From Spirochaetia bacterium (GTDB lineage Bacteria; Spirochaetota; Spirochaetia; SP-2023): a DNA stretch of 64,000 nucleotides. This document shows positions 1 to 64,000 of this stretch, in pieces. Position 1 is the stretch's first letter. Every line of letters starts with the position of its first letter. The notes under the pieces are model-generated. The model was given only the letters and a program-made list of their open reading frames with translations, searched no databases and had not been told where the DNA came from. Position numbers and translations under genes: made by a program. The DNA lies in assembly GCA_965263295.1 (NCBI GenBank), contig OZ253665.1, positions 608,001 to 672,000 of the forward strand, written 5' to 3'.

Positions 1-1365
1 AGTACGCCGACGATTGCTCTAATTAGTCCGATAGAACGCGAGGATGATTCTGAAAAATATTTTGCTCTAGTATATATTAGCAATGACGTTTTTGCAGAAA
101 CAACTAATGATGTCAGTGAATATGAGACATATATTGTCAATCATAAAGGAGATTTACTCGCCCATAAAAATGAGGATCTGTTAAAAAATGGCATTTCTTT
201 TAGCAATGATAAAATTGTTCAGACAATGTTGAAGAGTCCTCTTAACAATGGGCAGATGAGCTATGAAGACCGTAATGACATAGAACACATTGGTTCTTTT
301 TACAAGATTGAATTGGGTTCTGTCGGTGTAATCAGTACGGCGGAACGCGATCGGATATTAAAAGCTGTATATCAAATTCGTCTTCGTAACTATTATATAA
401 CAGGTATAATTCTCCTTGTTTCAGTTCTAATTATTTATATTTTTGCGAAGACATTGTCCACTCCGGTACGCCGCCTGGTGGAGGCGGCGCGAGAGATAGA
501 GCAAGGTAACTTTCTGCTGAATATTAAGGTGACGACGCACGATGAGATCGGCAAGCTAACTGAATCGTTTACCGAAATGGGCCGCGGGTTAGATGAGCGT
601 GATCGAATGAAAGATGCTTTTGGTAAGTTTGTCAATCAAGAGGTCGCAAATATGGCCTTGAAGGGACAACTGCGATTGGGAGGGGAGCGCAAGGAAGCTG
701 CAGTCTTTTTTTCGGATATTCGTTCCTTTACTGCAATTTCGGAAAAACTCACTCCTGAAGAAGTTGTTGAATTTCTAAATGAGTATATGACGGCTATGGT
801 AGAATGCGTGGAAGCGACCCATGGGGTGGTGGATAAATTTATTGGCGATGCTGTGATGGCTGTTTGGGGAGCGCCTGTTTCTCACGGCAACGATACAGAA
901 AACGCAATAAACAGCGCCCTTATGATGCGTTCTGCTTTGGAAAAATTTAATCGGGGTCAAGGTGGCGATAAAAAGCCAATCATCAAAATTGGTTGTGGAA
1001 TCAATACGGGCTCTTTGGTTTCCGGCCAGATTGGCAGTGAGAACCGTATGGAATACACCGTTATTGGTGATGCTGTAAATCTGGCTTCCCGTATTGAAGG
1101 TCTGACTAAACCTTTTGGTGCAGATATTCTGGTCTCTGAAGATTCCTATGCATTGGTCGGCGACCTTTATCATACAGCTGAAATGCCGCCGATCATGGTT
1201 AAGGGCAAATCTGATCCTGTGAAAATTTATGCCGTATTGGGGCATCGCAACGATCCGCATGCATTTACGCATATTGATGAACTACGTCAATATTTAGGGA
1301 CAGAAAATGTTGATCTCTCACAGTTTGATGGTGTAGGTAAGGAAGAAAAATTTAGCGCTGTTTAG
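1..1365 (+). CDS. Membrane adenylate/guanylate cyclase, Cache-like + TM + HAMP + class III cyclase (5' partial)
   Basis: The frame is open from base 1, upstream of the listed ATG at 226. It contains a Cache-like YIVNHKGDLLAH, a TM helix, a HAMP (PVRRLVEAAREIEQGNF...DEIGKLTESF) and cyclase motifs FSDIRSFT, DKFIGDAVM and EYTVIGDAVNLASRIE. The K/T specificity residues fit a class IIIb adenylate cyclase. Confidence 0.93.
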   Translation, partial: STPTIALISPIEREDDSEKYFALVYISNDVFAETTNDVSEYETYIVNHKGDLLAHKNEDLLKNGISFSNDKIVQTMLKSPLNNGQMSYEDRNDIEHIGSFYKIELGSVGVISTAERDRILKAVYQIRLRNYYITGIILLVSVLIIYIFAKTLSTPVRRLVEAAREIEQGNFLLNIKVTTHDEIGKLTESFTEMGRGLDERDRMKDAFGKFVNQEVANMALKGQLRLGGERKEAAVFFSDIRSFTAISEKLTPEEVVEFLNEYMTAMVECVEATHGVVDKFIGDAVMAVWGAPVSHGNDTENAINSALMMRSALEKFNRGQGGDKKPIIKIGCGINTGSLVSGQIGSENRMEYTVIGDAVNLASRIEGLTKPFGADILVSEDSYALVGDLYHTAEMPPIMVKGKSDPVKIYAVLGHRNDPHAFTHIDELRQYLGTENVDLSQFDGVGKEEKFSAV

Positions 1366-1575
1366 CAGAAGCGAGCCGGGTCAACCTTTTTTTGTTCAAG
1401 CTTCGGTTGTAATTACAGTTATCGGCAAGATGCAGAATGAGGGTGGACCAGAATTTGAGGGTCATGAAACAGTCAGATTCTGGAGAGGTAGAAGTTGTGA
1501 ATTGGCGTGATAATTTGTCTTATATAACGAATAAAGCTGAAGACGAAAATATCTAATCCTGAGGTATTTCATTCA

Positions 1576-3696
1576 TTGATGGCAGAATCTGGTGAAAAAA
1601 GGGCTGAGAGCAGAGTTGATATTGTAGTTCCCTCTAACATGGGAACAGATATGCTGTTTTCCCTAATTATAAGCTGTGTTATTGGCCTCTTTTCCTGGCT
1701 ACTACTAAAAGATGTGACACAGAATGGCTCTCGGATTGGCGAACCGGTGGCCAAGTTGGCCTTTGGTGAACGGCGTGTTGAGCGCAAGATAGGTGGCGAA
1801 GTCGTCTGGTCGCGTATTGGGGCTCCAGATCAAATTTACAACTACGACAGTATTCGAACGGAAGATGATTCACAGGCTCGGGTATTGTTGGATACGGGTA
1901 CAGAACTGGTACTTGAAGGTGCGGCTCTGGTAACCGTTGTGGTCGACCAGAAAAAGTTGTCAGTGAACCTGGACAAGGGGAGTTTATCGCTGATTGCTGG
2001 GCCACAAAGTAGTCCTGTAGAAGTCAAAAGTCCAAGTGGTACCCTAAAAATGGCTGATGGAGGTAAGGCATCAATCGTCCAGGGTGAAGATAGTTTACAG
2101 GTCGATATTTTGGATGGTCAAGCCGTATTTGAAAATGAAAATGGCAATATTGAGTTGAGTGAGAGTCAAATTCTTCAGTTGGACTCTGATGGACAAGTCC
2201 AGTTAAAAGAAATATCATTCCAAGCTATAGCTCCTATTCCGTCATCGTTGCAGCTGATGTTTGTCGACTCTACTCCAGTGCAGTTTGAGTGGATTTCGCG
2301 AACCTTTCAGCCTAGTTCCATTGAAATTTCTGCAGTGGAGGATTTTAGTAGTGGAGTACGTACTTTTGACATCAGCGAAGCCGGCGTATTCGAAACAGAA
2401 CTAAAGAGTGGCATTTGGCATTGGCGAGTTCGCAATGGAGCCGAGTCCAGTCCTGCTGCGATGTTCAGGCTGGTGAGGGATCGAGAGCCGGAACCTCTGT
2501 CTCCTTTGCCAGGCAGTGAATTTCCCTTTGTCGATAAATCTCCTTTGATCCGCTTTCAGTGGCAGAAAGCGAAAAATGCCAATATATATAATGTGAATTT
2601 TTATCGTTCTAGTGACTCAGCAAAGCCATTTAAGAGTATCCCCTCTCAACACTCTTCCATTTCGGTAGATGAACTGGCTGAAGGCGAGTATTTTTGGGAT
2701 GTAGAGGCTGTGTTTTCTGCCTTCCACAGAAAGGTCGTGGGGGCGCGTCGCAATTTTATTGTCTCCAAGTTGCAAGCTGAGGATGTCCCGGAGGCCAACA
2801 TTAAGCTGGATAATGAGGCCGTCTCACAGTACGCTCTGGAACGAGAGGGAAGTATTATTACTTGGGAACGAGTAGGAGGTTTGGACAACTATCTGGCAGA
2901 GTTATCTAAAAATGATTCTGTAATTCAAAAAAAGCTTGTGCACGGGAATTTTATTGAGCTGCCAAGGGACTTAGAGCAGGGAGAATTTAATTTGCGTGTA
3001 ACAGCTTTGGTTGATGGTGAAACCTTGAATTCAACGGCAAGAGATTTTGTCGTCAAAAAATTTGTCTCACTCAATCTGTTGATCCCGGAAGATAATGCAC
3101 GTTTGTACAATACGGACAGTCAACTACGTTTTCGCTGGAAAGACCCGAATAAGGGAGATTCATACCTGCTGGAAGTAGCGCGAGACAAAGATTTTCAACA
3201 AATTTTGGCGCGCCAGGACACAACTAAGACATTTTTATCCATCCCCAATCTGGCGGGCATAGGCATTTACTATTGCCGCGTCAGTCTATTGAATGAAAAT
3301 GGTGAGCAACTGGTTGGTAGTAAAGCGAGCCGTTTTAATATTGAGCGCCAATGGGATCCGGCACCCGTGTTATGGGGCCCGGTCTCAAGTGGCAGAGTGG
3401 ATTTGGCACTTGATGGTTCCTTGTCTTTTCAGTGGCAGCCGGTTAGAAATGCCAGTTTTTACCGTTTAAAAATTGTTCCACAACAGGCGCCTGTGGCTGC
3501 CAGAACTTGGGATGTTACAAATACGTACAAGGTGGAAAGCGATGTTTTGGATCTGCCATTAGGCGAATATCGATATAGCCTCACCACATTTGCCGAGATA
3601 AATGGTCGGGAAGTTTCCATTTCGGAAACTGCGAACGGAGTCTTTGAATTACTGCGTACGCCAGTGCAGCCGGTGACTAAGATTGAGATATTCTAG
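1576..3696 (+). CDS. TM-anchored FecR-domain protein with repeated Fn3/Ig-like domains
   Basis: N-terminal TM helix. FecR-like segment IYNYDSIRTEDDSQARVLLDTGTELVL...LDKGSL. Several repeats of the type F.W......Y...(V/I)......G.Y.W.V. GAGG at 1561. Confidence 0.78.
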   Translation: MMAESGEKRAESRVDIVVPSNMGTDMLFSLIISCVIGLFSWLLLKDVTQNGSRIGEPVAKLAFGERRVERKIGGEVVWSRIGAPDQIYNYDSIRTEDDSQARVLLDTGTELVLEGAALVTVVVDQKKLSVNLDKGSLSLIAGPQSSPVEVKSPSGTLKMADGGKASIVQGEDSLQVDILDGQAVFENENGNIELSESQILQLDSDGQVQLKEISFQAIAPIPSSLQLMFVDSTPVQFEWISRTFQPSSIEISAVEDFSSGVRTFDISEAGVFETELKSGIWHWRVRNGAESSPAAMFRLVRDREPEPLSPLPGSEFPFVDKSPLIRFQWQKAKNANIYNVNFYRSSDSAKPFKSIPSQHSSISVDELAEGEYFWDVEAVFSAFHRKVVGARRNFIVSKLQAEDVPEANIKLDNEAVSQYALEREGSIITWERVGGLDNYLAELSKNDSVIQKKLVHGNFIELPRDLEQGEFNLRVTALVDGETLNSTARDFVVKKFVSLNLLIPEDNARLYNTDSQLRFRWKDPNKGDSYLLEVARDKDFQQILARQDTTKTFLSIPNLAGIGIYYCRVSLLNENGEQLVGSKASRFNIERQWDPAPVLWGPVSSGRVDLALDGSLSFQWQPVRNASFYRLKIVPQQAPVAARTWDVTNTYKVESDVLDLPLGEYRYSLTTFAEINGREVSISETANGVFELLRTPVQPVTKIEIF

Positions 3697-3708
3697 GCAG
3701 GACTAAAT

Positions 3709-4815
3709 ATGAATTTTTATATTTGTTCCCGCGTTTGGACTCCTGCCTGCTTATTTCTGACCATGTTAGTATGTGGGTTCCTCGTATTGGAGGCAGAGCC
3801 TGTGCGCAAGGAAGTTCGTTGGGAACAAATCCCCAATAGTGGCGGTTACATTGTCGAGATAGAAAGCTTGGCGAATGAAGTTCGCCTTCTGGAACAGTAT
3901 GTCGCGCGGCCTCCTCTTGTCTTCTCTGTTGAGCCAGGAATGTATCGTTTGCGCATTATAACTCTAAATCGTTGGGGACAGCCAGAGAGTAGCAGTGATT
4001 GGGTCAAGTTCCGTACCGACATGCCAGCACCTATAGTTCAATTTGAGGGTCCTACAGCTTTGGCAACAACGAGAAATTTCAAGGATGAGGGAATCGTTAT
4101 CGTGCCTTTGCCTGAGCGTAAGGGTTTGAGCCCGTTTGAAAAGAATTTGAGGCACTATTTTTATAGTGAGGTATTTTTGCTGAATCGGCCCTTTGAAACT
4201 TGGGGAACTGGGAGAATTGGGGGCAAGCAAAATCACAGTCCGGATATTTTATTTGACGATGATTTGCCCAGTTACTTTCTGATGCTGCGCTACCGAATAG
4301 GGGTCAAAGGGATTGCAGAGGGAATTGGTTTGGATGGTTTCAGTTTTGGTCTGCAAAGTGAAATACTGCCTTTACATTCACAATTATCGCTCTACCACCG
4401 GTTGCAGACCTACAATATTCCCAGCTCTTCTTTACACTCGGTGGATCTTACTTATAAATTGCCTTTGGCGGACCGTTTTAACTTAGTAGCCACTTTTTTC
4501 CCTGTGGCCTTCTTATACCGGACTCTGGGCATAAGATATGGAGGCAATAATAATATTGACTTCTTTGCTCCCATGAATTATACCGCAGGTTCAGAAGATA
4601 TCGAGGTTGCCATTCCGATTTCGGTCAAAAACTTCCGGAATTTTTTTGAACTTTATTTACCTATTATAGACCATTTTTTTGGGGGCAGAATCGGTTTGCA
4701 GTATAACGCCGGCAAAAATCTGGTCTTAAATACCTCGGCATATTTCTGGGCGAGTTACTCTCAGACTAAAATTGTTGACTGGGCGCTAGAAACGACTATT
4801 GGTATTCGCTTTTAG
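3709..4815 (+). CDS. Exported protein with N-terminal Fn3-like domain and putative outer-membrane beta-barrel
   Basis: Signal peptide. Fn3-like VRWEQIPNSGGYIVEI...PGMYRLRI...NRWG. Aromatic/Gly-rich alternating strands. Ends ETTIGIRF with a terminal Phe. Starts 12 bp after the FecR gene. Confidence 0.6.
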   Translation: MNFYICSRVWTPACLFLTMLVCGFLVLEAEPVRKEVRWEQIPNSGGYIVEIESLANEVRLLEQYVARPPLVFSVEPGMYRLRIITLNRWGQPESSSDWVKFRTDMPAPIVQFEGPTALATTRNFKDEGIVIVPLPERKGLSPFEKNLRHYFYSEVFLLNRPFETWGTGRIGGKQNHSPDILFDDDLPSYFLMLRYRIGVKGIAEGIGLDGFSFGLQSEILPLHSQLSLYHRLQTYNIPSSSLHSVDLTYKLPLADRFNLVATFFPVAFLYRTLGIRYGGNNNIDFFAPMNYTAGSEDIEVAIPISVKNFRNFFELYLPIIDHFFGGRIGLQYNAGKNLVLNTSAYFWASYSQTKIVDWALETTIGIRF

Positions 4816-4835
4816 AGGGCTTGAAAGAATAAAAT

Positions 4836-5621
4836 TCACACCGCCACAGGAGCCCTGATCGCCGGATGAGGGTCATAGCCCTCAAGTGTAAAATCATTGT
4901 ACTTAAATGCAAAGATATCTTTTACATCTGGATTAATTTTCATTCTGGGTAGTTGCCTCGGTTCGCGACTGAGTTGCTGTCGAGCCTGTTTTATGTGATT
5001 CACATACAAATGCAAATCGCCAAAAGTGTGTATAAATTCTTTGGCTTGCAAGCCCACCACTTGAGCTAACATCATACTAAACAAAGAATAACAAGCGATA
5101 TTAAAAGGCACACCTAAGAATATATCACCGCTGCGCTGATACAAGTGACAGGATAATTTTCCTTCACAGACATAGAGCTGAAATATGGTGTGGCAAGGCG
5201 GCAAGACCATGTCCTCAATTTCTGCCGGATTCCATGCGCTAACAATATGACGACGGGAATATGGATTTTCTTTCAAGCCCTTGACCAATCGGGAAATCTG
5301 GTCAATCCCTGTTCCGTTCCAATTGCGCCACTGACGACCATACACGGGCCCGAGCTCCCCGTCAGAATTTGCCCATTTATCCCATATGTGTATGTCATTG
5401 TCATTTAAATATTTGACGTTTGTACTGCCCGATAAAAACCACAAGAGCTCGTGAATGATTCCTTGAATAAAGATCTTTTTTGTAGTTAGCAACGGAAAAC
5501 CCTGTTCTAAATTAAAACGCAGCTGGGAGCCGAACAGACTCCTGGTGCCTGTGCCCGTACGATCCGGACGTTCTGTGCCATTTTCCAGCACGTCTTGTAA
5601 TAAAGCGAGATAGTTTTGCAT
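4836..5621 (-). CDS. thyA: Thymidylate synthase
   Basis: [33 protein letters not shown] (catalytic Cys), YQRSGD, GVPFN. Confidence 0.98.
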
Positions 5622-5647
5622 GGACGGTTTGGCCGTAATTCTTCGTT

Positions 5648-6571
5648 CTAGCCTTTTTGTTCTTTCTGCACGGCGCGGTACAGGGCAGAGCTGTCTTCGC
5701 TCAGGTGCCCGGCTGCGGCCAGTTGACGGTATTGCTCCAGGCTATGCTGGGTGTGCGGCAATTGCAAACCGCAGCGCTGGGCCTCATGCAAGGCATAATC
5801 TAGGTCTTTAATCATCCATTTCAGGGCGAAGCCAAAGTTATAGTGATTCTGGGCCATACTTTCGGCGCGGTTCTCCATTTGCCAAGAGCCTGCGGCACCG
5901 TTTTTTAGGCAGGAGACCAAAGTGGCGACATCCAGCCCCGCTTTTTGAGCGAGCAGGAGGCCTTCGGAGAGGCCGCGCAGTACTCCGGCAATGCATATCT
6001 GATTGACCATTTTGGCCCTCTGGCCCTGGCCGTGTGTGCCCATATAAACCGCGGATTTTGCGTAAGCGGGAAACACATTGTCGTTGAGCTGCTGAAACAG
6101 CTGTGGCTTAGCTCCGCACATGATGGTCAGGCAGCCGTTTTCGGCTCCACTCTGGCCCCCGCTGACCGGGGCATCGAGGAACTGCAGACCTTGTTCATGG
6201 CATTGCCGCGCCAAATCTTCGGCCAGCTCAGCTGAAGTAGTGGTATGGTCGGCCAGAATAGCCCCTTTTTTCATCGCGGGCAGGGCCTGCGCTAATACTT
6301 GACGCACGTCGTCGTCGTTGCCCAGGCAGCAGAGCACCAGTTCGGCCTGGTCTACGGCAGCGGCAATGCTTTCGTGGACTTCAACCTTGGCTTCAACCTC
6401 GCCGTTTTGGCTCTGCGAGCCGTATTGCTCCTGCCAGGACTGGGCTCTAGTGATCGTGCGATTATATACGGCAATTTTGCAACCGGGGAATTTTTTTGCC
6501 ATGTGTTTTACTAAATGGCCGGCCATGGGGTAACCCATGACGCCGAGTCCCAAAAAAGTAACTTTCTTCAT
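5648..6571 (-). CDS. NAD(P)-dependent oxidoreductase, 3-hydroxyisobutyrate dehydrogenase / 2-hydroxy-3-oxopropionate reductase family
   Basis: [15 protein letters not shown]ossmann motif, [19 protein letters not shown] (catalytic Lys), KDL. Start moved to MKKVTF at 6571, which has AAAGGA upstream. Confidence 0.92.
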
Positions 6572-6886
6572 AATGAATCCTTTGCATCGCCGAGGTCCGC
6601 GACGAATCTGGCTAAATGATTTATAAAATGCGAATAACCTTAGCATAATGGCCGCTTTTGTCCAAGCATTTTCTCTGATTTCTAAATTTTACGACTACTG
6701 TTTGCAGACATTTTGCGCTTTGATTAACTGTAAAAATGTTTGTTTTACAGATAATGGCTTTGTCATAGATAAAAAACAATTTATTTGTTGTCATTGCCTC
6801 ATCTTCGGATTGTCTTTGCGGTGAAAAACCAATATCCTGATTATCACAAAAGCCAAACAAACCCCAGAGTCAAAGGATGGTCAAAG

Positions 6887-8335
6887 ATGATAGCAAAAAG
6901 AATACAGCGGGCGCCTAAGGTAGTTTGTACCATTGGCCCCGCTACCGATAGTGATGAACAAATTCGTGCCCTAATTGAAGCGGGTATGAATATTGTGCGC
7001 TTGAATTTTTCACACGGTGATCACGACTCGCACCGCAAGAAAGTGGAACAGATTCGTCGTCTAGCCAAGGAAATGAATGTCAGCGTTGGCGTGCTGCAGG
7101 ACTTGCAGGGCCCCAAAATTCGTATGAATGCCAGTATCCCGGAGGCGGGAGTGCCCTTGGAAATGGGCAAAGATATTGTCCTGGCAGCCAGCAAGCAAGG
7201 GCTCCCGTTACAAGAGGCCCTGCCCGTGGATTACGATTTCCTTGCTGAAGATGTCAAAGTTGGAGAGAAAATTTTATTTGCCGATGGCAAGATGGCTGCC
7301 CGTGTCAAAGGTATTGATGGCGAGAGGGTCATTTGCGAAGTGACGAAGCCGGGCCTGCTGTTGAAGCGTAAAGGGGTCAATATGCCTGAAAGCTGCCTGC
7401 AAATTCCGGCCATGACCGAGAAGGACCTGGCGGACTTGAAACTCGGTATTGAGTTGGGCGTTGATTTTATTGCGCTGTCATTTGTGCGCAACCCTGAAGA
7501 TGTGCAGCCGATCCTCGATTCTTTTACAGGTCTGAAACAAGCCCCATTGTTGTTGGCGAAAATTGAAAAGCCACAGGCTGTGGAACGTTTTGATGCCATC
7601 TTGGAAAAACTGGACGGTATCATGTTGGCCCGCGGTGACCTGGGGGTCGAGATGCCTCTGGTGGAGCTGCCGCAGATTCAAAAGAGACTGATCATCAAGA
7701 CCATGGCGGCTGGTAAATTTGTCATCACTGCGACCCAGATGCTATTGTCGATGATGGAATCTTCGTTGCCGACTCGTGCCGAGGTCAGCGATGTGGCCAA
7801 TGCCATGTACGACGGTACCGATGCCGTGATGCTTTCGGATGAGACGGCGGCCGGCAAGTTCCCGCTTGAATCCTGTAGTACCATGGTTAAAATTGCCGAA
7901 TCCACCACGCCAAACTTGAAGCGCCTGATCAAGCCCAGTGCGCAGGACATGCAGGCCAGTAATTCCCGTAATAATTGTGAGATTGCGATTGGCCACTCGG
8001 CGTGTACCCTGGCTGCGGATACCAATGCGAAATATATCGTGGCTTGTACCGGTTCTGGCCGCACGGCTCGTGCCGTTGCGCGTTTCCGTCCGACCTGTCC
8101 GATTATTGGCTTGACACATAATCAGATTACCTACAATCAACTGGCTATGATTTGGGGCGTAATACCAATTATGAATAGCATGGCCAATAGTACCGACCAA
8201 CTTTTTGAACAGGTGCGCCAGGCTTTGCTGCAACAACGGCTAGTTGAAAGCGGCGATCACGTCGTAGTCACCGCGGGCATTCCACTTGGGATTAGTGGCT
8301 ACAGCAACTTGTTGCACGTTCTGACGATTGGATAG
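6887..8335 (+). CDS. pyk: Pyruvate kinase
   Basis: KVVCTIGPA, RLNFSHG, DLQGPKIR, AKIE, ARGDLGVE, TATQML, PTRAEVSDVANA, DAVMLS. Start at ATG 6887 after AAAGGA. Confidence 0.97.
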   Translation: MIAKRIQRAPKVVCTIGPATDSDEQIRALIEAGMNIVRLNFSHGDHDSHRKKVEQIRRLAKEMNVSVGVLQDLQGPKIRMNASIPEAGVPLEMGKDIVLAASKQGLPLQEALPVDYDFLAEDVKVGEKILFADGKMAARVKGIDGERVICEVTKPGLLLKRKGVNMPESCLQIPAMTEKDLADLKLGIELGVDFIALSFVRNPEDVQPILDSFTGLKQAPLLLAKIEKPQAVERFDAILEKLDGIMLARGDLGVEMPLVELPQIQKRLIIKTMAAGKFVITATQMLLSMMESSLPTRAEVSDVANAMYDGTDAVMLSDETAAGKFPLESCSTMVKIAESTTPNLKRLIKPSAQDMQASNSRNNCEIAIGHSACTLAADTNAKYIVACTGSGRTARAVARFRPTCPIIGLTHNQITYNQLAMIWGVIPIMNSMANSTDQLFEQVRQALLQQRLVESGDHVVVTAGIPLGISGYSNLLHVLTIG

Positions 8336-8478
8336 CTAGAACCGGGGATAATTGAAGATAGACAAGGAAAATCGAGAAAAGCGATGGATCAACAAACTTG
8401 ATCTTTCACTTTTTGATATCTTTTTAATACTGAATTATCCTGTGATTATTCGGCGCAATTCATTGTTTAGGGGGCCAT

Positions 8479-9744
8479 ATGCGGCGATCAAAAGAAGCTT
8501 GCAAGATGCTGGGACTGAGTTTTGCTTCCAGCTCTGTCGGGGCGCTACTGGTTTATCTTGCCATGACGTATTTGCCGGCTCATGGACGCGAGAGCGGAGC
8601 TCGTATGCATGAAGCAGTCGCGGACGACACTGTTGCTGATATTGCGCAGCCCGCGCGGGGAGTTCGGGGTGCAAGTACGCGAGATTCGGCGCAATTGGCC
8701 CAGCTGGCAGGCAGTCGCTTGCAGGCGGGCTACATTGACAATGAGGTCAATAATATCGAAGTATACGAAGAGACGAACCAGGCGGTGGTCAACATAACGG
8801 CCAGGAAGGAGACTCAGGTTTTTAGCTGGTTTTTCGAGCCTATCCCGCGCGAGGACGAAGCCTTTGGGTCTGGTTCAATCATCGATGCCGCTGGCTACAT
8901 TCTAACCAACAATCATGTCGTGCAAAATGCTTCCAAAGTGCAGGTCACCTTGTACGATGGTAGCCAGTTCACGGGAGAAATTGCGGGCTCCGATCCAGAA
9001 AATGACCTGGCCATCGTACGTTTCGCACCCAAGGGTCGCCGGCTCAGCACTATTCGTTTTGTCGAGAACGATAAATTGCAGGTCGGCCAAAAGGTCTTTG
9101 CCATCGGCAATCCGTATGGTTTTGAACGCACCTTGACTGTGGGGATTGTTTCTGGTTTGGGCCGTCCAATTCAAAATGAGAATGGCTTGGTTATTCAAGG
9201 TATGATTCAAACTGACGCTTCAATTAATCCGGGCAATTCCGGCGGCCCGTTGCTGAACTCGCGCGGGCAGATGATTGGCGTCAATTCTTCCATCTATTCG
9301 CCCACCGGCAGCTCGGTGGGTCTGGGTTTCGCCGTGCCCGTCAGTACCGTGCGCCGCGTTTTGCCGGACTTAATTAAATATGGTACTGTGCGACGCGGCT
9401 GGATTGATATGAAAGTGATTCCACTGTTTCCACAATTAGTGCGTTACAAGAGACTGCCGGTCGAAAAAGGCCTACTGGTATCTGAGGTTTTAAAGGGCAG
9501 TGAGGCGGATAAAGCGGGCTTGCAGGGCGGACAGCGCAGTCAGGCCGTGCGCAGCGGCAAGGGTGTCATCTACCTGGGCGGCGATATTATAACCCAGATC
9601 GGCGATATAGAGGTGTCCAGCATGGCCGATTTATATTCCGCGCTGGAGCCGACTCATCCCGGCGACAAGCTGCAAATGACGGTCTACCGCGATGGCAAGA
9701 AACGAGAATTTGAAATCAGGCTCAGCGAGCGTAAGAGGAATTGA
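8479..9744 (+). CDS. htrA: HtrA/DegP-family serine protease with a single PDZ domain
   Basis: N-terminal hydrophobic anchor. Triad motifs LTNNHVV, DLAIV and QTDASINPGNSGGPL. C-terminal PDZ (GDIITQI). Confidence 0.93.
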   Translation: MRRSKEACKMLGLSFASSSVGALLVYLAMTYLPAHGRESGARMHEAVADDTVADIAQPARGVRGASTRDSAQLAQLAGSRLQAGYIDNEVNNIEVYEETNQAVVNITARKETQVFSWFFEPIPREDEAFGSGSIIDAAGYILTNNHVVQNASKVQVTLYDGSQFTGEIAGSDPENDLAIVRFAPKGRRLSTIRFVENDKLQVGQKVFAIGNPYGFERTLTVGIVSGLGRPIQNENGLVIQGMIQTDASINPGNSGGPLLNSRGQMIGVNSSIYSPTGSSVGLGFAVPVSTVRRVLPDLIKYGTVRRGWIDMKVIPLFPQLVRYKRLPVEKGLLVSEVLKGSEADKAGLQGGQRSQAVRSGKGVIYLGGDIITQIGDIEVSSMADLYSALEPTHPGDKLQMTVYRDGKKREFEIRLSERKRN

Positions 9745-9787
9745 TTTTCGTAAATTCCCGTAAATTCTCGTGCACAGAGTGGAATTG

Positions 9788-9812
9788 GTTATTCTGAAAG
9801 GCATTCAGAGTA
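9788..9812. terminator. Hairpin downstream of htrA, possible terminator
   Basis: TTATTCTGAA-aggca-TTCAGAGTAA inverted repeat with one G-U pair. Confidence 0.4.
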
Positions 9813-10227
9813 AGAATTTTATCTCCGATATGGCTCGGCAGTGCTCGTCTTGTCTGTTGCTACTGCAGCTCGTGTCGTGCTGCGAGTTGCGGATGCTTTC
9901 GTGTGGCGGCAATTTCTTCTTTTTCTCCGTCCCATCCTGAGTTGCGGGTCTTGGCCCGTTTGTGGTTTCACTTGTTGAGCCGGAGGGTGGAAAATCATGG
10001 CAAGACCTTTTGCGCTTAAAAGCATCCCAAAACACATCCATACACATCCATTGGAAAATTTTTACAGTTCTCATTGTTTTTTGTTTGTGTTTTTATGGCG
10101 AATATGTTAAGTTTTTAATCTGTCGACCGAATAATGAGCATTTTTTATTTGCCCGTTGTTTTAGGCCGGCGGCCGACAGCATACTCAAGTGTACGTCTGT
10201 CTATTCTCTCAAATAGATGAGTATATC

Positions 10228-13200
10228 ATGGAAGAGCAATCAGATAGTGTTTCTGAGGCGCAAGACAAAGAGCTTGCAGATCAGTTCATTCGAGCACAAA
10301 TTCCGGCGTTAAGGGGAGCTGCCGGCCCGGGCCCGGAGCGGCGGTCGGGGGGCAGCAAGGCGCACAAAACCAACCCCTCTCAATTATCTGTCCGGCTGCC
10401 TCAATTGATGGAGGCCACGAGCGACAAGCCTAGTGCTGTAATTGAACATTTGCGCACGCATTACGCCAACTACCTGGTTCTCGGCAGCTCCATGAAGTCT
10501 GCGCCCGTGCCGCTGGCAGCGGGTGCGCCGGCAGCTCTGCACAGCGGGGTTGCCGTGCTGTTTCAAGAACTGTTGCACAACAGCATCGACGAGTACTTGC
10601 AGGGGCACGGAAAAGTCATTGATGTATTGTGCAGCACTGAAACCATTACCATTCGCGACTACGGCCGGGGCATCCCGCACCCCCGGCTGCGGGCTGAAAT
10701 TCAGGAACTAGGCCAAAATCAAAAATTTAACAGCCCGGACTTGCGGTACTGTGAGGGGCTCAGCGGCTTGGGATTGAAGCTGGTCAATGCCTTGAGCAGT
10801 CGGTTTTTATTGCGTTCTTACCGCGTCAATCGCTTTGCCGAAATTGAAACGGCGCAGGGTAGAATTCTGCGTGATCGCCGTGGGCGCTGTAACAAGGAAG
10901 ATGGCACTTTTATCCGTTTTACGCCGGATCCAGGGATTTTCGCCGCGCAGTCAGTTAGTGTCGCAAAGTTATTTGATGTGCTGTGTAAAGTTTCAGCCTT
11001 GTTCCCTGGCTTGGAGATTCGCTTGAATCAAACTCATGTCATCAAGCAAAAAGGGGTGGGAGATCTATTTCAGTCGCTGCCGCAATGGCGCAAGCTGAAT
11101 TATTTATATGGCGCCCGCAGCCTGTCTGGGCGGGCTTGGCAGCTGGGTTTTGCCCATTTGTCTGAGTGGCAGAACAACGATGGCGGCTTGCACAATGAGC
11201 GTCTGGTGCAGAGTTTTGTCAATGGCCATGCCTGTGCCGGCGGTATATCGGGTGGGCTGCATGTCAGACAATTGCAGGGTGCATTTCTCGGAGCTCTGCG
11301 CGAAGTATTTCCAGACAGGGTTGCGCAGGTTAATGCTTTCTGGGACAAGGGGATCACTTTATTCTGGAGCTTGAGCCTGGTGGAACCAAGCTTCCAGGAC
11401 TTGGGTAAAACGCAGTTGACTGGCGCGGAGAGCGAAGTTTCGAGCATTGCCTTGGAGTGTCGCCAGCAGCTGTGTGAGCTTTTTGAGCGGGACGGCGAGC
11501 TAAAGACACAGCTGGAAAAATTGCTTGGCGATTGTGAAGCCGCCGAGGAACGCGACGAATACAACCTTTGGCAATCTCGCCTCTCTGGTGAACTGTTGCA
11601 AACAGAAGAGCGCACTCGCCAGCTGGAGCAGACACTAGAGAACTCGGAGCACAAATACAATGTCTTGAATGACGATTTGCATACGGCCCGCGAAGAGAGC
11701 GAAGAGATGCAGAAACATTGGAAAGATGTTTCCAGCCAGCTCGTCATGGATATGGAACAGGCTGAAAATGACCTGAATGAGTTCAAAAAGCTGCAGCGTG
11801 CCGAGCAACGCCGTTACCGCAAGGAACAGGAAAAGCGCCTGCAGAACCTGGAAGAGGAACAGCAGCTCTATCAGAAACTCAAGGATGGCGTGCGAGAGCA
11901 AACTAAGGAATTGTTAAATAAAGAATCTCAGCGTCAGCAATTAATTGATAGTGGTCTAAATAACTGGAACAGTTTGCAAAAATCTCTGGAAGAGGCCAGT
12001 ACTTTACAAAAGCAACGTGATTTGGAGCAGGAGCAAATTCTGGATTATCTGCGCGGTGCCAAGGCTTCGACGGAGACCGAAGTCGGGATTGTGCAGCAGA
12101 ATATCAAGCTAGCCGAACAAAAGATGTTGCAACGGCAGGAAGCCTACTTAAAAAACTTGCAGGACAATGCCCGCGAAGAATTTGATACGATTCATGATGA
12201 GATTGACAGCCACAAACAGGAATTGCGCAAAGTTCTGACGGAAGAGCAACGCAAGGCGGATGAGAAGCTTGAAGTTTTGCACAAGCGCCTGGACAAGAAA
12301 ATGCAGCTTGAAGATCGGCGTTGGCAGGAGCAGCTGGAGCAGGCGGGAAAAAGTTCGGCACAAGAGTGGCAACAAAGTTTAAATCGCCGTCGTGACGCGT
12401 TGGAACGTCTGGATCAGAATTGGCGTGAGCAGGAAGCTGTGCTGGAGGAACAACGTCAGAAGCAGCGGAGCTTTATCGAGCGTTGGCGCGAACGCTTGGT
12501 CGACGGGCGCCGTGAAGTGCAGGCCCATCAGGATGCGCAACGCGAACTGGTTCGCAATCGTAAAGAATTGCAGGAGTTTTTTGAGGGGCAGAAAAGAGAG
12601 CGCGACGATCAGGCTAGAAAATGGCAAGACTGGCTGGAGCAGAACCGCAAGGAACTGGCTGAGAACCAAGAGTTGACGAATAAACAGCTTGCCAGTCAGT
12701 ACGAGGCCCAGAAAGAGCAACAGGAGGACTGGGATCGGCGTATAAATGAGCAGGGAAAGGAGATGGAAACGCTGCGCAGTAGGCAGCTGGAGGCACTAGA
12801 ATCCCTGGGTACGCGTCTGGAGCGTGAGGTGGAACAAGAGGTTCAACGTCGCTTGAAGGATTGGCTGAAGAATATGGAGCGGCTTGGCCGCGAAGGTGAA
12901 GAGCATTTCATCGTCGAACAGAAATTACTGCAGACGAAGCAGCAGACTCTAGAAAATGAATTGGCTTTGGTGCAACAGGAAAAAGATAAGCTGTGGCAAG
13001 GCTGGACTCAAGAGCTGGAAGGAGCCAAGGGGGAAATGGCTCGCCAACTGGAAGAGAAGCAGACAGACTGGCGACAGAAGCAGGAGGCGCTGCAGAGCGA
13101 CCTGGAACAGGTGCAGAGTGAAAAAGAAAAATTGTGGTCGCAGTGGCAGAGGGACTTTGGCAATGCCAAGGAGGAAATGACTTGCCAGTTGGCTAGACGC

Positions 13201-15105
13201 AAAGAAGAATGGGAACGGCGCCAGGAGACCTTGTTGCAAGAATTTGAAAGACACCTGGAAAGTCTCAAGCAGAAGCAGTATGCCCAGCAGCACCGCATTG
13301 AAGAGACCCAGACAGAGCAGATGAAGACACTAAAACAGTTGCAACAATGTCAACGTGATGCAGATGAGCGCATGGGTAACCTGAATAAGGATCTGCTCAG
13401 TTATACCGCAGAACTTCGCAAGGAAATTGAAACTTCAATGGCTGAATTGCGCAACAATACCGATCACCAGTTTGCCCAGGTTGAGCAGTGTGCTCAGGAT
13501 CAGGCTCTCCTCTATCAGCAAGGCCTGCTGGAGAGGGAACAGGAAAGTCGGGAATTGCTGGATAAGTATCGGGAGAATTTTGATCAAAAACTGGAACAAC
13601 GATACCAGGATATGAGTCAGTGGAGTGAAAGCTTCGTCCAGCGCTTTGATGAACAGAAGCAGGCTTTGCGCGAAAGCCTGGAGGAGTTTGGCAAGGGCCT
13701 GAAAGAAGAACAGGAAGCCAATTTAATACAGGAGCTGGAGTCTCGCAATGATAAATTTCGGGCGGAACAGAGTGGCAGGGAAAAGCAGGCCGCCCAGGAA
13801 GCCCAACGCAAACGCAATCAGTTCTGGCGTGAACAGCAGCTTGACGCTCAGCAAGAGGCCCAACAGCAACGTCAGGAATTTCAGGATTTACATAAGCAAC
13901 TGCACAATACAATGGAGCGCGAGCGCGAGCGCGTGCAAAAGGAATTGGACTATTTGCAACAGTTGGCACAACAGCAGGAAGAAAGTCTGGAAAGCCTGAG
14001 TCAAAGCTTGGCGCGCGATGTTGAACAGCGATCTGAACATTTGAAGAAAGACATGGAGGAGAACTACCGGCAGTTTCACGAAGAAATACTGGGTAACACC
14101 CGCGAGCTCCATCAGATGAATTCTGAAGAGCGTAAGACTTTGCGTGACGATCTGGCCAAGATGCAGAGCGATGTAAAAGAACTGAATGCCAATATTGGCT
14201 TGTCGGAACAGGCCTTGCAGACTGTACAAAAGGCTTTGCCTGACAGCCTGAAACTCCAAGAGAGCCTAGATAAATTAGCGGGAAAAGAGAAATTGCTGCA
14301 TGAAGTTGAGCGAGAGATCACGCAGTTGCAAAGTACCTTGAATGAAAACAGTCAAATTGGCCAGAAGACTTCTGAACAATTGGCGGCTCTGTTGGCCCGT
14401 CGCAACGAACTGAGTGATATTGAGCAGCAGATGGGGCAGATACTCAACCTTTCTGGCGACCTGTATCAACAGCGTGAAAGTCTGGACCAGCAGCAAAAGC
14501 GTGTCGCCGGCTATCAAAATCAGCTAGACAAGCTAGAGCACCTGTACAAAGAAAGCAGTGACTTGCTGGAGCTTTTTGACGAGCGCAAAAATCAAATGCT
14601 TGAGGCAGCTTCATTGCTAAACGGTTACAGTGAAGATCTGGGTAAAATGGATGAGAAAATCCAGGTCCTACAGGAGCAACTGCAGCCGTTGGAACTGAGT
14701 TTTGGCAAAGCCCAGGACTTGCAGCAGGAGCTTGTAGGACAACAACAACAGTTACAGAGTACCCAAGAAGAGCTAGAGCACATGCAGCAGGCCTTGGGCG
14801 AACTGCATGAGGATAGCCAAGGCATAGACAAGATGCGCGACTGGATTGCGAAGACGGAAACACGAATGCTTGAATTGTCGCAGGATATTCAGGAAAACTT
14901 GCGTACCGTAGAGACCATAGTCCGCAAGAATCGTCCCGGCGAGCGAAATTCGCACAGCGGGTTAGGCAAGGTCGATAATGATGTGCGCAATACAGTCGTT
15001 CAGTTGTACAATAAAAACTGGATTAGCAGTGAGATAGCCCGTGCTACACAGCTGAGTGTGGGCGAGGTTGAACTGATCTTGGAAATGCTGCCTTCAGCTT
15101 CCTAG
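10228..15105 (+). CDS. ParE/GyrB-like GHKL ATPase + transducer fused to a very long coiled coil with SpiroCoCo-like C-terminal HTH
   Basis: GHKL motifs ELLHNSIDE, IRDYGRGIP, GLSGLGLKLVNALS and DGTFIRFTPD. Transducer SFVNG...GGLH...PSFQDLGK. Then ~1100 aa of E/Q/L/K/R-rich heptad sequence, ending VVQLYNKNWISSEIARATQLSVGEVELILEM. First ATG is at 10228. Confidence 0.88.
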   Translation: MEEQSDSVSEAQDKELADQFIRAQIPALRGAAGPGPERRSGGSKAHKTNPSQLSVRLPQLMEATSDKPSAVIEHLRTHYANYLVLGSSMKSAPVPLAAGAPAALHSGVAVLFQELLHNSIDEYLQGHGKVIDVLCSTETITIRDYGRGIPHPRLRAEIQELGQNQKFNSPDLRYCEGLSGLGLKLVNALSSRFLLRSYRVNRFAEIETAQGRILRDRRGRCNKEDGTFIRFTPDPGIFAAQSVSVAKLFDVLCKVSALFPGLEIRLNQTHVIKQKGVGDLFQSLPQWRKLNYLYGARSLSGRAWQLGFAHLSEWQNNDGGLHNERLVQSFVNGHACAGGISGGLHVRQLQGAFLGALREVFPDRVAQVNAFWDKGITLFWSLSLVEPSFQDLGKTQLTGAESEVSSIALECRQQLCELFERDGELKTQLEKLLGDCEAAEERDEYNLWQSRLSGELLQTEERTRQLEQTLENSEHKYNVLNDDLHTAREESEEMQKHWKDVSSQLVMDMEQAENDLNEFKKLQRAEQRRYRKEQEKRLQNLEEEQQLYQKLKDGVREQTKELLNKESQRQQLIDSGLNNWNSLQKSLEEASTLQKQRDLEQEQILDYLRGAKASTETEVGIVQQNIKLAEQKMLQRQEAYLKNLQDNAREEFDTIHDEIDSHKQELRKVLTEEQRKADEKLEVLHKRLDKKMQLEDRRWQEQLEQAGKSSAQEWQQSLNRRRDALERLDQNWREQEAVLEEQRQKQRSFIERWRERLVDGRREVQAHQDAQRELVRNRKELQEFFEGQKRERDDQARKWQDWLEQNRKELAENQELTNKQLASQYEAQKEQQEDWDRRINEQGKEMETLRSRQLEALESLGTRLEREVEQEVQRRLKDWLKNMERLGREGEEHFIVEQKLLQTKQQTLENELALVQQEKDKLWQGWTQELEGAKGEMARQLEEKQTDWRQKQEALQSDLEQVQSEKEKLWSQWQRDFGNAKEEMTCQLARRKEEWERRQETLLQEFERHLESLKQKQYAQQHRIEETQTEQMKTLKQLQQCQRDADERMGNLNKDLLSYTAELRKEIETSMAELRNNTDHQFAQVEQCAQDQALLYQQGLLEREQESRELLDKYRENFDQKLEQRYQDMSQWSESFVQRFDEQKQALRESLEEFGKGLKEEQEANLIQELESRNDKFRAEQSGREKQAAQEAQRKRNQFWREQQLDAQQEAQQQRQEFQDLHKQLHNTMERERERVQKELDYLQQLAQQQEESLESLSQSLARDVEQRSEHLKKDMEENYRQFHEEILGNTRELHQMNSEERKTLRDDLAKMQSDVKELNANIGLSEQALQTVQKALPDSLKLQESLDKLAGKEKLLHEVEREITQLQSTLNENSQIGQKTSEQLAALLARRNELSDIEQQMGQILNLSGDLYQQRESLDQQQKRVAGYQNQLDKLEHLYKESSDLLELFDERKNQMLEAASLLNGYSEDLGKMDEKIQVLQEQLQPLELSFGKAQDLQQELVGQQQQLQSTQEELEHMQQALGELHEDSQGIDKMRDWIAKTETRMLELSQDIQENLRTVETIVRKNRPGERNSHSGLGKVDNDVRNTVVQLYNKNWISSEIARATQLSVGEVELILEMLPSAS
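12937..13218 (+). repeat. Two tandem 141-bp (47-aa) repeats in the coiled coil
   Basis: KQQTLENELALVQQEKDKLWQGWTQELEGAKGEMARQLEEKQTDWRQ is followed directly by KQEALQSDLEQVQSEKEKLWSQWQRDFGNAKEEMTCQLARRKEEWER. Confidence 0.85.
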
Positions 15106-16090
15106 GTGAGTGCGGTATGATTTCAGGGCTCCACAGTTCTTTACGTGAAATACGGAATTGTAGGGTCAGGCCGAAGCTGAAACCGGTTGTATCTTCGTCT
15201 ATGGTACCTAATTTATCTAGAGAGAGGCCAAAAGGCATGGCTTCAAAGTAGAACCCGGCGGCGACGCGACGATATACGGTGAATTTTAATTTAAGTCCTA
15301 GACCTAGAAACATTGCCGAATAGTTACTATCCGTAATGCCTTGGCTGAAAATAAAAGCATTTGAAAGGTAAAAATCTAACAAAAGAAAGCGGGCCGGTGC
15401 CGATCCGCCAAACACTAGATTATTTTGTATCTGTATCAGGCCAGGGCCGGTGGCGCCTGCGTCAAAAAAGTTAAAACTTCCTGTGATGCCAATGCGCAAC
15501 TGAGAGATCATAAACAAAGCTTTTAAATACAAATACATATTGCGGTAGTCAGTATCGCGAGCATTGTTGATGGTATTGGTCAGAAAGGTCCCTTCAAGTT
15601 GCAGTTCCATCAAACCTTGCAAATTATAATAGACCCTAATGTAAGGGCCAAAACCAAACAGATTAGGTCGGCTTTCACTGGCCAAAGTGTATTCTTGGGC
15701 CGGACCAAAGAGCAAGCCAACGTTTTCATTGCCTATGCCAAACGCAAAATTACTTTGTTGATTGCGCAGGTTATTAAGTAGCAACTGAAAATGAAGCACA
15801 TAATTGTTGTGCAATACAAGCAGGGCCTCAAGGTCGCCCTGAGGCATCATGGCATAACGACTTAAAGCTACTTCTTCGGCAAATACAAAGTAGCCAGGGG
15901 TCTCATTGGTATCTCTAGTGGCAAAGTTACTCATGCCTGTCGAGATATTGAGAAGTAAGAGTGGCTGATATTGAAAAGAATGAGCGGATAGAGATTGGGG
16001 CCATTGGGCCGACAGCAGCAGGCCTAAAGTCAGGCTATAGTGCAGCTGTGGGTGGGGCGACTTGTGGCCACTAATTTTAATAGCTTTCAT
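15044..16090 (-). CDS. Hypothetical exported protein, putative outer-membrane beta-barrel
   Basis: Signal peptide (..SLSA|HS). Many Gly/Phe/Tyr alternating strands. ATGA overlap with the upstream M15 gene. Confidence 0.6.
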   Translation of the reverse strand: MKAIKISGHKSPHPQLHYSLTLGLLLSAQWPQSLSAHSFQYQPLLLLNISTGMSNFATRDTNETPGYFVFAEEVALSRYAMMPQGDLEALLVLHNNYVLHFQLLLNNLRNQQSNFAFGIGNENVGLLFGPAQEYTLASESRPNLFGFGPYIRVYYNLQGLMELQLEGTFLTNTINNARDTDYRNMYLYLKALFMISQLRIGITGSFNFFDAGATGPGLIQIQNNLVFGGSAPARFLLLDFYLSNAFIFSQGITDSNYSAMFLGLGLKLKFTVYRRVAAGFYFEAMPFGLSLDKLGTIDEDTTGFSFGLTLQFRISRKELWSPEIIPHSPRKLKAAFPRSVQPRPHSAV

Positions 16091-17001
16091 TTTTCCTGAT
16101 CTTGCTTTTTCAGGTATTTACGTAGTAAATACAATTCCAAGCGATATTCAAAATGCATGGCATCAAAGTAAAGCCATTTCCCGCCCCAAATGAATCCTTC
16201 ACTTTCAAAGGCATCAATCACTGCTTGAGGAGGCGCCCAGCGTTTCGAGTAGGGAATATTGTACCAATCCTGTCGATGATTGCGTTCCCAGTTCCAGTAT
16301 ACGGCTTTGCCATCCCAACTGCCGGGTATTAAGTCTAATGCCGTTCCAAAGCTATGATTGCTAAGTTTTTCAAAGTATTGGATATTACGCCAGGTATAGG
16401 TAGAAATATTGCGCAGGTTGAGGAAAAAATGATCCAGCTCTGGATCCTGGCGCCGAGCCCTGAGTAGACGACGTTCAATGCGCTTTAATGGCCAGATAAT
16501 CATAGGATGAATTTTTATGCGAAATTCCATGAATGGAATTTCCTGAACTAGTTTATCCATAGTGGTTTTGTCGGGCGCCTGATAAAGAGTTTGACGAAAA
16601 GCGTCGCTCTCCTGGATTGTCAGACCCTGGCTGTTGCGTTCTAGTATTTTGAGGAACTTCTCTTCTTCTGCGGGGTTGGAGAAAGGAGGGACGGGGGGCA
16701 ACTCTTCGGGATAGTAATAGACTCCAAATTTGCGATATTTCTGGTATTGATCTGCCAGTTCCTCGGGCAAAATACGCCCGTGTGCCCAGTTAAACCAAGT
16801 TCCATTGACCTTGATACCCCAATCATGCAAGTGGCTGCGGAAACTCAGTTTGCTGATCTGATGTGGGTAGGCTTGGCTCAAGGCGCGCAAAACAATATAA
16901 GCGCTTCCGATTTTATCACTTTTGCCTGCAGAGCCAAAGAGTAATAAGGTGGGCAGGGCCCAACCAATTAATAAAAAAGTCGGTATGGATGAGATTTTCA
17001 T
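16087..17001 (-). CDS. M15-family metallopeptidase (D-Ala-D-Ala carboxypeptidase-like)
   Basis: Signal peptide, SNHSFGTALD (SxHxxGxAxD), FESEGFIWGGKW, DAMHFEY. Confidence 0.9.
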   Translation of the reverse strand: MKISSIPTFLLIGWALPTLLLFGSAGKSDKIGSAYIVLRALSQAYPHQISKLSFRSHLHDWGIKVNGTWFNWAHGRILPEELADQYQKYRKFGVYYYPEELPPVPPFSNPAEEEKFLKILERNSQGLTIQESDAFRQTLYQAPDKTTMDKLVQEIPFMEFRIKIHPMIIWPLKRIERRLLRARRQDPELDHFFLNLRNISTYTWRNIQYFEKLSNHSFGTALDLIPGSWDGKAVYWNWERNHRQDWYNIPYSKRWAPPQAVIDAFESEGFIWGGKWLYFDAMHFEYRLELYLLRKYLKKQDQEK

Positions 17002-17147
17002 TGCTGGACCAATTACGTCGTTTGAATTGCAGCTTGACTGCTAAGTTTTATATCTGCGGCCCGTGTTGGCGATAATGGCTTTAAATAGCCAAGACTCTAT
17101 ACCTTCCGCTTGACCTGCTAACTATCTTTAAAACAAAAAAATAAAAT

Positions 17148-17220
17148 TGCTCCAGATACGATTTGAACGTACGACCTACCGCTTAGGAGGCGGTTGCTCT
17201 ATCCCCTGAGCTACTGGAGC
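17148..17220 (-). tRNA. tRNA-Arg(CCT)
   Basis: The reverse complement GCTCCAGTAGCTCAGGGGATAGAGCA-ACCGC-CT-CCT-AA-GCGGT-AGGTC-GTACG-TTCAAAT-CGTAT-CTGGAGCA folds into a full cloverleaf. CCA is not encoded. Confidence 0.96.
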
Positions 17221-17242
17221 GCTGGAAACAGAAGGCCCAGCA

Positions 17243-17271
17243 ATTCTAATAGGCGCGATAACTATTGTCAA
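17243..17271 (-). promoter_or_regulatory. Sigma70 promoter of tRNA-Arg
   Basis: TTGACA-17 bp-TAGAAT on the minus strand, ~22 bp upstream of the tRNA. Confidence 0.8.
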
Positions 17272-17349
17272 TAATTCCTCAGCTTATGTTTTATCGAGTC
17301 ATTGATTAAAGGTAGCTTATCCATGTTCAGTGAATTTTATGCCAGCAGG

Positions 17350-17874
17350 CTAGGTCCCAGCAGTGCGGCTGTCTCCGCGGGCAATGAAGACCTTACCTGT
17401 CCGCACGCTTTCGACTATCTGGTATGGATCAAAAAGTCTCTCTAAAGATTCAATATCTTCTGAGCTGCCGACAACTTGTATAGTGATAGAAGAGCTAGTG
17501 GCATCCAGTAAGCTACAACCAAAAGTATCAATAATTTGCAGGATTTGGGATCGACTTTCGGGGTTACAATGTATCTTCAGCAAAGCTAGTTCACGTTGTA
17601 GAACCTTTGTTCCTAAAACATTACTGTGGTCGCTGATGTGTACTACGTCGATTAGTTTGTGTAGCTGCCTAATTAATAAAGGTATTTGTTGCTCTTCGCC
17701 GCTGGCCTCAATACTGATCCAGGAAAAGTCTGGGTCGTAGGCGGACGAGACGACTAAACTGTCAATATTGTAGCTGCGCCGATTAAATACGAGGGTAATT
17801 CGAGCTAAAGTACCCGGATGGTTTTGCACGTACAGGCTTAGGGAAAACTTCTTTATTGAATTTTTGGGGTTCAT
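17350..17874 (-). CDS. ilvN: Acetolactate synthase small (regulatory) subunit
   Basis: ACT domain NHPGTLARITLVFNRRSYNIDSLVV, QLHKLIDV, RELALLK, ESVRTG. Directly downstream of ilvB. Confidence 0.95.
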   Translation of the reverse strand: MNPKNSIKKFSLSLYVQNHPGTLARITLVFNRRSYNIDSLVVSSAYDPDFSWISIEASGEEQQIPLLIRQLHKLIDVVHISDHSNVLGTKVLQRELALLKIHCNPESRSQILQIIDTFGCSLLDATSSSITIQVVGSSEDIESLERLFDPYQIVESVRTGKVFIARGDSRTAGT

Positions 17875-17909
17875 ATTTTCATATCCTTTTGATATACATT
17901 GCGCATGGC

Positions 17910-19607
17910 TCAGCCTTCGACTGGCTTTTGCAATATCATGCCTTCCAGTGGAACGCCTGCCGGTACCATGGGGAATACATTTTCCTCTGCCTGGATCACG
18001 GCATCAATGACAAGTGGCCCGTCGTTGTATCGCAAGGCGGCGTTTAGCACACGTTTGATGTCGGCACTGCGTTTTAGACGAAAGGCTTTGCAAGAATACG
18101 CTTCGGCCAGTTTCGCGAAGTCCGGGTTGCCTTCCAAGCGGACACCGCTCAGGCGTTCGTCATAGAATAGTTCCTGCCATTGACGTACCATACCGAGGTA
18201 GCCGTTATTCATCACGATGACTTTAATCGGGAGTTTCAGTTGGGCCGCTGTGGCGAGTTCGCAAAGCGTCATCTGGAAACCACCATCGCCGACAATACAA
18301 AATACTATCTGTCCGGGTCGCCCCAATTGGGCACCAATTGCCGAAGGCAAACCGTAGCCCATAGTGCCGGCACCGCCAGAAGTCAGCCAATTTCTTCCGG
18401 CCTGAGCCAGGTAAAATTGAGCGGCCCACATCTGGTGCTGCCCCACATCCGTGGTTACGGTGGCTTCGCCATTTGTCAGGTTTTGCAAGGTCTCAATGAT
18501 ATGTTGAGGCTTGAGATTACCTTCTTTGCGGTATCGCAAAGGGAATTCCTTGCGCCACTTCGCTATCTGCTTTAACCAGGCACTGCGATCTCGTCGCTGA
18601 AGCTTGTCGAGCAATAATTGTAGGCTGATCTTAGCATTGCCCAAAATGCTGCAATCCGCTTTGATAACTTTGCCAAATTCGGCGGGGTCAATATCGAAGT
18701 GGATCTTGCGTGAAGATGGGGCAAAGCGCTTGGGGTCGCTTGTAATACGGTCATCCCAGCGTGAACCGACGGAGATAATCAAGTCGGCTTCAGCCAGGGC
18801 TTTGTTGGAGTAAGCTGTTCCGTGCATGCCGGGAATGCCCAGGTTGAGAGGATGAGTTTCTGGAAAGCAACCTTTACCCAATAGCGTGTTGATGACCGGA
18901 ATCTCAGTCTTTTGGACTAGCGCCTCAATCTCGTTGCTGGCGTCCGCTAGGATGGCGCCATGACCAATGAGGAACACTGGGCGATAGGAAGTATTGATCA
19001 TATCTGCGGCTAATTCGATGCCGGCAGGGTCCGGAGCTCCTGCCAGAAGGTACCCCGGCAGATAAGGGTCACGCATTGGGTAAGGTTCGGCGATTTTAGC
19101 TGAAATATCTTTGGGAATATCTATGAGAACGGGACCAGGACGACCGGTATTCGCCAGAAAAAAGGCTTCGTGAACAATGTTTTTTAAATCTCGAACATCT
19201 TTGATCAGATAAGAATGTTTGACAATAGGCATTGCCATGCCCATCATATCTGCTTCTTGAAAGGAATCAAGGCCCAGGCCACTGGTCGTGACTTGTCCGG
19301 TAATGACAAGCATGGGGACTGAGTCCATCATGGCGGTGTAAATCCCAGTGACACAATTGGTGGCGCCAGGCCCAGAGGTGGCCAGAACAATACCCGTTCT
19401 GCCTGTCGCACGGGCATAGCCGTCAGCCATGTGAGTGGCTCCTTGTTCATGTCGCACCAGGACAAACTGTAGCTCTGAACTGTGCAAGGCATCAAAAATA
19501 GGGATTGTGGCTCCACCGGGCAAGCCAAAAATATATTCGACACCCTCGGCCTTTAACTGTTCTACCAGGAGCTCTGCACCACTCTTCAGCTGGTTTTTTG
19601 CGTCCAT
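17910..19607 (-). CDS. ilvB: Acetolactate synthase large subunit, biosynthetic type
   Basis: IFGLPGGA, RHEQGA.HMADGYARA.G, TSGPGATN, GMHG, TDVGQHQMW, GDGGFQM (TPP motif), GMVRQWQ. Confidence 0.97.
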   Translation of the reverse strand: MDAKNQLKSGAELLVEQLKAEGVEYIFGLPGGATIPIFDALHSSELQFVLVRHEQGATHMADGYARATGRTGIVLATSGPGATNCVTGIYTAMMDSVPMLVITGQVTTSGLGLDSFQEADMMGMAMPIVKHSYLIKDVRDLKNIVHEAFFLANTGRPGPVLIDIPKDISAKIAEPYPMRDPYLPGYLLAGAPDPAGIELAADMINTSYRPVFLIGHGAILADASNEIEALVQKTEIPVINTLLGKGCFPETHPLNLGIPGMHGTAYSNKALAEADLIISVGSRWDDRITSDPKRFAPSSRKIHFDIDPAEFGKVIKADCSILGNAKISLQLLLDKLQRRDRSAWLKQIAKWRKEFPLRYRKEGNLKPQHIIETLQNLTNGEATVTTDVGQHQMWAAQFYLAQAGRNWLTSGGAGTMGYGLPSAIGAQLGRPGQIVFCIVGDGGFQMTLCELATAAQLKLPIKVIVMNNGYLGMVRQWQELFYDERLSGVRLEGNPDFAKLAEAYSCKAFRLKRSADIKRVLNAALRYNDGPLVIDAVIQAEENVFPMVPAGVPLEGMILQKPVEG

Positions 19608-19934
19608 TATTACTCCTATCGTTAGGTATCTATATTCGGTTAATTAATTAGAATTATATCAATCAATAATTTGTAGTCACTCTAGTATATTATGGAAGCT
19701 TGTCAATTTATTGGCCATAGTTGGGCTAAAATGACACTTAACACTTGATTTTATTGAACAGATTGTTTGATTTTACAAAGATCTACAAGTTGTCAATTAA
19801 AATTGATAATTTTGGCAGTTCTCTTTTAAGCTTGTTGTACTTTTTTGAATATCGGGAGAAAAATCTACGCTTTGACTTGATACTTGGGATAAATACCTTA
19901 AGCTTTAGCTTGCCATGTATATGGAGGGGGAACA

Positions 19935-20078
19935 ATGAATATGCAGGATTTCGAAGAGTATGTGGGCTTAACTGAGGCCACGCACTCAATCAGCCTGGAT
20001 GAGAGCTTGGACAAGTGGGACGAGCTCTTTGAAGCGGTAGATGAGTTATTTAAGGAGCATAGTTTTAGCCAGATATAA
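19935..20078 (+). CDS. Small acidic protein, 47 aa (below the ORF-track cutoff)
   Basis: MNMQDFEEYVGLTEATHSISLDESLDKWDELFEAVDELFKEHSFSQI*. Strong SD GGAGGGGG just upstream. TTGACT/TTGATA -35-like boxes at ~19872-19882. Confidence 0.55.
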   Translation: MNMQDFEEYVGLTEATHSISLDESLDKWDELFEAVDELFKEHSFSQI

Positions 20079-20221
20079 GGGTCTATTGTTGGCTTCGAAA
20101 TACTCGGTGCACCGCAGTAAATTTAATCGCTGCTAGCAGTTTTTACTGCATAAACTTTGCGTTTTTAGGAGTTGACGGGTCATATCACTAAGCTAGGCGA
20201 GATAGCTCATACGCTATATTT

Positions 20222-20257
20222 GGCGGGCACATGCTTTTCCTCATGTGCCCGTTTCTT
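20222..20257 (+). terminator. Rho-independent terminator-like hairpin
   Basis: CGGGCACATG-cttttcct-CATGTGCCCG followed by TTTCTT. Confidence 0.6.
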
Positions 20258-20555
20258 CATGCCCCAAGGCTACCCAGAACAAAAGAAATTCTTCGCCAGT
20301 TTTGTCTTTATGGGCATGGGCAGCTGAATAATGCTGTAAATTTACGGTTGAGTAGAAAGGACAATGTGCCAATATCTTAAGTCCATTCGCCAGTAATTAA
20401 AGAACGAATGCTTTATTTTAAGAGTTCAGCAGAGAATCTATGTCCACTCCGAGACTTGTTACCTCTGGAAACGGCAAATTGGGCTTGCCGGTTGATTTGC
20501 CGCCGAGATGACTGCAAGCCTGAGCCACCTGAATCGGCACTTTTGGCGGCGAAAA

Positions 20556-20843
20556 CTAATCAACGGTATAAGTCTCATCCTTGGAGGGCAAGGTCTTCTT
20601 TAATTCTTTCATAAAAGCCCTCGGTTCACCCATCTCATCGTAATCGGGACAATGCAGCATAGAACGACGCATCACAGTAGCATATTTATACAGTTTTTCT
20701 TCACCGAGCTTTTTTTTCCAATGACCTGCGTCACAGCGGACTTTATGCGTAACTTGTCCATCGTCAGTCGAGGCTCTTACAAGTTTACAGTGAATGCAAT
20801 TTGCACAGAAAATCTTATCAGTCTTGCCTGATTCTTCAGACAT
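20556..20843 (-). CDS. Small Cys-rich conserved spirochete protein, possibly metal-binding
   Basis: CxxCxxC (FCANCIHC) plus two further Cys and a GEEKLYKY.TV.RR motif I recall from treponemal hypothetical proteins. GGAGG SD upstream. Confidence 0.8.
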   Translation of the reverse strand: MSEESGKTDKIFCANCIHCKLVRASTDDGQVTHKVRCDAGHWKKKLGEEKLYKYATVMRRSMLHCPDYDEMGEPRAFMKELKKTLPSKDETYTVD

Positions 20844-21132
20844 AGTTCCTCCAACAGCAATAAACTATGCCCCTCCCTCAAAAATTATGCATAGCCAAAA
20901 TGAGAAATTTCTCCCTTACAAGGACTTATGCATAGACTTGAACAAAGGATTAGCCTTTAATTTCAAAGTGTCCATAGCATGCATGAATTTGACTTTTTGT
21001 GATAGAGTTTTATGGCGTTTTTCTTAAAAATTTCCAATAAAGCTAAGATTAACTTTGCAGAGACCAATATTTTTCAGTATGATATTTAGGTGAAACTTTT
21101 AAGACATAATTACATATTTATTTAATACTCTT

Positions 21133-21909
21133 ATGGATTATATAGATTGTCAAGTTCTTCCTTTACATTTGCGCCGTTTGCAACCGCCACGTGATGATTT
21201 GCTTGCCGCTTTGTTTGCCGCTTTGTCCAAAGGCAGCTTGCAAAATGGCGACATTTTGTTTGTTTCAGCGAAAGTCGTAGCGATTCATCAGGGCCGCTGC
21301 CGCAAACTACTCAACGCCGCTCAGCGGGAGAATTTAGTGCGACAGGAGGCCGATTATTATATTCCTCATACCTCGTGTTTAGAAGCTCTAGACTTTGCAG
21401 AACCGACATATATTGATTTTCCTTTTACCATTAAGGGGCACACACCGGTTCCGTTTGCGGGCGTAGATGAGAGTAATGGTAACGGTTGGCATATTTTATG
21501 GCCGGAGAAGCTGGCCGAGACCGCGGCGGAACTGCGCTCTCGTATTGCTAGCCATTATGCCCTAAAGGAGTTAGGCTTGGTGATTGTCGATAGTACATTG
21601 CTACCGTTGCGGCGCGGATGCATTGGACTCAGCATTGCGGCGGCGGGTATGCAATTGCTGCACTGTTACCAGGGCCAGCAAGATTTATTTGGCCGCGAAC
21701 TGAAGCTCAGTGAGAACAATATCATAGACCGCTTATCTAATTTTGCCACGTTGTTTATGGGAGAGGGAGCCGAGCAGAAGCCGATCGTGGTATTGCGTGG
21801 GTTAGGGCAATACGTCATCGCTGCCTCCGAAGAGGCGCCGGACTTTGCCACAATATTTATAGAGCCGAAAAAAGACTTCTACAGCCCGTTTTTTCGGGAG
21901 AAGAACTAG
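21133..21909 (+). CDS. CofE / F420-0:gamma-glutamyl ligase-family protein (putative folate-metabolism gamma-glutamate ligase)
   Basis: GDILFVSAKVVAIHQG, AGVDESNGNG..ILWP, GLVIVDS...PLRRG..G, DLFGREL, MGEGAEQKPIVV. Confidence 0.88.
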   Translation: MDYIDCQVLPLHLRRLQPPRDDLLAALFAALSKGSLQNGDILFVSAKVVAIHQGRCRKLLNAAQRENLVRQEADYYIPHTSCLEALDFAEPTYIDFPFTIKGHTPVPFAGVDESNGNGWHILWPEKLAETAAELRSRIASHYALKELGLVIVDSTLLPLRRGCIGLSIAAAGMQLLHCYQGQQDLFGRELKLSENNIIDRLSNFATLFMGEGAEQKPIVVLRGLGQYVIAASEEAPDFATIFIEPKKDFYSPFFREKN

Positions 21910-24485
21910 CTATTTGACTTCTTAGCTGGGGGGTGCCAGTGACGCAAGCTCCTGCGCGACGGTGAGAAATAATAGAGATAGCCACAGCGTAATAACCAAA
22001 GCGGCTGCCAATGGGCGCGGCGCCGTAGCTGCGGTGGAATCTGCAGTAACAGTTTTTGCAGGTGGGTAAGATCTGTGGCAACAAAGTACGGGCCATAGTA
22101 ATATTTCTGCAGCAAAGGCAAGGCGGCCTCGCTGAGTTGCCGCAACGTGTGCAGTTCTTCGATTTTGCACCGTATCGACTTCAGGGTTTTGGCCTCAGGT
22201 GATCGGGTTAAGGTTCCCACAACTTTTTCGCTGCCGATGTCATTTTTTAGGATATCTCTTAGGGCATCTTGCCAGGCAAAGAGTTGGAATGGCAGCTTGG
22301 TTTTTATTGCAGCAAAAAGGCTGCGGTTCAATAATTGTAAATAGTGATATTGAGCGTAAACTTGTCGTGACATCTTTTGCTCGTTTGTCGTTGAAGGGGG
22401 AGAGAGGGCCAGGTGCAGCAGCCGGGTGCGGAAGAGCAATAGCAAAATAGCTAAGATTATAATCAAGGTGCCGGGTAATAGCCAACTGCGCTGGCGCAGA
22501 CTATCCAGCAATTGGGATAATAACTGCTGACTGGCCGTAGTTTCTGCTAGCAGCTTGTTTAAGCCGCTCTCTGCCCGAAGCGAACCGTTTCTCAGCAATT
22601 CTTCAGTCAAGGCGGCCAGGTCGGCCTCGGCACCTTCGGGCAGGCCAAACTCCAGTTGTTCACCCGGTGCCAGTTCAAAAGTCGTCGGGTCAAACGTGAT
22701 CCAGCCCTGTCGTGGCTCAAAGACTTCAATCCAGGCATGAGCCTGGTCTGCAAATAGTGGGTAGTAGTCGAGTATGCGCAGCCCTGGGTTGAGCAGGAAG
22801 CCGACTACCACGCGAGTGGGGATGCCCAGGGATCGCAGCATCAATCCCGCGCTGAAAGCAAAATAGGTGCAGTACCCTTTTTTACTATCAAAAAGGAAAT
22901 AGCGTAGTTGGTCACCATCTTCTGCTATGCCCGGCTTGAGGGTGTAGCGATATTCTGTCTGGAAGTAGTCGACGATGCCGGCAGCTATTTGCAGTGGAGA
23001 AAGCCTGGGTAGCCATTCATTGCGCAGTTGCTCTGGACTCAGCGCAAGCAATTCCGCGTGACGGATCCGGGGCATGGTCCGAGTCATGGTTTGAGTCATG
23101 ATTTGGGGAAGTAGCCGGATGGTAAAGTCGCCGATGTCATGATATTCTTTGGGCAGATGGGTGTAGTAGGCTAGTTGCTCCGCAGGCAGGACCTGGCTGT
23201 AGCGCTCCAATTTTGCCCCTGGGGGCGGCGCTATGTGGTAGGAATCAACTAGAGTGCGGGCCTTAACGTGATAGACGCGGCTGAACGACGAATCTGGCCA
23301 GTTTTCAAAGGTTTGTACTTCTGTGGGGTAATTGAGGACAAATAATGAGCTGGGCTTGATGTTGAGCAGGAAAATATCGGCTTGCTGACTATGACGCAGA
23401 TCATATTGCGGCATTTGAAAGGTGCTGGTACCGCGTTCTAATTCTAGAGGCAGGGAGCTTTCGCCCGGCATATAGAGTTCTTGTGGATCGCGGAAAAAAC
23501 TGCGCTTACTATCGAGCCCGCTGAGGCTGAAGCGGGTCAGGTAGCTGGGGCGGTTCTCGGCGAGATCCTCAATCTGACTCATCATTACCAGTTGCCTGTC
23601 TTGCTCCAGGGAACTGTCGAGTTGCAGGTATTGGCCAAAATCAAACTGATTGTTTAGGTTTTTCCGCAACAAGCCATTGCCGGTCTGGGAGCCGCGTGAA
23701 GGGTGATGCCAATTGATGGGCGAGATGGGGGTCCAGTACAGAAGGGCGAAAAGGAACAGTATCAGAGCGGCAAAGCGACCGAACTGCTTGCCATGCTTGA
23801 TCAGGTTTGTTCGCCGCAGAGCGCTTGCGCTCTGCGATTTTTCTCTGCGGAAAACGGGAGAAATCCAACTGCTTTCGCAGCGCAGGTACGGGTTCAAGCT
23901 CAGCCCTAGAAGCATTAGGTTTAGGGCGGGTAGGAGCAAGCACAGGAGGCGGTACAGGTTGTAGTGGTTTTCGAAGCTGATGCTCAGCTCGTCACGTGTG
24001 AGCAAGTAGAAGCTTAACGGCAGCAGGACTACGGCTTCAATGCTGCGGTACTTGCCAAAGCGCAGCATTAAAGCGCTGCTAATTAGAAACAGGGAGGCCA
24101 AGGCCATTGACATGCGAGCCTGCAGAATATTGTATAGAATAACGATGACTTGCCCAGGGTCCGCGCGGTGGCCCGCTATAAAATCACTGAGACTTTGTAT
24201 TATCAGATACAGCAAGAAGAGGCATAAAATAGCCCAAATTAGGCGCAAGGATATTTGCCGGCTAAGCATGAGCAGGGCAAATAGCAAGTTGGCCGCGATA
24301 AACAGGGATATCAAAATACGATTGCTGATGTGAGATTCGCTGAGACTTTCTACCAGCAAGTACAGCTGAAGACTGCACAGAGTTGTGTGCAATAATAGAT
24401 AAACTACGCTCAGCCATTTGTGGTGCACTAAACTGCTGGCTGCAGGTGCTCGTAATCTTGGATGGCGTCGAACCGGCACAGTCAT
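21906..24485 (-). CDS. Membrane protein with transglutaminase-like domain
   Basis: Multiple N-terminal TM helices. Cys-His-Asp triad motifs GYCTYFA...LRSLGIPTRVVVGF, HAWIEV and GWITFDPT. Confidence 0.9.
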   Translation of the reverse strand: MTVPVRRHPRLRAPAASSLVHHKWLSVVYLLLHTTLCSLQLYLLVESLSESHISNRILISLFIAANLLFALLMLSRQISLRLIWAILCLFLLYLIIQSLSDFIAGHRADPGQVIVILYNILQARMSMALASLFLISSALMLRFGKYRSIEAVVLLPLSFYLLTRDELSISFENHYNLYRLLCLLLPALNLMLLGLSLNPYLRCESSWISPVFRREKSQSASALRRTNLIKHGKQFGRFAALILFLFALLYWTPISPINWHHPSRGSQTGNGLLRKNLNNQFDFGQYLQLDSSLEQDRQLVMMSQIEDLAENRPSYLTRFSLSGLDSKRSFFRDPQELYMPGESSLPLELERGTSTFQMPQYDLRHSQQADIFLLNIKPSSLFVLNYPTEVQTFENWPDSSFSRVYHVKARTLVDSYHIAPPPGAKLERYSQVLPAEQLAYYTHLPKEYHDIGDFTIRLLPQIMTQTMTRTMPRIRHAELLALSPEQLRNEWLPRLSPLQIAAGIVDYFQTEYRYTLKPGIAEDGDQLRYFLFDSKKGYCTYFAFSAGLMLRSLGIPTRVVVGFLLNPGLRILDYYPLFADQAHAWIEVFEPRQGWITFDPTTFELAPGEQLEFGLPEGAEADLAALTEELLRNGSLRAESGLNKLLAETTASQQLLSQLLDSLRQRSWLLPGTLIIILAILLLLFRTRLLHLALSPPSTTNEQKMSRQVYAQYHYLQLLNRSLFAAIKTKLPFQLFAWQDALRDILKNDIGSEKVVGTLTRSPEAKTLKSIRCKIEELHTLRQLSEAALPLLQKYYYGPYFVATDLTHLQKLLLQIPPQLRRRAHWQPLWLLRCGYLYYFSPSRRSLRHWHPPAKKSNS

Positions 24486-24498
24486 GAGTGGAAATGGC

Positions 24499-26364
24499 TC
24501 AGTAATTCTGGCGCGCCTGCTGGCCGTATGCCCGGTCCTGCCTGTTCGGGCTTATTGATGGGGCAGGCTGGCGCCGAATGAAGTTTGAAAATATCGAAAG
24601 TAGGGGACGCCCCACGCAATAGCGTCGGGACGGTTGACGGTAATATTGCCGCCAGCTGTGGAGCTGCCGCAATAAACGGGGGTAGGAGAATGCTTGCCGG
24701 GGACTGTAGGGATATTCTGGGGGGAGGATCTTTGCATCAGACTTTAAACTCTTGGGAGAGGCGGAAGACGGAGACAAGCTACTCAGCCCCAGGTTCTGGC
24801 AGAGCTGCAAGGTGCGCGAATCTGTTATCGGGCGCAGATCTTCGTGGTTTTGGCTTTGCAATAGCCAGCGCCAAAGCAAACGAGAGGGCAGTAATTGCCA
24901 TACCGCATACAGTGGTTGACTCATTAAAATTGGACGCAATGCGGCACTGGGTTCGCTCAGAGGGATAAAGAGGCTCTGCCGCGCAGGGAAATAATCGCTT
25001 AAAACTACTTCGTTGTTAAAACGTTTGAGGTCTGAAGTTTTGAGACTGTGAGGACTGACAAATACCAGATGGGAACTGCCGCTATTTGCGACTGGACGCT
25101 CACTATTTCGGATGATTTGCAGCATCTGCAGCAAAGGATTGACCCCGGACGCTCCGTTTGGGAGATTCCTGTGAAGTAAGTTGTAACTGCGCGGATAGGC
25201 TGCCAGGCCCTGCTGAATAGCCTCTTCGTTGTTCTCTCCATAGAGTAGACCGCTTGCCAGGTCTGGCCTGTGGTCGCCGGGGATATGGACCACAATACGA
25301 TAACCTCCACGATTCAATTCCTTCAGGCTGTTTAAAAAATATGCACAGGCCGAGTCTAAGACATTACTTCGCAAAGCGGGCGGATAGCAAGCCATGTCCA
25401 TTATAAAATAGCAGTGCAGATCCTGTGAGTAGCTTTGTTGTTCCTCAGGTATCCGTACATATAATTCATTAAAGCGCGAGTAAAGCTTCCAATTAATGCG
25501 GCGGGGGTCATCTCCGGAATAATATGGACGTTGCTCATTGAAGCCTTCTTGAGCAAATTTATGCACTGTAGTGCTCAACGGGTCCTGGCTGCTGTGGGCA
25601 TCTATAGGCTCGCGATCACTAATTAAGTTATGCCCAGGGAGCACCGCCAGCTCAAATTGTTCGCGGATGCGATAACGTATTTGTAAGCAAGAAAAAAAAT
25701 CACGCACACAGAAGCATTGGCTGTCGCCTCGATACAGACCTCGCTGGAACTGATTCAGGATGACACGCTGGCTCGTTACGTTTGCGGAGTTCAAATATTG
25801 TTCTGTAACTAGTTCGCCCAGTTGCAATGGCAAATTGATGCGGTTATAGCCACTGTGCAGCTGATAGCGCAAGCGAATCTGTCGCTTGTTTTGCTTATCG
25901 CGCAGTTGCAGTTCCCAAAAGAACTGGATACCCAACAGGATATTGGGCAGTTGAACTTCCAAAACCAATGCATTCGGGCGGTGGTCCTGGCTTTGCAGTT
26001 GTAAGCTTTGCGCTGCCAGTATTCGCGGCAGACTTAATGAGTGTCGCAGCTGCCGGCGAGCTAATTGGCCCGTAAACACGACGACTTGGATACTGAAACT
26101 CAGGCAAATGTATGCAAGTAACAGCACAAACATCAGCCCCCAAATATTTTCCCAGGAATCCCCAAAACGCGGCTTGTGCCACCACAATATATACACAGTC
26201 AAAAAAAAGAAGGCGAAGAAGCGCCAGCTGGGGGCAAAGCACACAGAGTCGCAAGGAGCTTTTCTGCTGCGAAGGCGTTTGGACCGAGACGGACTCGCGT
26301 AGCTGATGGATTGCGGTGTTGTCTGGGAGTTGCCGCTCGCCAATCCTGGCGCGTCTTTATTCAT
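24499..26364 (-). CDS. DUF58-domain protein
   Basis: Two N-terminal TM helices, RGLY, and EQRPYYSGDDPRRINWKLYSR (DUF58 signature). Directly upstream of the transglutaminase gene. Confidence 0.85.
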   Translation of the reverse strand: MNKDAPGLASGNSQTTPQSISYASPSRSKRLRSRKAPCDSVCFAPSWRFFAFFFLTVYILWWHKPRFGDSWENIWGLMFVLLLAYICLSFSIQVVVFTGQLARRQLRHSLSLPRILAAQSLQLQSQDHRPNALVLEVQLPNILLGIQFFWELQLRDKQNKRQIRLRYQLHSGYNRINLPLQLGELVTEQYLNSANVTSQRVILNQFQRGLYRGDSQCFCVRDFFSCLQIRYRIREQFELAVLPGHNLISDREPIDAHSSQDPLSTTVHKFAQEGFNEQRPYYSGDDPRRINWKLYSRFNELYVRIPEEQQSYSQDLHCYFIMDMACYPPALRSNVLDSACAYFLNSLKELNRGGYRIVVHIPGDHRPDLASGLLYGENNEEAIQQGLAAYPRSYNLLHRNLPNGASGVNPLLQMLQIIRNSERPVANSGSSHLVFVSPHSLKTSDLKRFNNEVVLSDYFPARQSLFIPLSEPSAALRPILMSQPLYAVWQLLPSRLLWRWLLQSQNHEDLRPITDSRTLQLCQNLGLSSLSPSSASPKSLKSDAKILPPEYPYSPRQAFSYPRLLRQLHSWRQYYRQPSRRYCVGRPLLSIFSNFIRRQPAPSISPNRQDRAYGQQARQNY

Positions 26365-26461
26365 TGTTATCCCGCTCCCGCTGGAGGCTCCCTATCCTGG
26401 GTGGAGGCCCAGCCTCCTCAAAGCCCGCACTCATCGAGTCCTCACCTGCCAAAAATCGGCG

Positions 26462-27997
26462 TCAATCCCATTTCTTCCGTCTTGAAAGGTCAGTACGTTG
26501 GCCAGAATAACCGGCTTGACTTCCGCGTTGATAGGAGTCGCCATCTCGTCGCTTCTGGCGGCCTTGTCCTCCTTTGTACTTATAGCGATTGCCGCCGCGG
26601 TTGGCTCCGTGCCTTCGATAATCGCGGCGTTCGTAACGCGGGCGGCTCATCAGAAATTCAAGTTCCTTTTCTGACTTCCCAATCTGCGCCTTGCCGCGTA
26701 CTTCTACCTGATCTTTCAACATGGAAATCAATTTGAAAGCGATCGTACTGAGCTCCATTTCTTCCTTCAGAATGGCCATAATCTCGTAGGCTTGTTGGTC
26801 TATATCCTGTCCATATAGGCTTTTGACGAAATTTGCAATTTTCTGATTTCGTATTTCACTGCTATGGGGCACAATTCTTCCCAAGAGCTGACCGCCAACC
26901 TTTGCATTGATGCGTTGCAGCCCGCCATATTCGTGTGGGGTGACGATGGAAATGGCCATGCCTTCCTTGCCGGCGCGGCCCGTGCGGCCGATGCGATGGA
27001 CGTAGCTTTCGCTGTCAAAGGGCAGATGATAGTTAAAGACATGGCTGACGTTGTTGATGTCCAAGCCGCGAGCGGCGACATCTGTGGCGACCAGTACTTC
27101 AAGTTGGCTATTGCGGAAACTGGAGATGACGGCTTCACGGTTCTTTTGTTCCATGTCACCGTGCAAACCCCTCGCTTCGTGGCCTTGCGAGATCAGAAAA
27201 TAGGCCAGACGATCCACCTCTTTTTTGGTACGGCAAAAGATTATCGACTTACTGGGGAGAAAGGAGTCATAAAGCCGAATCAAGGCATCGTCGCGTTCGT
27301 GCTCGTCGACGACATAAAACAACTGCTGGATCTGATCGTTAGTAATATTTTTCGGGCTGAGAGTGACGTATTGCGGATCGTGCAGTATTTCACCAATCAG
27401 CTTCTTGATGCTGGGAGGCAGGGTCGCCGAGAACAGCAGGTTCTGGCGCTCGCTTGGAAAATGGGAAAAAATTTCACGAATGTGGTCGAGAAATCCCATG
27501 TTCAGCATTTCGTCGGCCTCGTCGAGAACCACAAACTGTGGTTTGAGGTCAAACCTGCCGCTGTTCAAATGGTCAATAAAGCGGCCGGGGGTGGCTACGA
27601 TAATCTGAAAACTGTGGATGGCCTTGATTTGTGCGCTGTAAGGCTGGCCGCCGTATACCGTGGCGGTTTTTAGGCCCAGGAACTGACTAAAACGCGACAA
27701 TTCATCGGCCACTTGGATGGCCAATTCCCGTGTCGGGACCAGGATCACTGCGGCCACGCTATTTTGGAGGCGATTCCTCGCGGCTTGGCCATCGCCCTGT
27801 CGAGCCAGCAGTTCCAGTATGGGCAGGCCGAAAGCGGCTGTCTTTCCCGTACCTGTCTGGGCTTGACCGACCAGATCGCGCCCGGCCAACACCAAGGGGA
27901 TACTCTGGGCCTGAATCGGACTCGGTTCTTTAAAACCCGCATTGTCGATGGCCTTCTGTAAATCGGGACAAAAGCCAAAATCCATAAATGTAGACAT
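26462..27997 (-). CDS. DEAD-box ATP-dependent RNA helicase (DeaD/CshA-like)
   Basis: Q motif, AQTGTGKT, PTRELA, TPGR, DEADEM, SAT, TDVAARGLD, YVHRIGRTGRAG, and an R/G-rich tail. Confidence 0.97.
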   Translation of the reverse strand: MSTFMDFGFCPDLQKAIDNAGFKEPSPIQAQSIPLVLAGRDLVGQAQTGTGKTAAFGLPILELLARQGDGQAARNRLQNSVAAVILVPTRELAIQVADELSRFSQFLGLKTATVYGGQPYSAQIKAIHSFQIIVATPGRFIDHLNSGRFDLKPQFVVLDEADEMLNMGFLDHIREIFSHFPSERQNLLFSATLPPSIKKLIGEILHDPQYVTLSPKNITNDQIQQLFYVVDEHERDDALIRLYDSFLPSKSIIFCRTKKEVDRLAYFLISQGHEARGLHGDMEQKNREAVISSFRNSQLEVLVATDVAARGLDINNVSHVFNYHLPFDSESYVHRIGRTGRAGKEGMAISIVTPHEYGGLQRINAKVGGQLLGRIVPHSSEIRNQKIANFVKSLYGQDIDQQAYEIMAILKEEMELSTIAFKLISMLKDQVEVRGKAQIGKSEKELEFLMSRPRYERRDYRRHGANRGGNRYKYKGGQGRQKRRDGDSYQRGSQAGYSGQRTDLSRRKKWD

Positions 27998-28296
27998 ATA
28001 AAATCTTCCTTGTTCCGCAAACTAAACGCGGAACGCCGCAGAACTGTTATAGTTTTGAGGATATTTTTGTAAACTAGGGCACGCTAAAGACAAACGCACA
28101 AACACGGCCAAGTCTTCCGCAACCTGTTATAACGATGACCTGTGCCAGATATGCAAGCGCCAGACAGAATCAAACGGAAGTCTCTGAATTTTGCCCATCA
28201 TAGCGCAAAATGCCTATCATTGGCTAGGGGGATTTGAGCTCTATGCGCGATATTCTGCATAGAATCAATATATGGAATCAATACATGTAAAACTTT

Positions 28297-30441
28297 TTAC
28301 AAAACTTCTGCCGTTTCTTTGAGATTCTGAATGATAAATTTCCTGCGCTGGGGTGTGTTTTTTCCCATGTAAAACGCCAATATATCAGGGATGCTGTGCA
28401 TTTTAAACGGTTCGACATTCACCGGAATCAAGCGTATTTTTTCATCGATAAATTGCCCAAATTCCTTGGGAGAAATCTCACCTAGCCCCTTAAATCTTGT
28501 AATTTCTGGGCTAGAAAGTTTCTTGATCCAGTGCTTGCGCTCTTCTTCGTTGTAGCAGTAGTGGGTTTCCTTGCTGTTGCGCACACGAAACAGCGGTGTT
28601 TCAAGGATAAACAAATGCCCCGCCTGCACTAGTTCCTCAAAGTAGTGCAGGAAAAAAGTCATCAGCAAGTTGCGAATGTGGTAACCGTCATCATCGGCAT
28701 CTGTGGCCAGAATAATTCGATCGTAGCGCAACTGATCGGTGCCATTCTCCAGCCCCAGGGCTTTGAGCAGGTGAAACAATTCTTCATTTTGATAGATCTC
28801 TGCCGTACTGCGCCCGAAGCAATTCCAGGGCTTACCGCGCAAGGAAAACAAGGCCTGGCAGTAGACGTCGCGACAAGAGACCAGAGAACCCGTGGCCGAC
28901 TGGCCCTCAGTGAGAAAAATCATGGTCGGTTTATTTTCCCGCATGGCCTTTTTGGGGCGCTTGTCGCCGCGGTGATATTTGCAGTCGCGCAGCTGGGGGA
29001 TGTTCAGGGTCAGGCGCTTGCCGGATTCGCGCATCATTTTGCGCACACTTGAAAGCTCTTTGCGCAACTTCTCGTTTTGCTTAATTTTCTCTCCGAGCTT
29101 TCGTGCCAAATCTTCGTTGCGATAGAGCAGGTCGGCGGTCATCTTGCGGACTTGGGCGGCGATCGGGCCGCGCAGCTCAGTACTGCCCAATTTGTTCTTG
29201 GTTTGGCTCTCAAAAATCGGATTTTTGACTTTGACTTTAATTGCGGCGACCAAGCCGTCGCGAATGTCTTGCGCGGTATAGGTGGTCTTGTAGAAATCGT
29301 TGATACCGCGCGTAAAACCTTCGCGAAACGCCTGCAAATGGACGCCGCCATCGACAGTGAATTGGCCATTGACAAAAGAAAAGTGCGTTTCACCAATTTG
29401 CTGCGTGTGGGTGAAGGCAAATTCAAGCCCTAGATTTTCGTCCCCCCGGTGTTCATCCCTGTTTTTATCTTTGGTGGGTTCGGCCCTCATGGATTCTTCA
29501 TTTCTGCGGGCATCACTTTGACAGCGCATGATCTGATACAGGGTCCCACTCTGAAGTTCGCGCTGCAGCAGGTCCTGCAGGCCGTGCCGGCTAAAGTAGC
29601 GCTCGGTCTCGCCGGCGACTTGCATTGTCAATTGCAGTTCTGGATTCAGGCAAGAGTAATGAAAAAACCGATTTTGCAGGAATTCTAACTGGAAAGCGAA
29701 TGGGCCAAAAATTTCATCGTCGGGCCAAAATTCGACGTATGTTCCATTGGCTTCATTTGTCGGCCCCTGGTTTTGGCGCTGCAATTTACCTCGGACAAAT
29801 ACGGCTTCGGCCATTTGACCGTCGCGGTAGGCTCGCACCAGAAAATGCGCGGAAAGTGCGTTTACGGCTTTGGCGCCGACACCGTTGAGACCGACAGAAA
29901 ACTGAAATACGTCGTCGTTATATTTTGCCCCGGTATTGATGACGGAAACGGCCTCGACAATTTTGCCCAAGGGTATACCGCGGCCGTAGTCGCGCACCGA
30001 GATGAGGCCGCTGCTGGCTCTGCGTTTGCGTTTGCGCTGCTTTTCGTCTTCCGACTGCCAAGCGGCCGGCGCATCGGTTGGGGCCGGCACATCCGCTGGC
30101 TCTGCGTCAGAGGGGCTTGCTCCATCATCGCTAGCCGGCACAGATTCTGCGCCGCGCCCCGTCGCCGCATCCGCAGATTGGGGGCGAATGAGCGTCAGCC
30201 GGCTGCCGTCTGCGTAACTTTGCTCTAAATGGATTTCAATGTGCTTGCCTTGGCCCATGATATATTCATCGATTGCATTGTCAACGATTTCCTTGAGCAG
30301 GATATAAATACCGTCTTCGTAGTGTTCGCCGCCGCCCAGGCGGCCAATGTACATCCCTGAGCGCAGGCGAATATGCTCTAGGGCTTCCAGAGTCTGAATT
30401 TTGCTCTCGTCGTAATTATTGTCCGTTTCTTTGGCAGGCAT
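28297..30441 (-). CDS. parE: DNA topoisomerase IV subunit B
   Basis: LEHIRLRSGMYIG, EIVDNAIDE, RDYGRGIP, GLNGVG, FESQTKNKL, TOPRIM TEGQSA and ATDADDDG, RFKGLGE, MGKNTPQRR. Start at ATG 30441 after AAAGGA. Confidence 0.92.
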   Translation of the reverse strand: MPAKETDNNYDESKIQTLEALEHIRLRSGMYIGRLGGGEHYEDGIYILLKEIVDNAIDEYIMGQGKHIEIHLEQSYADGSRLTLIRPQSADAATGRGAESVPASDDGASPSDAEPADVPAPTDAPAAWQSEDEKQRKRKRRASSGLISVRDYGRGIPLGKIVEAVSVINTGAKYNDDVFQFSVGLNGVGAKAVNALSAHFLVRAYRDGQMAEAVFVRGKLQRQNQGPTNEANGTYVEFWPDDEIFGPFAFQLEFLQNRFFHYSCLNPELQLTMQVAGETERYFSRHGLQDLLQRELQSGTLYQIMRCQSDARRNEESMRAEPTKDKNRDEHRGDENLGLEFAFTHTQQIGETHFSFVNGQFTVDGGVHLQAFREGFTRGINDFYKTTYTAQDIRDGLVAAIKVKVKNPIFESQTKNKLGSTELRGPIAAQVRKMTADLLYRNEDLARKLGEKIKQNEKLRKELSSVRKMMRESGKRLTLNIPQLRDCKYHRGDKRPKKAMRENKPTMIFLTEGQSATGSLVSCRDVYCQALFSLRGKPWNCFGRSTAEIYQNEELFHLLKALGLENGTDQLRYDRIILATDADDDGYHIRNLLMTFFLHYFEELVQAGHLFILETPLFRVRNSKETHYCYNEEERKHWIKKLSSPEITRFKGLGEISPKEFGQFIDEKIRLIPVNVEPFKMHSIPDILAFYMGKNTPQRRKFIIQNLKETAEVL

Positions 30442-30583
30442 TCGCATTCCTTTACTGGCTAGAAAATAATAGCACCAAGGCATTGATAACAGAAATCTGA
30501 CGGCTTGCCAAGCCCCGGGTTTTCACCTGTTGCCTTTGTGAATAGTTTAGGTCAGGCAAACATACATTTCGGCTCGCGCCTAC

Positions 30584-30612
30584 TTGACAAAAGCGGGCTA
30601 CTCGAATATATT
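30584..30612 (+). promoter_or_regulatory. Sigma70 promoter of tRNA-Phe
   Basis: TTGACA-17 bp-TATATT followed by a GC-rich discriminator CGCGC. Confidence 0.8.
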
Positions 30613-30634
30613 CGCGCTACGTAAAGTGTAATAG

Positions 30635-30707
<73 letters not shown>

Positions 30708-30996
30708 AGCATCTTTTCACGCGTTGCATCCACTCCAACAAGTCAAGACAGCACATCTGCGCCGGCAAGTCGAATATCAATTTATGGCGATTATAGATTT
30801 TTATAATGGTTATTATTTCGAGCGTTCGGCCGGTCGGTCTGCCGAGTGATCGCGTCCCGGCCCATCCCAATCCCCATCCCCATCATGGATGGCGTGCTTA
30901 AATTGCCGGCAACTTAGTCTCAAAACATCCTGGCATTTCCCATTCCATTCTTCATGAAGCCGCATGGTAATTCCCATGGTTGTTTTGATGGTTGTT

Positions 30997-31524
30997 TCAT
31001 ATTTGTCTCCGGCGCGAGGGTGTTCTCGACAGCCGCCATGCCTGACGCCTTAAAAATCGGCGATAGGGCTTGAGCGACTCTTGCGGCACGTGGCTAGCGA
31101 CGATCCTCAGCAGGGCGGCCAGGGCCTTTTTCTCCTTGCCCTGGTCGCAATCAAGAAGGGCTCGCATGACATCAAACATCGCCTCTTGCGGAAATTCGCT
31201 TGCGGCAAGTTTCAGAACTCGGCGGGCGGCGGCGGTTTTGCCGAGATTGCGCTAAGAGGAGGCGAGACAGAAATAGATGTCGCACCGGTTCTTGTCCGAC
31301 AGGCCCGACGGAAGGGACTCAAGAGACTCAAGGGCCCTGTTGTAGAATGCAACCGCCCTGTCCTCCCTACCGGCCCGGTCGAAGGCGAAACCGGCTTCCA
31401 TTAGGGCGGCAGCGCCGCAGCCGGGCGTGGCAATGGCCTCGAAAAGCCGCATGGCGGCCTTGTGCTTGCCATCGAGGGAACATTGCACGGCTTTTGAGAG
31501 GTTTTCCGCGTATTCATCCGTCAT
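30997..31524 (-). pseudogene. TPR_5-like tetratricopeptide protein interrupted by one in-frame TAG
   Basis: ORFs 31252..31539 and 30997..31179 share a frame. Read through, the join is ...FCLASS*RNLGKTAAARRVLKLAASEFPQEAMFDV..., matching the L(A/G)S(T/S)(L/Y)RNLG...FP pattern of this family. TAG is at 31252-31254. Confidence 0.75.
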
Positions 31525-31638
31525 GGCACAAACCTTCATTAAAGTACGTCAGTATAAGTTTTTCATTATCCTTGTGTAAAAGGAAAGAGGATGATTTTGC
31601 TGCTTCGCCTTTTGCGCAAGGGAACGAAGGCAAAACCA

Positions 31639-33540
31639 CTAATTCTGCGCTAGTTTTTCGGCGATGTGAGCTACGGCACCTTTTAGGACAAGATCATAGT
31701 CTAGGTTATATACCGGCACAGTCTCCATATAGCGTATCTTTTCATTGTAAGCAATGCGGCGCACCCTCTCTTCTGTCACGCGATATTTTTTCTTGATCTT
31801 TCGGTCAAAAAACTCCTCAAATTCGGCATCGGTATAGTTGTGGTTCTGGCTGACAAAGTCGGAAACCAGCGCGTCGCCCAGTAGCTTCAGCAAACCTTTC
31901 TGCTCGGCTTCGCTCAGTTCGGGTTCAATTAATTCGTGGTCGGGCCGGATACCGTTATTGGCCAGGTTTATGCCTTTAGGAGTGTAAAAGTGTGCAATTG
32001 TTAGTTTTAAAATGCCCTCTGGAAGGGTTACCGGAATTTGCACTGAACCTTTGCCGAAACTTTTCTGTCCGAGAACTTCGGCGCGGTGATTGTCTTGTAA
32101 AGCTCCGGCGACAATTTCGGCGGCTGACGCCGAATCATTGTCGACAATAACGTAGACGGGCAAATCTTCCGGTATACTGGTTTGCCGCTTGGCTTTGAAC
32201 TCCAGGATGTTATCCTCAGTGCGTGCATCGGTACTGACAAGCATGCCGGCCGAGAGGAATTGGTCGGCAATTTCAACGGCAACATTCAAAAGTCCCCCCG
32301 GGTTGTGTTGCATGTCCAGAATCATTGCGACTATCGGAGTGTGACTCTGTTTGCCCTGTCTCAACCAGTTTCGAACCTGCTTGTCGAACTGCTTGCCCGC
32401 CAAGGCATTAAATTCGATGAGTTCGACGTAGAGAATATTCCCCGTCAAACTCGGATTTTTGTCCGCTTCTAGGGGGATCAATGCCGAGCTGACTGCCGGA
32501 ACTTCAATTTTTTCGCGTACAACTTCAAATTCAATCTTATGTTTGCGGGCTCTCAAGACCGTGATTTTAACCTTGGTTCCCGGCATGCCGCGCATCTTGT
32601 TTTGTATCTGCTCCACGCTCCAATCTTTTGCGCTTTGATCGTCAATGGCGTAAATAAAATCGTCCGCCATAATTCCGGCGCGAAATGAGGGGCCACTTGG
32701 GAAGGGTCGAGTAACTTTTACGTAATGGCGCTGTAAAGATTTATATTCATTTGCAGAGGACGATGAATCCCCATTGGCCTCTTCGGTGGTATCTTCAGTC
32801 GCCTGGCCAAAATCGGGCTTCTTGCTGATATACAATCCGACACCGCCAAAACTGCCGTTAGTCGTGTCACTCAGCTGGTAAAAACCGCTATCCTGAAAAA
32901 AACCACTGAATGGGTCATGCAAGGGGCGACAAAGGGCGGCTATGACTTCGGTATAGACCTTTTGCGCAAATTCTGTGCTGTAGTAATTGTCCTGACGACC
33001 GTCGCTGAGGACGTCTTCGTACGCCCGCTGCAGTTTTTGAGGATTGAATTCCTCGTACTCCTGGGCAAATTGCTCGTTTTGTTTTTCCGTTTCCGCCGGG
33101 CTCAACTCCGCGCGCCTGGGGGCCCGAATGCTCATCGTTTCTGCGTTGTCACGCGCAGAACGAGCCTCACGTTCCCACTGCGAGATTGTTTTCTGACCTT
33201 CCTCACTCAACTTACGTTCGTCTTTGAGCCAGTTGGCAACAATTAACTCCATCGTTTCCGCTGCCGACTGATACAAGATCTTGGGAGACACCGGAACGAC
33301 ATAACGTTTGACCAACAAGCGATAACTTTCGGCAATGGCCTTACTGTAAGTCTCGTCATTGCCGGGCATGACCAGACTTTGCCCGGCCCATTTCTTTTGC
33401 TGATTTTGTTCGTAGAGCTGGTATAAAGTCAAACCAGCCGATACAGCCAATATGAGAAAGGCTGCGATTATGCCATAGCTGCGCCATTTGCAGATTCTGC
33501 TGAATTTGCCGAGCCATTTATTTACGCCGTTATATTCCAT
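31639..33540 (-). CDS. Carboxyl-terminal processing protease, S41 family
   Basis: N-terminal TM helix, DPFS, FGGVGL PDZ, NPGGLL, SASAAEIVAGALQD, KSFGKGSVQ, YTPKG. Start uncertain (33540 or 33558). Confidence 0.93.
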   Translation of the reverse strand: MEYNGVNKWLGKFSRICKWRSYGIIAAFLILAVSAGLTLYQLYEQNQQKKWAGQSLVMPGNDETYSKAIAESYRLLVKRYVVPVSPKILYQSAAETMELIVANWLKDERKLSEEGQKTISQWEREARSARDNAETMSIRAPRRAELSPAETEKQNEQFAQEYEEFNPQKLQRAYEDVLSDGRQDNYYSTEFAQKVYTEVIAALCRPLHDPFSGFFQDSGFYQLSDTTNGSFGGVGLYISKKPDFGQATEDTTEEANGDSSSSANEYKSLQRHYVKVTRPFPSGPSFRAGIMADDFIYAIDDQSAKDWSVEQIQNKMRGMPGTKVKITVLRARKHKIEFEVVREKIEVPAVSSALIPLEADKNPSLTGNILYVELIEFNALAGKQFDKQVRNWLRQGKQSHTPIVAMILDMQHNPGGLLNVAVEIADQFLSAGMLVSTDARTEDNILEFKAKRQTSIPEDLPVYVIVDNDSASAAEIVAGALQDNHRAEVLGQKSFGKGSVQIPVTLPEGILKLTIAHFYTPKGINLANNGIRPDHELIEPELSEAEQKGLLKLLGDALVSDFVSQNHNYTDAEFEEFFDRKIKKKYRVTEERVRRIAYNEKIRYMETVPVYNLDYDLVLKGAVAHIAEKLAQN

Positions 33541-33868
33541 TGATATGAAGAACTCCAAATTATTTACGAGGTTTACAAGTTGCTTATATGGGGCAGAATT
33601 CCCAATGTGTCAGTTTGGGTAGCGATAGCTTACTCTGTTGGGTTCTGTAAGGGAACGCCGAATTGACCTAAACGATAAAGAATAATGGGAATAATGGGAA
33701 ATGATCATGTTTGTCGACTCGTCGCGCTTGTGCATATTTGTACTGTACAAAATTCCATTAAGCAAATAGTATGTGGTGTATTTGCTGTTATGTGCACTGT
33801 CGCTGCCAGAGACAGCCGTGAATAAAAACTAAACAGGCGTGATTTTTAACTTTTTAGGAGATTTTTTT

Positions 33869-35326
33869 ATGAGTGACTCTTTAGCCCGGATTGGTGTTGT
33901 GGGCCTAGCCGTCATGGGGCGCAACCTGATTCTGAACATGGCGGACCACGGTTTTCGTGTCGCCGTCTACAACCGCACAATCCGTAAGGTCAATGACTTT
34001 TTGGCAGAAGCTAGGGGCAGTGAAGCTTCTTTTGATAAGCTTATCGGTTCTTCCAGTCTGGAAGATTTTGTAACTAAGTTGGAGCGTCCACGCAAAATTG
34101 TGTTGATGGTTCAGGCCGGGGCTGCAGTGGATGCCTTTATCGAGCAAGTTCTACCCCTGCTCAACGAGGGTGATTGCATCATTGATGGCGGTAATTCGCT
34201 GTTTTCAGATACCACACGCCGCGTGAATTATCTGCGGCCCAAGGGCATTTTGTATCTCGGCGTCGGGGTTTCGGGCGGAGAAGAAGGAGCCCGCAAAGGA
34301 CCGTCGCTGATGCCGGGCGGCGATGTGAAGGCCTGGCCTCTCGTTCAGGAAATTTTCCAATCCATTGCGGCCAAGACCATTGATGGTCAAGCATGCTGCG
34401 AGTGGGTCGGCCCCGAAGGGGCGGGCCATTTCGTCAAAATGGTTCACAACGGCATTGAATACGGCGATATGCAACTGATCTGTGAGGCCTACCAGTTCAT
34501 GCGCGACGGTTTGCACATGTCCTACCCAGAAATGCAGCAAACGTTTGCAGAGTGGAACCGGGGCGAGTTGGACAGTTATCTGATTGAAATTACAGCCGAT
34601 ATTCTGGCTAGAGAAAATAATGGCAAACCGGTCGTCGAACAAGTTCTCGATACGGCTGGACAGAAGGGAACGGGCAAGTGGACTGGAATTAATGCTTTGG
34701 AATTGGGGATTCCACTGACGTTGATCGGCGAAGCTGTATTTGCTCGCTATATTTCTTCGATGAAGGAAGAACGTATTGAAGCCGCCAAGAAGTTTCAGCA
34801 CAGAATTGACAAGATTGACGATGGTCGCGATCGCAAAGAAATCCTTGAAGATCTTCGTCTGGCTTTGTTGGCTTCAAAAATCATTTCCTATGCTCAGGGT
34901 TACATGCTGATGCGTCAGGCGGCCAAAGAATACGGCTGGGAGCTAAACTATGGAGGCATCGCTTTGATGTGGCGCGGTGGCTGCATCATTCGCAGTGTAT
35001 TCCTCGGCAAGATCAAAGAAGCTTTCGATGCCGATCCACAGCTAAGCAATCTACTGCTGGCTCCTTATTTTAAGCAGAAAGTCGAAAGCGCTCAGGCCGG
35101 CTGGCGCCGCATTATAGCGGCTAGCGTCAGTGCGGCAATCCCTGTGCCGACATTCTCTTCAGCTTTGAGCTTCTTTGACAGCTATTCTTCGGCTTGGTTG
35201 CCAGCTAACTTGTTGCAGGCTCAGCGCGATTACTTTGGTTCACACACTTATGAGCGCGTCGATCAACCTCGCGGCCAATTCTATCACACAGACTGGATTG
35301 GCGATGGCGCAGAGAGCCGGGCTTAA
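33869..35326 (+). CDS. gnd: 6-phosphogluconate dehydrogenase, NADP-dependent, decarboxylating
   Basis: GLAVMG.NL, IIDGGNS, GVSGGEEGA, KMVHNGIEYGDMQ, QKGTGKW, QAQRDYFG.HTY. AGGAG SD before ATG 33869. Confidence 0.98.
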   Translation: MSDSLARIGVVGLAVMGRNLILNMADHGFRVAVYNRTIRKVNDFLAEARGSEASFDKLIGSSSLEDFVTKLERPRKIVLMVQAGAAVDAFIEQVLPLLNEGDCIIDGGNSLFSDTTRRVNYLRPKGILYLGVGVSGGEEGARKGPSLMPGGDVKAWPLVQEIFQSIAAKTIDGQACCEWVGPEGAGHFVKMVHNGIEYGDMQLICEAYQFMRDGLHMSYPEMQQTFAEWNRGELDSYLIEITADILARENNGKPVVEQVLDTAGQKGTGKWTGINALELGIPLTLIGEAVFARYISSMKEERIEAAKKFQHRIDKIDDGRDRKEILEDLRLALLASKIISYAQGYMLMRQAAKEYGWELNYGGIALMWRGGCIIRSVFLGKIKEAFDADPQLSNLLLAPYFKQKVESAQAGWRRIIAASVSAAIPVPTFSSALSFFDSYSSAWLPANLLQAQRDYFGSHTYERVDQPRGQFYHTDWIGDGAESRA

Positions 35327-35469
35327 GCTCGCTGGAGCTCTAAAAAGTTTGGGAAACTTAAGTTTCCCGCAAAAGAGCAGTGAAATTAATGTCTTGCTGT
35401 TCTTTTGCATATTCAATTGGCGCGAAAATACCACACAACAACGGGCAAAGTAAGTAATAAGTAGTAGCG

Positions 35470-36942
35470 ATGAGCATGCCACCCCGAGAGCAGCACGGGC
35501 GACAAATTAATACTCAAAATGATGACGTGCGCCATTCTGAATCAGAGCTAGCTGAGACAGTTGAAAAGACAGGAAGCAGGTCCCTGAGTCTGACGCAATA
35601 TTTGCAGCTAGGCTGGCGCAGACTTGTACAGTTTATTTACTGGTTCCGGCCATTCAATATCATGCGTTTCCTCGGTATCCCGATCGTGGCTCGCTATATT
35701 ATTGCCGAGTTTCTATTTTCGTTTTTTATTTCTTTTGCTTTTTTCTTCTTCATTTTCCTTGTCAATGCCCTGCTCCTTGTCGCAAGAAAATACGCGGGCC
35801 AAGGCCTGCCACTCTCGGCGATCCTAAAGCTAATCTATTATAATATTCCGACCAATGTCAGTCTCAGTCTGCCGTTTTCCGTGCTAGTGGGAGCCCTGAT
35901 GGCCATTAGCCACTTGGGAGCCAGCAATCAAATGTTAGCTTTTCGCAGCTGCAGCGTTCGCCGCTCCAGTATCCTGACCCCACTATTGATTTGCAGTTTT
36001 CTGTCAGCTGTCGGTAGCTTCATTTTCAGTGATTATTTCCTGCCTTTAGGGCGCATTAATACCCAAAAAATTATTCTGCAGCTACTGAGTAACAACCCCA
36101 AAGTTATAATTAACCCCTATTCGGTGCGTTCTTTTCGCAATGACAATGGACGTAATACTTATATTATTTCTGGTCCAGTACTCAATGATACAATTAGCGA
36201 TCTAATCATCGTAGATTATGATCAGGATTTTAATCGCCGCATATTTTTCGCCAAGAAGGCCCGCCTGGCCGATGAGCGGCCTAGTGGCGTAGTGCCGTTT
36301 GTTCTCGACGATGTAAATACGACAATTGCAAGTAATTCGGATCCGGAAAAATATAGCTATATGTCCGCTGCTTCTCTGTTGTACAATGTTTTACTCGGCG
36401 ACGTGACGGAAACCTATCGCTTGACTCCGAATGATCGACAGTCTTGGGAACTCATCATGACCCTGCGCGAGACACAGCAAGAACAAGCCCGGTCGCGCGA
36501 TAGCTATGATGCCCGCAGTGTAGAATACCTGATGCAATATCGCTCCGCCTATAAAGGGTTTTACTTGACGACTGACGATACCTTGACTCAAAGCCGCCTG
36601 GAACTTGCCTATACTGCCGCTATCAATCGACCACGCAGTTTTCATGACGACAAGATATTTGACTATAAAATGGCATTTTACCAGCGCTTAGCCGTGCCAT
36701 TTTCTTGTATCCCGTTTATGATATTGGCATTTAGTCTGGGTTCCATGGCCAAGCGCTACGGACGTTCCATCGGTTTCTTGCTCGGTTTGTTGCTTTCTGG
36801 CGTCTTTTGGTTTAGCCTGGCTGGAGGACGCTTATTAGGGCGCAATAATAGCCTTGACATCCCGCCGTTTTTCCTAACATTTGCCAGCAATATTATCTTC
36901 TTGATTTTGGGAACTTTTTTGATCTTGCGCCAGAGGAACTAA
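35470..36942 (+). CDS. lptF: LptF/LptG-family permease (LptF-like)
   Basis: 3 TM + periplasmic domain + 3 TM layout, RYIIAEFL, LPFSVL, RLAVPF. The true start may be downstream (e.g. 35662). Confidence 0.82.
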   Translation: MSMPPREQHGRQINTQNDDVRHSESELAETVEKTGSRSLSLTQYLQLGWRRLVQFIYWFRPFNIMRFLGIPIVARYIIAEFLFSFFISFAFFFFIFLVNALLLVARKYAGQGLPLSAILKLIYYNIPTNVSLSLPFSVLVGALMAISHLGASNQMLAFRSCSVRRSSILTPLLICSFLSAVGSFIFSDYFLPLGRINTQKIILQLLSNNPKVIINPYSVRSFRNDNGRNTYIISGPVLNDTISDLIIVDYDQDFNRRIFFAKKARLADERPSGVVPFVLDDVNTTIASNSDPEKYSYMSAASLLYNVLLGDVTETYRLTPNDRQSWELIMTLRETQQEQARSRDSYDARSVEYLMQYRSAYKGFYLTTDDTLTQSRLELAYTAAINRPRSFHDDKIFDYKMAFYQRLAVPFSCIPFMILAFSLGSMAKRYGRSIGFLLGLLLSGVFWFSLAGGRLLGRNNSLDIPPFFLTFASNIIFLILGTFLILRQRN

Positions 36943-38027
36943 TGAAGACACTTTATCGCATGGTATTCCGCAACTTGATTTCTGTTTTTCTCGGCATGCT
37001 GCTGATTTCTGTGGTGTTGTTTGAGCTGGTCTACTTTTTTGGCGAGTTGACACGTTATCTCGATGATGATGAACTACAGGCCCGTGATTATATGAGAGTT
37101 TTAGGCCTCTACGTCCCCCTTGCGGTATCCTACGCCTCACCTCTGTCTCTACTCTTTGCCCTTGTTTTTACCCTATCCTCACTCTACGAAAATCGCGAAA
37201 TGACCGTAATCCACTCCGGGGGGATCTCTTTGGTGAATTTTGGTTTGCCCATTTTAGGCTTTGGCCTCTTAATCAGTTTCGCGACATTTTACTTCGACAA
37301 TTTTATCGTGACACGTAGTGAGCACCAGCGCAATGAATATTTTGCCGATAAGTTCCAGCGGGACCGCGTCACTCGCAGAGAAGTTTTAGTTGCGATCACC
37401 AACGAGGGGCAGCGCCTCTATATCGCCAACAGCTTCGACCCCGAGGACAAGGAACTACGAGAATTGAGCATTGTCGATAAGGATGAAACAGGTCATCTTA
37501 GCCGGCGTATTGATGCGGTGAGTGCCCTTTGGGATTCGGAGCGCAATTTATGGCGCTTAGAGCAAGTACGCATTTTTACTTACGAGCGCGATGGCGAGAT
37601 TACCGAAAGCCAGAAAACCAGCATGGCTGACCCTGACATTAATGAGTCTTTGCAAAGCTTTACGACACAGGACCTGCCGATTGAGGAAATGCCGCTGGGG
37701 GAGGCTTATGAATATCTCAATTCTTTGAAAAGAAGGAAATTACCTTACCTAGATACCGCCGTCAGTTTTCACCAGCGTTTTGCATTTCCGTTTACACCTT
37801 TAGTCGTCTCCCTGATTGGCCTGGCTATGGTTGCCCGCTTTCGGCAAAACACTCTATTGATGAGCCTGTTAGCCAGTATCGCTATTGCGGTCGTTTTTTA
37901 CATATTTCGGCTTTATGCCGGCATTGCCAGTACGGAAGGTTATATTCCGCCGTGGTTAAGTGGTTGGCTAGGCATATTGTTCTTTCTGGGCCTCGGGATC
38001 TTATTGTTTCTTGAGGCCCCAAGTTAG
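36942..38027 (+). CDS. lptG: LptF/LptG-family permease (LptG-like)
   Basis: Coupled to the previous gene by TAATG. Contains ENREM...SGGIS and RFAFPF, with the same 3+3 TM layout. Confidence 0.82.
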   Translation: MKTLYRMVFRNLISVFLGMLLISVVLFELVYFFGELTRYLDDDELQARDYMRVLGLYVPLAVSYASPLSLLFALVFTLSSLYENREMTVIHSGGISLVNFGLPILGFGLLISFATFYFDNFIVTRSEHQRNEYFADKFQRDRVTRREVLVAITNEGQRLYIANSFDPEDKELRELSIVDKDETGHLSRRIDAVSALWDSERNLWRLEQVRIFTYERDGEITESQKTSMADPDINESLQSFTTQDLPIEEMPLGEAYEYLNSLKRRKLPYLDTAVSFHQRFAFPFTPLVVSLIGLAMVARFRQNTLLMSLLASIAIAVVFYIFRLYAGIASTEGYIPPWLSGWLGILFFLGLGILLFLEAPS

Positions 38028-38095
38028 TCAAGCTATTGAATGATTGGATATTGATTGTCGCTCAAGCGTTTGATGGCCATGACACATTCAACCAA

Positions 38096-39931
38096 TCAAT
38101 TCTTTGTTGCGGGATTGATTCGGGAATTTGATTCATTCGGGCCAGATGAGAGATGAGAAATGGGGTGAGAAATAAGGCGACGGCTTCGCCTGATGGCATG
38201 GACATACCAGGCAGATTTACGGGCGCGGTAAACTAGTGTCAAGCGGTCCCGATTGTGATAGTGCAACGGCTGCAAAGCTTGCGGCATTGGCTCCAGCTTG
38301 TTGCTTGCCTTGGCTCTAGAAGTTTCAACACTTTGGCTAAACGTGCCGGGCAGCCAAATATCGTATTCAGCATGCAAAACGATTTGCATGCCATCTCGCA
38401 AGGATCTCTGTTTGGCAGGAGCTTCCAGGGCCAATTGTCGCTGACCAAGGTCAGTAAAGTGTCTTTGAATATCTAATCCACTGATGCCATAAGGTACGTA
38501 TTTAAGGCTAAGGGCAGGGATCGGACTGCCGGGGGCTGCCGATAGACCTTCTTGTTCGAGCCAGGTTTTGACACGCAAAACAACGTCTCGACCTTCGTAT
38601 CCGCGCCGAGCCTGAGTCTGGACAAAGAGCATCGTCAGCATATTGCTGTCTGTTTTGACCGTTGGACCGCCCCGATAGCTCAGCTGGCTCTGGCGTTGTG
38701 GATTGAGCTGATCAATAGATTGATAATAGAATTCAGTGACTTCGTAGGCGCTAAAACCGCTGTGTGGCGGCGGGCTTAGTGCCCGCTTTAGCGGTGTATA
38801 AGCCACACTGAAAAGGAAAATACTCAGTAGAGCAAAAATTGTAACGATGCCGCGCTTTCTGTGCCAGAAGTCCTGATACTGTAAAATCCGCTCGCGCCTG
38901 CGGCACTCGCGTTTCAGCTTGGAACTCAATTGCTGTCGTTGCTTTTCGCTACAGTCGCGCCACAAATCTGGAATCTCGCGCCATGCACTCAGGTCGGGAA
39001 GCGGTTGTGAATTCTGTTTACTCCTGCGGGATGCAGATTGCCTGGAAAAGTATTTGGAGACGCAGAGCGTTTCTTGCAATATTTTATCGTAAGTATTTGA
39101 AAGTTCTGGCCGAAACAGCTGAGCCCTGATATAAACACTGCCGCCCCCGCGCCAAGTTTGTGCCTCATCGTGCGGTGGCTCTTCACTGACGGCAGTGTTT
39201 TTTGATTGCGCGGAACCGAGTTTTGCAGGGAAGGGCAAGTCCCCGCAAAGCTTTAGGTAACTTAGGGTCGCGAGGGCATATGCCCAGATCTGGCTGTTAT
39301 GATCGCCACGGCAAGCGCTGGCCCGCAGATTTTCTCGCTGTTGGCACCAGAGCTGCTGTTGTATAAACATTTGGTCGGGCCGGCACTGGGACACGAAGTG
39401 GCACAGCTCCGGCGGCAACAGCAGAAACCGATAAGTAGTTTCTGAGCGCCAGCAGAGTAGGCTATCGCAGATGGCGCTGGCAAAGTGATAGCCATGTTTA
39501 TTTTCATATTGCCGACAAATAGCTTGTAAAAAGCCGACTAAGGATTGGAGGAATGCAATTTGCAAAAATTCGCAATTGTCCAATACATTAATGGATCGGA
39601 CTTGATGGCCAACTTCGCGCAGCACATCTATATGGGCCGAGGCGTAATACATTTCTTGGGTTTCGGCTGTGGCCGTGCTCGTCGTCTGGGCTTGGCTTGA
39701 TGCTTGGCTTGATGTTTGGCTTGGCGTTTCGCTGCGACTAACAAAGTTTGCAAATCGCCACTCCTGTAACTGCCAGCTGCCGTCAGCAGCCTGCTGCCCC
39801 CAGTAACCGGGAATTTTGTGGAGCTTCTGTCCTTGGCCGCGCAGCATGCGCTTCCACTGGCTGGCCTGCCCCAGTTGCCATTCCAAGCAGCCGGACTCAC
39901 AGTGCAGGACAAACGGCGAGGGAGCGCGCAT
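38096..39931 (-). CDS. Hypothetical single-pass membrane protein
   Basis: 611-aa ORF 12 bp downstream of aroC, with one TM helix (GIVTIFALLSIFLFSVAY). A kinase C-lobe-like YLKLCGDLPF segment is present but no catalytic kinase motifs. Confidence 0.7.
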   Translation of the reverse strand: MRAPSPFVLHCESGCLEWQLGQASQWKRMLRGQGQKLHKIPGYWGQQAADGSWQLQEWRFANFVSRSETPSQTSSQASSQAQTTSTATAETQEMYYASAHIDVLREVGHQVRSINVLDNCEFLQIAFLQSLVGFLQAICRQYENKHGYHFASAICDSLLCWRSETTYRFLLLPPELCHFVSQCRPDQMFIQQQLWCQQRENLRASACRGDHNSQIWAYALATLSYLKLCGDLPFPAKLGSAQSKNTAVSEEPPHDEAQTWRGGGSVYIRAQLFRPELSNTYDKILQETLCVSKYFSRQSASRRSKQNSQPLPDLSAWREIPDLWRDCSEKQRQQLSSKLKRECRRRERILQYQDFWHRKRGIVTIFALLSIFLFSVAYTPLKRALSPPPHSGFSAYEVTEFYYQSIDQLNPQRQSQLSYRGGPTVKTDSNMLTMLFVQTQARRGYEGRDVVLRVKTWLEQEGLSAAPGSPIPALSLKYVPYGISGLDIQRHFTDLGQRQLALEAPAKQRSLRDGMQIVLHAEYDIWLPGTFSQSVETSRAKASNKLEPMPQALQPLHYHNRDRLTLVYRARKSAWYVHAIRRSRRLISHPISHLSSGPNESNSRINPATKN

Positions 39932-39943
39932 CGCGGCTGGGTC

Positions 39944-41092
39944 TCAGCTCTTGTCTTTGCCCGAATTCTGGAACTGCGATGCCGCAACCTCAAACGGGAA
40001 CCCTTCTCGTGGGAAGTCCGGCACGCGTGTCGCACACTGGCGGAGGTAGTGGTCAGCGAGAACCAGGGCGCACATTGCCTCGACCACAGGGACGATGCGT
40101 GGGCAAATAACCGGGTCGTGTCGGCCTTCGACAATTAATTCAATCTCTTCGTGTTGGCGGTTGATGGTTTCTTGTGGCCGGGAAATCGATGAAGTTGGCT
40201 TGACCGCAATGCGGAAGAAAATCGGGGCGCCGGTGGAGATGCCGCCCAGCACGCCGCCGGCGTGGTTGCTGCGAAAATCCACATGGCGTGATGAATCGCC
40301 TGGCAAAAGGCCGTCGTTGTGCTGGCTGCCCAGCATGCGCGCCGCGGCAAAACCGGAACCGATGGCAAAACCCTTGACGGCTCCGATCGACAGCATGGCC
40401 TTGGCCAGGTCGGCATCCAGCTTGTCAAAAACGGGTTCGCCCCAGCCTGCAGGCACGCCCGTGACAAGACACGCGACAATGCCGCCGGCGCTGTCCTTCA
40501 GCTCGGTGAGCTCGCGCATGCGCCGTTCCATTTTTTGGGCTGCCGCCAGGTCACAGGTGCGAAATGGATTTTTTTCTATCGCCGTCGGCTCAAAGCTTTC
40601 CGCTGTAATACCCGCGATTTCTTCCGTGTAGGCCAGAATTTCTATCCCTAGACTTGTAAGCATTTTACGGGCAACGGCGCCAGCGGCTACGCGAGCTGAA
40701 GTCTCGCGCCCGGAGGCGCGACCGCTGCCGCGCCAGTCGCGGAATCCATACTTGGAGTCATAGCTCCAGTCTGCATGGCCTGGCCGGTAAGAATTCTTTA
40801 TATTGTCGTAATCATTGGAACGGGTGTCTCGATTGTAGAGCACCATGCCAATGCTCGTGCCGGTCGTATATCCTTCAAAAATGCCAGAGAGGATATGGAT
40901 ACGGTCGGCCTCTGTGCGCGGCGTGGTGAATTCGCTTTGACCGGGCCGGCGCCGGTTCAGCTGCAGCTGGATTTCTTCTTCACTGATGGCTAGACCGGGA
41001 GGCATGCCATCGACAATCACGCCGACACCGCCACCGTGGGATTCTCCAAAAGTGCTGATGCGCAATGCGCTGCCAAAACTGCTACCGCCCAT
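39944..41092 (-). CDS. aroC: Chorismate synthase
   Basis: STFGESHG, RRPGQ, RPGHAD, RASGRET, GEPVFDKL, GGISTG, KPTSSI, GRHDP. AAGGAG SD. Confidence 0.98.
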   Translation of the reverse strand: MGGSSFGSALRISTFGESHGGGVGVIVDGMPPGLAISEEEIQLQLNRRRPGQSEFTTPRTEADRIHILSGIFEGYTTGTSIGMVLYNRDTRSNDYDNIKNSYRPGHADWSYDSKYGFRDWRGSGRASGRETSARVAAGAVARKMLTSLGIEILAYTEEIAGITAESFEPTAIEKNPFRTCDLAAAQKMERRMRELTELKDSAGGIVACLVTGVPAGWGEPVFDKLDADLAKAMLSIGAVKGFAIGSGFAAARMLGSQHNDGLLPGDSSRHVDFRSNHAGGVLGGISTGAPIFFRIAVKPTSSISRPQETINRQHEEIELIVEGRHDPVICPRIVPVVEAMCALVLADHYLRQCATRVPDFPREGFPFEVAASQFQNSGKDKS

Positions 41093-41438
41093 GCATGGCT
41101 CTCCTTATACTATTTGAGTGTTCAAGGAGCCCCGATTATATCAGAAGAGTGTGCGCAAAGCGAGGTCCTGCGGATGGGGCCATGATCATTAAACTTGAAG
41201 GTTTAGACATTTTGGGCGTTAAGAAAGAGCTTAAATATCTTTCTATTTTTATCCCTTAGTTATTGACTTATTGACTTAATTAATTAATTTAATATACGCA
41301 CACGTCTGATTCCAGTTCAGGACTTGCTGATATGAGTTGTGGTTGTTTGCATTCCCTCACTGGTTGTGCATTCAAAACAATTGCAAATTTTATATCCGTT
41401 TGGCCCAGAATCAGAGAATAAAGCAAAGGAGAAATATA

Positions 41439-41612
41439 ATGAGCAAAACGAGCTATGAGGATTACCTTGGTGATAGGACCAAACTTAAAGCAATAGCTGA
41501 AAAAGTAAAAGAACGATTGCGAACATCTAAATATAATTGCAATATCTTGATTGCAGGTGCCACAGGCGTGGGAAAAAGTTCGCTCATAAATGTAAGGGGA
41601 GCTAAAAAATGA
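41439..41612 (+). pseudogene. N-terminal fragment of an Era/YcjF-like GTPase (G1 P-loop only)
   Basis: AAGGAG SD, ATG 41439. NILIAGATGVGKSSLIN then a stop 6 codons later. No G3 or G4 motif. Confidence 0.75.
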
Positions 41613-42073
41613 GTGACAATATATTGCAAGCCATGGTCTCTGGTGCGAGAAAAAAAGTTCACATTGCCGCTGCCGCTGCCGCTACAGCGGGTGCTTCCCC
41701 TATCCCTGGCTCCGATGCTCCAATAATTGCAGGAATCCAAAGTACGTTAGTTTTTACGATCAATCGTGAGTTTGAAGTAGAAATGGATAAATCCGTAGCA
41801 ACAAGCATAATTGCTGGCATTTTAGGCGTAACAGGAGTCGCTCAAGTGGGAAAAGCTGTTGTAGCCAATTTGCTTAAATTCATACCTGTGGCTGGCAGCA
41901 TCGCAGGTGCCGCTATTTCTGGCGGCACTGCTGTCGCGATAACCGAAGCAATTGGACATGCATATATTCGTGTGCTAAAACATTTCTTCGATAAAGAAGA
42001 AGGTCGTGTTGTTCTTCCTGGAGAGACTGCGGAAATTCTTGACATTTTTAAGAATATGTATAAAAAACCATAA
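41609..42073 (+). CDS. DUF697/YcjF-like domain, C-terminal part of the same GTPase gene
   Basis: AAAAATAGASPIPGSDAPIIAGIQ and NLLKFIPVAGS...TAVAITEAIG motifs. ATGA overlap with the P-loop fragment. Confidence 0.75.
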   Translation: MSDNILQAMVSGARKKVHIAAAAAATAGASPIPGSDAPIIAGIQSTLVFTINREFEVEMDKSVATSIIAGILGVTGVAQVGKAVVANLLKFIPVAGSIAGAAISGGTAVAITEAIGHAYIRVLKHFFDKEEGRVVLPGETAEILDIFKNMYKKP

Positions 42074-42225
42074 ACTGTATTATCGATCAATCTAGAGCGA
42101 TTTGACAATTGCTTGGGTATCGGCATTGCCTTGAAGTCAGCGAAGCATTGCCGATTATCTGAGCTTTACCGGGTCCTGTTGGACAAAGCCGACAGAGTCC
42201 AAGCACCTGCTCTTGAATGAGTGGG

Positions 42226-42653
42226 CTAGGGGTGCATTAAAAAAATGGCCCGCAATCAATGGGCAAGTCCAGAGACGACTGGACAAAGTTCATCTGGTAT
42301 ATGCGAATGACAGATGCGCTCCGAGATTGGGCTTTTGCCCAGGCAACGCGCATGATGGTGTTGAAGGACGAATTGTCCGCTTGGATTGATCGGCCAGAAA
42401 ACCTGCCCTGGGTGATGGATCGTGCTTATGAGGGGAGACCAGACGCGCCGACTTGCGCTTGACCCTCGGCTTTGAACTTGTAGTCCCTCCCAAATTAAAT
42501 CGCGTGAACTCTTGGCAATATTTGGCAATATAACAAAGAAATTTACAAACGACTTTTGAAAAAACTCAATATCATGTTGAAAGCATCCATCAAATTTGCC
42601 CCACCATTGATATGATTGATATGATTGATATGATTAGTATCAACAAGCCCTAG
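42226..42653 (+). mobile_element. Decayed IS5-family element (3' part)
   Basis: Frameshifted transposase remnants GALK(A7 run)NGPQSMGKSR, PGNAHD, MDRAYEG, VVPPK.NR and YNKEIYKR. Right end is CAACAAGCCCTAG. CTAG occurs on both sides. Confidence 0.75.
42606..42635. repeat. 9-bp tandem repeat (ATTGATATG) x3
   Basis: Read directly; lies inside the 3' end of the IS remnant. Confidence 0.85.
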
Positions 42654-42668
42654 AAAGATTCCCAAGCG

Positions 42669-42729
42669 GAGAGTTGCCCAGGGGAGTTGCCCACGGGGAG
42701 TTGCCCACGGGGAGTTGTCCAGGGGGGGG
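42669..42729. repeat. 13-14-bp tandem repeat GGGGAGTTGCCCA(C) x~4 ending in G8
   Basis: gagagttgccca-ggggagttgcccac-ggggagttgcccac-ggggagttgtcca-gggggggg. Confidence 0.85.
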
Positions 42730-43007
42730 CACAAACTGGGTCATTATCCGCTATGAGTCCGTATTTTTTGAAGTTTTGGGTCAATATTGCCCATATCGCG
42801 GAAATTCTCTACTCGTGGTGAGGCATTCTTACCCGTTCATCTTTGCGGGACTCCCGTATCAAGCGCCTTGTCAAGCATCGCCAAGCATCTTTTTAAATAT
42901 CTTTTTGAGTGCTTTTGGGGCCCACTGTGACAAGTTCGGCGCCAAATAAACCGAAGCTTTGACCGTTTCCCTAAGATAGGTGTTGGTTTGAGCATCTATC
43001 CGGCTTC

Positions 43008-43024
43008 TGGGCATGACTTTTGCT
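43008..43024 (+). promoter_or_regulatory. Putative sigma54 (-24/-12) promoter
   Basis: TGGGCATGACTTTTGCT: GG(43010-11)-N10-GC(43022-23) with GGCA and TTGCT, ~47 bp upstream of the sigma-factor ATG. Confidence 0.6.
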
Positions 43025-43070
43025 TTTAGTTTTATGGAAGTATTCCCTAATTGCCATTTGGAGGTTGACA

Positions 43071-43901
43071 ATGAATGAAAGAGATGCATTAGGTCTTTAC
43101 TTAAAAGCAATTAAAAAAATACCATTAATTTCTCGTGCAGAAGAAAATGCTTTGGCACTTGCAGCACAGGAAGGTGATATTGAAGCTCGCAATAAATTAG
43201 TGCAAGCACACCTGCGCTTTGTTATCAGCGTAGCCAAAAAATATCAGAATAACAGTCTGGCGTTGGAAGACTTAATCAGTGAAGGTAATATTGGCCTGAT
43301 TCAGGCGATTGAACATTACGATGTCAGCCGCGGGCTACATTTTATTTCTTATGCCGTTTGGTGGATCCGGCAAAGCATTATGAAGGCCCTGAATGAACAA
43401 GCGCGCGGCATACGTTTGCCGACAAACCGCAGTAATCAGTTGCGCCAAATCGAAAAATGCAGCAAAGAAATCCAGGATGAGCAGGGCAGCGAACCGACAT
43501 TTGAAGAAGTGGTCAAGATTCTGGAATTTTCGCTCTCCGATATGCGTGAAATACATAATATTTCCCAGGAAATGATTTCGCTCAATCAAAAACAGTCCGA
43601 TGAGCGTTCCAATAGCCTGCAGGATAAAGTTGCCGCCGATGTCTATTCGCCAGAAGAACAGGCTATTTTAAAATGTATGTCGGAAGACATCGGCAGTGCT
43701 CTGGAAGTTCTGCGGGAAAAGGAAGCAGATATCTTGGTTCGGCGTTTCGGTTTGAACGATCGCGAGCCAATGTCTCTCCGCCAGGTGGCCGAAGTGTACA
43801 ATCTGACAAAAGAGCGCGTGCGCCAGATCGAAAAACAGGCTTTACAAACTTTACAAAGTTCTTCAAAGACTCGTCATCTGGAAGAATATATAGCTTCCTG
43901 A
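43071..43901 (+). CDS. Sigma-70 family sigma factor lacking region 1.1 (RpoS-like / group 2)
   Basis: Region 1.2 LYLKAIKKIPLIS..EE, region 2 LRFVISVAKKY / DLISEGNIGL / FISYAVWWIRQ, IRLP, region 4 LTKERVRQIEKQAL. 276 aa. GGAGG SD before ATG 43071. Confidence 0.9.
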   Translation: MNERDALGLYLKAIKKIPLISRAEENALALAAQEGDIEARNKLVQAHLRFVISVAKKYQNNSLALEDLISEGNIGLIQAIEHYDVSRGLHFISYAVWWIRQSIMKALNEQARGIRLPTNRSNQLRQIEKCSKEIQDEQGSEPTFEEVVKILEFSLSDMREIHNISQEMISLNQKQSDERSNSLQDKVAADVYSPEEQAILKCMSEDIGSALEVLREKEADILVRRFGLNDREPMSLRQVAEVYNLTKERVRQIEKQALQTLQSSSKTRHLEEYIAS

Positions 43902-43911
43902 TTTATGCCCG

Positions 43912-43955
43912 AATACAGGAAGGATATGGAGGCCCGCAAACCGCCTTCCTGTATT
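43912..43955. terminator. Inverted repeat after the sigma gene, possible terminator
   Basis: AATACAGGAAGG ... CCTTCCTGTATT, a perfect 12-bp stem. Confidence 0.55.
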
Positions 43956-44148
43956 GTTAATTGATTGAGGAATGAATAGAGGCATATTACAGGGTTAGCC
44001 CCTGGAGGATTCTTGGATATTTGGCCCAGCGTCAAGCCACTACACCAAGCTTGGCTCTCTCGTTATAATGCCGCACTCCGTAAGGTCATCTGAATCGCCG
44101 TAAGGTTTTAGAGCTTAGGCGAATCAAATATTTTTACGAGGATGCAGC

Positions 44149-47100
44149 ATGTACGCCAATGTCGATCCGCGACCTGATTTCCCTAAAATTGAAGAGGAAA
44201 TCTTGTGCTTTTGGGATGAAAATAAAACTTTTGAACGCTCAGTAGAGCAAAATAAAGATGGCGAGCCTTTTACCTTCTACGATGGCCCACCCTTTGCCAC
44301 GGGATTGCCCCATTATGGTCACATTATGGTCGGTGTGCTCAAAGATGCCGTCCAGCGTTACAACACGATGTTGGGAAGATATGTACCTCGTCGTTTTGGC
44401 TGGGACTGTCACGGTTTGCCCGTAGAGTATGAAACGGAAAAATTGCTGGGGATTTCTGGCAAGAGCGAGATTGAAGATTATGGCATCGACAAGTTTAACG
44501 AGGCTTGCCGGAGTATTGTACAGAAATTTACTAGTGAGTGGCGCAGCACGGTGCGCCGCTCTGGCCGCTGGGTCGACTTCGACAATGAATACCGGACCAT
44601 GGACCTCAATTACATGGAGAGCATCTGGTGGGTCGTCAAACAATTGTGGGACAAAGATTTACTCTATCAAGGGCATTATATTTTGCCGTATTGTCCGCGT
44701 TGCTCAACCGTCTTATCCAACCACGACGTCGCCTTGGGTGGCTATCGTGACATCCATGACCCGACGTTAATTGTACGCTTTCCCCTGGTGCCAGCCAGTC
44801 GAAGCGGGCTGCCCGATAGCTTCCAGCAAGCGGCTGGCCGGGCTGAGGTCTGCTTTTTGGCCTGGACGACTACGCCCTGGACCTTGCCGTCGAACTTGGG
44901 TCTGGCCCTGGGTGCCGATCTCAATTATGTCCTTGTGCGCGATCAAGATAGCGCGGACGGCCTCGCGATACTCCTAGAAGACAGGCTAGCCAGCAATGTC
45001 GGAAAGGATGTCGAAATACTGGCCACAGCGAAAGGACGGGAACTGGCGGGTCTGGAATATCAGCCGCTTTTTGACTATTTTGCAGAATTGCGCAATGAAG
45101 GGGCCTTCCGCACGCATTGCGCGGATTTTGTCAGTGCTGAAGAGGGCTGTGGTATTGTCCATTGTGCTCCCGGTTTTGGTGAGGATGACTACAAATTGCT
45201 CAAGGCGGTCGGGGTACCCGTCGTGGTTCCTATCGATGAAGAATGTCGTTATACCGCTGAAGTGCGAGACTTTGCCGGCCAGTTTGTACGTGATGCCAAT
45301 AAAGACATTGCCAGCCATCTAAAGGAAGCGGGGCGGGTATTTAAGCCGGGACAAATTTTACACTCTTACCCACACTGCTGGCGCTGTGATTCGCCATTGA
45401 TTTACCGTGCGATTTCTTCGTGGTTCGTCAAAGTTGAATCACTGCGCGAAGAGCTACTAGAGTCCAATAGTCAAATTAACTGGGTGCCCGACCATTTGCG
45501 CGAAGGTCGTTTTGGCAATTGGTTGCGCAACGCGCGCGACTGGTCGATTTCGCGCAATCGTTATTGGGGCAACCCGATTCCCATTTGGGAGTGCGAAGCC
45601 GGGCACCGCCGCTGTATTTCCAGCCGTGCGGAACTGGCTGAACTAACGGGACAAGAGGTGAATGACCTGCACAAAAATTTCATTGACCACTTAGAATTTG
45701 ATTGTGTTGAGTGTCAAAAGCTGGGCGAAAGCCGCAAAATGCGCCGAGTCAGTGAAGTGCTGGACTGCTGGTTTGAATCCGGCGCGATGCCCTATGCCCA
45801 GAATCATTACCCATTTGCAAATAAAGAGTGGTTTGAGCAAAATTTTCCGGCCAATTTTATCAACGAATCGCTCGATCAGACGCGCGGCTGGTTTTATACC
45901 TTGACCGTACTATCCACGGCATTGTTCGGCCGGCCGGCGTTCAAAAATTGCGTTAGCAGCGGAATGATTCTGGCCGAAGACGGCAAAAAGATGTCGAAAT
46001 CCTTGCGCAATTATACGCCGCCCGAACGTGTGATGGACAGCTTTGGTGCCGATGCCCTGCGCCTGTATCTGCTCAGCAGTGCCGTAGTCAGGGGCGAACC
46101 GATTCGCTTTTCCGATGACGGGGTCAAGAATGTGCTCAAGAGCATTATCTTGCCGCTGTGGAACGCTTACAGTTTTTATGTCACTTATGCCAACGCCGAC
46201 GCTGTTTTTCCGCAGGCTGCGCCGCAGAATCCCCAGAACCCACTCGATCAGTGGATACTTTCAGAGTTGGAAACCCTGGTCGAAAAATTCCGCACGGCAA
46301 TGGAGCAGCTATTTTTGCCACAGGCCGTTACGCCGTTGCTTGAATTTATCGACTTGTTGAATAACTGGTACATCCGGCGTTCCCGCCGCAGGTTCTGGCG
46401 CAGTTCCAAGCAAAATGAACGAGATGGCGACAAGCATGATGCTTACGCCACACTATGGCATGTCCTCAATCAGCTCATGCGCGTTAGCGCGCCTCTGATT
46501 CCTTTTGTCAGTGAAAAAATTTACCGCGGCTTGCAAACGGAGCAACAATTGTCCTCCCATGCTGTGCCGGACTCGGTCCATCTGTGCCGGTTCCCGCAAG
46601 TGCGGCAGGAAATGCGCCGCCCCGAATTGGAGGCCCAAATGGAGCTGGCCCGTCGCTGTGTCTCGCTAGGGCGCAGCTTGCGTGCCCAGCAAAAGATTCG
46701 CAACCGCTTGCCTTTGGCCGAAGCGCGCGTGGTGACACGTGACGCACGGGAAAAAGCCTTGCTGCGAGGTCTGACCGATTTAATTCGCGAAGAACTGAAC
46801 GTAAAACGCGTACGCATCGACGATAACGAAGAGGAACTGGTGCACTATAGCGCCAAGGCAAATTTTCGCGTCCTGGGCAAGCTACTCGGAAAAGATATGA
46901 AAGCCCTGGCGGCCGAGGTTGAAAAACTGGACACCGCGAGTCTGGCTCAAATCCTCAAAGGTGAAAGCCTGACGTTACAATTTGACGGCCAGCGACACAA
47001 GGAGTTCATCATTTGTGCGCAGCATCTGGATATTCGCCGGGCGGAAAAAGCAGGTTTCTGCGTCCTCAATGAAGGGAGTCTTACACTGGCCTTGCAAACG

Positions 47101-47412
47101 ACAGGCAGCACGGAGCTGTATCGCGAGGGCTTGATTCGCGACATTGTGCGCCTGGTACAGAACCTGCGCAAAGAGGCAGATTTGGAGATATCACAGCGCA
47201 TTAGGATTCAGATCAGCGGCTCGGCAGAAGTTAAAGCGGCATTAGAAATTTTTGGAGCCGAACTGCTGGCCGAAACTCAGGGCGATGCCTGGGAATGGCG
47301 GGAGGTCGCTGAAGGCCAGGGAACTGGTCGGGAATATAATATTGGCGCGGAGCCGGGATGCGCTACAGGTAGTCGAGAAAATCTTGTTGCCTTGAGTATA
47401 AAAAAGGTATAG
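44149..47412 (+). CDS. ileS: Isoleucyl-tRNA synthetase, type 2
   Basis: DGPPFATGLPHYGH, GWDCHGLP, WTTTPWTLPSN, DQTRGWFY, KMSKS, NWYIRRSRRRFW. Confidence 0.97.
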   Translation: MYANVDPRPDFPKIEEEILCFWDENKTFERSVEQNKDGEPFTFYDGPPFATGLPHYGHIMVGVLKDAVQRYNTMLGRYVPRRFGWDCHGLPVEYETEKLLGISGKSEIEDYGIDKFNEACRSIVQKFTSEWRSTVRRSGRWVDFDNEYRTMDLNYMESIWWVVKQLWDKDLLYQGHYILPYCPRCSTVLSNHDVALGGYRDIHDPTLIVRFPLVPASRSGLPDSFQQAAGRAEVCFLAWTTTPWTLPSNLGLALGADLNYVLVRDQDSADGLAILLEDRLASNVGKDVEILATAKGRELAGLEYQPLFDYFAELRNEGAFRTHCADFVSAEEGCGIVHCAPGFGEDDYKLLKAVGVPVVVPIDEECRYTAEVRDFAGQFVRDANKDIASHLKEAGRVFKPGQILHSYPHCWRCDSPLIYRAISSWFVKVESLREELLESNSQINWVPDHLREGRFGNWLRNARDWSISRNRYWGNPIPIWECEAGHRRCISSRAELAELTGQEVNDLHKNFIDHLEFDCVECQKLGESRKMRRVSEVLDCWFESGAMPYAQNHYPFANKEWFEQNFPANFINESLDQTRGWFYTLTVLSTALFGRPAFKNCVSSGMILAEDGKKMSKSLRNYTPPERVMDSFGADALRLYLLSSAVVRGEPIRFSDDGVKNVLKSIILPLWNAYSFYVTYANADAVFPQAAPQNPQNPLDQWILSELETLVEKFRTAMEQLFLPQAVTPLLEFIDLLNNWYIRRSRRRFWRSSKQNERDGDKHDAYATLWHVLNQLMRVSAPLIPFVSEKIYRGLQTEQQLSSHAVPDSVHLCRFPQVRQEMRRPELEAQMELARRCVSLGRSLRAQQKIRNRLPLAEARVVTRDAREKALLRGLTDLIREELNVKRVRIDDNEEELVHYSAKANFRVLGKLLGKDMKALAAEVEKLDTASLAQILKGESLTLQFDGQRHKEFIICAQHLDIRRAEKAGFCVLNEGSLTLALQTTGSTELYREGLIRDIVRLVQNLRKEADLEISQRIRIQISGSAEVKAALEIFGAELLAETQGDAWEWREVAEGQGTGREYNIGAEPGCATGSRENLVALSIKKV

Positions 47413-47479
47413 AAAAGAGTGTAAAAATTCGCTCTCAGTGATTGGCTCTGAGTAACTTGGGTTTGGGAATCTTATATTT

Positions 47480-48400
47480 ATGCTAGAAATTTTTGTCATC
47501 GGCTGTGGCGGAACGCAACCTTTGCCACGCCGTCATCTGTCTTCAATTATGGTGCGGCGCAATGGGCAATCCTTTCTATTTGACTGTGGTGAAGGGACCC
47601 AAGTTTCGCTCCGACGTCAGGGCTTACGCTGGAAAAAAATCTCGCACATGTTTATTTCGCATATTCACGCCGATCATGTAACTGGGATTCCGGGTCTAAT
47701 GATGCTCTCATCTCAGATTGAACGCGAAGAACCGCTGCATATTGTCGCACCCAAAAGGGTTTGTGAATTTATTACTAATATTTGCAAGAGCCTGAATATT
47801 TACATCAACTACCCGTTTAAATTACAGCATATCGGGTTCCCGAAAGCCCTACAATGTCTCTACGAAGATGAAGAGCTGCAGATTTCATGTTTTCCTCTGG
47901 TTCACAGCCAGCCGACAGTGGGTTTTTTGATTGAAGAGAAAATGCGCCCCGGCGTGTTTTCTCCCGAAGCGGCAACGGCCTTGGCCGTGCCGCGTGGCCC
48001 ACTGTGGGGAGCTTTGCAGCGCGGTGAAAGTGTCCAGAATCGGCGCGGTGTAACGGTAAGGCCAGAGCAAGTCTTGGGCCTTCCGCGGCCCGGAGTGCGC
48101 CTGGCCTTTATGACAGACACACTTTACTGTGAAGAAACAGCCGAATATGTTCAAGGTGTCGACTTGTTAATTTGTGAAGGTATGTTTGAGCGGGCCCTGG
48201 CCGAAAATGCCCATGAGAAAAAACACATGACGGCTGAAGAGGCTTCGTGGATTGCTAAGGCCGCGAATGTCAAACAATTGGCCTTGACCCATTTCAGCCC
48301 TCGTTATCTCGACCGAGACTTAAAAACCTTGCTGCGCGAAGCCCAAGAAATTTTTCCCAATACCATTTTGTGTCGCGATGGATTGAGCCTACAAATATAG
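47480..48400 (+). CDS. rnz: Ribonuclease Z
   Basis: FDCGEGTQ, SHIHADH, GP-rich exosite, TDT, CEGMF, HMT, THFSPRY. Confidence 0.95.
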   Translation: MLEIFVIGCGGTQPLPRRHLSSIMVRRNGQSFLFDCGEGTQVSLRRQGLRWKKISHMFISHIHADHVTGIPGLMMLSSQIEREEPLHIVAPKRVCEFITNICKSLNIYINYPFKLQHIGFPKALQCLYEDEELQISCFPLVHSQPTVGFLIEEKMRPGVFSPEAATALAVPRGPLWGALQRGESVQNRRGVTVRPEQVLGLPRPGVRLAFMTDTLYCEETAEYVQGVDLLICEGMFERALAENAHEKKHMTAEEASWIAKAANVKQLALTHFSPRYLDRDLKTLLREAQEIFPNTILCRDGLSLQI

Positions 48401-48532
48401 TTAAAAAAAATAATTTCTAGGCGACATATAAATAGCAATCTATTTAATACAGTTTTTATCGGTGGTCAGAAAGACCTTTCTCGTTCTTTATGTCTAGCAC
48501 AGGTTTGCCTGGGCACAGAATCTGAGCATAAT

Positions 48533-49564
48533 ATGTCTCTGATGAGACAATCTCTGCTGGGGGCCTTGCTGGCTTTACTGGCTGCATTTATTTTTGGTTC
48601 GGGTCTGTGGTGTGTCGAATTAGCCAGTCGCGCGGGTTGGGGCAGCTATGCCTTCAGTTGCGTCTCTGCGGCAATTGGAAGTTTGGCCGCAGGGTTGCTA
48701 TCGCTAAGGCACCGGCAGCAGAGAACGCCAAATGTGTCTGACTCCGACAATGCTTTGGTAGGGGAGGCGCGAAGTTTTGGCCAAAATCTATTGCAGTCTT
48801 GGCCTTCTTGTCGTATTGGCTTGGTCTTGTTGGCAGCTAATGTCAGCATGTTTTTAGCTCTGCGTTGGGTTGAGCCGCAGATTGTGGCGTTTTTTGCCGG
48901 CCTTCAAGTTTTATGGGTAGCTTTAATTGAGCTGTTACGGAAAAATCAAGCTCCCAATTGGGGTCTGGGAATCAGCATTCTGCTGTGTGTATTCGGTACT
49001 TTGTTCATCAATGACCTATTGCAAATTGCGAATAATGTTTGCCGTTTTCAGTTGCTAGATTTTTCTCTAGGAGAATTTTTAGCCTTATTTACCGGTTTTT
49101 GCCTTGGCTTGGCCGTTTATCTGATACGCAGGAGTCAAGAATTGTCCGTTGTGGGACAAGGACATTCGCAGAATAGTCCCTCCCGCACTACCGCTTTGTT
49201 TAACCTGGTGATCGCGCTCGGAAATCTCTTAATTGTGGCGCTGTTGTCCGTTTATAACGGACTGCGGGGCGAGAGTGAAATATGGCAAGCGGCTGGGTTT
49301 GTCGGTTTTCAGCACTGGCTACCTTGGCTGTTTCCCGTTTTACTGGGCTTGGGCAGTTTTTTTGGCGCAACTCTCCTGCAGGTGCACTCACAAAATTACC
49401 TTAGTGGGACTCAAGTGGCGTTATTACTGACTTTACAGCCCTTGGCCACGATTGCTCTAGGGTTGCGGTTCTTTGACTCCGTGCTAAAATTCAATCAACT
49501 CATTGGAGGCAGTATATTACTGGTTGCGGCCGTAATTTCCATCCTAGCTACGCCGAACAAATAA
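48533..49564 (+). CDS. DMT/EamA-family transporter
   Basis: About 10 TM helices in two repeats; LLTLQPL...LG...L...QLIGGSILL. Confidence 0.8.
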   Translation: MSLMRQSLLGALLALLAAFIFGSGLWCVELASRAGWGSYAFSCVSAAIGSLAAGLLSLRHRQQRTPNVSDSDNALVGEARSFGQNLLQSWPSCRIGLVLLAANVSMFLALRWVEPQIVAFFAGLQVLWVALIELLRKNQAPNWGLGISILLCVFGTLFINDLLQIANNVCRFQLLDFSLGEFLALFTGFCLGLAVYLIRRSQELSVVGQGHSQNSPSRTTALFNLVIALGNLLIVALLSVYNGLRGESEIWQAAGFVGFQHWLPWLFPVLLGLGSFFGATLLQVHSQNYLSGTQVALLLTLQPLATIALGLRFFDSVLKFNQLIGGSILLVAAVISILATPNK

Positions 49565-49625
49565 TTAAATTACATTCTAAAGAAGATAATTCTCAAAGCC
49601 GGCAAACAGTTCGACCAGAATTTTA

Positions 49626-49967
49626 TTAACGGACATGAAAGAATTGCCGGTTCAAGTAGTCTAGGCGCGCGGTAGCTTTTTGACTGTATTCATCGACAGG
49701 ATAATTGACCTGGATATTTTTGTATAACCGGCCGACCCGGCGTATATCTTGATGGCGACCCGGTTGCTCAAATAATAAACCCATATTATAAAGGATTTCA
49801 GGGCTATTGGAATCCGCATTATTCACATAAGTCTGGTAAAATTCCAGGATATCATCTGCTTTTTCGCTGTCTGCCATTGCAACGGTATAATTTGCCGAAT
49901 CATTTGTCGATGTGTCACCAAGTTTGAAAAGACTTCGGTAGATATCGACAAAGTCGTTTGAATATCT
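49626..49967 (-). pseudogene. Orphan 3' fragment of a TPR/BamD-like spirochete protein, truncated at an IS remnant
   Basis: EILYNMGLLFE...Y.....YP......A.ARL.YL TPR-like C-terminus. The frame stays open 30 codons upstream of ATG 49877 until a TAG at 49968-70, where IS sequence begins. Confidence 0.6.
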
Positions 49968-50755
49968 CTAAAACGGAGCCTCCCCATGAGCAAATGAGCA
50001 ATATGAGCAATCTATTTGGGCTCAGCGATGAGCCTGATATCGAGTCTTAAACCCCATTTCTCAAAGCCTCACGGTCGTCCCAGGGGCGGTAAAAACGTCT
50101 CAGTATTATCTTGATTATCCGCAATGGTTGACGCTGCTGCGATGCACCAACTGAATACGGTCCCTATAAAACATTTTAAAACCTTTTGTGCGCTGGTCAA
50201 AAAACGGTGTGTTCAAGAAAATCTTTGAAGACAACATGCTGATTGATTGAGTCAACCCATCTCAAGGCACACCGCACGGCATCGGGCCTCAAAAAATTGG
50301 GGCGAGCCACGCTTTGACCGGGCGTACCATTCAACCAATATCTCTAAAATAAGATATGAATAGCAAATTGCATGTTTTGAGCGGTGGTCCAGGTCGCCGA
50401 TGCGGCGGCATCTGAGCGAAGGCCAACGAAGCGATTTCAAAGGTGCAGATGTTTTGCTTTGTGAGTTGCCCGCGGCGCAAGTGCTGGTTGCGGATCGGGG
50501 CTACGATAGCTTGAAAGTAAAAAAATGCTTGCAGATCAGGATATTGCGAGTTGTATTCCCTGTTGCAAGAACCGTAAGGAGCCAATCGCATATTGTAAAA
50601 CGACCTATAAAAAGCGCCACAAAATCGAAATATTTTTGCTAAACTGAAAGACTGGCAGTGTATTGCGATGTGATATGATCGTTGCGCACAGGCCTTTGAA
50701 TTGGCAATTTACATCGCGACAATCGTCTTGTTCTGGATATGATTCCTGAGCCTAG
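49965..50755 (+). mobile_element. Decayed IS5-family (IS427-group-like) element
   Basis: Remnants MSNLFGLSDE, LKPHF..PHGRP, RNG....DAP.EYGPYKT, RWSKNGVF, THLKAHRTAS, LSEGQRSDFKGA, ADRGYDS, YKKRHKIE, KLKDW and YDRCA, with many stops and frameshifts. Right end ATGATTCCTGAGCCTAG. Left end not recognisable. Confidence 0.85.
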
Positions 50756-50878
50756 ATCATGGCCTTGAGAGTCCCCTGATACATTTGTGGCAATTGTGCA
50801 AGCTGGGTAAAGAATATATAATAACTGAATTTGTTCGGCTTTGTTAATTGTGCAAACTACCTAGAGCGGAAATTTTAA

Positions 50879-52138
50879 GTGTCTGATGTCAAAATACTTG
50901 TAAATAACCATGGCTCAAGGGAACCGATCTTTAAGGGGCCGCTCTGTGAGTCCTGTGCTGCGCTTTGTTTGGCATGTGTGGGGATATTCTGTTTGCTGGG
51001 GCTTGCGGCTTGCACTCGAATTGCTGCAGCAATGTCAGCGCAGGAAAATTCGCCTACCAGCGAGATGGCACTGCTGCTTATGGAACCTGAACGGTGGCTG
51101 CAATATAAGCCTGACGAACGTTTTGTCATGTACAATAATATATTGAATTTTTACGACAGTGTCGTTGAAAATGATACGGTAATCCAGGGTAAGCGTGACA
51201 GCGGCAAAAACCATGATGATTTTGTGTTTAGTACACAAATTCAGCGGCTAGATGATATTTTTCTGGCTTATTTGAATACTTTCCCTGAAGATTCCTACAA
51301 CAGTTATTATTTATATAACGTAGCTGGGCACTATATTGAGCGGGGAGAAGAAACCATGGGCCTATGGTTGTTACGTTCAATGTACCAACACTTTCCTGAC
51401 CTCAAGTTGGTGCAATATCCAAGTATACACTATTTGATTTTGGATACCCTAGGGCGGCTGGAAGCTAACTTGGATTATCGCATTGATGATATACAGCGCA
51501 TTCTCAGCCATTATGACCAAGAGACCGCGCTCGTCGAAAACCATGGAGTACCGCGTGATGATCGTGGAGTGTGGCTATATCGTCTGGGTAAGGCTTACGA
51601 GACTAAGGCGACTGAAATGCTTTATATTAATCAAGACATTTACCGACGACAACTTGAGACAGCGATGGACATGTATAGTCAGTTTTTTCGCTTGGGTTTG
51701 GGAACTGTCCCCGAGGAACCGAATGCCCGTAGCCTCGTGGCTAATAAAATCAATATTTATAATGCTGACCGTAACTGGTACACCGACTCCAGCTTGGAGA
51801 ATTTGATACGACGTATCACATCTGCGATCCAGAATAATAACGCTGGGGCGGTCCTTTATTGCCAGGCCAACGGATTTTTTGTACTGAGTGCTGATTATCG
51901 TGATGAATTAAGCCGAAATAGGACACATATTTATCTGCCACATTTTTTAGGGGGAGTGATTCAGTTCGGTGAATTAACTCCAGAATCTAATGATGAGGAG
52001 GCTTGGCTATACACTACAAATTGGCCATTCCACTTAGCTACATGGTATTTGTATTTCCGTAAAATACATTACCCAGCTGACCCGGAGATTAACGGGAACT
52101 GGGAATGGGCAGGTATTTATCTAGGAGATTTTTATTAA
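50879..52138 (+). CDS. Conserved spirochete exported/lipoprotein with TPR-like helices
   Basis: Hydrophobic stretch ending LAAC (lipobox-like), TPR-like helices, C-terminal WYLYFRKI.YPADPEI.G.WEWAGIY.G. Start uncertain. Confidence 0.72.
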   Translation: MSDVKILVNNHGSREPIFKGPLCESCAALCLACVGIFCLLGLAACTRIAAAMSAQENSPTSEMALLLMEPERWLQYKPDERFVMYNNILNFYDSVVENDTVIQGKRDSGKNHDDFVFSTQIQRLDDIFLAYLNTFPEDSYNSYYLYNVAGHYIERGEETMGLWLLRSMYQHFPDLKLVQYPSIHYLILDTLGRLEANLDYRIDDIQRILSHYDQETALVENHGVPRDDRGVWLYRLGKAYETKATEMLYINQDIYRRQLETAMDMYSQFFRLGLGTVPEEPNARSLVANKINIYNADRNWYTDSSLENLIRRITSAIQNNNAGAVLYCQANGFFVLSADYRDELSRNRTHIYLPHFLGGVIQFGELTPESNDEEAWLYTTNWPFHLATWYLYFRKIHYPADPEINGNWEWAGIYLGDFY

Positions 52139-52140
52139 AA

Positions 52141-53142
52141 ATGATTAGCCATATGGGTCAGTTTACCAAAGCAAGTAAACGATATGTTTGCCTCTTTTTC
52201 AGTATGTTTTTTTTATATCTTTTGCCCCTGCTGGCACAAGGTTTGCAGAGCGATTCTGACGATGCTGATCTCAGGCAAAGTAGTAGTCCTGTAAGTAACT
52301 CTAAATTGATTGGCTATAGAAACCAAGAATCATTGAATGCCAATATGTTTAGGCTAGAGTCTGCGCTAGACTGGGGCGAAAGACTGCTGAATATTGAACT
52401 TTCGGTGCCTATTGAGAAGCTTGAACTACAGACTCGTTATCATGTCAATGGAGTAATTGAAAGTAATTTTTCAGTTTGGCTTTATAATGCTGTGCAAAAC
52501 TTACAAGTTGACTCACAGCGGACGCTCAAGGATTTTTGGGGCAGTGATATTTTAAAAAACCCATATACATTTTTGAAAAGTATACTGAAAAATGAATTTT
52601 CAGTATTTTATCCTGATTTGCGAGCATTTCGCACGATATATAAAATAAATATCTACCCAGATTTGATACAGGTATGGGTTAATGAGCATTTTCGGCACGA
52701 AGAATTACTACCGGCAATTATCAATGAAGCCGCAACGGAGTTTAGTGGTCTAATTATTTATGTAAAAGATGATTTACCTGTTCACGGCGAGCCATATAAC
52801 ATGGCAAAACTGAAGCCCGCATTATTTCCACGTTTATATAGTGAAGACCTCAGCTTGATTTTATCTTATCACAATGTAGAGAAGCAGGCATTGCTGCAGC
52901 ACGGTATGTTCAATTATGACATAGAGCCGAATGTCGGGAAATACAAGGATTTGATTGGTAATTTTCCATTGCGCATTGTTGCGCATGAACTGTTTGGTTC
53001 GGCCCGAACGGACCTGATTATCAGTAATTCTGATGCCATGAAACTATTGGAAAACCTTCATATCCGTGAAATCATGCAGCAAGGACGTATTTTGGTTCTC
53101 TACGAGTCAGTTCCTGACACATTGTTGTTCCACCAAAATTAG
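52141..53142 (+). CDS. Conserved hypothetical exported protein
   Basis: Signal-peptide-like N-terminus. FSGLIIY...LKPALFPRLY...PLRI...TDLIIS..DA motif block. ATG 52141 follows the previous stop. Confidence 0.72.
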   Translation: MISHMGQFTKASKRYVCLFFSMFFLYLLPLLAQGLQSDSDDADLRQSSSPVSNSKLIGYRNQESLNANMFRLESALDWGERLLNIELSVPIEKLELQTRYHVNGVIESNFSVWLYNAVQNLQVDSQRTLKDFWGSDILKNPYTFLKSILKNEFSVFYPDLRAFRTIYKINIYPDLIQVWVNEHFRHEELLPAIINEAATEFSGLIIYVKDDLPVHGEPYNMAKLKPALFPRLYSEDLSLILSYHNVEKQALLQHGMFNYDIEPNVGKYKDLIGNFPLRIVAHELFGSARTDLIISNSDAMKLLENLHIREIMQQGRILVLYESVPDTLLFHQN

Positions 53143-53168
53143 TTTTTTATTGGAAGGTAAAAAAGCAA

Positions 53169-54713
53169 ATGCTTGCTGTGCGGAAGATTCATGGACAATT
53201 ATTCGTTGGGAAATTATCCGTTATTTTGCCTGGCTGGCTGTTTTTTTTCTCGGCCTTACTATTTGAAGGTACGGCGAGTCCAGCCCTCTATGGCCAAGGT
53301 TCTCAAGCAATTCTAGAGGCCAAGCCGGAGCCGAATGGACGCGATATCTATCGCTCTATACGCTTGGGAATAATGATACAGGGGAAGGGAGAAGCTTTGT
53401 ATAGTTGGTTTGGCCATGCAGGTATCGTTTTGTCCGGGTCAGAGCAGGCGTTGCGGGCTGCAGCCTGGGAAAATCGTGATAATTTTATTGCCGCACCGGC
53501 ATATAATGGTGAAGAATTGCTATTTGACTACGGTAATTTTGATGCCAGTGGAAAATACTTTGTCCTTCGCTTCCTCGCCGGAGATTTGAGCTATTATAAA
53601 TCGTATAAAAATTTCTCCCGTTATAAAGAGATTAATAGTCGTGACTATAAAAGGGGGATGGACGTGTATTGGCTAAACTTGGACTCACTGGCAAAGCGTC
53701 GTTTCTTACAGATTTTATTTCGTGAGACTAACCCGGAAAGGCGAGTCTATGCATATAACTTTTACTTTGATAACTGCTTGACTCGAATTCGTGATCAATT
53801 GGATGAAGTATTTGATGGGCGGCTAAAAGAACAGATTTCAGGGGAAAATGAGTTTAGTATTCGGCAGATTTTACGCCGGGAAATCGGCGATAAATTTTGG
53901 GGTATATTGTTGCTAGAATACCTGCAGGGTGTAAAAATTGATCAAAAATATAGTCGTTGGGATTCGTTATTCCTACCCAGTCAGATGCCGGCTTTCCTCA
54001 GGCAGTTAAGGATTCCCGACAGCGCTGAGCCTCTGCTGGTCGAGCGCGAAAATATATTTCCATTCCGGCGTGATGAATTAGAGCATCTGCATACTATTAA
54101 ATACTTTCGTCGTCATATATATATGCTGAGTATTTTTGCGCTGGCAGTTCTGGTATTGGGACTACTTTTTTGGCGCCGCTCGCATGCTCTTGTAACGGGC
54201 GGAGTCCAGCACGGAGTCTGCGGTAGAAATCAGAAAGTGGAAAAGGCTTATCTTATAAAGGGGCATGGTGGTGTCTATGATTTAAAAATGGAGCTAAAGT
54301 TAAAAATCAGGCGGTGGCTCAGCTGTATTTGCCGGCTCAGTTATTATGTGCTTAGCTGTTCAATGGCGCTTGTTCTCGCCGCCTTCTCGACTGTGTTATG
54401 GTTATTGAATATACTGCAAAGTTACGATGTCGCCCTAAATAATGTTTTTGTTATTCTCGGGAGCCCGTTTCTGCTGCTCCAGCCACTGGCCCTCGTGTTT
54501 CTGTTAATGCGTTCAGCGCGATCTCGGGCGCTATGGTTCATGTTATGGAATTGGCGCATTCATGCGGGCTTGGCCCTTGTGCTCCCTTTGTGGGCCTGGT
54601 TTTCCATCTCGCTTTCTGGACAGCTGATGCAAGATATACTATTGCCATGGCTCGCTATTTCGCCGATACTGCTAGCTGTCGTTTTTTTATTTGAGAGACG
54701 CTCTGTCCAGTGA
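53169..54713 (+). CDS. DUF4105 / Lnb-like protein with C-terminal TM helices
   Basis: LYSWFGHAG, FDYGNF and YNFYFDNCLTRIRD, followed by ~5 TM helices. Confidence 0.85.
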   Translation: MLAVRKIHGQLFVGKLSVILPGWLFFFSALLFEGTASPALYGQGSQAILEAKPEPNGRDIYRSIRLGIMIQGKGEALYSWFGHAGIVLSGSEQALRAAAWENRDNFIAAPAYNGEELLFDYGNFDASGKYFVLRFLAGDLSYYKSYKNFSRYKEINSRDYKRGMDVYWLNLDSLAKRRFLQILFRETNPERRVYAYNFYFDNCLTRIRDQLDEVFDGRLKEQISGENEFSIRQILRREIGDKFWGILLLEYLQGVKIDQKYSRWDSLFLPSQMPAFLRQLRIPDSAEPLLVERENIFPFRRDELEHLHTIKYFRRHIYMLSIFALAVLVLGLLFWRRSHALVTGGVQHGVCGRNQKVEKAYLIKGHGGVYDLKMELKLKIRRWLSCICRLSYYVLSCSMALVLAAFSTVLWLLNILQSYDVALNNVFVILGSPFLLLQPLALVFLLMRSARSRALWFMLWNWRIHAGLALVLPLWAWFSISLSGQLMQDILLPWLAISPILLAVVFLFERRSVQ

Positions 54714-54798
54714 GCGGTTTCGTATGAAAAAGAGGTCGTAGGCCCGAACTATTATATTAAAATTGACAGAGAATAAATGGTTTTAAAAAGAGGTTTTT

Positions 54799-55920
54799 AT
54801 GGATAGAGAGCATAGTGGTGAGGAGCCGGCTGAGCATATTACTCATTTGTCTAAAATGGGTTATAGGTACATCAAGGAAAGGAAGTATGCAGAGGCGGAA
54901 ATTAACTTTCGCGAGATTCTCTCTTACGATGAGCAAAATAATTATGCGATGGTAGGTTTAGGTGATGCTTTGCGCCGTCAGCGCAGAGATAGAGAGGCGA
55001 TTGAATATTATAATCGTTGTTTGGACTTGTACCCGGAAAATAATTATGCCTTATTTGGTATTGCTGAAAGTTACCGTGCATTGAAATATTATCAGAAAGC
55101 GATTGAAGCTTGGGAGCGCTATGCCGTCCTGGATTCTAAGAATATTACCGTCATGACTCGTATGGCTGATATTTACCGCAAGATGAAAAATTTGCAGCGT
55201 TCAAAAGAAATCTATGAGGATGTCTTGGAAATTGATGAAGAGAATGTCTATGCTATAATCGGTTTGGCTCATGTGTATTACGATTTATGTCTGTACAACA
55301 CTTCACTGATTTACTGGGAACGTATTTTTAATAAAAGCAATGCTCGCGTGGATATCCGGCTGCTGACTTCAATTGGGAATTGCTATCGCAAATTGCGTAA
55401 TTTTGATAAGTCCCTGGAGTTTTTTCAGAAAGCCGAGCACTTAGAACCGAGAAATTTCTATGTACTCTATGGGATGGCAGATAGTTATCGCGGTTTGCAA
55501 GACTTTAGTAAGTCGATGGAATACTGGGAACTCATTATACAGGGAGGAAATCACAACCAATTTCTGCTAACTCGTGCTGGCGATACGGCGAGTGCCTCAG
55601 GGCAGTTAGGCAGGGCTCGGGAATTTTATCAGCGGGCTTTGAGCATGGGGGCGGACCTGTATGCGACCTTAGGCCTCGCGGGATTAGAACATGATAGCGG
55701 CAATCACACACGCGCCATTGAGCTGCTTGAAGCGATATTGGTTACCCACTATCGCAACCCCCGCTTGCAGATTGATTTGGCCATGAATTATTGTGCTATC
55801 AATATGGCCCGGAAAGCCTTGACCGATTTGGAGGCCTACGTCAATCAGGGGTATGGCAACGAGGAAGTATTGAACCTCTATCATAACTTGAAAGACAGCT
55901 TAGAACACATATATGACTAA
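54799..55920 (+). CDS. Tetratricopeptide repeat protein
   Basis: About 9 consecutive 34-aa TPR repeats (e.g. NNYALFGIAESYR, IGNCYRK). Confidence 0.9.
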   Translation: MDREHSGEEPAEHITHLSKMGYRYIKERKYAEAEINFREILSYDEQNNYAMVGLGDALRRQRRDREAIEYYNRCLDLYPENNYALFGIAESYRALKYYQKAIEAWERYAVLDSKNITVMTRMADIYRKMKNLQRSKEIYEDVLEIDEENVYAIIGLAHVYYDLCLYNTSLIYWERIFNKSNARVDIRLLTSIGNCYRKLRNFDKSLEFFQKAEHLEPRNFYVLYGMADSYRGLQDFSKSMEYWELIIQGGNHNQFLLTRAGDTASASGQLGRAREFYQRALSMGADLYATLGLAGLEHDSGNHTRAIELLEAILVTHYRNPRLQIDLAMNYCAINMARKALTDLEAYVNQGYGNEEVLNLYHNLKDSLEHIYD

Positions 55921-56392
55921 AGTTTTAATTCCAGGGAGCTTTGATCCACCAACCAATGGACACTTACATCTGATTGATCGAGCGGCCCGTCTATTCCCGC
56001 GAGTTTGTGTTTTAATTTCGTTTAATAGTAGTAAAACCTGTCTATTTAGCAAAGATGAACGGGCAGAATTATTGTGTTCACTTACTAAAGACTTTGACAA
56101 TGTTCAAATTGATGTATGGGACGGACTAGTGGCGCTCTATGCAAAAGAACAGGGCTACCATGCTTTATTACGCGGCCTGCGCAGTGAGGCCGATTTTTCT
56201 TATGAGTTGGATATCGCAAACATTAACCACAGCCTCAGTCATTCACTGGAGACCTTGTTCCTTCCCACACATCAGGACAAAAGTGTTATTCGTTCTTCTT
56301 ATGTCAAAGAACTGTGGGCGATGGGAACAGTTGTAGATGAATTTGTACCTTCAGTGGTTGCCCAGTTACTTCGCGACAAGCTGAAAGAATAA
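55913..56392 (+). CDS. coaD: Phosphopantetheine adenylyltransferase
   Basis: [29 protein letters not shown]. Confidence 0.96.
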
Positions 56393-56405
56393 ATCCAGTT
56401 TAGGT

Positions 56406-57404
56406 ATGAGTATGGATTCCGAGCTCCTGCGCAGCCAATTTCAAGATGAGGACTTACCAGAAGAATGCTTACGGCCCAAGTGTTTGCTGGATTTCCGGGG
56501 GCAGAGTCTGGCTAAAGAAAATCTGGCCATATTTATTCGTGCAGCAATTGAACGCCGCGAATCCTTAGATCATGTTTTTATCAGTGGACCTCCGGGTTTG
56601 GGTAAAACTACCTTAGCCGGTATTATTGCCAATGAATTGGGCGCCGAATTCCGCATTACCGCAGCGCCCGCTTTGGAGAAGGCAAAAGACTTGGCGGGTT
56701 TGCTAACCAGCCTTTCGCCCAATAGCGTTTTTTTTATTGATGAAATTCATCGGCTTAAGCCGTTACTTGAAGAAATGCTTTATATTGCCATGGAAGATGG
56801 TGAGTTGGATTGGGTAATTGGCGAAGGTCCGGCGGCTCGTGCGGTGCGTGTGCCACTGCCGTCTTTTACTTTAGTGGGAGCGACAACCCGGCCAGGAGCA
56901 GTTAGCAGTCCACTGGTTACACGTTTCGGTATCCAACAGCGGCTAGGATATTATAGTCAGGGAGAGCTGGAAGAAATCATTGTGCGTAGTGCCCGCCTTT
57001 TACCTTCTGAAATTCACGCAGACGCAGCTGCATTGTTGGCTCAATGTTCGCGCGGTACACCGCGAGTGGCCAATCGCCTGCTGCGCCGGATGCGCGACTT
57101 CGCTCAGGTTGATGGCAATGCTGTAATCAGCCGCAAAATTGTAGAAGCTGCTTTGGCACGTCTCGAAATTGATCCTCTGGGCCTTGAGAGTGTAGACCGC
57201 GAAATTTTACGCGCAATGATACACAAGTTTGGCGGCGGTCCGGTTGGAGCGGAAACCCTAGCCATTGCAGTGGGTGAAAGCCGTGATGCCTTAGAAGACT
57301 TTTATGAGCCATATTTAATTCAATGTGGGCTACTGCAGCGTTCCCCGCGTGGCCGAATGGCTACTCGCCTTGCGTATAAGCACCTGAATGAACGCCAGGA
57401 TTAG
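56406..57404 (+). CDS. ruvB: Holliday junction branch migration helicase RuvB
   Basis: [55 protein letters not shown]. Confidence 0.98.
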
Positions 57405-57427
57405 GAAAAATCAGCGCTTCTTAATTG

Positions 57428-57462
57428 AAAAAAGAAAAGATCAGGCGACAAGCCTGATCTTT
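57428..57462 (-). terminator. Rho-independent terminator between convergent ruvB and tRNA-Cys
   Basis: AAAGATCAGGC-gacaa-GCCTGATCTTT stem, with a long U tract on the minus strand. Confidence 0.75.
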
Positions 57463-57467
57463 GGGAC

Positions 57468-57540
57468 AGGTGCCGATCAGATTCGAACTGATGAATAGTG
57501 GATTTGCAGTCCACCGCCTTAACCACTTGGCCACGGCACC
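57468..57540 (-). tRNA. tRNA-Cys(GCA)
   Basis: Reverse complement GGTGCCG-TG-GCCAAGTGGTTAAGGC-G-GTGGA-CT-GCA-AA-TCCAC-TATTC-ATCAG-TTCGAAT-CTGAT-CGGCACC-T, with U73 discriminator. CCA is not encoded. Confidence 0.96.
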
Positions 57541-57553
57541 AACAATGTACAAA

Positions 57554-57582
57554 AATATACTGACAGGTGTCCGCCATGTCTA
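57554..57582 (-). promoter_or_regulatory. Sigma70 promoter of tRNA-Cys
   Basis: TAGACA-17 bp-TATATT on the minus strand. Confidence 0.6.
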
Positions 57583-57642
57583 GATATCATTCGGCACGGG
57601 CTGGAATTTTTGTCAGTGTGCCACCAGCTTTTGAGCAAAATC

Positions 57643-59643
57643 TTACTGGCTGCGACGTGAGCGCGATGCCGCTACCTTGGATACTTGTCCCAAGAGACTT
57701 TGGCGTTCCTGTTCTAACTGGTCCAGTATTAGTAAGCAAGATTCGGAAATATATTGTTTCCATAGCTCCAAAATTCCTGAGGGCGTGAGTGGGGCATATT
57801 TGGGATTGTTATAATCCTGCATATATTGAAACTGAGGAATGAAAGAATTAAATTTCTGGTAGTATACTTCGTCGAGAATAGAATTGGCAATGGCCGTAAT
57901 ACCATGCATCGAAAACTTCTGTAACTCTTTGATAACTTGTTCAATCTGATAGCGAACCTGACGATCTATATTCATAAGAATTGTGGTATACTCTTCCTTA
58001 GCTTCTTCAGAGCGTTGTTCCATACGAAGTAGTATCTCCTTGATCTCTAAGTCCACACGATGTTCCGGCTGTAAGCCCTGTTCAATTATATCCAGCTTGA
58101 CTTTGTGATTTTCGAGTTCCCCTAGGAAGTCGACAATTTTATTGTAAATATAATTGTCAGACTTAAAAACACTTTTGCTTAAAACATGTAGTGGTTTGAT
58201 CATGTTATCTGCACAGAAGCAATGCAGAAAATGCTGTGTATATGCAAACGATTCGCAGTGTGCAAAAGGACCTTCGGACTGTTCATTGTCTATCGGCATC
58301 AGGTCTTTGCGTCTGTTACTGTAGTGTGCCGAGCGAGTGAATGGAGTCTGGGAAAGATATTTGCTAAAAAAATATTTGGTTCGTTTTTCTCGCAGGCTTT
58401 GGGCCATCTTCTCAATGTTTTTTAAAACAGATTGCTGATAAGCTCTTTCTATTTGCATAGGTAAGTTTTCTAGAATTTCATTATCGATATCTGGTTTGGG
58501 AGGTAATTCAAAATAAGGGTTTTCAGTTACAAACAAGAGTAGCGACTTTATAGGGATTTTCTGGACAAAGGTGTTCCACATAGTTTGCAGGCGAGAAAAA
58601 GACTCCAGAAAATGAATAGCGGTCTTGTTTGAATTTACTCCGTTGTGGCTTTTACGCTGCTTAACCATATTGAAATAGCTGCTGATTATTTCGCGAAAAC
58701 AATTTTTGTCAAAATTAATGAACCCTACTTCCTGAATTAGAAGATATAAGATGCTGATAGAATCGTAGGCTTCCTGAGATAATACATTAGTATATATATT
58801 ATTATCATTTGATTTATCAGTACGGAAAGTCTGGAAAAAGTTAGAATAAGGAAAGTAACAGATCTTTTGGAACTGGTATAAGGCTTTCAGAATGTTCGCT
58901 GAATATTTATATAAAGATAAAGGTAGAATTTTACTTTCCTTTGTAACTTCCTGCATCAGGTTGTCGATCTTACTTTTGGTTACGACATCGCCCATGAAAA
59001 CAAAATCCCGAAATTCTTCTTCGGTGATAAAATTCTCGGCGTCAATGCGGATTTGCTTGCCAGAATTGTTGCGGTAAGTATTAAAAAGCAACTTGGTAAT
59101 AATATCCTGCATAAACTTTAGATTTTGGTCTACCTCATTAATAATCGGAAGTACTTCCAAGCTCAACTTGAAGATCGTATTGAAGCGCTCTGGCAGGTAG
59201 GCGCTAACTAGATATAGTTTGCTACCGCGGTCAAAATAAATTAACTCATTGTTTTGTTGGTTTATATCGTAGCGTACTTCGTCCAGCTGACTTTTACGGA
59301 ATAATGTCTCAGCCGGTTTACGAGTAAATAAACTTAAAACATGATACCATAGACGTTGGAATAGGCTAAGTTGCTGGAAGTCAGTCAGCAGATTTGTAGG
59401 CCGATTTCGCTGCTCTTCTTCATGATGTTTCTCAAGATAGTTTTCTTTGCGGTAACCATCAATGGAAAGATCTTCGGCCCCAGTAGCCTCGTTGATTTTG
59501 TCATCATCAATAGAGGATTGTTCAACCGAGCTGTGGGAATCCTTATCCTCCGTGGATTTAAGAGTTTTGCTGGCCTCACTTAACTGTGAATATAATTTTT
59601 CTCTTTCTCTTAATTCCAAGTCTTGAACTATCGTATCTGTCAT
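57643..59643 (-). CDS. Conserved spirochete hypothetical protein (DUF5312-like)
   Basis: Long helical ORF with ER.KLY..L and LSLFQRLW...LSLFT motifs. GAGG SD. The family call is from memory. Confidence 0.65.
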   Translation of the reverse strand: MTDTIVQDLELREREKLYSQLSEASKTLKSTEDKDSHSSVEQSSIDDDKINEATGAEDLSIDGYRKENYLEKHHEEEQRNRPTNLLTDFQQLSLFQRLWYHVLSLFTRKPAETLFRKSQLDEVRYDINQQNNELIYFDRGSKLYLVSAYLPERFNTIFKLSLEVLPIINEVDQNLKFMQDIITKLLFNTYRNNSGKQIRIDAENFITEEEFRDFVFMGDVVTKSKIDNLMQEVTKESKILPLSLYKYSANILKALYQFQKICYFPYSNFFQTFRTDKSNDNNIYTNVLSQEAYDSISILYLLIQEVGFINFDKNCFREIISSYFNMVKQRKSHNGVNSNKTAIHFLESFSRLQTMWNTFVQKIPIKSLLLFVTENPYFELPPKPDIDNEILENLPMQIERAYQQSVLKNIEKMAQSLREKRTKYFFSKYLSQTPFTRSAHYSNRRKDLMPIDNEQSEGPFAHCESFAYTQHFLHCFCADNMIKPLHVLSKSVFKSDNYIYNKIVDFLGELENHKVKLDIIEQGLQPEHRVDLEIKEILLRMEQRSEEAKEEYTTILMNIDRQVRYQIEQVIKELQKFSMHGITAIANSILDEVYYQKFNSFIPQFQYMQDYNNPKYAPLTPSGILELWKQYISESCLLILDQLEQERQSLLGQVSKVAASRSRRSQ

Positions 59644-59935
59644 TTTAAAGCCTCGCTAGTTGGGGCATTGGATAGATTAAAAGTAGGATACAATCCTCTA
59701 TTATATCGACAATTTTTGCGCCGACCATGAATAGTCACAAAGAAAAAACAGTTGAAAAACATTATCTCATTCTGCGATTAAAACTCATATTTCTGTTTTT
59801 AGAAAAATTATTCAAAAGCAAGAGAAAAAGCTGGACGAACAGTATTATCTTCAGAAAAATATCGAATTTGAAAATACAACATAATCATATTTGAGTCTAG
59901 TGCTTTTATCCTTGCACTGAAAGAGGTGAAAGATC

Positions 59936-61102
59936 ATGAATAATCACAAGCAAACATCGGCATTTTCTGTAAGGATTTTAGTGGCTGCCCAGTTGCTTTA
60001 CTGTCTTTGGCTGAGCTTATCTGCAGCGCTACTGGCACAAGAAAATTCTGTGAATAGTGCCGCTCAGCTTGGCGATGAAACACCTGTAGCGCGAAATGCG
60101 TGGGAAGAAACTTACTTGCGGATTTCTGTTTCGTTTTCTGCACCTAGTTTATTTGAGCTTCTCAAAAGCATGGATTTAGAGTCGGATCAGGCGGGCCTGG
60201 CCTCCAGTTATGCCGTAATTCTTAAAGATCAAATTTACAGTTATAAGACTCGCTACAGGGAGGACCCCATCTATACCGAGCGGATTTTAGGTCTGCTACT
60301 TGATAAAGTTGTCCAACAAGCTGAAGCCTTCAATAAGGAAAAATCCGAAATTGCGAATATTATTGGTTTTTCACTGATCCCAAGCTTGCCTTACAATTCA
60401 GTTATGGGTAAAGCCAATCATGCTTTGGGGCGTCTGGAGGCCGATAGTTTCAGCGAGAGTATTGTCAATCGCTTGGAAGATGTCAATAACATAATGGCCA
60501 TCAATGACAATAGTGACCACACGGGACTCTATTATTCTGCGCTGGGTTGCCTAGACGCTTTGACGGAATTGCAGACGCCTTCTGCGTATCCGGTTGTATT
60601 TCAGGTGGCACATGGTCCGTTCTATGGAATTGTGCGCAATCGGGCCATGTCTTTACTGAGGATTCTGGAAAAGCAGTTCCCCGAAGAAGTTCAGGAGGGC
60701 TTTGCTGCTCTTGTAAAGATGTCGCTCGGTTTGGATGAGCTGCTGCTATTTGCCAGTAGACTCAATAATGATGGGCTAGAATTTAAAGGTCCTGAAGCGG
60801 CTAAAATTAATCTACTGCTCTTGACTCATGTAAACGGATCGACTTGGACTGCGGCACTGGCTGACAGTTCAAGTATCAAGACCGAAATCCTGCGTAGAGT
60901 GATTGAAAATGTTTTAAAGAATGGAGCTGAAGGTTTGGAAGCCGAGACTTCAGAACAATTAAAGCAAAGTTATCTAAACTCTGATAATATGAATGTTAAG
61001 TTTTCGACTTTGAAGGCTATAAATAAATTGAATTCTGAAAAATATATTGATTTCCTGCGTGATGAGATTGAACATTTGAATCTCGCCGAGCGATCAAACT
61101 AA
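59936..61102 (+). CDS. Exported alpha-helical (HEAT-like) hypothetical protein
   Basis: GAGGTG SD, signal peptide, HEAT-like segments (ANHALGRL, CLDALTEL). Confidence 0.65.
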   Translation: MNNHKQTSAFSVRILVAAQLLYCLWLSLSAALLAQENSVNSAAQLGDETPVARNAWEETYLRISVSFSAPSLFELLKSMDLESDQAGLASSYAVILKDQIYSYKTRYREDPIYTERILGLLLDKVVQQAEAFNKEKSEIANIIGFSLIPSLPYNSVMGKANHALGRLEADSFSESIVNRLEDVNNIMAINDNSDHTGLYYSALGCLDALTELQTPSAYPVVFQVAHGPFYGIVRNRAMSLLRILEKQFPEEVQEGFAALVKMSLGLDELLLFASRLNNDGLEFKGPEAAKINLLLLTHVNGSTWTAALADSSSIKTEILRRVIENVLKNGAEGLEAETSEQLKQSYLNSDNMNVKFSTLKAINKLNSEKYIDFLRDEIEHLNLAERSN

Positions 61103-61126
61103 ATTAACCTTTCAAGCATTTCTAAT

Positions 61127-61606
61127 TTGAAAACAATGATGCGAGATATCTTTTTAAAATGTCGTTTACTGGAACATGGTTCCGGCCTTTGCCTGCCCAA
61201 TTACGAAAGTGTTTGCGCCGCTGGCGCAGACCTGAGAGCCGCGCTGCACTGTGAGCCTTTTAATGGTCAGCTGCTTCTGTCCGCGGGCTCTTTCGGCAAG
61301 GTTCCAACAGCTTTACAGATTGCTCTGCCTCAGGGATATGAGGCTCAGGTCCGGGCCCGTTCAGGTCTGGCCGCCAAATACGGGATTACGGTTCTCAATG
61401 CCCCCGGTACGATTGATGCTGATTACCGTGGAGAAATCCAGGTTCTATTAGTGAATCATGGCCGGCAGGACTTCGTAATCCGGCATGGCGACCGGATTGC
61501 GCAGTTAGTCGTCTCTCCTGTTGTACAGGTAGGTTTTGAAATTGCCACTGCACTTCAGGCAACGGATAGAGGAGCGGAGGGCTTCGGTTCTTCGGGGTTA
61601 CAATAG
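61127..61606 (+). CDS. dut: dUTP diphosphatase
   Basis: AGADL, RSGLA, GTIDADYRGE, GDRIAQ, RGAEGFGSSG. Confidence 0.97.
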   Translation: MKTMMRDIFLKCRLLEHGSGLCLPNYESVCAAGADLRAALHCEPFNGQLLLSAGSFGKVPTALQIALPQGYEAQVRARSGLAAKYGITVLNAPGTIDADYRGEIQVLLVNHGRQDFVIRHGDRIAQLVVSPVVQVGFEIATALQATDRGAEGFGSSGLQ

Positions 61607-61615
61607 GCTCCGGGT

Positions 61616-62818
61616 ATGGCAAGTCTGCCGGCGAAATTTCCGGGAAATTACAGCCTTTTTATTTTTGTGTTATTTTTTTCTCTCCCGCAGTGTAAAAGTG
61701 TTTCTGAATCCACGATCTTGCAGGAGATCGACCGTTTGCGTCCAGATGAGCGCATCGTGCAGGCCCAGCAATTCTATCGACAGAATGAAAAGAAATGGGC
61801 CCTCTACGCCTGGAACAATACGCGCCTGGAAGATTTAACCAGTGATGAAGGGCGGGAGTCCTACCGTTTGTTAAAGACCTGGATGTTCAGTCAGTCCGTG
61901 ACTTCAAGCAATGTAAGGATTAAAGACTTTCAGGTTTCGGCCATGTGTCTGGATTTTGACGACTTATGGTTTGGCACTTGGAACGGCGGCATTTATCGCT
62001 TGAGTGTAAGTAGTGGTGAGACTTTTGTCTTGGGAAAAGATACTCAATCTCTGATTCCCAAGGTTGTCTATCGTATCCGCAAGAGTGTCAATGCTTTTTG
62101 GTTTGCGATGCACCAAGGCTTGAGATTCTACAACTATCAGACCGGGCTTGATGGCTGGTTGCAAATGCCCGAAATAAGCACTGCGGTCAGCGACTTCTTG
62201 GAGAATTCGGATGGTTTATTTGTGGCGTCCTTGACGCAAGGGGCTTGGCTTCGTAGGGCTTCTGGGAGCATAATTCCTTTGGGCGACCGAGTGCTCGAAC
62301 CTTCGGTTGTGGCCCTGGAATATCAAGATGATATCGGTTTGATATTGGGCACTGCCCGCGCGGGGGCTTTCCGCTGGAAAAACGGCGTGCTTGAGCCGCT
62401 GGGGAACTTGCAGCCTATTTTGGGTCGCTTGAAGCATGTCAACCATATTGTCCACGATGGCACTTCACTCTGGTTCGCTTCAGCGGGCGAGGGTCTTTTT
62501 CGTTGGAATTTGGCCAGCAATGAAGCCTATCAGATTCTTTCGGAAACTTTTCTGCTCCGCAGTGATCGCATTAGCGCTCTTGAATACAGTGGAGACTGGG
62601 TATTTATAGGGGATGACCGCGGTGGCATTGCGGGTTATCACCTGCGGGACCAGAAGTGGTACCTGTGGGATAGTGGGCGCAATCTAGAATTCGCGAGCAT
62701 TAATTCTTTGAGCTATGGCAGTGGGGAACTATTTTACAGCACGCTGGCGGGCGGAATCCGTCAGATCCATTGGCTCAAGTACTTGTTTGCCCTAAAAGAA
62801 AAAGAACAGAATTCTTAG
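61616..62818 (+). CDS. Putative lipoprotein with beta-propeller repeats
   Basis: Hydrophobic segment ending in Cys. Repeated LW(F).T..G.(L/I) blades: LWFGTWNGGI, LFVASLTQGA, LWFASAGEGL. Confidence 0.75.
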   Translation: MASLPAKFPGNYSLFIFVLFFSLPQCKSVSESTILQEIDRLRPDERIVQAQQFYRQNEKKWALYAWNNTRLEDLTSDEGRESYRLLKTWMFSQSVTSSNVRIKDFQVSAMCLDFDDLWFGTWNGGIYRLSVSSGETFVLGKDTQSLIPKVVYRIRKSVNAFWFAMHQGLRFYNYQTGLDGWLQMPEISTAVSDFLENSDGLFVASLTQGAWLRRASGSIIPLGDRVLEPSVVALEYQDDIGLILGTARAGAFRWKNGVLEPLGNLQPILGRLKHVNHIVHDGTSLWFASAGEGLFRWNLASNEAYQILSETFLLRSDRISALEYSGDWVFIGDDRGGIAGYHLRDQKWYLWDSGRNLEFASINSLSYGSGELFYSTLAGGIRQIHWLKYLFALKEKEQNS

Positions 62819-63417
62819 CGGGGCTTAGAGGGTAATGGGCCTTTCAGGGCCTGGGCCCAGATTTGGCGTTTTGCCTCTAGCGAAAGACGGGCGTGGGCCG
62901 GGCTGGTCGAAGGCAAACTTTCAATGTAATATCGGGAAGGCAACTGTTTCTGGATGTGGCGCTGAAACAATTGGGCGCTTTTTTGACCATTGAGAAAAAT
63001 TCGCCAGATTCTCGGTTGCTCTGCAAGCAATGATGCGACAGGGTTACAGACGACTTTGCAAATGCTGGAGTCGGCACTGTTCTGCCGCTGACAGCTGGCC
63101 AGTACGTCCCAGAGGCTGATACCAGCTCGGCGCAGTAATTCCTGTTTGCGCGCAAATGGCAGCTGGCTATGTTGCCCCAGTTGCCAGAGCTCCATTTCTG
63201 TTTGCCGGACGAATTCGGCATAAACAGAGGCCAGGATCGGCCAGAAGGAATTTTGAGGGTGAGCATAGTACTGGGCCTGTTCTACAGAGCGCACACTAGG
63301 CATGGAGCCCAGTATCAAGGTGTGGGCCCCATCGAATTGAATAGCGGCAAAGGATTGAAATTCCGCGACCAAATTGCCAGCAGAAGAAATTACAAGAAGC
63401 CAATTGCAAGAAGCCAA
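62815..63417 (-). CDS. DNA-deoxyinosine (hypoxanthine) glycosylase, UDG superfamily family 6
   Basis: ILGSMPS..S...QYYAHPQNSFW, LWDVL..C.R..S.DSSI, NG..A, LPSTSPA. The start may be downstream (~63372). Confidence 0.9.
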   Translation of the reverse strand: MASCNWLLVISSAGNLVAEFQSFAAIQFDGAHTLILGSMPSVRSVEQAQYYAHPQNSFWPILASVYAEFVRQTEMELWQLGQHSQLPFARKQELLRRAGISLWDVLASCQRQNSADSSICKVVCNPVASLLAEQPRIWRIFLNGQKSAQLFQRHIQKQLPSRYYIESLPSTSPAHARLSLEAKRQIWAQALKGPLPSKPR

Positions 63418-63427
63418 TTACAAGAAG
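63388..63427. repeat. 14-bp tandem repeat AATT(A/G)CAAGAAGCC x~3
   Basis: aattacaagaagcc-aattgcaagaagcc-aattacaagaag, spanning the stop of the last gene and the apparent start of the glycosylase. Confidence 0.8.
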
Positions 63428-64000
63428 AATAGGGGCATCACCCAAAACGGCGAGACGTAGAAGGGATCGCGGTAGGGGTAGAATTCTTCAATTTCAAGTA
63501 TTTCATCGCCGTCATCTCCCTCATCATTATCTGGGTTCGTGTTTTCTTGCTGGCGTTCCCACTCTTGCTGTTTCTTTTCATGTTCCAGCAATTCAATCAT
63601 TAGTTCAGAGCCCTGGCGGGTGAGTTCTATCAGGCGTTCCCTCCCGCCGATTTCTTCGCAGGTCAGGGCGCTGCGGCAGATATCGCGGATCTCGTCCCAA
63701 ACCGAACCGAGTATCAGGTCAAACTGCCAGCCGCTACTGTCGGAGCCAAAACGACCTTCATTGAGAAAACTCATAAAGACAATTTCGTGGACATCCAGTT
63801 TTTTGAGTCGGGCTACGGCAATGCGCAAGTCTGCCCAGCGCTCATTTCCAAGATAGTCGAACCATGCTTCGTCGCTCTCAAAGTCAAAATACTTGGCAAA
63901 GGCAAACTCGCCGGTATTTACATCTACAGCACTGAAAATGTCATAGATGCGCAAGTACTCTTGGTAGCGGCTGTAAAAACGTTCGAGGACTTCTTCTCCG
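63418..64000 (-). CDS. Acidic hypothetical protein (5' partial, runs off window)
   Basis: The frame stays open from TTG 63954 to the window end (GEEVLERFYSRYQEYLRIYD...). Confidence 0.7.
   Translation of the reverse strand, partial: GEEVLERFYSRYQEYLRIYDIFSAVDVNTGEFAFAKYFDFESDEAWFDYLGNERWADLRIAVARLKKLDVHEIVFMSFLNEGRFGSDSSGWQFDLILGSVWDEIRDICRSALTCEEIGGRERLIELTRQGSELMIELLEHEKKQQEWERQQENTNPDNDEGDDGDEILEIEEFYPYRDPFYVSPFWVMPLFFL

Follow-up and report, generated by a model that had tools for sequence, protein, structure and literature searches.

The locus described here raises the question of whether a ParE-like ATPase head and a long spirochete helical rod truly form one protein and, if so, where the head came from and what such a protein might do. 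The window (the whole stretch of DNA analysed, 64,000 nt from a Spirochaetia bacterium) contains the fused gene and an ordinary parE, which were delimited as follows, with the evidence for each in brackets.

10228..15105, plus strand: whole fused gene (single ORF, 1625 aa plus stop, ATG at 10228)
10228..10542, plus strand: N-terminal extension, residues 1–105 (model pLDDT, identity, alignment with ParE)
10543..10962, plus strand: GHKL ATP-binding domain, residues 106–245 (Pfam HATPase_c, residue table, fold match)
10963..11487, plus strand: transducer domain, residues 246–420 (parE_Gneg match, alignment, model and Foldseek)
11488..14127, plus strand: helical rod, residues 421–1300 (model helix 423–490, Pro count, a/d periodicity)
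14128..14907, plus strand: coiled-coil part of SpiroCoCo_C, residues 1301–1560 (NF047515, heptads, alignment with 20 homologues)
14908..15102, plus strand: C-terminal tip, residues 1561–1625 (identity of 80–84%, model, VIA, DUF6115)
28297..30483, minus strand: the window's own ParE, 728 aa, with all four Pfam domains (domain scans, BLASTP, alignment)

The fused gene and its distribution

The earlier note had read the gene as one uninterrupted frame, and this is borne out by the ORF of 1625 aa; an alternative GTG start is found in the same frame at nt 10189 (ORF 10189/10228..15105, plus strand). All four genomes of the genus carry the fused gene, with open frames of 1562–1604 aa in the orthologues (G001–G003), and beyond the genus the fusion was seen in a few metagenome clusters only. 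Both ends (head and rod C-terminus) are present on six of eight related metagenome clusters, the remaining two being cut by short contigs, and the architecture that the earlier note proposed to seek in related genomes was thus recovered in 4/4 genus genomes and six full-length metagenome clusters. One strain variant has an in-frame deletion of 120 nt within the rod (11488..14127).

That two separate genes were joined by an assembly or annotation error can practically be dismissed. The junction is covered in one piece by contigs from 4/4 runs (3 studies), so that the mis-assembly against which the earlier note had warned was not encountered; the same frame is open in the genomes of four species and in the six full-length metagenome clusters, and in the AlphaFold model a single helix spans the junction without a break. 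The fusion is real, and the protein is a new domain architecture assembled from known families. The earlier note knew of no description of it, and none was found in a literature search. Queries for SpiroCoCo, and for spirochete coiled-coil combined with GHKL, returned nothing, and those for coiled-coil paralogues of the GyrB ATPase domain returned papers which, by title and abstract, deal with ordinary gyrase and topoisomerase IV only. Papers retrieved for spirochete coiled-coil protein and nucleoid were unrelated by title, and searches on DUF6115 and on the locus name BB0512 gave no match.

The fused gene is solitary in the genome and has been conserved throughout the genus, and its neighbourhood suggests neither an operon partner nor a pathway. 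No ORF of at least 120 aa within about 6–8 kb on either side is common to any two of the four genomes, and in all four the gene is unlinked to parC or parE. Promoter and terminator scans of nt 9600–15500 returned sites no more frequent than in shuffled sequences.

A ParE-like head

The fused protein begins with a family-specific extension. Residues 1–62 and 87–104 are predicted to be disordered (pLDDT <50) and are poorly conserved, residues 70–86 form helices corresponding to the LEHIR helix in ParE, and in the alignment a family-specific [KR]-P motif replaces the Tyr-bearing N-terminal strap of ParE. Pfam HATPase_c then matches residues 110–232 (29.2 bits, cut-off 26.4), and NCBIfam parE_Gneg matches residues 111–401 with an E value of 2e-23 and 82.7 bits, which is below the equivalog cut-off of 723.35. 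Neither Toprim nor DNA_gyraseB_C was found in the Pfam scan of the fused protein, and the same library finds both in the window's ParE. The AlphaFold model of residues 1–491 (pLDDT 84.5, pTM 0.76) has its best PDB matches, by Foldseek, among the 43K ATPase fragments of GyrB and ParE (E 7e-25, TM 0.71–0.75, target-normalised). By sequence the closest solved structure is E. coli ParE 43K (E 1.6e-18, versus 1e-13 for GyrB). The domain matches and the fold thus agree with the suggestion of a ParE-type head without TOPRIM and tail. The profile scan returned HATPase_c and SpiroCoCo_C and no Toprim, as the earlier note expected, but DNA_gyraseB (the transducer), also expected, went unreported at E ≤ 0.01. 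The transducer carries two family-specific insertions, and in the model its helix 401–421 runs on into helix 423–490. In a protein atlas only short, TOPRIM-less GyrB-like clusters came up (scores ≤0.85), which are best regarded as leads; a long match, P0040 (1311 aa), is an unrelated GyrB–GyrA fusion.

The intact parE noticed some 13 kb away lies 13.2 kb downstream of the fused gene and encodes all four Pfam domains. Its GHKL domain carries an extra acidic stretch of about 70 aa, the ParE of this genus being unusual in having 60–75 aa inserted there. The resemblance of the head to this ParE, first seen by eye, is confirmed by BLASTP (25% identity over 319 aa, E 2e-22, plus a 27-aa segment of 44% identity), and all five motif pairs quoted in the earlier note were recovered in both the BLASTP and the MAFFT alignments. 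In the tree the head falls on the ParE side of the ParE/GyrB split (support 100/99), and the fused clade lies outside the spirochete ParE clade on a stem of 2.22 substitutions per site. The head is thus no recent duplicate of the neighbouring parE, although the AU test does not reject its derivation from within spirochete ParE (p 0.349). Each genome of the genus retains ParE, ParC, GyrA and GyrB alongside a canonical, membrane-anchored SpiroCoCo protein.

Given this affinity, the head might pair with the real ParE ATPase, or recruit ParC/ParE, and so place or restrain topoisomerase IV along the rod. The position in the tree, the presence of ParE, ParC, GyrA and GyrB in the genome, and the unusual insertion in the genus ParE are in keeping with such a role, but identity to the organism's own ParE is merely 25%, the N-terminal strap, which in ParE mediates dimer contact, has been replaced, and the gene is linked to neither parC nor parE in 4/4 genomes. 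Moreover, ParC and GyrA bind the TOPRIM and tail parts of ParE and GyrB, and since both are missing here the recruitment of ParC proposed in the earlier note lacks a basis. A modulator of topoisomerase IV is, on balance, very improbable.

The residues expected of the ATP site are E114, N118, D144, R147, G148, the lid glycines G177/G180/G182 and T227 in the GHKL domain, and K394, the Lys of QTK, in the transducer. Ten positions (E114, N118, D121, E122, D144, R147, G148, G177, G180 and G182) are kept in 11/11 fused members, G146 in 10/11, T227 in 9/11 (Val in 2/11) and K394 in 10/11 (Arg in 1/11). The Gln of QTK is lost in 11/11 and is the sole consistent loss from the ATP site. The alignment and residue table therefore uphold the earlier reading that the catalytic Glu, the Mg-binding Asn and the transducer Lys are kept while QTK has become LGK, with Leu at the Gln position. 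Because this Gln is lost and the Tyr-bearing strap replaced, catalysis and dimer contact of the head may differ from those of ParE.

Synonymous sites among the four genomes are saturated (pS 0.63–1.03) and dN/dS could not be computed for most pairs, so that pN/pS and identities were used instead. The head has a pN/pS of 0.17–0.26, indicating purifying selection and not the neutral drift that the earlier note had considered. Amino-acid identity across the four genomes is 70–79% in the GHKL domain, 65–78% in the transducer, 51–62% in the rod and only 20–35% in N-terminal residues 1–75; conservation is highest in the tip, at 80–84%.

These data bear on the view that the head is a pseudo-enzyme, binding nucleotide or nothing and serving as a mere folded cap or interaction domain, ATP turnover having gone with the Gln of QTK. 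The loss of that Gln in 11/11 members, the scattered changes at T227 (Val in 2/11) and K394 (Arg in 1/11) and the very long stem leading to the clade (2.22 substitutions per site) would suit it. The retention in 11/11 of the catalytic Glu, the Mg-binding Asn, the adenine-binding Asp and three lid glycines would be unexpected had catalysis been abandoned, and in GyrB mutation of the Gln of QTK cuts activity far less than mutation of the Lys. A pseudo-enzyme is accordingly judged quite improbable.

The charge of the head sets it apart from its relatives. Fused heads are basic (pI ≥ 8.46 in 9/11), whereas those of ParE (pI ≤ 7.2 in 12/12) and GyrB (pI ≤ 6.4 in 14/14) are acidic.

The SpiroCoCo rod and tip

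Recognition of a SpiroCoCo-type C-terminus in the earlier note was correct, as NF047515 (SpiroCoCo_C) matches residues 1305–1618 with 129.9 bits (cut-off 125) over model positions 2–313 of 313; in the whole-genome scan the fused protein scored 135 bits. Across the phylum, 242 of the 251 genomes sampled encode SpiroCoCo_C, in open frames of up to 9,123 codons. The genome's own canonical paralogue (894 aa) has an N-terminal hydrophobic segment, i.e. a membrane anchor, as do 17 of 20 other SpiroCoCo proteins sampled phylum-wide, so that the anchor described in the earlier note is a recurrent feature of the sample, being no part of the NCBIfam model. HATPase_c was found in none of 19 SpiroCoCo proteins scanned. 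The fused protein starts with a disordered extension and the ATPase and has no membrane anchor; its head thus occupies the place of the canonical anchor. Five matches were obtained to proteins shorter than the fused one that share its C-terminal part, none with an informative name.

The rod is acidic, rich in Glu, Gln and Leu, and continues directly from the last transducer helix. No Pro occurs in residues 421–1337, and a/d occupancy is 0.557 compared with 0.425 ± 0.009 in shuffled sequences. The coiled coil of about 1100 aa described previously stands as some 1,140 helical residues after the transducer, ending in SpiroCoCo_C, but not as a coiled coil throughout: in a crude, home-made periodicity analysis clear heptads (period 3.5) were confined to residues 1331–1540, and residues 631–1330 gave a period of 3.6–3.67. 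Since most of the rod has the latter period, it may double back or rest along a surface and not form one long two-stranded coil; fully extended it could, by simple arithmetic, reach about 170 nm. The rods of other SpiroCoCo members resemble apolipoprotein-type amphipathic repeats. Two further matches to the protein were discarded. A defence-system reading was rejected because the PADLOC matches (JetC, LmuB) are at the level of the rod only, and a PDB profile match, 8vd6 'CAP REPEAT' (E 1.4e-6), was set aside as it consists of five identical weak repeats (i-E 7–55).

The tip contains a three-helix, HTH-like unit (about residues 1583–1621) with the motif W..EIA..T.LS.GEVELIL, its helices modelled at a pLDDT of about 90. 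VIA aligned it with the HTH of Tn3 resolvase (Z 7.3, rmsd 2.3, 46 residues), below the caution line of Z 8, the match to DUF6115 is sub-threshold (25.1 bits, cut-off 27), and Foldseek gave no match to the tip below E 0.3. The HTH proposed at this end is therefore a candidate tri-helical, HTH-like fold. The stretch is acidic (net −3, pI 4.4) and its third helix, consensus GEVELIL, is without a basic residue. Tethering of DNA through the tip is doubtful for these reasons, and an acidic tip offers no argument for a bridge from DNA to DNA.

Alternatively, the protein might be an ATP-regulated scaffold with no role at DNA, a soluble counterpart, switched by nucleotide, of the membrane-anchored SpiroCoCo cytoskeletal element, in which ATP in the heads would only switch self-association or bundling of the rod, as in dimerisation of the Hsp90 or MutL type. 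The occurrence of SpiroCoCo_C in 242/251 genomes of the phylum suggests a core structural role of the family, the canonical form is also kept in 4/4 genus genomes, the acidic tip is an unlikely DNA binder, and the rods of other members have apolipoprotein-like repeats, this rod having a period of 3.6–3.67. This scaffold would leave unexplained, however, why the head is basic, unlike the acidic heads of ParE and GyrB, and why identity stays at 65–78% across the whole transducer, which in GyrB and ParE lines the DNA cavity. We consider a scaffold of this kind rather unlikely.

Possible function and comparison with known systems

Our preferred reading is that an ATP-operated dimer clamp, a ParE-type N-gate, sits in place of the anchor on a SpiroCoCo rod; it is held tentatively, at a probability of roughly 45%. 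The N-gate module (GHKL domain plus transducer) would have replaced the membrane anchor of a SpiroCoCo protein, a spirochete-specific helical rod. Two chains would be paired along the rod, most firmly at the heptad coiled coil of SpiroCoCo_C, and binding of ATP would then bring the two heads together, in the manner of GyrB/ParE, MutL, Hsp90 and MORC, giving an ATP-operated clamp at one end of the rod. The conserved tip would presumably dock to whatever the corresponding tip of the membrane-anchored, canonical paralogue binds. Such ATP-gated dimerisation is inferred; a dimer prediction (two copies of residues 62–491 with 2 ATP and 2 Mg) gave a score of 0.00 and a mark of 0.42, evidence neither for nor against it.

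The weakest step of the clamp proposal is the nature of the cargo, for which DNA is the leading guess because the head has turned basic while ParE and GyrB heads are acidic. The fuller version, in which the heads close round a DNA duplex and the rod tip links that DNA to the structure contacted by the membrane-anchored SpiroCoCo, is unlikely. If true, it would put a type IIA topoisomerase N-gate to work outside a topoisomerase for the first time, and would amount to a spirochete-specific, ATP-gated tether from the nucleoid to a long-axis scaffold, acting in the placing or segregation of chromosomes in very long, thin cells.

Whatever its cargo, the ATP gate of a type IIA topoisomerase, known from a DNA-passing machine, is here separated from the parts that cleave DNA and maintained by selection in another protein context, which indicates that it can be put to use on its own as a nucleotide switch or clamp, much in the way of GHKL modules of the MutL/MORC type. 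The fusion is also an entry point to the SpiroCoCo family. With an ATPase standing where the membrane anchor would be, this paralogue suggests the N-terminus to be the 'attachment' end and the conserved tip the 'business' end. Aminocoumarins target the ATP pocket of GyrB and ParE, and the head retains that pocket, so that in these organisms it may act as an off-target of the drugs.

Among known systems, the head is nearest to the 43-kDa N-terminal fragment of ParE/GyrB, with which it has in common the two-domain fold and the ATP-site residues, including the transducer Lys. It is closer to ParE in lacking the GyrB-specific insertion after GRGIP and in grouping with ParE in the tree. Unlike either enzyme, the fused protein is without TOPRIM, tail and partner A subunit, and is therefore unable to cut or pass DNA; it has also lost the Gln of QTK, has its strap replaced behind a disordered extension, and has a basic, not acidic, head. 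With SpiroCoCo proteins (NF047515) it shares a C-domain above the curated cut-off, the tip motif and a long helical rod. Canonical members, in contrast, begin with a membrane anchor and an FRQLDxxNRS motif where the fused protein begins with the ATPase, and between its C-domain and that of the canonical paralogue in the same genome identity is only 27%.

The likeness to MORC and SMC proteins put forward in the earlier note holds as an analogy of layout but not as membership. SMC, Rad50 and MukB likewise have a terminal ATPase on a long helical rod, but theirs is a split ABC head and not GHKL, and the fused protein has no hinge; SMC/Rad50/MukB models matched the rod only, and weakly (18–24 bits against cut-offs of 567–1087), and no hinge family was reported in the Pfam scan. 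Like MORC, SMCHD1 and paraMORC, the fused protein combines a coiled coil and a distal module with a GHKL ATPase that has a second domain of S5 type. The GHKL domain is, however, of the topoisomerase B-subunit type and not the MutL/MORC type (its best matches are GyrB/ParE, and HATPase_c_3 was unreported at E ≤ 0.01), CW and hinge domains are lacking, and the rod, some tenfold longer, comes after the transducer instead of being inserted in the GHKL domain, so that no descent in common with MORC is implied beyond the GHKL superfamily. For MORC, SMCHD1 and paraMORC the proposed principle, as outlined in two papers (PMC5811534, PMC2292703), is ATP-driven dimerisation of heads on a constitutive dimer.

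Architecture and distribution of the fused gene

The fused gene combines a ParE-type GHKL ATPase head with a helical rod and a SpiroCoCo C-terminal domain. The features of the window concerned here are:

10189/10228-15105, + strand: fused gene, one uninterrupted frame
15044-16090, - strand: 348-aa ORF, converging on the fused gene and overlapping its last 62 nt; no family in Pfam or NCBIfam
28297-30483, - strand: ParE, 728 aa, with DNA_gyraseB, Toprim, HATPase_c and DNA_gyraseB_C
38096-39931, - strand: 611-aa ORF, unmatched in Pfam and NCBIfam

Counted from the ATG at nt 10228 the fused protein has 1625 aa, and an alternative GTG 13 codons upstream is possible. The stretch preceding the ATG (nt 10189-10227, and the same place in loci L015-L017) translates as ..IDEY.M.. 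in three of the four genomes of this genus and as ..SEYTM.. in the fourth, suggesting either that translation truly begins further upstream (here at GTG 10189) or that a nucleotide signal is conserved at this place. The earlier note had predicted HATPase_c and DNA_gyraseB, no Toprim and a SpiroCoCo C-terminus. In Pfam, HATPase_c (residues 110-232; 29.2 bits, cut-off 26.4) is the one match of substance, and Toprim and DNA_gyraseB_C are absent. In NCBIfam, SpiroCoCo_C (NF047515) matches residues 1305-1618 (129.9 bits, curated cut-off 125) and parE_Gneg matches residues 111-401 (E 2e-23, 82.7 bits, cut-off 723).

A mis-assembly at the junction, which the earlier note had wished to see checked, is extremely improbable as the origin of this architecture: Logan contigs from all four runs (three studies) span the head-rod junction in one piece. 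Compared over nt 10100-15200, two of these are free of differences from the window (one of the two may be the source of its DNA), one has 16, and one is a variant 4-5% different. This variant, from run X5, lacks an in-frame 120 nt (40 codons) of the rod (nt 12936-13055), so that rod length is polymorphic, and has in-frame deletions of 6 nt and 3 nt near nt 10331-10347, in the N-terminal extension. A contig of run X3 ends at nt 10237 with 23 letters that match nothing in the window; these resemble a library or amplification adapter, and a transcript end at this point was set aside.

The proposed search for the same architecture in related genomes was productive. When the 390-aa head was compared in six frames with 61 genomes, long open frames (1562-1646 codons) were found in 4/4 genomes of the genus. 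The other 57 gave no head-matching frame above 744 codons, their best matches being GyrB and ordinary ParE, the latter about 600 aa long with E from 1e-23 to 9e-38. A word-indexed search of 5.8 billion proteins added eight clusters (55-69% identity, 1190-1617 aa), all with a parE match; SpiroCoCo_C is above cut-off in six, and the remaining two are truncated, lying on contigs of 4.2-4.6 kb. An exhaustive HMMER pass over 1.84 billion representatives gave three clusters (E 4e-182 to 1e-126) and then, after a gap, a 625-aa ParE-like protein (1.4e-35). Relatives exist in public databases, one labelled only 'ATP-binding protein, partial'. The fused architecture is thus real, conserved, and confined to one genus-level clade and a few metagenome relatives.

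Many matches of 300-420 aa (P0014, P0016, P0022, P0032, P0034, P0050 and others) cover the GHKL and transducer part only, and atlas clusters of 311-483 aa carry HATPase_c and DNA_gyraseB alone. Some of these short proteins may be contig fragments, and others free-standing, TOPRIM-less GyrB-like proteins.

No two of the four genomes have a flanking gene in common, promoter and terminator scans at the locus were at chance level, PADLOC gave rod-level matches only, and nothing in the context of the gene suggests a mobile element or defence island.

The ATPase head and its origin

All of the motif pairs by which the earlier note had likened the head to the ParE of the window recur in the BLASTP alignment of the two proteins (25% identity, E 2e-22, across 319 aa, and 44% in a further segment of 27 aa). 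Residues 1-491 were modelled with AlphaFold2 from a 36-row alignment (mean pLDDT 84.5, pTM 0.76; residues 1-62 and 87-104 below pLDDT 50), and among PDB folds the model is closest to the GyrB and ParE 43-kDa ATPase fragments (E 7e-25; TM 0.71-0.75, normalised to target). By sequence, the closest solved relative is E. coli ParE 43K (1s16, E 1.6e-18), followed by GyrB (1e-13).

All 11 fused members retain the catalytic E114, N118 (Mg), D121, E122, D144 (adenine), R147 and G148, as well as the lid glycines G177, G180 and G182. G146 is found in 10/11, T227 in nine (Val in the other two), and the transducer lysine K394 in ten, the eleventh having Arg. Two residues before K394, a Gln present in 12/12 ParE and 14/14 GyrB rows is missing from every fused member (L, P, S, A or N instead). 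Instead of the Tyr-bearing N-terminal strap of ParE there is a conserved [KR]-P motif, preceded by a disordered, poorly conserved extension, and unlike ParE the fused family has two short transducer insertions of its own.

Across the four genomes amino-acid identity is 70-79% in the GHKL domain, 65-78% in the transducer, 51-62% in the rod, 20-35% in the first 75 residues and 80-84% in the tip. The comparison with neutral evolution that had been proposed gave a pN/pS of 0.17-0.26 for the head, the one ratio obtainable because synonymous sites are saturated (pS 0.63-1.03); the head is under purifying selection and clearly not drifting. Judged by sequence, this ATP-binding module is of ParE type and has lost a single Gln from an otherwise intact catalytic set. 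That the head is a pseudo-enzyme serving as a cap is improbable; the lost Gln may be set on its side, and the retained catalytic residues on the other.

A tree of 48 rows and 312 columns (IQ-TREE, LG+C20) unites all 11 fused heads in a single clade (100/100), whose stem is very long (2.22 substitutions per site). At the split between ParE and GyrB (100/99) this clade goes with ParE, and the 12 spirochete ParE sequences form a clade of their own that excludes it (99/95); constraining fused heads and spirochete ParE to one clade cost 2.05 log-likelihood units and was not rejected (AU p 0.349). The head shares with ParE the absence of the GyrB-specific insertion after GRGIP. Tree placement and the missing insertion together support the description 'ParE-derived', and the 'repurposed paralogue' of the earlier note stands to that extent, but not as a recent copy of the neighbouring parE. 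Since the same genome also encodes GyrB and two GyrA/ParC-type genes, none near the fused gene, besides ParE, the fusion is an extra paralogue, not a replacement.

In ParE of this genus the first helix of the GHKL domain is separated from the RDYGRGIP strand by an acidic, Pro/Ala-rich insertion of 60-75 aa, and in that of the window roughly 27 aa are also inserted in the transducer; both insertions are missing from ParE of eight other spirochete families. Because of them the ParE of the window matches the fused head less well (E 3e-23) than foreign ParE does (down to 9e-38).

The rod, the tip and the SpiroCoCo family

Transducer helix 401-421, the last of its domain, runs on into a single helix (423-490) in the model, and the sequence is free of proline from residue 421 to 1337. 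A home-made measure of coiled-coil character, the best-register filling of a/d positions with hydrophobic residues, gives 0.557, against 0.425 +/- 0.009 in shuffled sequences. The hydrophobic period is 3.6-3.67 over residues 631-1330 and 3.5 over 1331-1540. A continuous helix joins the head to a very long helical rod with heptad coiled coil near its far end. The rod is strongly acidic (net -47 over residues 421-1300), and its approximately 1,140 residues at 0.15 nm each would, by calculation, reach roughly 170 nm as a fully extended helix.

The last 45 or so residues have the consensus R..V..L..GW...EIA..T.LS.GEVELIL. This tip is conserved and common to the fusion and its membrane-anchored paralogues, and it is modelled as three short helices (pLDDT about 90). 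VIA-align placed it on the tri-helical HTH of Tn3 resolvase (Z 7.3, rmsd 2.3, 46 residues; a Z below 8 may reflect a common arrangement only) and on those of small terminase, Myb, IstA transposase, sigma region 4 and ParB/KorB; Foldseek gave no match below E 0.3. The tip is acidic (net charge -3, pI 4.4), its third helix has two Glu and no basic residue, and in Pfam it matches DUF6115 below threshold (25.1 bits, cut-off 27). The HTH tip of the earlier note thus survives as the description of a predicted fold; given the low Z, the Foldseek result and the charge, DNA binding by it is doubtful.

Of 251 genomes taken from across the phylum, 242 have SpiroCoCo_C (E <= 1e-10; 186 above cut-off), usually as a single copy, in open frames of about 750 to 9,123 codons. 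Rod length varies more than ten-fold: in one family (G166, G132, G219 and other genomes) the domain ends frames of 7,000-9,123 codons, and in another, frames of 2,172-2,523 codons. Two families have paired genes about 4 kb apart on the same strand:

G114:C6:9361-14225; G077:C28:21315-26207; G102:C8:90117-95200; G145:C10:101476-106491; G161:C261:42380-47840: tandem SpiroCoCo_C genes

Besides the fusion, the window's genome encodes one canonical SpiroCoCo protein, of 894 aa, and the other three of the genus likewise have one of each; the two genomes of the sister family have ordinary SpiroCoCo only. The C-domains of the two paralogues in the window's genome share only 27% identity (E 1e-17), which makes the duplication an old one.

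The N-terminal membrane anchor that the earlier note gave for ordinary SpiroCoCo proteins is borne out: 17 of the 20 members sampled, from across the phylum, start with a hydrophobic segment, after which comes a conserved FRQLDxxNRS..K motif. Of the rest, one giant has no such segment at its estimated frame start, and two could not be judged (one masked, one cut by a contig end). In canonical members (L057-L076) the juxtamembrane motif FRQLDxxNRSxEKVxRY directly follows the anchor and lies outside the NCBIfam C-terminal model. Neither HATPase_c nor DNA_gyraseB was detected (E <= 1e-4) in the 19 N-terminal regions scanned, whose only matches are to helical repeats of apolipoprotein type, one of these exceeding its cut-off. 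The ATPase of the fusion therefore occupies the usual place of the anchor.

Proposed working and comparison with known systems

GyrB/ParE, MutL, Hsp90 and MORC, GHKL proteins whose heads are paired by ATP, offer a model for the fused protein. By analogy, two chains would pair along the rod, ATP would draw the two heads together, and closure would create a small ring with the transducers and the beginning of the rod as its border. The cargo could be DNA or another polyanion, possibly the protein's own acidic rod; the sole hint is that fused heads are basic (pI at least 8.46 in 9/11; at most 7.2 in 12/12 ParE and 6.4 in 14/14 GyrB heads). This reading as an ATP-operated clamp is tentative as a whole (probability about 0.45), and DNA as its cargo is less probable still. 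A nucleotide-switched scaffold with no role on DNA is unlikely, yet the strongest of the rivals; it would accord with the acidic tip, and the basic heads point the other way. The recruitment of ParC suggested earlier has no structural footing, since ParE holds ParC by parts that the fusion lacks. A modulator of topo IV, for which the ParE ancestry of the head might speak, is accordingly a very improbable role.

The earlier note knew of no description of this fusion, and none was found in the literature searched, outside which most subscription journals lie; the same literature yielded no paper on SpiroCoCo, DUF6115 or a spirochete coiled coil combined with GHKL. By title and abstract, work on the GyrB ATPase domain, coiled coils and paralogues concerned only ordinary gyrase or topo IV, and the architecture was absent among the matches listed for GHKL, coiled coil, bacterial and MORC. 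The protein is a new domain architecture assembled from known kinds, of narrow distribution, and may have been described elsewhere. It belongs to SpiroCoCo through its C-domain, and its head is a derivative of ParE but not a ParE. The likeness to SMC is one of outline and that to MORC and MutL-type clamps would be one of working; it is a member of neither group.
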